Positions 1 through 27,386 of a stretch of DNA of 27,386 nucleotides are shown piece by piece. Position 1 is the first letter of the stretch. Each line of letters opens with the position of its first letter. The DNA lies in the NCBI GenBank assembly GCA_039815375.1, contig JBCBZJ010000032.1, positions 1 through 27,386 of the forward strand, given 5' to 3'. The stretch is from Verrucomicrobiota bacterium. Its GTDB lineage: Bacteria; Verrucomicrobiota; Verrucomicrobiia; Opitutales; Coraliomargaritaceae. Both the position numbers and the translations under genes were made by a program. The notes under the pieces are model-generated. The model did not search any database. It was not told where the DNA came from and saw nothing but the letters and a program-made list of their open reading frames with translations.

Positions 1-138
1 ACCGGGCCCGGTAAGCCCAATCCAAGAGTGCGCATGGAAGCCAGACAGAAAGGATTCCAGTCTCGGCCAAGCTTCAGGTAGACAATATCAGCTACAAAAT
101 TGAAATTTTCACATTAAACTTGAGATGCCTTCACATGG

Positions 139-196
139 AAGGCGAGATAGCCAACACCTAAGCTGCGCCTAGGCGCGGCTACTCTCTACGTTGGCA
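139..196 (+). mobile_element. Integron attC-like site, left boundary of cassette (R'' end degenerate or truncated)
   Basis: GAGATAGCC (144-152) pairs with GGCTACTCTC (177-186) with one unpaired base, as in L''/L' boxes. There is an inner palindrome GCGCCTAGGCGC (165-176), and the site ends in the R' core GTTGGCA (190-196) just before the ORF. Confidence 0.6.
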
Positions 197-202
197 AAGA
201 AA

Positions 203-664
203 ATGAAATATCACCACGTCATAGCTTCATGCAAATCTCTTAGCCAAGGTTACCATGAATTATTCGCCGACTTGTCGGAAGACGAAGTCCGTTCTCGATT
301 CGTAAATCCCTATCTGAAAGGCGAACACATACTATGCGGAAACGACCAAATCGATGTATTCGGAATCACGAAATTAATGATTATCAGAACGGAAGAGAGT
401 TCAGAGAACACAAGAAAAAGAATAAATGAAGAATCCCTCCGACGTATTGACGCGATAAATTCTCAGGGTGGCCCAATCGTCATTAGTGCAGGCTCTGGAT
501 ATCACGCAGAGGACATTAAAGAGGGTGGAGAAGACGTGACTTCACAGTTCATAACTGGAGCAGTAGGCTCAAAGAAAGCAAAACCATGGTATGTAAATCT
601 TATTCTCACGGTAACAGGAGGACTTTTAGTCGCCGGACTGGTCTGGTGGCTTGGATGGAAATAA
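203..664 (+). CDS. Hypothetical cassette-borne protein (~153 aa) with a soluble N-terminal domain and one C-terminal TM helix
   Basis: The ORF track gives 191..664 (TTG). ATG at 203 is preferred because 191 overlaps the attC core. The C-terminus is hydrophobic (WYVNLILTVTGGLLVAGLVWWLGWK) and the ORF fills the space between two attC-like sites. Confidence 0.8.
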   Translation: MKYHHVIASCKSLSQGYHELFADLSEDEVRSRFVNPYLKGEHILCGNDQIDVFGITKLMIIRTEESSENTRKRINEESLRRIDAINSQGGPIVISAGSGYHAEDIKEGGEDVTSQFITGAVGSKKAKPWYVNLILTVTGGLLVAGLVWWLGWK

Positions 665-669
665 ACCAG

Positions 670-744
<75 letters not shown>

Positions 745-750
745 AATATT

Positions 751-774
751 GCCGAGATTACCTCGGCTTTTTTT
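751..774 (+). terminator. Putative intrinsic terminator
   Basis: GCCGAG-attac-CTCGGC followed by T7. Confidence 0.5.
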
Positions 775-1134
775 CCAAAGAGCTTTGTCTCAGGGGACAA
801 AAAATGGCTATTTTAGGGTATTTTACGGCATTTTGGGCCGATTCTTCGAAAATGGTTAATTCTGTAAGATACTATAATTCAGTGTGATGCGAGAAATATC
901 AATTTCTGCTTGTGTGACATGGATTCATTGCGGCGACGTTTGATTTGGAGCAACGGTGTGGTCCGATTCATGTTCTGCAACTAATAAGCGACCGAATTCT
1001 ATCATCTTTAACTTTCGCTCTGTTGAAAGCTGCTGCCAGATGTTCAGGATTTGGTCAGTTTGACATTTTGGAGTGCATTCAAGTTCATTAAATTTGTAAG
1101 CGTTTGGTTTGGAGGAATTAAAGTCATTCTTAAT

Positions 1135-1165
<31 letters not shown>

Positions 1166-1166
1166 T

Positions 1167-1196
1167 TAAGCCCCTCAATTAGCATTGAGGGGCTTA
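1167..1196. terminator. 13-bp perfect hairpin after the tRNA fragment (likely the original tRNA terminator)
   Basis: TAAGCCCCTCAAT-tagc-ATTGAGGGGCTTA, starting 5 nt after CCA. Confidence 0.7.
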
Positions 1197-1474
1197 TTGC
1201 TGTTCAGACCGGTAGACCTCCCTGTGCCTTTGCCGCCCAAGGAACTTGTGAATATCATTTTTTTGGGCATATTTTATAAGGGAATATATTATAAATATGC
1301 CTGATGAAGAGACACTTACATTACCCAATAGGGCACTCTCAAAGTTTGTATGTATGTTCGGGTTCAAGAAACTTCACCTCATACGGTTTTGAGCAATTGC
1401 GACGCTCGGACGAGAGATCTTATATATCGATGCATGGGCTTGACGCCGTCGGTGGATTGTTGATCAATCAAGGT

Positions 1475-2815
1475 ATGTGCCGTTGTCTAATATCCCTACT
1501 CTTTGTGTCCTGTCTGTTCAGCTTTGTTCTCCAAGGTGAGGATAAGCCCAATTTTCTGCTCATTCTGACTGATGATCTCGGCTATGGAGATACCTCTGTT
1601 TACGGCGCACCCGACTTGACGACGCCAAATATTGACCGATTGGCGAAAGAGGGAATGTTATTCACTTCAATGCGTGCGAACTGCACCGTTTGTTCTCCAA
1701 CGCGGGCTGCGATGCTTACAGGCAAGTATGCAGACCGCGTGGGCGTTCCAGGAGTGATACGCACAGGCACGAATACCTGGGGCTACTTTGACCCCTCCGC
1801 ATCCACACTTGCAGACGAGTTGAATAAGGCCGGCTACCATACGGCAATTGTTGGCAAATGGCATCTGGGGCTGAAATCGCCCAATACCCCGAATGAGCGC
1901 GGCTTTGATTTCTTCCATGGCTTTCTTGGCGACATGATGGACGATTATTACACACACCGGCGTTCCGGAAACAATTACATGCGTCTTAATTCTGAGATTA
2001 TCGAACCGGAGGGGCATGCCACAGAATTATTCACTGACTGGGCGATCGAATATTTACATGATCGTGCGTCGCAGCCGGATGAGCCGTTTTTCCTTTATTT
2101 AGCTTACAACGCCCCGCACTTCCCGATTCAACCGCCAGACGATTGGCTTGCGCGTGTCGAAGCGCGTGCTCCGGAACTTTCAAAGAAGCGCGCCAAGAAC
2201 GTGGCTTTTGTCGAGCACACGGATGATTGCATCGGCCGCTTACTCGAAGGACTTAAGGCTGCTGGCTTGGCAGAGAATACCGTGGTTGTGTTTACCTCAG
2301 ACAATGGTGGAGCCCTCGGCTACGATCAGCGCAATCTGCCTTGGCGTAGTGGAAAGCAGAGCCACTACGACGGTGGGCTCAAGGTGCCCTTCCTCGTGCG
2401 TTGGCCGGGGCAAGTTGCTGCAGGTTCGATCTCTGACTACGAAGGACTTACCTTCGATGTTTTTCCAATGTTCCTGAACCTGGCGGGTGCTCAAATTCCT
2501 GAAGATCTGGATGCTGAGGATATTTCGCCGCTCTTTGCCGGCGAATCGATGCCGAAGGACCGTTCACTTTATTTTGTGCGCCGTGAGGGGCGTATCTATG
2601 GTGGAAAAAGCTACAATGCACTCATCCGGAATGGCTGGAAACTGATGCAGAACAATCCGTATTCGCAGCTCGAGCTCTATAACCTGAAAGAGGACCCGCA
2701 GGAAACCACCAATCTTTTCAAAAAAGAGCAGAAGCTTGCCCGCGAACTCCAACTGGAAATTCAGGATCACATTCAGCGTGCGGGCAGTGTGCCGTGGGAA
2801 CCGCCTGCGAAATAG
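1475..2815 (+). CDS. Secreted S1-family sulfatase (arylsulfatase/GalNAc-6-sulfatase-like)
   Basis: Motifs PNFLLILTDDLGYGD, CSPTRAAMLTG, GKWHLG, FTSDNGG and ELYNLKEDPQE. The start is moved from 1304 to the in-frame ATG at 1475, which gives a signal-peptide-like N-terminus (MCRCLISLLFVSCLFSFVLQG). Confidence 0.95.
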   Translation: MCRCLISLLFVSCLFSFVLQGEDKPNFLLILTDDLGYGDTSVYGAPDLTTPNIDRLAKEGMLFTSMRANCTVCSPTRAAMLTGKYADRVGVPGVIRTGTNTWGYFDPSASTLADELNKAGYHTAIVGKWHLGLKSPNTPNERGFDFFHGFLGDMMDDYYTHRRSGNNYMRLNSEIIEPEGHATELFTDWAIEYLHDRASQPDEPFFLYLAYNAPHFPIQPPDDWLARVEARAPELSKKRAKNVAFVEHTDDCIGRLLEGLKAAGLAENTVVVFTSDNGGALGYDQRNLPWRSGKQSHYDGGLKVPFLVRWPGQVAAGSISDYEGLTFDVFPMFLNLAGAQIPEDLDAEDISPLFAGESMPKDRSLYFVRREGRIYGGKSYNALIRNGWKLMQNNPYSQLELYNLKEDPQETTNLFKKEQKLARELQLEIQDHIQRAGSVPWEPPAK

Positions 2816-3029
2816 TTGGCTTAAACAAAATTTCTACAAATGGTGGGAGCGGGTCTTCCAACTATCTGAAATACGGGGCCCGGAAGCCTCAGGACAGCCC
2901 TGCTTATGTTTATGTGCCCTTGGCCAGTTGCCATACACTATTCTCATACTACCGCAAAATCCGGGTTGAAAGGCACCTTCTTGCGGATCCCGGTATCCGT
3001 GCCAAGCGAGCTCTTTTCTAGCTGAGATA

Positions 3030-4397
3030 CTATTTCTCTTTAGGACTTGGTAGGGTGGTCTCGAACTGTTCGATTAACTTGAGATATTGGCTGGCTACTT
3101 CGGGGAATTTATGTGCCACATTATTGGATTCAGATGGGTCCATCAAAATGTTGTAAAGCCGGAATTTGCCTTTTTGCAGGTGTGCTTTCCACTGCTTTTC
3201 GCGAAGGGTGGTCCAACCGGGGCGGTCGTTCCAAAAATGAGGCCCAGAGCGTATGATCTGTTCGCCTCTTAGGGCAGCAACAAGGTTTTCACCGTCGATC
3301 CCTTCAGGAGCGCTTGTGCCTGCCAGTGCTGCAATAGTCGGGAGGAAATCGACTCCAGTGAAAACGGTCTGGGTATTGACTGATCCGGCAGAAACCTTAC
3401 CGGGCCAACGCACGAAAAAAGGGGTGCGGACGCCTCCGTCATTGAGTGAGATTTTGCGATCTCGGTATGGGCCCGCCGAACCGACGCAGTTGATTAGGGT
3501 TGGCCTTTCCTTCATGCGCGTGGCCAGTTGGTCCAGGTTGTGAACCGCGTCGAGTGGCGGTGGACCATTATCACTGGCAAAAATGACGATCGTGTTTTCG
3601 TCGAGTCCGAGTGACTTGATTGCAGACATTAGGCGCCCGACATGATTGTCGAGCTCTGTTACATCAGAGCAGTAGGCGCGCATGGCGGCTTCCACATCGC
3701 CTTGCGTATCGATCCATTGTAGAAATTCCTGCATCAGCGGGTTGTCAAAGTCGCTGATGTCGACCTGCAGGTCTTGGTAAACTGCAAGCATTTCCGGTGT
3801 CGGGTCGATGTAGGAATGGGTCGGGTAGACCCACAGGTTGATGTAAAAGGGCTGTGTGCTCTCCTTTTGACTTTCCATGTAATCGATTGCCAAATCGACG
3901 TATCTCCTCGTGGTGTTTTCTCGCCAGTGTGGTTGGTTGCGTTCCTTTGGAGTCCAGCCTTCTTTATTGCCGTTGGCTATGAAGTCCACGTCTACACCAT
4001 ACATCGCAGGCGTCGGATCTTCTTGATTACGACCACTCATATGCCATTTGCCAAAGTGAGCAGTAGTATAGCCTGCACGATTCAGCACGCGATAGAGGTT
4101 GTCCGCCTCGGTATCCATCTCTCGGGTCTTTTGAAAATACCGTGATGGGTAGATACCACTCATTAAGGCATAGCGGCTTGGTGCGCACCAAGCCGCACTC
4201 ATGTAGGCATTTTCAATACGAAGACCCTCCATAGCGAGGCGGTCGATATGGGGCGATTTTACGTAGGGGTGACCGGTAATCCCCAGATCACCGTAGCCGA
4301 GATCATCACATAGAATGAAAACTATATTCGGCTGTGCTGCGGATGTGAAATGCTTCACTAGCAACAGTGCAAGCAAGCAGACTGAACGAAGCGTCAT
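3030..4397 (-). CDS. Secreted S1-family sulfatase
   Basis: Signal peptide; motifs PNIVFILCDDLGYGD, CAPSRYALMSG, GKWH and FASDNG. Confidence 0.95.
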   Translation of the reverse strand: MTLRSVCLLALLLVKHFTSAAQPNIVFILCDDLGYGDLGITGHPYVKSPHIDRLAMEGLRIENAYMSAAWCAPSRYALMSGIYPSRYFQKTREMDTEADNLYRVLNRAGYTTAHFGKWHMSGRNQEDPTPAMYGVDVDFIANGNKEGWTPKERNQPHWRENTTRRYVDLAIDYMESQKESTQPFYINLWVYPTHSYIDPTPEMLAVYQDLQVDISDFDNPLMQEFLQWIDTQGDVEAAMRAYCSDVTELDNHVGRLMSAIKSLGLDENTIVIFASDNGPPPLDAVHNLDQLATRMKERPTLINCVGSAGPYRDRKISLNDGGVRTPFFVRWPGKVSAGSVNTQTVFTGVDFLPTIAALAGTSAPEGIDGENLVAALRGEQIIRSGPHFWNDRPGWTTLREKQWKAHLQKGKFRLYNILMDPSESNNVAHKFPEVASQYLKLIEQFETTLPSPKEK

Positions 4398-4657
4398 AAG
4401 TATGGGGCTGCAAAAAATTCGATTTCTTTTAGGGAACTACAAAGAGAGCTATCCTGGATAGGCTTTTTTCATATCAGGAACTGGAAGAGTAAATAATGGT
4501 ATTTCCCGGGTTGCACTTTGTTGGAGCTGATTGTGCAGGCGATTTACATCGATTGTATTTTTAATGAACTCTCCACGCGCCGAGTTTTGTCTCGATGAAA
4601 GGTATTCGCGAAAAGTCTAGATTAGGCACAGCTTCCAAGAAGAAAGTGTCTGAGCAA

Positions 4658-6061
4658 TTATTTGTTCGGTTCCGGCATGATCTCAATGTAGCCGCGCATG
4701 CGCTTTACGATAGCAGCGTATTCGGGGTTGTCGGCTAGATTGTAATGCTCGTCAGGATCGCGTTCGTGGTCCCAAAGTGCGTGCCCTCCGCCCTTCCAGA
4801 CAGTGTAGCGATAGCGCGAGTCGCGCACGGAACGGTCGGCATTGACATAAGAATAGGCGATCTTCCTGCTCCGTGGTGCAGCTGGATCCTCGAGCAGAGG
4901 CACCAGACTGATACCATCGAGGTTTTTCGGAGCTTGTAAGTTACAGAGCTCAGCAAGGGTGGGATAGATATCTATAAACTCTACAATGCTGTTGGTGCTC
5001 TCGCCCTTCAGCTGCATGTCCGGCGTGGCGATTAGCATGGGAGCAAGACAGGAACGCTCGAAAAGCACAGCCTTGTTCCAGTAGTCCTTGTCGCCGATTT
5101 GGTAGCCATGGTCACCAATGAAAACGATCACGGTGCTGTCGAGGAGCCCCTTGGATTCCAGATGTTCCATTATCCTGCCAAACTGTTCATCCATGTAGCT
5201 GATGCCGGCATAGAAGGCTCGCATGGCTTCGAGCTTTTGCTGGTATGTCATTTTGTCGAAGGCAGCCTTGAAGACATTGTAAAAGGCATGGTCGGGGACC
5301 GGGCTGGCATCGGCGGGTGTTTGAGGTAATTGCAAGGACTCCAGCGGATACATATCGAAGAAGCGCTTGGGTGCAAAGTAGGGGTCATGCGGACGAGCAA
5401 AGCCGACGCCGAGAAAAAAGGGCACACCATCGGCAGCGATTTCATCGATCCGGTTCATTGTAGCACGAGCCACTTGAAAGTCCTTAAGGTATTCCTCCCC
5501 TTCGGTCACTGATCGCCATTCAAACCAAGGCACGGTTTCGTCGCTGAGCATGGCACCTTCACCCTTGGTTTTGGCTTCTTGTCCTTGTTGGTAGAAGCGG
5601 GGCTCGCGATCCATCGGTAGCAGTCCTCCTGTATACATATTGGAAATTTGATTCCATGACTGCGGGTCGCGATGGTGGAAGACCTTGCCAGTGCTGACTG
5701 TGCGGTAGCCATTCTGTTTAAAAAGTTGAGGTAAGGTAACGATATCCGGAATCAGGTCGCGTATGTGATCGGCATTGTTCAGGTTGCCGCTTGTGCCGGG
5801 ATAAAGGCCCGTTAAGAACGAGTTTCGACTCGGATTGCAGAGCGGATACTGGGAGTAAGCACGGTTGAACTGCATGCCACGTGCACGCAGTCTATCGAGG
5901 TTTGGTGTTCGCACCTGCGGGTGCCCGTAGCTGGCGATGTCGACATTGAGATCATCGGCTACAACGAAGAGCACGTTGTAGGGCTTGCTGCTACTGTTGT
6001 TGTTGGCGCAGGCGATGCCTACACAGAAGATCAGACCTGTAATAATCCGGAGCGTTTTCAT
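4658..6061 (-). CDS. Secreted S1-family sulfatase, iduronate-2-sulfatase/choline-sulfatase-like
   Basis: Motifs NVLFVVADDLN, CNPSRNSFLTG, GKVFH, PFFLGVGFARPHDP and GDHGYQIG. Confidence 0.95.
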   Translation of the reverse strand: MKTLRIITGLIFCVGIACANNNSSSKPYNVLFVVADDLNVDIASYGHPQVRTPNLDRLRARGMQFNRAYSQYPLCNPSRNSFLTGLYPGTSGNLNNADHIRDLIPDIVTLPQLFKQNGYRTVSTGKVFHHRDPQSWNQISNMYTGGLLPMDREPRFYQQGQEAKTKGEGAMLSDETVPWFEWRSVTEGEEYLKDFQVARATMNRIDEIAADGVPFFLGVGFARPHDPYFAPKRFFDMYPLESLQLPQTPADASPVPDHAFYNVFKAAFDKMTYQQKLEAMRAFYAGISYMDEQFGRIMEHLESKGLLDSTVIVFIGDHGYQIGDKDYWNKAVLFERSCLAPMLIATPDMQLKGESTNSIVEFIDIYPTLAELCNLQAPKNLDGISLVPLLEDPAAPRSRKIAYSYVNADRSVRDSRYRYTVWKGGGHALWDHERDPDEHYNLADNPEYAAIVKRMRGYIEIMPEPNK

Positions 6062-6078
6062 AATGTTTCCGTATCGGT

Positions 6079-7659
6079 TTACTCAGTGAACTCTCCAAAA
6101 GGACGTTCTTTGAATTTGCCAAGTTCACGCGCAAGTTCTTTTTGAGCTCTCTCTGCAATCTCTGGATTCTGGCGGAAGACGTTCACTGTTTCCTCTGGGT
6201 CGACTTTGAGGTTATAGAGTTGGTCAGCTTCAAAGTAGTGCGGATTCTCCCGAGATGCGTGATGCCCGAGATGGCCATTGCGGGTGAGGTAGGGCATAGG
6301 AATTGGCAGACCATCAAAACCGGTGAACTTGTCGCCTCGATCGATCCGCTTTTGTAGCTTTTCCGGATAGCGCACGGCAATATACTTCCATTCCTTGGTC
6401 TTAACTGAGCGTGAGTGGCCCAGCTCGCCGAAGAGGATGCTGCGCACCGGTTCCTTGCTGCCAAAGAGTGCATGCTTAAAACTTTGACCGTCCACTTCAT
6501 AGTCGGTGGGCTTTTCAATCCCGCAAAGATCCATCAAGGTGGGTGCGACGTCGATATTGGCAACGATCGGGTCATACTCTAAGCCAGGTTCGATAGTACC
6601 CTTCCAGCGCATGATCATGGGCACACGCATGCCGAAATCATGTAGGGTGGCTTTTCCGTGACGCCAGGAACCGTGGTCAGGGACGAATACAATCAGCGTG
6701 TTTTCAGCGAGTCCGAGTGACTCTACCTTGTCGATGATCGCACCAACTCCGTCGTCGAGCCAAAGTGCGTAGGCATCCTTGTCCTTAAAACCGGCTTCAC
6801 GGTTGCGGCGCAGCACATCTTCACGGGAAGGCAGCACATCGAAGCCTTCAGCGACGTAGCCTTCGCCTGTCATTCGCGGGTCTGCTGCCAGTGTAAACCG
6901 GTTCACCCATGGTGCCGGACCGTGGTGCAGGGTAGTGGAAAAGAAGAGGAAGAAGGGTTGGTCCTTCGACTGCTCGATGAACTTAAAGGCCTTAGCTACC
7001 GTCCAGTCGAGGTTGTGGACAAATAGGGCGTCGTTGCGCAACTCCCTGAGGTTAGCGGCGTAGTAGCCATCAACAAAGTCGAAGCCATAGGGTTTCATGG
7101 CCTCACACCACTTCTGGTGGTTGCGGCGCATTTTGGCGCTTACATCAGGGTCGCGCGGGTCGGCATCTTTAGGATAGGGTTCCAGTCCTGCATGCTCCCA
7201 ATCTCCGTTGACCCATTCGTGATTGATCAGATGGCTTTTGCCAACAAATCCAGTCTTATAACCGTTTGCTTGCAGGACCTTGGGCAAGTTCCAGCGGTCA
7301 AGCTCGAGCTCGCCGATATTCTCGACTTGGGTCTGATCGCCAAGTGGGTGCTCTTGCATGAATCGCTCCCCCGTGCAGTTTCCGGAATAACGTCCTGTAA
7401 GGAAGCTATATCGCGAGGGAGAGCAAACTGTTGAAGTCACATTGAAGTCACTTAAAAAAAGTCCTTCCGCAGCCATTTTATCGATCCGTGGCGTGTGCAC
7501 TTTGCCACCCATGAATCCAAGAGAATCCCAACTCTGATCGTCAGTTATGATAAAGACGATGTTTGGCTTGGCATCGCCAAGCGCATTCAGCATGCCAACA
7601 AGAGTGAGCCATAGGAAAACTATAATTTTTGATGTATTGTATTTATCTCTAAGTATCAT
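6079..7659 (-). CDS. Secreted S1-family sulfatase
   Basis: Motifs PNIVFIITDDQ, CSPSRYSFLTG, GKSH, PDHG and QLYNLKVDPEE. Confidence 0.95.
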   Translation of the reverse strand: MILRDKYNTSKIIVFLWLTLVGMLNALGDAKPNIVFIITDDQSWDSLGFMGGKVHTPRIDKMAAEGLFLSDFNVTSTVCSPSRYSFLTGRYSGNCTGERFMQEHPLGDQTQVENIGELELDRWNLPKVLQANGYKTGFVGKSHLINHEWVNGDWEHAGLEPYPKDADPRDPDVSAKMRRNHQKWCEAMKPYGFDFVDGYYAANLRELRNDALFVHNLDWTVAKAFKFIEQSKDQPFFLFFSTTLHHGPAPWVNRFTLAADPRMTGEGYVAEGFDVLPSREDVLRRNREAGFKDKDAYALWLDDGVGAIIDKVESLGLAENTLIVFVPDHGSWRHGKATLHDFGMRVPMIMRWKGTIEPGLEYDPIVANIDVAPTLMDLCGIEKPTDYEVDGQSFKHALFGSKEPVRSILFGELGHSRSVKTKEWKYIAVRYPEKLQKRIDRGDKFTGFDGLPIPMPYLTRNGHLGHHASRENPHYFEADQLYNLKVDPEETVNVFRQNPEIAERAQKELARELGKFKERPFGEFTE

Positions 7660-7688
7660 AGATGCTTTAGTGGTTCAATGAGAGCGGT

Positions 7689-9170
7689 TTACTTTTTGAT
7701 CCATTTGAAAGTTTCGCCTTCAGTAACCAGCTTGTAGTCACTCTTTTTGTAAGCAGGCGGAGCAAAATGTTCAGGTGCCGATGCAGCGAGTGCCTTCTTT
7801 ACTTCTGTATAATCTGCCTTGTCGGCTAGGTTATGCCATTCGTTCGGATCCTTGATCACATCGTAGAGTTCTTCGCCTCCGTCTGCATAGTGGATATAGC
7901 GCCAACGCTGGTTTATTATAGCATATTCATTGGGTTTCAGCCCTGGAAGTAGCACATCGCGGTCGCGTGCCGCATCAGGGTTAACCAATGCTGGGGTTAG
8001 CGAGGTGCCATCCAGTTTCGGATCTTCAGCGGCACCAGCGATTTCAAGTAAAGTCGGATACAGGTCAATTAGGCTGACGCTTGTGTTAACTTTCTGCTTC
8101 TGCGCGATTCCGGGGCCAGCCCAGAGAAAGGGCACGTTTGAGGTTCGTTCCCATAGTGTGTGTTTTCCCCAATCAAACTTCTCGCCGTGATGGTAGCCAT
8201 GATCGCTCCATAGGACCACAATGGTTTTCCCCGCGTGAGGGCTCTCTGCAAGCGTATTCAGGATTCGACCGAGCATTGCGTCCGCGTAGGAAACGCTTGC
8301 CAGATAGCCGTGGATGGCGTCCTTGACTGCACCGATCTTTTCTAGGTGGAGGTGGATTTTTGAACGGCCAGTCTTCTGCTTGCGGATTCTTTCGGGGAGG
8401 TCGTCAAGATCAGTTTCATAATACTCCGGCGGAACAATTGAATTCCGGTCATACAGGTCGAAATACTTCTGTGGCACATAGTTGGGGAAGTGTGGTGCAT
8501 AAAGCCCTAATGCCAGGAAAAAGGGTTTGTCGTGGGGCTGTTTCAGTTTTTTACAAGCCCAGTTAGTGCGAATGCTGTCTGCCATCTCTTCTGCTTGGTC
8601 TTGTGGGACAACACCCCATTCGAGGAACCACGGGGCTTTGGTGGGCCGTCCTTCGCTGCGATTATATTTACTGTTTGGGTATGGTTGCGGGAGGTGTGGG
8701 CTACTTGCCTGCCAGTCTTTTAGAGGCCAGCCCTGTTGCTTTAGTTCTGTGCTGCGATGGAAAAATTCATCCCAGCCACGCAGATCGATCTGCCCTTCAA
8801 CATGGTGGAAGAGTTTGCCTCCGCCGTAGGTGGCATAGCCTGCCTCCTGCAGTGCAACTTGCAGCGGCTTTATCTCCGGATCTGAGACGAAGTAAACCTG
8901 ACTTTCGTAACATCCGGTCGTGCTGGCGTGTCGGCCTGTGAAAAGCGCAGTGCGCGAGGGCGCGCAATAGATGCCGGCTGTGTGGGCGTTCTGAAAAGTT
9001 ACCCCCGCCGCAGCCAAACGGTCGATATTAGGGGTGATTGCCTGCTGGTAGCCCATGGGGCTGATCCAGTCGCTGAGGTCATCAACAGCAAACATTATTA
9101 TATTTGGCTGTTTAGCCGCCAAGTTCGACACCAAGGCAGCCAGCCAGAGTATATGGACTAAAGGTTTCAT
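7689..9170 (-). CDS. Secreted S1-family sulfatase, iduronate-2-sulfatase-like
   Basis: Motifs PNIIMFAVDDLSDW, CAPSRTALFTG, GKLFH and WSDHGYHHGEKFDWGKHTLWE. Confidence 0.95.
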   Translation of the reverse strand: MKPLVHILWLAALVSNLAAKQPNIIMFAVDDLSDWISPMGYQQAITPNIDRLAAAGVTFQNAHTAGIYCAPSRTALFTGRHASTTGCYESQVYFVSDPEIKPLQVALQEAGYATYGGGKLFHHVEGQIDLRGWDEFFHRSTELKQQGWPLKDWQASSPHLPQPYPNSKYNRSEGRPTKAPWFLEWGVVPQDQAEEMADSIRTNWACKKLKQPHDKPFFLALGLYAPHFPNYVPQKYFDLYDRNSIVPPEYYETDLDDLPERIRKQKTGRSKIHLHLEKIGAVKDAIHGYLASVSYADAMLGRILNTLAESPHAGKTIVVLWSDHGYHHGEKFDWGKHTLWERTSNVPFLWAGPGIAQKQKVNTSVSLIDLYPTLLEIAGAAEDPKLDGTSLTPALVNPDAARDRDVLLPGLKPNEYAIINQRWRYIHYADGGEELYDVIKDPNEWHNLADKADYTEVKKALAASAPEHFAPPAYKKSDYKLVTEGETFKWIKK

Positions 9171-9414
9171 TGTATGATATAGAAAACAGTATCAGAGCTT
9201 CGACTCTAATGTATTGTCTAGGCTACTTAAGTGTGTGGGATATGTCTAAAGGGAAACGCGCAAACAATTCATGTTCCTGCTTGTGCCAAATCATATGAGA
9301 TGAATATCGTGTAATAGTAAAACGATTATTCTAAACTTCAAAATTCTGTTGCCCCTTTACCTATTGGCGTAAATTCGGAACTTTGATTGATACTCTGCTA
9401 ACTATTAGATTACC

Positions 9415-10914
9415 ATGATAAAGACGTTCCGGTGTATAATGACTCTGCTGTTTGCAGTGTCTGGAGTGAGTGCGGCGACAAGGCCAAACATCATATTTAT
9501 TCTGGTCGATGACATGCCCTGGTGGGGCACTTCGGTTGAACAGCAGGAAGGAAATCCGCAATCGACTTCGATTTATCGAGTGACGCCAAATATTGAGAAG
9601 CTTGCCGCACGCGGCATGACTTTTTCGAATGCCTACGCCGCTGCGGGCATGTGCGCTCCCTCCCGGGCGAGTATCCAGACCGGTCTTTCGCCAGCCCGGC
9701 ACCTGTTCAGTGGCAATGGTAATTTTGGTGATTCAGCACCTTCGGAAGTCTTTTATGGTGATGGCCGCAAGAAATTCCGCAATCAGTTGCTTATGGAGCC
9801 ATCACCGATTGGCACATTGAATAGCGAATTTATCACCATCGGGGAGGCTTTGAAAAAGCAGGGTTATGCCACTGCACACGTCGGTAAATGGCATGTCTAT
9901 GGCGGTGGTCCAGAGCGACACGGATACGATTTAAGCGATGGGGAAACTTCGAATGATGAAGGCAAGCCTACCAGTGATATTGATCCACGGGACCCCAAGC
10001 GCATCTTTAGTATTACTGAAAAAGGGCTCAAATTTGCCGAACAGCAGCATAAGTTAGGCAAGCCGTTTTTCATCCAGCTTTCACACTATGTGGAACACAA
10101 TAAACAGATGTCGCTTCCCGAGACAATGGATTCTTTTCTCGAACTGGAATCAATAAAAGCGATTAAAGAAAAAGCTGCCAGTAAAGAAGCCTCGACCCAT
10201 GGTGCAGCTGTGAAAGACTTGGATACTTCAGTGGGCTTGATTTTGGAGCGCCTCGAGGAATTGGGTATCCGGGAGAACACCTACGTCATCTTTACCTCCG
10301 ATAACGGCAAGGGGCTCTATAATGGAAAGGAGAGCATTCTACGCGGTGACAAGTGGTGGCTATGGGAAGCTGGTATCCGTGTGCCCTTCATGATTGAAGG
10401 ACCAGGTATTCAGCCGGGTAGCCGTTCCTCCGCTAATATCGTAGGTTACGATTTACTACCCACATTCTACGAAATTGCTGGAGGCAAAACCAAAGAACTG
10501 GGTGATATTGATGGTAGCAGCATTTTGTCTCTCTTTACGAATAAACAAACGAGAGCCTTCGCGAACCGTGCTCTGTATTTTCATTATCCACACATGCGCA
10601 CATCGACGCCGCACTCAGCGATCATCAAAGGCGATTACAAGCTTTACACTTTTTACGAGATCCCGGACCAGCCACACTTGTATAAACTTAGTGATGATCT
10701 TGGTGAGGCCAGGAATTTGGCGCTACAAATGCCGGAAAAAACACAGGATATGCTGGGCGAACTCACGACTTACTTTGACCGCGTAGGTGCGTATTTTCCA
10801 AAGCCTAACCCGAATGCAGGTCCAAATATACAGCGTTTCGATCCGGAGAAACAGATGCCACCGCTATCCCGCAAAGTTGTATCCACTAAAGGGAAAAAGA
10901 AGAAGTCGGAGTAA
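9415..10914 (+). CDS. Secreted S1-family sulfatase
   Basis: Signal peptide; motifs PNIIFILVDDM, CAPSRASIQTG, GKWH, FTSDNG and LWEAGIRVP. Confidence 0.95.
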   Translation: MIKTFRCIMTLLFAVSGVSAATRPNIIFILVDDMPWWGTSVEQQEGNPQSTSIYRVTPNIEKLAARGMTFSNAYAAAGMCAPSRASIQTGLSPARHLFSGNGNFGDSAPSEVFYGDGRKKFRNQLLMEPSPIGTLNSEFITIGEALKKQGYATAHVGKWHVYGGGPERHGYDLSDGETSNDEGKPTSDIDPRDPKRIFSITEKGLKFAEQQHKLGKPFFIQLSHYVEHNKQMSLPETMDSFLELESIKAIKEKAASKEASTHGAAVKDLDTSVGLILERLEELGIRENTYVIFTSDNGKGLYNGKESILRGDKWWLWEAGIRVPFMIEGPGIQPGSRSSANIVGYDLLPTFYEIAGGKTKELGDIDGSSILSLFTNKQTRAFANRALYFHYPHMRTSTPHSAIIKGDYKLYTFYEIPDQPHLYKLSDDLGEARNLALQMPEKTQDMLGELTTYFDRVGAYFPKPNPNAGPNIQRFDPEKQMPPLSRKVVSTKGKKKKSE

Positions 10915-11201
10915 AACTACTTTTGCTATTCTAAGGATGCTGAAGCTATCCTTTAGGCCTTGAGAAACACGTCCGTTCCTTATGATTAAGAATCCTTTAT
11001 GGGAATCAGTATGCTTCGATACATGCCCACCTCTTTTCTGGATAAAGTAGGTTATCTTTAGCATATTTAATGTGAGTGTGCTCTGGAAAGTTCTGAAAAG
11101 GAACCCGTGGTATGAGCAGAGAAGATAACATCATTCGTCGATATACTATCTGTCTTAAATTCGAGAACACCTTATCAAGGTTCATTTCGATCTGATTCGG
11201 T

Positions 11202-12638
11202 TTAGAGCTCTGAGTGCTCTTCAGGTTGACCCTTTTTCCAGACCTGACTCTGAACTTCTATTTCCTTGTCCCAGTCCTGTGGTCCAAGCGGATCATAGAT
11301 CGGGTCGAAATCCTGTGCCGGATGATCTTTGATGTAGTTGAAGAGTTCTTTGACTTTTTCTCCGAGTTTCGGGTCGCCGATCAAGTCATTCTCCTCGAAT
11401 GGATCCTTCTCAAGGTCGTATAGTCTGTCCGGTTTGCGTGTCGTGTTAATGTAGAGTTTATAACGAAAGTCTCGGACGACTCGATCGCGGAAGTTAAACT
11501 GGTTCTCGACACTGTTTTCCGTCAACTGTGCCCCGTTGCCTCCGCCCATAGAGAGGTTGAATTTACGAGGACCCATTCTGGAGCTTCCGTAAAAGACGTC
11601 CACCAGTGAATGGCCATCGTAGGTGTAGTTCGGGTCGACTGAGCTTCCAGCCAGATTTGTGAATGTCGGTAGCATGTCGACGATATTGGCTGGTGCTTTT
11701 GAAATGGCATCCTGCGGAACAGAGCCGGGTTGAGAAATGATAAAAGGCATACAGGCACCCGCTTCACTGTAACGGGTTTTGGCACCTTTGACTTTTACGC
11801 CATTGATTGTTCCTGCGATCTGGTCAGCCGTTCCGTTATCCGTCGTAAACACAAAGAGGGTGTTTTCCCGAAGACCAAACTTCTCTGCCGCATCGACCAG
11901 CTTACCTACCATTTTGTCGGCGTAGCGAACCATCGCCAGATGCTGACCGAGTTTTCCCTCCGCATTTGGTTCGTTCGGGGTGGCCACCAAGGGTGTGTGG
12001 GGTAGGCACATCGCATAGTAGAGGAACATTGGTTGATCCTTATGCTCTTTCATGAAGTTTACTAAGAAGTCAGTAAAGACGTCTTCTCCGAACCGGTCTA
12101 CATAGGTTTTGCTTCCTTCTTTTGTATGGATGTAGGGGTCATAGTAACGTTTCTTGCTAGCCTTTACGCCAGTTTCGAAACCGGTCCACATGCAATAGTC
12201 GTCGTAACCGTGCAGTTGCATGGCATTTGGTTGCACACGAAAGTCGTTTACCTGCCACTTGCCGGCAGCAGCCGTTTTGTAGCCAGCATTCCGAAGATTT
12301 TTGGCAATACTTGGATTCTTGTTTGGGTCGTAGTGGATCCCTCCGCCCCAGCGCGGAACATCCCAGTGGTTCACCCAACCATGGCGAAAGGGGTATTGAC
12401 CTGTGGCAAATGAAAGCCGTGTTGGTGTGCACTGTGGCATGACGTAAAAATTTTCAAAGCGCATACCTTCTGAAGCAAGTTGATCAATGCGTGGCGTTTC
12501 GATATCGGTCGCGCCGTAGGCACTGATCCACTCCTTGCCCAAGTCATCCATTAAGATGAAGATGATGTTGGGTTTGCGTGCTTCCGCGTAGAGTAAACAG
12601 AATAGAATCAGGACAATACTGGTGAGGGCTTTTTTCAT
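11202..12638 (-). CDS. Secreted S1-family sulfatase
   Basis: Motifs PNIIFILMDDLGKE, CTPTRLSFATG, GKWQ and FTTDNGT. The start is moved from 12689 to ATG 12638, giving the signal peptide MKKALTSIVLILFCLLYAEA. Confidence 0.95.
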   Translation of the reverse strand: MKKALTSIVLILFCLLYAEARKPNIIFILMDDLGKEWISAYGATDIETPRIDQLASEGMRFENFYVMPQCTPTRLSFATGQYPFRHGWVNHWDVPRWGGGIHYDPNKNPSIAKNLRNAGYKTAAAGKWQVNDFRVQPNAMQLHGYDDYCMWTGFETGVKASKKRYYDPYIHTKEGSKTYVDRFGEDVFTDFLVNFMKEHKDQPMFLYYAMCLPHTPLVATPNEPNAEGKLGQHLAMVRYADKMVGKLVDAAEKFGLRENTLFVFTTDNGTADQIAGTINGVKVKGAKTRYSEAGACMPFIISQPGSVPQDAISKAPANIVDMLPTFTNLAGSSVDPNYTYDGHSLVDVFYGSSRMGPRKFNLSMGGGNGAQLTENSVENQFNFRDRVVRDFRYKLYINTTRKPDRLYDLEKDPFEENDLIGDPKLGEKVKELFNYIKDHPAQDFDPIYDPLGPQDWDKEIEVQSQVWKKGQPEEHSEL

Positions 12639-12799
12639 TTCTCTAAGGCGCCACTCATTGGTGTGGTCGAAGTAAGCTTCACTTACCAATTGTTTTTAGT
12701 GTGTGAACTTATAGTAAAGCGGGGTGTGTTCAGCTGACGTTTAGATTCTAGATAAAGGTTAGTCCTTTCAAGAATGTTTGTGGTGAGGGCACTCTCTCG

Positions 12800-13573
12800 C
12801 TACAATCGTGGCAAAGTGAGCCCACCATCCACGAGTATAGTCTGGCCGGTCGAGTAGGGGAATTCGCCTTTGGCAAGAGCACTCACCGCTTTGCCAACGT
12901 CCTCTGGAAGGCCCCAGCGTTTCGTCACGCAAAGCCCGTCTTCGATGAGCTTATCATATTTATCTGTTACGCTGCTGGTCATATCGGTTTTTGTCACACC
13001 TGGTCGGACTTCGTAAACGGGAATGTCATATTCTCCTAATCGGGCTGCGAATAGAGCAGTCATCATTGCGATACCCGCTTTGGCTACGCAATATTCGCCA
13101 CGGTTGACCGAGGCGACTGTGGCAGAGATTGAACCGATATTGATAATTGAAAAGAAATCTTTGTTATCGTTAGTCTTTTGCTCGATCATCCAGCTGGCAG
13201 CAGCCTGGGTCAGAAAGTAGGGGCCCTTCAGGTTTGTGCCGACCACGTAATCGAAGCTTTCTTCGTTAGCCTCAAGGATGTCTTTTCTTTCCTTTGGTGC
13301 AACTCCGGCGTTGTTGACCAAAACGTTGAGTTTACCAAAGTGTTTTTTGATTTTTGCAAGTATAGCCTTTCGAGTATTCGCTGAACTGATGTCACCTTGA
13401 CAGTACAGGACATCGGCACCGAAATCCTTAAGTAACTTGATCGGTTCAGAAATGGCTAACTCGTCGCGTAAACCGTTAATGGCAATATCAAACCCTGATT
13501 CGACTAGCTTTGCAGCGCAGCCGAAGCCAATGCCTCGACTGCCACCTGTAATAAATGCGACTGGTTTACTCAT
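12800..13573 (-). CDS. SDR-family oxidoreductase (3-ketoacyl-ACP-reductase-like, probably acting on a sugar)
   Basis: TGGSRGIG, LVNNAG, catalytic YCVAK and terminal VDGG motifs. Confidence 0.92.
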   Translation of the reverse strand: MSKPVAFITGGSRGIGFGCAAKLVESGFDIAINGLRDELAISEPIKLLKDFGADVLYCQGDISSANTRKAILAKIKKHFGKLNVLVNNAGVAPKERKDILEANEESFDYVVGTNLKGPYFLTQAAASWMIEQKTNDNKDFFSIINIGSISATVASVNRGEYCVAKAGIAMMTALFAARLGEYDIPVYEVRPGVTKTDMTSSVTDKYDKLIEDGLCVTKRWGLPEDVGKAVSALAKGEFPYSTGQTILVDGGLTLPRL

Positions 13574-13575
13574 TG

Positions 13576-14727
13576 CTATGCTTTTAGTTCGGGTAGCTCA
13601 ATCCACTTGCGTTCATCGGAGCTTTGCAGGCCAAGCTCAGCGAGTTGCACGCCCTTTGCGCCTTCAAGTAGGTTCCAGGGGAAGGGCTCGTCGAGCACGA
13701 CGTGGCGCAAAAACAATTCCCACTGGATTTTAAAAGCATTTTCGTAGGTCTCTTGCTCCGGCACCTTCTGCCAACTATTCATGAAATCGATGGGTTGTGG
13801 TATATCAGGATTCCAAACTGGTCGAGGTGTATTACCATAGTGCTGTGTCCAAACATCACGTAGGCCGACGATCGCGGATCCTTTTGTGCCATCGACTTGT
13901 ATCGTGAGTAGGTCGTCACGACGGACACGAACGTTCCATGAAGAGTTGAAGTGGCAAACAACACCATTCTCGAGTTCGAAGGTGGAGTAGGCTGAGTCGT
14001 CCGCTGTGCACCTATAAGCCTTTCCTTCTTCATCGATACGTTCAGGGATATGGGTGGTCGCAAGGCAGGAGACACGCTTCACTTTACCAAAGAGATTATC
14101 CATGACGTAGCGCCAGTGGCAGAGCATGTCGATAGCGATGCCGCCACCGTCCTCCTTACGATAGTTCCACGATGGGCGTTGTCCCGGCACAGAGTGGCCT
14201 TCGAAGACCCAATATCCGAATTCACCGCGTACAGAGATAATTTCACCAAAGAATTCGTTTTCAACAAGACGCTTGAATTTCACCATACCCGGAAGCCAGA
14301 GCTTATCCTGAACGACGCCATTCTTTACACCTGCGTCCCGGCAGACTTTGTAGAGCTCGTAGGCGTCAGCAGTCTTGATCGCAGTGGGCTTTTCGCAGTA
14401 GACGTGCTTTCCTGCGGTGGCAGCAGACTTAACTGCTTCAAAGCGGCGGAGGGTGGTCTGTGCATCAAAGTAAATCGGGTAGGTTGGATCGGCCATCACG
14501 CTATCGAGATCAGTCGTGTATTTCTCGACACTCGACTGAGCGATCAAGGCCTTCAGTTTGTCTTCATTGCGGCCGACAAGGATCGGGTCCGGCACAATGC
14601 ACTCAGTTGGGCTGACTTTAATGCCGCCTTGCTTAATGATAGCGTCGACCGAACGAAGCAGATGCTGATTAGCACCCATGCGTCCGGTGACGCCGTTCAT
14701 AATGATACCGATCGTATGTGTCTTCAT
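13576..14727 (-). CDS. Gfo/Idh/MocA-family NAD(P)-dependent oxidoreductase
   Basis: N-terminal Rossmann segment [22 protein letters not shown] and [11 protein letters not shown]. Confidence 0.92.
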
Positions 14728-14755
14728 AAGTCTTCAAGCTAACTGGTTAACGAGC

Positions 14756-15568
14756 TTAGAGCTGCTGTTTGTAGGCCGCCGCTATCTTCTCAAGATATTC
14801 GTCCTGGTTGCTTTCCCAATGGCGGGTCGAAAAGACTTCAACCTCAATAGCGCCTTCAAAACCTGCGCTCTCAACGAGCTTGCGGATACCGCGATTGTCG
14901 ATGCATCCTTCGCCCATGAGGCCACGGTCGTTAAGTATGTCAGTAGTTGGCGTCATCCAGTCACAGACATGGAATCCGATAATACGCTTACCGGCACGCT
15001 TGATTTCATGTTCGAGTTTCGGATCCCACCAGATGTGATACACATCGGCTGCGATGCCGACCCATTCGTCGCCGAGTTGGTCAATCATATCGTTACATTG
15101 GCCGATCGTATTTACGGCACTGCGACAGTCGGCATACATAGGGTGAAGTGGCTCGATGGAAAGCATGACATCGACTTGACTCGCGTGATCGATCAAACAG
15201 GCGATACCTTCCGTGATATGGCGGCGATTTTCGAAAAGGCTGAGTTCCGGTTTTGCACCGCAGACGAGAACGACTTGCGGTGCACCGATGGCAGCGGCCT
15301 CGTCGAGAGCTCTTTTGTTATCGTCAAGGACAGCCCGTTTCTCGGTTTCATCCAAGTAAGGATAGAAGCCGCTCCGAACAAGAGAGACTGCGTTTAGCCC
15401 ATGGTCATTCAGCATCCTTCTGCTTTCGGTGAGCGGACGACCGTCAAGCCACTGACGCCAGAGTCCGACTCCCGGCACACCGGCGGCAGAATACTTTGCA
15501 CAAGCTGTGGGGAGGTCCCACGGTTTGGTCGTCATGGTGTGGATGGCTAGCCGCTTTAGATTTTCCAC
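14756..15568 (-). CDS. Sugar phosphate isomerase/epimerase (xylose-isomerase-like TIM barrel, AP-endonuclease-2 family)
   Basis: Metal-ligand motifs LSIEPLHP, DVYH, FHVCD, RGLMGEG and IEVEVF. Start is GTG 15568 or TTG 15574. Confidence 0.88.
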   Translation of the reverse strand: MENLKRLAIHTMTTKPWDLPTACAKYSAAGVPGVGLWRQWLDGRPLTESRRMLNDHGLNAVSLVRSGFYPYLDETEKRAVLDDNKRALDEAAAIGAPQVVLVCGAKPELSLFENRRHITEGIACLIDHASQVDVMLSIEPLHPMYADCRSAVNTIGQCNDMIDQLGDEWVGIAADVYHIWWDPKLEHEIKRAGKRIIGFHVCDWMTPTTDILNDRGLMGEGCIDNRGIRKLVESAGFEGAIEVEVFSTRHWESNQDEYLEKIAAAYKQQL

Positions 15569-15570
15569 GA

Positions 15571-16107
15571 TCAAAAGCGATGGGTTTTCTCAATATGAAT
15601 GATGGTCATCTCACTGTCTTCTAGGATTTCGTAACTGTGCTCAAGAGCGGCGTCGAATTTCAATGCATGTCCTGGTCCGAGGATATGCTTCTCGCGAGGT
15701 AGAGAAATACGGATACGCCCTTTTCGGAGCCAGCAGATCTCGAATTCGTCACCGTGGGCCTCTGGTTTGCTCAGAGAATCACCTGCCTTTGCGGTAGCTC
15801 GAAAACATGAGATACCTTTAAACTGAACCCGCTCAAAGATAAAGGGGCCAGATTCGTAGAATTGTGCTTCCTCAGACTGCGCGGAGCAGGACTCAGCCAA
15901 ACTCAATAAATCAGTTGCAGAGAGATGAAAGACACGAGCCAGTCGATAGAGGGTATCAAGCTCGATCATGTTCTGGTTTCGCTCGAGCTTAGATAAGCCT
16001 GCAATCGATACACCCGATTTCTGTGACACGTCCTCCAGAGTCATCCCTGCGCGTTTCCTTAGATCGCGAACAATAGAAAAATCGAGGGTCAATTCTTGAG
16101 GTTTCAC
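15571..16107 (-). CDS. XRE-family HTH regulator with C-terminal cupin domain
   Basis: HTH segment VRDLRKRAGMTLEDVSQKSGVSIAGLSKLERN; cupin motifs EAHGDEFEICW and LGPGHALKFDAALEHSY. Confidence 0.9.
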   Translation of the reverse strand: MKPQELTLDFSIVRDLRKRAGMTLEDVSQKSGVSIAGLSKLERNQNMIELDTLYRLARVFHLSATDLLSLAESCSAQSEEAQFYESGPFIFERVQFKGISCFRATAKAGDSLSKPEAHGDEFEICWLRKGRIRISLPREKHILGPGHALKFDAALEHSYEILEDSEMTIIHIEKTHRF

Positions 16108-16129
16108 GACTTCTTATTTGGTTTGAAAG

Positions 16130-16155
16130 AAAAATAAATAAACTTATTTATTTTT
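16130..16155. promoter_or_regulatory. Perfect 12-bp inverted repeat in the divergent promoter region, candidate operator
   Basis: AAAAATAAATAA-ac-TTATTTATTTTT in the 73-bp gap between the regulator and the flavoprotein gene. Confidence 0.5.
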
Positions 16156-16180
16156 AAAAGTAAAAAAATGATCATAAACT

Positions 16181-18274
16181 ATGGCTAAAACTGCCCAGAA
16201 AAGCGAAGGTTTTGATACAATTCCTCAGGAGATACTGGATCGTTTGACCCGTGTGGATATGCCTTCCGTTCGCGGTATCCAGCCATCGGACGAGACTCTG
16301 TTGGTTTCCGGAGTCACCGTGCCGGTCTATCGGTGCGAAGCGCTTGTTCTCGGTAGCGGTGCGTCTGGTATGCGCTCTGCGGTCGAGCTAAAACGGAGAG
16401 GTATCGATGTCCTTGTGGCCAGCACAGGTCTCTTCGCCGGCACCTCAGCCTGTTCGGGCTCTGACAAGCAAACGCTCTATACCGCCAGCACGGATTACAA
16501 AGGTGACGACTTTGTCAAATATGCGGAGAACCTATGTGCTGGTGGTGCGATGAACTTCTCAACTGCATATATCGAAGCTGTCGGTTCGATTGATGCAATC
16601 GGTGGGCTTCAGTTTGTCGGCCTGCCTTTACCGCAAGATGATCATGGAGCGATTTTACGCTACCAGACCGACCATGACGAAGCTGGGCGTGCCACGAGCT
16701 GTGGACCGCGAACGTCTAAACTTATGGTCAAAGTGCTCTTTGATGAAGCGCTGATGCTGGGTGTCCGTATTTTACCAAGTTGCAGCGGTATACGTATCGT
16801 CAAGGAAACGAGAGATGGCAGCGAGCGCGTTATCGGTATGATTGCATTGCATCGTGAAGAAAAGCGAAACGCATATGGGCTGGTTTTCATTCAATGCGAA
16901 AGCCTTGTTATTGCAACGGGCGGTCCCGGTGAACTCTATCGTGATAGTGTCTACCCACATCATTGTCATGGGGGTCTAGGTATTGCCCTCGAAGCGGGCA
17001 TTAAGTTGACCAACCTGACTGAGAGCCAGTTCGGTATCGGCACGCCACGGACTAAGTTTCCCTGGAACTTATCCGGAACCTATGTTCAGGTTATGCCAAG
17101 GGTTTACTCAGTCGGCAAAGATGGCAAAGAAATTAATTTTCTAAAGCGTTATTATCGAACCACTCAAGAGATCGCCTCCAATATTTTCCGCAAGGGCTAT
17201 CAGTGGCCGTTTCATTCGATGCGCATGTTGGATTTCGGCTCTAGTCTTTTTGATTTGGCCATTTTCCTTGAGCGTCAGGCAGGTCGAAAGGTTTACCTGG
17301 ATTTCCTACATAATCCTGAGCCCGTTGATGAGGGCGGGGAGTTCTCACTTGATGAGCTTGATTCTGATGTGCGTGCTTACCTCGAAAAGAGCGAAGCACT
17401 TTACGATTTGCCGATTGATCGGCTACGCTGTATGAATCCCTTGGCAATTGAGCTCTACAAGATGCATGGAACTGATCTGACAAAGGAGCCACTTGAGTTT
17501 GGGATGAACAATCAGCATATGAATGGAGGTATCCTGATAGATGACTGGGGGCAGACCAGTCTCGACGGTTGCTACGCTATTGGTGAGGCCGCCGGTAGTC
17601 ATGGTGTGACGCGTCCGGGAGGAGCAGCACTCAATTCGGGTCAGGTCTTTGGTAAACGCGTTGCGATTGCGATTAAGCGTTCGCGTATTGAAAGGAAGTG
17701 GGTTTCTCCAAAGTGCTTAAATATCGAAAAAGCGATTGATTGCGCTCTTACAGATGCAGAAAGCTACACCAAAAACGATGGAGGTCTTTTGTCGAAGGAG
17801 GTGAAAAGAGACATACAGGCCCGGATGAGTGACTCAGCGGGTATAATCTGTTCAGGTTCTGATGTCAGAAAAGCACTGGGATCGGCACGCGCACTCCGGG
17901 AAAAGGTAGAGTCCGAGGGATTTGAGGTAAGCTCTGCGTCTCTAGTTGGACAGGCATTTCGTTGGAAGCATATGGTTTATGTTTCCGAGGCCGTTCTGAC
18001 TGCACTCGACTACTACATCGAAAATGGTGGCGGCAGCCGGGGGGCACGTGTTATTTGTTCAGAGGAAGGCATGCATTGCCCGGAAGCATATATTGAGGAT
18101 TTAAGTCGTTTCCGTTTCATTGAAGAACGGACGCAAGACAGAGAAGTAAAACTGGTGGTCCATCTTGAGGGCAGTAAATTTGTAGTGAGCTCACATCGGG
18201 TAGACCTAAGTCCGAAAGTTCAGCGCGAGTTTTTCGAAAAAGGCTGGGGGTACTACTTAAAGAAAGAAGGCTGA
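16181..18274 (+). CDS. FAD-binding oxidoreductase of the SdhA/FrdA/NadB flavoprotein superfamily, standalone
   Basis: Motifs LVLGSGASG, LVIATGGPG, QHMNGGI and YAIGEAAGSHGVTRPGG. No Fe-S or membrane-anchor subunit genes are adjacent. Confidence 0.85.
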   Translation: MAKTAQKSEGFDTIPQEILDRLTRVDMPSVRGIQPSDETLLVSGVTVPVYRCEALVLGSGASGMRSAVELKRRGIDVLVASTGLFAGTSACSGSDKQTLYTASTDYKGDDFVKYAENLCAGGAMNFSTAYIEAVGSIDAIGGLQFVGLPLPQDDHGAILRYQTDHDEAGRATSCGPRTSKLMVKVLFDEALMLGVRILPSCSGIRIVKETRDGSERVIGMIALHREEKRNAYGLVFIQCESLVIATGGPGELYRDSVYPHHCHGGLGIALEAGIKLTNLTESQFGIGTPRTKFPWNLSGTYVQVMPRVYSVGKDGKEINFLKRYYRTTQEIASNIFRKGYQWPFHSMRMLDFGSSLFDLAIFLERQAGRKVYLDFLHNPEPVDEGGEFSLDELDSDVRAYLEKSEALYDLPIDRLRCMNPLAIELYKMHGTDLTKEPLEFGMNNQHMNGGILIDDWGQTSLDGCYAIGEAAGSHGVTRPGGAALNSGQVFGKRVAIAIKRSRIERKWVSPKCLNIEKAIDCALTDAESYTKNDGGLLSKEVKRDIQARMSDSAGIICSGSDVRKALGSARALREKVESEGFEVSSASLVGQAFRWKHMVYVSEAVLTALDYYIENGGGSRGARVICSEEGMHCPEAYIEDLSRFRFIEERTQDREVKLVVHLEGSKFVVSSHRVDLSPKVQREFFEKGWGYYLKKEG

Positions 18275-18317
18275 GTAATTTTGGAGGCACTTCCGCGTTC
18301 AAGAAGGTGCTTTTTCT

Positions 18318-19193
18318 ATGGATTCCTACGCACTCAACACGATCATTGCTGCGCTGATTTATTCGCTTGCAGCCATATTCTCCAAAGCTGCTCTGGAGAA
18401 GGGGTGTGGCGTTCTTCGTCTTTCCTTCCTGATCAATCAGATATTCGTTCTGGTATTTTGTGCCACTCTCGGATGGAATATGGAGCCATTTGCCTGGTCC
18501 CAAATTCACCTTCCGGTCTTCGCTGGTCTGCTGTTCTTTATTGGACAGATCTTTACTTTTGCGGCGATTCGAATAGGCGATGTCAGCCTGCAAACTCCGG
18601 TAATGGGAACGAAGGCGGTCTTTGTCGCCATTATCGCGATTGTATTCGGATTAGAGGAAGTATCCTGGAAAATCGGTTTTGCAACGATTGTCGCTGCCCT
18701 TGCGGTTGCTTTACTAGGATTCTCGGAAGGTGCTAAAAAACGCTTGTGTTTGACAATTCTGCTGAGCCTCCTGAGTGCACTCAGTTTTGCAGGTTCGGAT
18801 CAAATGGTGGGTGTGTTCGGAGCTTACTTCGGCAAGAATTCATTCCTTATCATTACGATTGTGGTAAATGCACTCCTGTCGTTCGGTATGATTCCTTTTT
18901 TCAACGCACCACTTCGAGCGATTCCGGGGAAATCTCTTGTGTGGGCGGTTGCTGCAGCTTTAGGAATGGGCCTTCAAGCGGTCATTCTCAACTACACGTT
19001 GGCTGCATCCGGCGAGGTTGTTGCGGTTAATATCATCTACAGCTTACGAGGACTTTTCAGTGTCATTCTCGGGCTTTTAGTAGGGTTTATATTCGCCATA
19101 CAAATCGAGCATATGTCTTGGCGATCCAGAATACAGCGTATCGTTGGTGCCTTGCTTATCTCACTTGCTGTGGTGATTGCTCTATGTGCTTGA
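18318..19193 (+). CDS. DMT/EamA-family transporter
   Basis: 291 aa with about ten hydrophobic segments in two repeats; EamA-like segments AAIFSKAAL and FTFAAIRIGDVS...P. Confidence 0.85.
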   Translation: MDSYALNTIIAALIYSLAAIFSKAALEKGCGVLRLSFLINQIFVLVFCATLGWNMEPFAWSQIHLPVFAGLLFFIGQIFTFAAIRIGDVSLQTPVMGTKAVFVAIIAIVFGLEEVSWKIGFATIVAALAVALLGFSEGAKKRLCLTILLSLLSALSFAGSDQMVGVFGAYFGKNSFLIITIVVNALLSFGMIPFFNAPLRAIPGKSLVWAVAAALGMGLQAVILNYTLAASGEVVAVNIIYSLRGLFSVILGLLVGFIFAIQIEHMSWRSRIQRIVGALLISLAVVIALCA

Positions 19194-19342
19194 AAAAGCC
19201 TGCACGATTTATTTTGAAGTAATGCTTTGAGAGGCTGTTAGCTTCTTAGATATGGAGCAATGGCCAAAGTTAACCGGAACCGATTTGCCTGATTGAACAC
19301 CATTTTATCTCCTTTATCCATGCAGACAGGTTGGATTTTAAG

Positions 19343-19672
19343 ATGACTCCACTTTACAGAATAACGACAAGAACAAGGCTTCTGATCATGGTGATTGCGC
19401 TAAGCATAGCATTCCATCTTCTTGTGGTTGTGAAGCTTGGAGGCTACCGCGTGGTTGTTGATCATTTTTTTGACAAGAATGCCACCGTCGAGATGCCAGC
19501 AATCATGCAGATGCGTCAATTGGAGGAGGAGTACACCGTCAATCTGGAGAAGAAGGGAACGCTCGAATCTCCCAGTCCGTTTAGAGAGATGCCCCTGAAA
19601 CTAGTCATAGACACAGAGGCATCAGCTACAGAGTTGGAAAATGCGGCAGCTCCGACAAAAGCGGATAATTAG
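19343..19672 (+). CDS. Small single-pass membrane protein with a TonB/TolA-like S-x3-H anchor; paralogue of the N-terminus of 25640..26644
   Basis: [20 protein letters not shown]...[11 protein letters not shown] aligns by eye with IVLVLSIGLHLLALFIFG...PEFEVNLEQR. Start is ATG 19343 or TTG 19331. Confidence 0.7.
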
Positions 19673-20103
19673 AAGTTTCCGAAGGAAACATATTGGATTT
19701 CTGCAGCTGCACAGGCGTCAAGGACCTCAACGGTTTTGTAGTGCGGAGATATTGGATCTGCGATAACGACTACGACAGTTTTCTGGCCCATTCGGTCTGA
19801 TGTGCCTTTTACGCGCTTCAGCGTAGCAATCAGGCCATACAATGTGACTCGTTCTGAAGGACTGGCAATAGGTGCTCCGTTCAAATCGACGCTGCCATCG
19901 GGAAGAATATCAATTGTGTGACGGTTCGGGAGCTCGTCGGTAGGCTGAGCTTTTGAGTCAGTCGGCAATTGAATACCGAGGTCTGTCTCTTCCTTGATCA
20001 AGGTTGTCGTCACCATAAAGAAGATCAGCAGCAGGAAGACCACGTCAATCATCGGAGTTAAATCCGGCTTGGTCTTCTCATTGAATATGGCTTCAGATTT
20101 CAT
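19669..20103 (-). CDS. exbD: ExbD/TolR-family biopolymer transport protein
   Basis: [20 protein letters not shown] with the essential Asp; VVIAD...VEVLDAC. Confidence 0.93.
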
Positions 20104-20108
20104 TCTGG

Positions 20109-20519
20109 TTATTTTTCACTTTGGTATGCGGCGAAGATGATATTACTCAATCCCACCGAAGCGCATGCTTGCATCACGTCGTTTACGAACTGGTGCTCTG
20201 TGCCGCTGTCAGCGCGAAGAAATACGCGCACGCCTGCGTCAAATTCGAGTTCTTCCTTTAGGCGTTTTTTTAGATCGTCCAAGGTAACTTCGTAAACACC
20301 GGAGTAGAGTGTGCCATCACGCGTTACGGTTACTGTTGTGCGCTCACCTTTCTCCTCAGGGAGGATGGAATTTAAGGAAATGGGAACCTCAATCGGTTTC
20401 TTCTCAGCAGTGATCATATTGGCCACCGTCATGAAGAAGACGATCAATAGGAAAACGATGTCGATCATGGGAGTTAGATCGACATCTCCATCGTCTTCGT
20501 TGGCTTTCCAGAGCTTCAT
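20109..20519 (-). CDS. exbD: ExbD/TolR-family biopolymer transport protein (second copy)
   Basis: [26 protein letters not shown]...VNDVMQAC. Confidence 0.93.
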
Positions 20520-20520
20520 G

Positions 20521-21276
20521 CTAGCTTCGTGCGCGGATCAGATCTGAGTAGAGTCGGCCAAGGACAAGATTTACCTCTGCGACAATCTTACCGTAGCGAT
20601 TGCGAAAAAAGAAGAAGAAGAACATGGCCGGGATGGCGATACTCATGCCGGAAGCCGTCGTTATCAGCGCCTCGGAGATATTATCAGCGAGTAATTCGGG
20701 CTTGCCCATACCTTCACTTGCAATCGAGTTGAAGGCTTTGACCATACCGGAGACGGTTCCGAGTAGACCTACCATAGGAGCGAGTGCAGCTATGATGGAC
20801 AGGTAGTTTACGATCACATAGGGGCCAGAGAGTTCCTTTGCTGCAGCGTTTTCAAAGGCCTTTTCAACTGCGTCCGGGACAAACTTGTCCTGCTTGATCT
20901 GGTCGAGGCCGTAGTTGAAGGTATTTGTCACAGGTCCTGGGTTCTCTTCGCATATCTTATGAGCTTCATCTATGTTCATTGTGCTGCAGGCCTTATCGAG
21001 TTCTTCAATAACATCTTCGTCAATGAAGTTGGCTTTACGAATGGAGAGGAAGTTGAAGACAGCAAAGCCGAATGTGGCAATGGACAGAATGCCAAGAGGA
21101 ATCATCGCCCATCCGCCGGCAAAGAGCATGTCGAGCAATGTTTTTTGTCCGTTATCTTCTGCGACAAGCTGGGCTTGCTCTGCACCGGCGGCGTCTTGTG
21201 CAAATGCAGGGATAGCTAAAACAAAGAGGCATGCTAGTATGCTGCTAAGTAAGAGTCTGGGTAACTTGTGTTTCAT
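20521..21276 (-). CDS. exbB: MotA/TolQ/ExbB proton-channel protein
   Basis: [17 protein letters not shown] and [11 protein letters not shown]...AIPA; N-terminal signal-peptide-like segment. Confidence 0.93.
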
Positions 21277-21329
21277 ATTTTGTTTTTGTTAGTTAGATTG
21301 TCAGATTTATTTCTAGGAATACTTTGAAA

Positions 21330-22433
21330 TTAAACACCACTTTCGGTTTGATATTTCTCCAGCCAGGGGCTGTTCGGGTAGAAGATTTCAAATTCACGGA
21401 CCAAACGTTGGGCTGCTGTATCGTCGCCCGTTTCGGTGTATCCGCGGATTAGCAGATAATACAGCTCAGCCTTGAAGGTCGCTTCCACAGTTGTAAGCAC
21501 CATTGCACGAGACAGAAAGCGAAGGCCCTCGCGTATATCGCCCTCAGAGAAACCGACACGGCCGCGAGCCAAGCAGTAGGTGAGGAAGTTCTCGTCTTCT
21601 CGGTCCAGTTCTTCGATGTTCTCAAATAGTGCACGAGCATTTTCGCTGTCTCCAGAAACTGCGCTACTATAGCATGCCCAAAGCAAGCTCTTTTGGCGCA
21701 AAATATTGTTAGAAGATTGCGCGAGTGAACCGTAAATCTTTGCCGTCAATTGATCTTGGCCTTTTGTGCGTAGAGAGTCTGCTATCCGAAACGCCATTTC
21801 AGCAAACGCATCCTCGTCGAGTGTCATGTATAGTTGCGACAGAAGCTTTTCAAGTACTTTGAAATTTTCCTCGGTAATGCATCTGGATACCAAGTATTCA
21901 GCTTGTAATATATACTCACCCGATAGTGATGCCCATGGCATTTCAAGAGAGATTTCAAGAGCCCTCTTCAGTGGAGCGTTTCGGACTACAGCCTTGTAAT
22001 ATCTTTCAGAGAGAGAGTGGAAATTGGACTTAGAAGGATGTATTTCAAGGAAGCGTAGGAGTGCCCCAGCAGTGTTCTTCATACCTCGATAAAGAGGCCC
22101 ATAATTCCCTTCCTCTGCCTTCGAAGTCATGGAGTTGAAGTTTTTGGGAAGCTCCAGGGTTAATGTCGTGTTGATCGAGTCGATCGGCATTTCTGCTTCT
22201 GCTCCAGGCATATTTGGAAGGCTAAGGACAAGATTGCCATTCCGCATGCCTTTCAAAAAGAGCGTTTTCTTGTTGGCGTCGATCAAGCGGACCGGCTCAT
22301 CCAGAGAGAAGTCCTTTGAGGCTGGAACTCCTTCTGGAAGTTGAGGAAGATCCAAGACCTGAGCGGTCAGGCAAGAAGCTGCTATGAAACTAGCTCCGAT
22401 GCAGAAGATGGATTTAAAGAGTGAAGGTTTCAT
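21330..22433 (-). CDS. Secreted helical/TPR-like protein (367 aa)
   Basis: Signal peptide, a beta-rich N-terminal part, then TPR-like helices ending in the YbgF-like ...LVREFEIFYPNSPW. Overlaps the upstream gene by 20 nt. Confidence 0.75.
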   Translation of the reverse strand: MKPSLFKSIFCIGASFIAASCLTAQVLDLPQLPEGVPASKDFSLDEPVRLIDANKKTLFLKGMRNGNLVLSLPNMPGAEAEMPIDSINTTLTLELPKNFNSMTSKAEEGNYGPLYRGMKNTAGALLRFLEIHPSKSNFHSLSERYYKAVVRNAPLKRALEISLEMPWASLSGEYILQAEYLVSRCITEENFKVLEKLLSQLYMTLDEDAFAEMAFRIADSLRTKGQDQLTAKIYGSLAQSSNNILRQKSLLWACYSSAVSGDSENARALFENIEELDREDENFLTYCLARGRVGFSEGDIREGLRFLSRAMVLTTVEATFKAELYYLLIRGYTETGDDTAAQRLVREFEIFYPNSPWLEKYQTESGV

Positions 22434-25400
22434 CGATCAATTTATGGGCTTCTGTCTTTTCTAGAATTGCAAGTCTGGTGCGGTATTCGGCGAGGAGTTG
22501 TTGGACGCTTTCAGCCTCTCCCATTTCTTTGAGTGTGAGCATGTCATAGTAGTAGGCCCATGAGACTGTTTCAGCGTAACCACCGTAAGCGACAATCAGT
22601 CTCTCGAAGAAGCCGTGAGCCTCTGAGAGTTGTCCGTTGCGACGATAGGCAAGGCCAAGATGAAGATGTGCTTCGGCATGGCCCAAGCCCTTCCATGACG
22701 GATTCCTTAAAATCATGCCAAGGACGTCGATAGCTTTCTGGTCCATGCCAAGTTGGGAGAGAATCTGTCCCTTTTTCAAGTGAGGTTCCGCATCCTTGAT
22801 TTTCATACCGAAGCGCCCGGTAAGAAGCTCGTAATAGCCAAGTGCAGTCTGCCAATTTTCTTTGGTGCTATTTTTTTCTGCCATACGCATAGAAAGTTCA
22901 GCCATGGCAAGAACGGCATCGTATGCAGCTGGCGAGTGCGGGTGTATTTGCAACGAATAGCTGTAGAGTTTAATCGCTTCTTCAGGTTGCGATTCTTCCC
23001 GTTTGGAAGCTGCCCAGTTAATGACTGCTGGAGGCGCAGCAGCCAACTCTTCATACGAATAGATGATTTTACTCTTTTGAGAGGCATCTTTGAGCGCGTC
23101 GAGTGCCATCTCGCTACGCATTTCTAAAACCTTAAGCTCGTCTGTTTTAGCCTGTTTGAGTAGGGCAGGGAATATGCCACCAGGTGTGTGCGGGCTCAGG
23201 CGATTGCTCTTTGAAACGAAAACTTCTTTGAGTTTCGAAAGTTCATCTAGAACCATTTCCTTGGTAACTACAGGGCCTTTCGGTGCAATTTCCTGACCGG
23301 TAGCCGGGTCGGTCTTGATTTCGGTCTCAAGAATTCTTGTCCGGAAATTTCTATTTCGGATCAATTTTTTGGCCAGCGACCGATCCAGAAAGACTCCCTC
23401 GCCACTTTGCATGTATTGATATTGATATGACCGGTCCTTGAGGAAGGTATTGCGGAATGCATCGTCTGCTATCAAACGATCCAGAAGCATGTTGGACGCG
23501 TCGAATGTTTTCTCATATTTACTATAGTCCTTGATATAGTCTGTGATAAGTTGATCAACGGCATATCGGTTAAGGTCGTTACCTAGAGTACGTATCGCTT
23601 CAGCATGAATTTCGAAACGCTTTGCATACCTACCTTCCTTGTCGTGGATCATACCCATCCGGTAGTGGGCATCTGCGAGCTGCCCTGTTTCAGAATGACG
23701 TTCGATGTAATCGGCAAGGATTTCGATAGCTTCGTCTGATTTGCCACTCTCATCGAGCACTTCGGCTAGGGCGAATATTGATTTTGCAATGAAGGCCGGA
23801 TTTTCAGTGTAATTTTCAACATTCCGGTAGTGTTCAGCGGATTCAGCGTAAGCCCGACGCTCGCGCTTTAAATCACCTAAATAGAGTTCAGCTTCACCGC
23901 GCAAAAGACTGCTCGGATACTTTTCGACAAAGCTCGTAAATTGAGCCTCGGCTTTCTGCTTATCTTGCAGCCCGTAAAGGCAGATCGCGTAACGGTAGTA
24001 GACATCCTCATAGTAGCTACTCTTTTCAGTATAGTCTGCGATGAATGCACTCATGGTTTCGGCAGCACTTGCATAATCCGCAAGGAGAATTTGTGACAAT
24101 CCGTTCCAGTAGCGGGTTGTTTCATAAAGCGGCTCTCGGGCTTTGAAACGCGAAACTAAAGGAGACACATATGCATTTAGTTCTGCAAATTTAGTTTCCT
24201 GCACGTAGTAGTTACCGATGTAGTTCATCAACTGGGCAGCCACCACAAAGCTTCTGGGTTCTTTAAGGTAATCCTTAGAAAGTGTTACAAGTTCTTTATA
24301 GCGCTTCTGCTTTGAATAAAAGGCAGCCAGTCCAAGTGTAACTTCGTCCTGGTACTTTGCGTATTTTTCATTGCCGAGATATTCATTTGCCAGCATCTCA
24401 AGCATATGGACATCGACTAATATGTCGGCCTGTTTGAAGGCAATGAAGAGGAAGTCTTCAACCTGTTCGTGATCCTGATAATCCTGGTAAAGATGATAGA
24501 ATGCCCAGAGTGCTTCCCAGTGGCGTTCAGTCTCTTTGAAGACTCGCGCGATACGCCATTTCATGTCGACATCGTAAGAACGAATCTCCCGAACTGCTTT
24601 AAGGTTTGCTTCAGCAGACTTTAGTTGCCCATCAATTACGGCATAATTATCTGACTCGGTAGAGAGATAGCGAACCTTGTTTTTCAGGCTGGATACCAGA
24701 TCTCGGTAAAATTCAATGATTGAGTCGCGCGATTTTACGAAAGTATACAGCAGGATAGCATGATCGTAGTTCTTTTGCTCAAACATGGCGTCTCCGGTTT
24801 TCAACAAAGTGATATTGAATTTCGGGTCGAAGACTGCTTCGTATCGGCCAGTCAGATAGCGAAGGTAGGGTGTGATTGCTTCCGCTTTGCCTGAAGCAAG
24901 GTAGCCCTGAATCAACCAGGATGCTGCTTGTGCTCGAAGTTCAGGGTTTAGTACTGAAACATTGAATGTTTCGTAAAAAATCGGTATACCCTCTGCAGCC
25001 CTATTGGACGAGATGTAGATCCGACTCATTTTATCGCGTGCCGCATTACGAAGGGTGTTATTCTTACTGCGACGGTAGAGCCAATCATAATTCTCTATCG
25101 CTTTATCATATTGCTCCAGATCATTGTAGACTCCTCCCAGATTGAAACGGACAAAGTCTCGACGAGTGCCGGTCGGAAAAAGCTCAACATAGTCTTCATA
25201 TTGCTGGGCTGCGCTTTGTAGTGTGGCCTCAGATTTGGTTTTGCTGTACTCGTCCTGATAGGACAGGGCCAGGAGGAAAATGAGGGATTCCTGCTGGCCG
25301 GGAACTTCCGCGCTTCGCTTTAAAAGTTCTTCAATTACAGGACGTAATGCAACGAGGTCTCCGCTTAGTCCTTCTTTCAATTTCTGGTAAAGGATCGTGT

Positions 25401-25506
25401 CCGATTCTTCATTCAGTGCACTTTGGCTGTAAAGGCTCGAGGTCACTACCAAGGAGAATACTCCAAGAAGTATAACGTAGAACTGAGGTAAACGTGGGGA
25501 ATTCAT
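22414..25506 (-). CDS. Large secreted TPR-repeat protein (~1030 aa)
   Basis: Signal peptide and many TPR/YbgF-like repeats, e.g. FNLGGVYNDLEQYDKAIENY, AEAQFTSFVEKYPSS and AHLHLGLAYRRNGQLSEAHGFFE. Start is ATG 25506 or TTG 25536. Confidence 0.88.
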   Translation of the reverse strand: MNSPRLPQFYVILLGVFSLVVTSSLYSQSALNEESDTILYQKLKEGLSGDLVALRPVIEELLKRSAEVPGQQESLIFLLALSYQDEYSKTKSEATLQSAAQQYEDYVELFPTGTRRDFVRFNLGGVYNDLEQYDKAIENYDWLYRRSKNNTLRNAARDKMSRIYISSNRAAEGIPIFYETFNVSVLNPELRAQAASWLIQGYLASGKAEAITPYLRYLTGRYEAVFDPKFNITLLKTGDAMFEQKNYDHAILLYTFVKSRDSIIEFYRDLVSSLKNKVRYLSTESDNYAVIDGQLKSAEANLKAVREIRSYDVDMKWRIARVFKETERHWEALWAFYHLYQDYQDHEQVEDFLFIAFKQADILVDVHMLEMLANEYLGNEKYAKYQDEVTLGLAAFYSKQKRYKELVTLSKDYLKEPRSFVVAAQLMNYIGNYYVQETKFAELNAYVSPLVSRFKAREPLYETTRYWNGLSQILLADYASAAETMSAFIADYTEKSSYYEDVYYRYAICLYGLQDKQKAEAQFTSFVEKYPSSLLRGEAELYLGDLKRERRAYAESAEHYRNVENYTENPAFIAKSIFALAEVLDESGKSDEAIEILADYIERHSETGQLADAHYRMGMIHDKEGRYAKRFEIHAEAIRTLGNDLNRYAVDQLITDYIKDYSKYEKTFDASNMLLDRLIADDAFRNTFLKDRSYQYQYMQSGEGVFLDRSLAKKLIRNRNFRTRILETEIKTDPATGQEIAPKGPVVTKEMVLDELSKLKEVFVSKSNRLSPHTPGGIFPALLKQAKTDELKVLEMRSEMALDALKDASQKSKIIYSYEELAAAPPAVINWAASKREESQPEEAIKLYSYSLQIHPHSPAAYDAVLAMAELSMRMAEKNSTKENWQTALGYYELLTGRFGMKIKDAEPHLKKGQILSQLGMDQKAIDVLGMILRNPSWKGLGHAEAHLHLGLAYRRNGQLSEAHGFFERLIVAYGGYAETVSWAYYYDMLTLKEMGEAESVQQLLAEYRTRLAILEKTEAHKLIDETFTL

Positions 25507-25639
25507 GCGGGTTTTGACAATGGCTTGTTTGATCAAGCTACTTTCAGAATTAGTGTCTTATGTAACAACTAAAGCCTTTTTGCAGGTTTATTGATTTCTT
25601 TGAGCGGGATACTGTTAAAGCCAAATAGAGTTTTCATAC

Positions 25640-26644
25640 CTATAAGGTTTGGAGAAAGAATTTACCTTCTGTCTCATCAGCCATCGCATTGAGTAGTTGT
25701 AGGCTGCTCTCTCTTTTTCTCTTGTTGGATGGCCCAAGTGGGTTGACGAAGTCATGTATGATCAAAGTGATCTTTCCTCGCTTCATACTCTTGAGGACAT
25801 TTTCCGTACGGGTTTGGTCAAGGGTGTCGTCAAAATCGGCAAACCAATAAATTGTATCAACGCCTTCGTCGCGAAGGAATTCTAAGCTATCTTGGGAACC
25901 ACCATTTGCCGTCGTGCCATTCGGTTTTTCCGAAAAGGCAATATGACCACGCCCCTGCTTTTCGAGGTCACTCCAAATTTCCGCAAAATTCTTGTTTCTC
26001 TCAAACAAGCCTTCAATGAAGGGTTGGGTTGAAAATTTGCCGATCTTCTTGTGCTTTTTAATGGCTCTTTCGTAGCTTTTGAGTGGGTAAATATCTGTAT
26101 CCTCATCCCCTATCACACAACCAGGTGCAAAAACTACGACCGCATCCTTGAAGTTCTCGTTGACCTGCTCGAGCACTTTGTCGATTGCCTTGTGGGTTGA
26201 GAAGGAAATATCGAGGAGTACGCCAAGTTTCGTTGCTGTAACTTCGGTGCCAAAAAGCGTGGCTGTAATCGCCATTTCCCGTATTCCTCCAGCGCCACCG
26301 CCGTTACCAAAGCCGCCACTTCCGCGCCCGTAGGAGGAGTAGCTGTCAACATTTACGTCAATATCGAGTGCGGGTAATACAATATCTGGAGAATCCACCG
26401 TTATCGGATTGGGCCTCGGTGGTGAACTCTCTTCGTTTCGCTGCTCAAGATTTACCTCGAACTCTGGTATTTCCTCGGGGGGTGGTTCGAGAGGAGGGGC
26501 TTCAAAAGTGACTTCTTCACGCATTACTACTTGAGCGATCTTGACGACGCCAAAGATAAAGAGTGCTAGAAGATGCAAACCAATACTTAATACGAGAACG
26601 ATTGTCAGAGCGCCTCGAGTAGACTTCTTGCTAGACAGATTCAT
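25640..26644 (-). CDS. Membrane-anchored protein with TonB-like S-x3-H TM helix, Pro/Glu-rich and Gly-rich linkers, and a vWA-like C-terminal domain
   Basis: VLSIGLHLL; EAPPLEPPPEEIP...PPRPNP; GRGSGGFGNGGGAGG; MIDAS-like LGVLLDISFS and later TIYWFADFDD. Confidence 0.75.
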   Translation of the reverse strand: MNLSSKKSTRGALTIVLVLSIGLHLLALFIFGVVKIAQVVMREEVTFEAPPLEPPPEEIPEFEVNLEQRNEESSPPRPNPITVDSPDIVLPALDIDVNVDSYSSYGRGSGGFGNGGGAGGIREMAITATLFGTEVTATKLGVLLDISFSTHKAIDKVLEQVNENFKDAVVVFAPGCVIGDEDTDIYPLKSYERAIKKHKKIGKFSTQPFIEGLFERNKNFAEIWSDLEKQGRGHIAFSEKPNGTTANGGSQDSLEFLRDEGVDTIYWFADFDDTLDQTRTENVLKSMKRGKITLIIHDFVNPLGPSNKRKRESSLQLLNAMADETEGKFFLQTL

Positions 26645-26735
26645 TTTGGGGAAGGGGTTAAACTAGTAATACAAGAGAGAAACAAGAATTGTTCCTCTAG
26701 GATTAATCGTTTAAAATCTACGATAAATTTTCTTA

Positions 26736-26754
26736 AGTCAACGATCTGTTGACT
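26736..26754. promoter_or_regulatory. Short inverted repeat in the divergent intergenic region
   Basis: AGTCAAC-gatct-GTTGACT, about 90 bp upstream of the motor operon; it contains a TTGACT -35-like hexamer on each strand. Confidence 0.3.
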
Positions 26755-27216
26755 CTTTCAGCCCTTCTTTTCTTAGGAAAGTGACCTTTTTGTATTTTAG
26801 CGGGCGAGTTAGGGAGCTTCGAGGTTGATCGGTTCACCGATTAATGACTTTCAGGTCGGCAGTCTGTCGAGCGACTTCGCTCTGCTTACACTGTTTCAAA
26901 GCGATCATTTGCGCACGGGTTTGTTTTTCAGATGTAGATTGTTCCGATGCCTTAATAAGCGTAGACACGGTCTTTTCAATTGAGGCTTTGACCATGTAAT
27001 GATTTTGCCACTCAAAAGCATCAAGAGAAATGGCGAACTGCCGATCATACCAGGCGCTCAACAAACTCGATGGTTCATCTTGAATCTACCCTTACCAATC
27101 ATGTCGTTCTTTCATATGATGTCTTTTTCTGGAAAGGATTTGACTCAATCTTTTTTCGAGGGGCTTGATAAAAATTGTCAACAATCGCACGGTCGCATGA
27201 ATCTATTCGAATTTCT

Positions 27217-27386
27217 ATGAAGCTCATTTTCCTGCTCCTATGCCTTCTGGTAGGCGCACTTCGAGTTGAATCGAAACCAAATATTATCATAATTTTTAAC
27301 GACGACCAAGGTTATCAGGACCTGGGTTGTTTTGGTTCGCCGGACATTAAAACGCCGAACATCGATCAGATTGCAGACCGAGGGAT
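27217..27386 (+). CDS. Secreted S1-family sulfatase, N-terminal part (runs off the window; absent from the ORF track)
   Basis: Manual translation gives MKLIFLLLCLLVGALRVESKPNIIIIFNDDQGYQDLGCFGSPDIKTPNIDQIADRG. Confidence 0.9.
   Translation, partial: MKLIFLLLCLLVGALRVESKPNIIIIFNDDQGYQDLGCFGSPDIKTPNIDQIADRG

Follow-up and report, generated by a model that had tools for sequence, protein, structure and literature searches.

The means by which Verrucomicrobiota take in fucoidan-type glycans and mucin in the absence of SusCD are an open question. Several energised machines offer points of comparison. The Agl-Glt system of Myxococcus combines one TolQ-like and two TolR-like subunits with TPR proteins and a vWA protein. 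In PVC bacteria, a cassette in which TPR, tolQ-like and two tolR-like genes accompany a vWA 'force transducer' has been known since 2025; its function is stated as unknown, and an SHLS-type helix motif is reported for 'many' of the force transducers (PMC12204202). In Akkermansia muciniphila, the amuc_0543-0548 region forms the mucin utilisation locus MUL1 (PMC12570417, PMC13174399 and its supplement, PMC12418764, PMC11480725). Here, mul1A is termed a mucin transport gene (PMC12570417), and the level of Amuc_0546 is higher in soy medium than in mucin medium (PMC11480725).

Taken by itself, the cassette studied here is an ordinary member of the kind described in 2025. A preliminary description had presented it as a candidate for an undescribed system, a view that PMC12204202 supersedes. 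What we add is its relation to MUL1 and a set of arm genes with different heads located away from the motor.

Organization of the cassette

By the window we mean the whole 27,386-nt stretch of DNA analysed; the source bacterium is described as marine-type. Six co-oriented ORFs occupy 19669..26644 on the minus strand, as already listed in the preliminary description, with spacings in gene order of 103 bp, a 20-bp overlap, 53 bp, 1 bp and 5 bp. The first gene (25640..26644) encodes an arm of the force-transducer type, 334 aa long, with a membrane helix carrying S20-x3-H24, a proline-rich linker and a vWA-like head bearing a MIDAS-like DxSxS motif. It is followed by a giant TPR solenoid of 1040 aa (22414..25536; TTG start, with an ATG alternative at 25506) and a small TPR-type protein of 367 aa (21330..22433), whose N-terminus is signal-peptide-like and whose start overlaps the stop of the giant TPR gene by 20 bp. 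The motor genes complete the series: an ExbB/TolQ-family proton channel of 251 aa (20521..21276) and two ExbD/TolR-family subunits of 136 aa (ExbD1, 20109..20519) and 144 aa (ExbD2, 19669..20103), which are 30% identical to each other. A seventh ORF, overlooked earlier, runs convergently on the plus strand (19331..19672), its stop overlapping ExbD2 by 4 bp. It encodes a headless arm of 113 aa, with the S-x3-H membrane helix and part of the linker, matches the arm profile and is kept in the relative G014. Scans for promoters and terminators gave counts close or equal to those expected by chance (9 vs 10.7 and 12 vs 7.4).

Pfam recognizes MotA_ExbB in the channel (7e-27) and ExbD in both smaller subunits (1e-24, 3e-22). 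Alignments place P167, T174, E202 and T207 of the channel on P141, T148, E176 and T181 of E. coli ExbB, and D20 of both ExbDs on the position of ExbD D25. The cassette shares with Ton and Tol-Pal the motor family, the Thr/Glu/Asp residues, the S-x3-H helix and the proline-rich linker. It differs from both in its two distinct ExbDs and large TPR partners, and in that a Pfam scan of 21 window ORFs found no TonB/TolA C-terminal domain, receptor, TolB or Pal, as the preliminary description had noted. A TolB_N match was not counted, as it lies in a 228-aa protein, too short for TolB.

The arm itself has no Pfam or NCBIfam match. In its predicted structure, residues 9-41 form a membrane helix and residues 42-122 a linker modelled with low confidence; the head is an alpha/beta fold with pLDDT > 90. 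Across 49 aligned homologues H24, the MIDAS-like D145-x-S147-x-S149 and D270 are invariant. Many of the best Foldseek rows for the head are vWA domains (Ku70/80, CMG2/ANTXR2, the CD11b I-domain), all of which miss E 0.001 and are intermixed with other Rossmann folds. ORFs, Pfam, alignments and model together bear out six co-oriented genes with intact motor residues, a TonB-like anchor and a vWA head. As far as the description of the Tichowtungia-type cassette goes, the two share a gene for a TPR protein, another that is tolQ-like, a pair of differing tolR-like genes and an arm that is anchored in the membrane, is rich in proline and has both an S/H motif and a vWA head. In contrast to that type, the window cassette has two TPR genes and the attached headless arm, and its arm gene lies upstream, as in 2 of the 18 cassettes with an adjacent arm. 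Its arm keeps just the conserved S20 and H24 of the SHLS motif, and not the L and the final S.

Relation to the Akkermansia mucin utilisation locus

The giant TPR protein matches many TPR families in Pfam. It has a hydrophobic N-terminal segment without a lipobox, and its model is all-helical without a beta-barrel; solved structures yielded generic TPR solenoids only (TM <= 0.24) and nothing specific to it. Profile comparison with hhalign aligned the window-class with the Akkermansia-type giant TPR end to end, at 99.9% and E 7.7e-33 over 880 columns, compared with 88-93% over 169-225 columns for two unrelated TPR profiles used as controls. This direct comparison supports the tie to MUL1 drawn in the preliminary description. 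Identity to the Akkermansia proteins is 33% for ExbB and ~30% for the ExbDs. The small TPR protein has a single weak Pfam match (TPR_14, E 0.006) and look-alikes in Verrucomicrobiota and Planctomycetota; against the Mul1B-type protein it scores 61.6%, collinear from the N-terminus, which is not above the control (70.9%).

The proteins of the ExbB-ExbD-ExbD-TPR locus used in this comparison bear Akkermansia names, and we infer that the locus is MUL1. MreB of A. muciniphila is Amuc_0540 and its biopolymer transporter Amuc_0546 (PMC11480725), so that counting genes between them would make the giant TPR amuc_0544, that is, mul1A. In 12 of the 19 supplementary files of PMC13524802, the tags Amuc_0543-0549 had no match. 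Both loci combine ExbB, two ExbDs, the giant TPR and, directly after it, a gene for a small protein, of ~350 aa in MUL1. They differ in order, ExbB-ExbD-ExbD-TPR-TPR in MUL1 and TPR-TPR-ExbB-ExbD-ExbD in the window class, and no adjacent arm was detected at MUL1-type loci. Since its ExbB is just 33% identical, we regard the window cassette as a paralogous class and not an orthologue, and, given the permuted gene order, as a relative of MUL1 and not a member. The giant TPR ties the question of glycan import without SusCD to the 2025 vWA transducers of no known function, and its homology questions the published view of MUL1 as gut-specific. A literature search yielded nothing on MUL1 together with TPR and ExbD.

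Orphan arms and their heads

Arm genes also occur away from the motor, as orphans with PA14-like or vWA heads on the shared anchor. The host genome has two PA14-tipped orphans, one of which is flanked by a sulfatase on one side and by two GH95-family genes on the other. Over 125 residues the two share 57-73% identity with the window arm, and one groups with it (SH-aLRT 94). Excluded from the orphan counts were five long arm-profile matches (L118, L124, L128, L130 and L136), which have another architecture without the S-x3-H anchor helix, and also L143 and L144, whose neighbours are ExbD genes. A sulfatase, GH or esterase lies within two genes of the orphan short arm at 14 of 22 loci, or 11 of 16 once likely orthologues are merged, compared with 4 of 29 class-A cassettes and none of 20 random sites in one genome (G000), in a test that was framed post hoc, with that single genome as random control, and on related, non-independent genomes. 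Of 8 loci with long-vWA orphans, only 2 have glycan genes next to the arm, and the number of arms does not track the number of sulfatases (rho 0.25, p 0.23).

PA14-like heads were present in 18 of 66 arm-profile matches. The Pfam PA14 match is weak (E 0.004, under the significance threshold), and among PDB structures the top rows belong to Epa PA14 adhesins, with the Asp-Asp pair matched in the alignment (E ~0.2). Of the two Asp residues one is invariant, and conservation of the other is at least 90%. A tree of 33 anchors shows the head types scattered: PA14 requires at least five changes and shows no clustering relative to shuffles. The main anchor groups match ExbB subclades, so that anchors group by motor lineage and not by head type. 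An adjacent arm is missing from 9 of 27 cassettes, one of the nine being cut short by the edge of its contig. Five genomes of the window subclade with arm-less cassettes each have genuine orphan arms, between one and six in number. PA14 heads and orphan arms are absent from section 8 of PMC12204202. No literature joining PA14, ExbD and Verrucomicrobia was found beyond that article, which names no PA14.

Because arm genes with different tips often stand beside sugar-degrading enzymes, the cassette likely helps in the uptake of complex sugars. The locus is probably, if by no means certainly, a MUL1-like periplasmic motor that captures or pulls in complex glycans, likely with interchangeable arms. 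Five ExbB subunits and the ExbD1/ExbD2 pair would form a 5:2 motor, on which the arm helix would dock through S-x3-H in the fashion of TonB, while the linker would pass on the pull. The two TPR proteins may act as a periplasmic scaffold for enzymes or for a putative outer-membrane pore; this analysis found no outer-membrane partner of the cassette. Arms encoded elsewhere could serve the same motor in trans and decide which substrate it handles. Sugar would be bound by PA14 heads through a presumed Ca-binding Asp-Asp pair, and a protein partner by the vWA head through its MIDAS metal site. The head of the window's own arm is a vWA domain and not a lectin, which counts against this reading, as do the housekeeping surroundings of most cassettes, the higher level of Amuc_0546 in soy than in mucin medium and the availability of ordinary uptake through TonB-dependent receptors.

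A broader and more tentative proposal, which we hold to be possible, is that the Verrucomicrobiota counterpart of SusCD might be a third kind of 5:2 proton motor. A shared ExbB-ExbD1-ExbD2-TPR-TPR engine at a neutral site would be programmed by a set of exchangeable single-pass arms, whose genes are dispersed among glycan-degradation loci. Every arm would combine an anchor matched to its lineage with a PA14 lectin or vWA tip of its own. Akkermansia MUL1 would then be one member of a phylum-wide family that also occurs in Roseibacillus-type genera. The arm genes inside glycan loci and the giant-TPR tie make arm-motor pairing and the glycan specificity of PA14 testable.

Genomic setting and a possible role in protein handling

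In the preliminary description sulfatases flanked the locus on both sides. The nearest complete one (11202-12689) is 7.0 kb away with seven other genes between, and on the right the contig ends within a sulfatase gene of which just the first 70 codons are present (E 1.5e-4, which misses the cut-off). Only 2 of 15 cassettes have a sulfatase within 10 kb, where 10-16% is expected by chance, and the closest orthologous cassette is 76 kb from one. Membership of a sulfatase island was therefore rejected as evidence. Seven carrier genomes have at most two sulfatases, and six genomes without a match have at least 13. The sulfatase setting is not supported as a conserved feature or as a sign of a sulfated substrate. 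Median sulfatase numbers differ between genomes with and without the cassette (25 vs 4.5, p 0.024), a test given no weight because it is confounded by kinship and very small genomes. The part of the earlier proposal that made a glycan role independent of SusD is supported, as the host genome encodes 51 sulfatases and has no match to SusD anywhere.

This setting bears on a different reading, rather unlikely in our estimate, in which the motor handles proteins and not sugars. It would move, release or position surface enzymes and adhesins, or else remodel the envelope; MUL1 mutants would owe their glycan defect to an indirect effect. Most cassettes sit amid housekeeping genes (recR/thrC, parB/lgt, ABC-F/hom), and some occur in genomes with no sulfatase. 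The second copy in the host genome (C11) comes after two proteins, one of 970 aa whose N-terminus is pilin-like and the other a lamin-tail/FN3 surface protein of 1404 aa, and before a PEP-CTERM gene; for the C11 neighbour the label 'Verru_Chthon cassette A' was dropped, having no NCBIfam match. The repeats of the giant TPR are BamD/CpoB-like, and the usual ligands of vWA/MIDAS heads are proteins. Against protein handling stand the enrichment of CAZyme and sulfatase genes beside orphan arms and the sugar binding indicated by PA14-type heads. The distribution bears on an envelope role in particular: the cassette is absent from the host genome at two ancestral-looking sites that relatives use, and at the class-A threshold it was not found in 14 of 41 relatives, many of the genomes lacking it being near-complete. 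Such patchy occurrence is a poor fit with a core envelope function.

Comparison with other energised systems

The glycan-handling motor that we favour can also be set against three known kinds of machine. An improbable role is that of an extra energiser of ordinary TonB-dependent receptors whose genes are elsewhere; the arm would then replace TonB at the receptor plug. The host genome has 14 such receptors that pass the cut-off, one of which has sulfatases as neighbours on C27, so an ordinary uptake route is available, and in genome G001 the orphan vWA arm L116 has a receptor and a Ton operon two genes away. However, the arm heads lack the TonB C-terminal fold, no receptor occurs among the flanking proteins of cassettes, and the host genome already has three ExbB-ExbB-ExbD-TonB-TPR operons of one layout (the TonB_C domain being confirmed in one), from whose ExbBs those of the cassettes form a separate clade (96/95).

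Slightly less probable still is a surface-motility or adhesion motor of the myxobacterial Agl-Glt type, in which a pair of TolR-like subunits would work with TPR scaffolds and a vWA adhesin. The same kinds of subunit recur in the window cassette, the arm of one relative matches GltJ weakly across its linker (E 0.002, far below the cut-off), and a gliding role has been proposed (PMC12204202). Unlike in Agl-Glt, the vWA domain belongs to an inner-membrane arm and not to a surface adhesin, and the flanking proteins scanned include no other Glt-type genes and no conserved outer-membrane or cytoplasmic Glt components. Moreover, orphan arms adjoin degradative enzymes, and A. muciniphila, whose motor and giant TPR are homologous to these, is reported to be non-motile (PMC12418764).

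A Tol-Pal-equivalent cell-division motor, suggested by TolQ/TolR-like best NCBIfam matches (below the cut-off), CpoB-like repeats and the presence of parB, LysM or rodA near some copies, is very improbable given class-A copies that number one to three per genome and vary in site, the relatives without it, the two empty sites, the lack of TolB and Pal alongside and the viability of a mul1A insertion mutant (PMC12570417). The single-copy Tol-like division locus that the preliminary description had named as the outcome speaking against its proposal is thus not what was found, the cassette being multi-copy, patchy and located at differing sites.

By gene content, the region FSU_2396-2403 of Fibrobacter succinogenes resembles the cassette in its TPR, ExbB and two ExbD genes, and differs in including OmpA and a true TonB-family protein. 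This region is upregulated on cellulose, and so are PA14-domain proteins of the same organism (PMC6851124).

Motor cassette and its distribution

As the preliminary description had stated, six tightly spaced genes on the minus strand (window 19669..26644) encode an arm, a giant TPR protein, a small TPR protein, ExbB, ExbD1 and ExbD2. Contig C5, which the window covers in full, belongs to a genome of 3.56 Mb and 99.9% completeness. Pfam recognises the giant TPR protein and all three ExbB/ExbD-family proteins. Close homologues of the arm, the first gene, bear the name Coraliomargarita sp. (67% identity), which points to a Coraliomargarita-like bacterium of the Opitutales as the probable source. 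The motor residues, also reported as intact, are all kept: the equivalents of E. coli P141, T148, E176 and T181 in ExbB and, in each ExbD, the Asp equivalent to D25, invariant in 27/27 aligned homologues of ExbD1 and 27/27 of ExbD2. In the predicted arm structure a membrane helix is followed by a disordered linker and an α/β head modelled with high confidence. Its DxSxS...D motif is invariant among aligned homologues, and its fold neighbours in a structure search are mostly vWA domains with weak E-values. The giant TPR protein is predicted to be a solenoid with helices throughout (pLDDT 89.8), and inspection of this model revealed no β-barrel. A seventh gene that matches the arm profile, a headless arm (window 19331-19672), is convergent with the cassette and abuts ExbD2; it has a counterpart in a second genome at L042:6040-6366 (46% identity) and could be a motor competitor or a decaying copy.

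Giant TPR matches occur in 31/41 relatives, 27 of those 31 at the level of class A, the window type. A profile search that also took in other classes, and scored no more than two candidates in each genome, matched 107/301 genomes of the phylum and 19/21 of the family. The giant TPR gene is followed by ExbB-ExbD-ExbD at 27/29 class-A loci, 18 with an adjacent arm and 9 without. The cassette had been put forward as the best candidate for an undescribed system; it is in fact of a known kind, already in print (PMC12204202), and the part deserving tests is the dispersed-arm model discussed below.

In an ExbB tree with some long branches, the cassette proteins group together, separately from the Ton ExbBs of the window's genome, and fall into classes A and B. 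That genome has one class-B copy (L001:6738-20000, contig C11), in which the arm gene is placed between those for ExbB and ExbD; a sulfatase lies 88 kb away. Its neighbours are a PEP-CTERM gene and the genes for a 1404-aa lamin-tail/FN3/Calx protein and a 970-aa protein whose N-terminus is pilin-like. In a relative (L054, G026:C4) three arm-like ORFs directly follow the giant and small TPR genes, and no ExbB or ExbD was found in the 20-kb stretch covering that locus. In the window's genome (G000:C54:34295-37201) an ExbB-family gene precedes two ORFs, one with an ExbD-helix-like start (FSLSFLD). This set may belong to the second vWA family that PMC12204202 describes, with a vWA protein in place of ExbD.

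Dispersed arms and possible function

An anchor and linker profile finds four arms in the window's genome and up to seven matches in relatives. Their heads are long vWA-like (25), PA14-like (18), the window's MIDAS vWA (7) or of smaller vWA classes. The PA14 identity is weak by score (Pfam E 0.004) and consistent across other evidence: the best PDB rows are Epa adhesins, aligned on an Asp-Asp pair that is conserved in these heads.

Several arms are orphans, encoded away from motor genes. The one on C39 is co-oriented with a sulfatase on one side and GH95, GH95 and GH2 genes on the other; the neighbouring genes of the C36 orphan include none of sulfatase or GH type. A sulfatase, GH or esterase lies within two genes at 14/22 short-arm orphan loci (13 without one esterase-only case; 11/16 with likely orthologues merged), compared with 4/29 class-A cassettes, 1/9 class-B-type loci, 2/8 long-vWA orphans and 0/20 random sites in the window's genome, a measure defined post hoc on related, non-independent genomes. 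In a quick tree of 33 anchors, many of whose inner branches are unsupported either way, head labels clustered no more than shuffled labels and the main anchor groups track motor subclades, a pattern that would fit repeated head exchange on motor-matched anchors.

We lean modestly towards energised glycan capture or uptake in the periplasm, in which the arms would choose the target; that arms encoded elsewhere serve the motor is more tentative. The search for an outer-membrane partner in this analysis found none. Protein or envelope handling is an unlikely alternative reading of the same machinery. An energiser for ordinary receptors is improbable. Motility is slightly less probable still, and a Tol-like division role the most doubtful of all.

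One orphan adjoins a GH28 gene (L131, G006:C29) in a 98% complete genome in which no class-A giant TPR was found, and is unexplained by a trans model unless the G006 cassette is unassembled. Window-order cassettes in the Akkermansia/Roseibacillus family (L171:12353-14065, L174:4366-7556, L176:13810-15201) have arms with PA14-like or ~550-aa heads, the latter resembling, we presume, prenyltransferase/squalene-cyclase repeats.

Relation to Akkermansia MUL1

A family-wide search reached a locus, L167, whose ExbB, ExbDs and 347-aa protein bear Akkermansia names, in the order mreB ... 347 aa, giant TPR, ExbD, ExbD, ExbB. Passages of the literature assign Amuc_0540 to MreB and Amuc_0546 to a biopolymer transporter (PMC11480725), mul1A to amuc_0544 (PMC12570417) and, in a supplement section, MUL1B to amuc_0543, with ExbD/B listed as MUL1 components (PMC13174399). 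Because gene order and names fit these assignments, we infer that L167 is the mucin utilisation locus MUL1. The protein comparison suggested in the preliminary description links the giant TPR proteins of the window and L167 classes (880 columns, 99.9%; score far over two TPR controls), but not the small proteins, which were not separable from a control. No arm was detected beside the MUL1-order loci examined.

The same order recurs in nine hand-picked loci (L177, L179-L186) of other genera of the Akkermansia family. One of these loci bears the name Roseibacillus, and at two of them a sulfatase gene follows two to three genes further downstream. According to PMC13174399, aquatic members lack MUL1 synteny; these loci fit poorly with that statement and run counter to the published idea of a gut-specific MUL1.

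Genomic setting of the cassette

The sulfatases said to flank the cassette on both sides hold only loosely: the left one is 7 kb and seven genes away, and the right one is a cut fragment. Across eight genomes with full sulfatase lists, 2/15 cassettes lie <=10 kb from a sulfatase, as do 10-16% of random 7-kb stretches simulated in three genomes; seven cassette carriers have <=2 sulfatases per genome. The closest orthologue, in G014 (61-89% protein identity, same order, headless arm also present), sits between recR and thrC neighbourhoods, 76 kb from the nearest sulfatase. Other copies occupy parB-LysM/lgt or ABC-F/hom sites. Since both of these sites lack a cassette in the window's genome and the window cassette has a lower GC (0.466 vs 0.508 for the genome), the data suggest a relocated or acquired accessory unit.

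Also in the window, genes for a 697-aa FAD protein, kin to fumarate reductase/aspartate oxidase flavoproteins and far under all family cut-offs, and then an EamA-like transporter (16181-19193) follow SDR, Gfo/Idh/MocA, isomerase-barrel and XRE-cupin genes (12800-16107, left of the cassette), likely a sugar-catabolism unit. The latter set recurs in G001 (L048:15931-19850; 79-84% identity) ~6 kb from a cassette that occupies a different site from the window's. Outside the cassette, window 1135-1165 matches L042:4057-4087, at the G014 locus, exactly over 31 bases.
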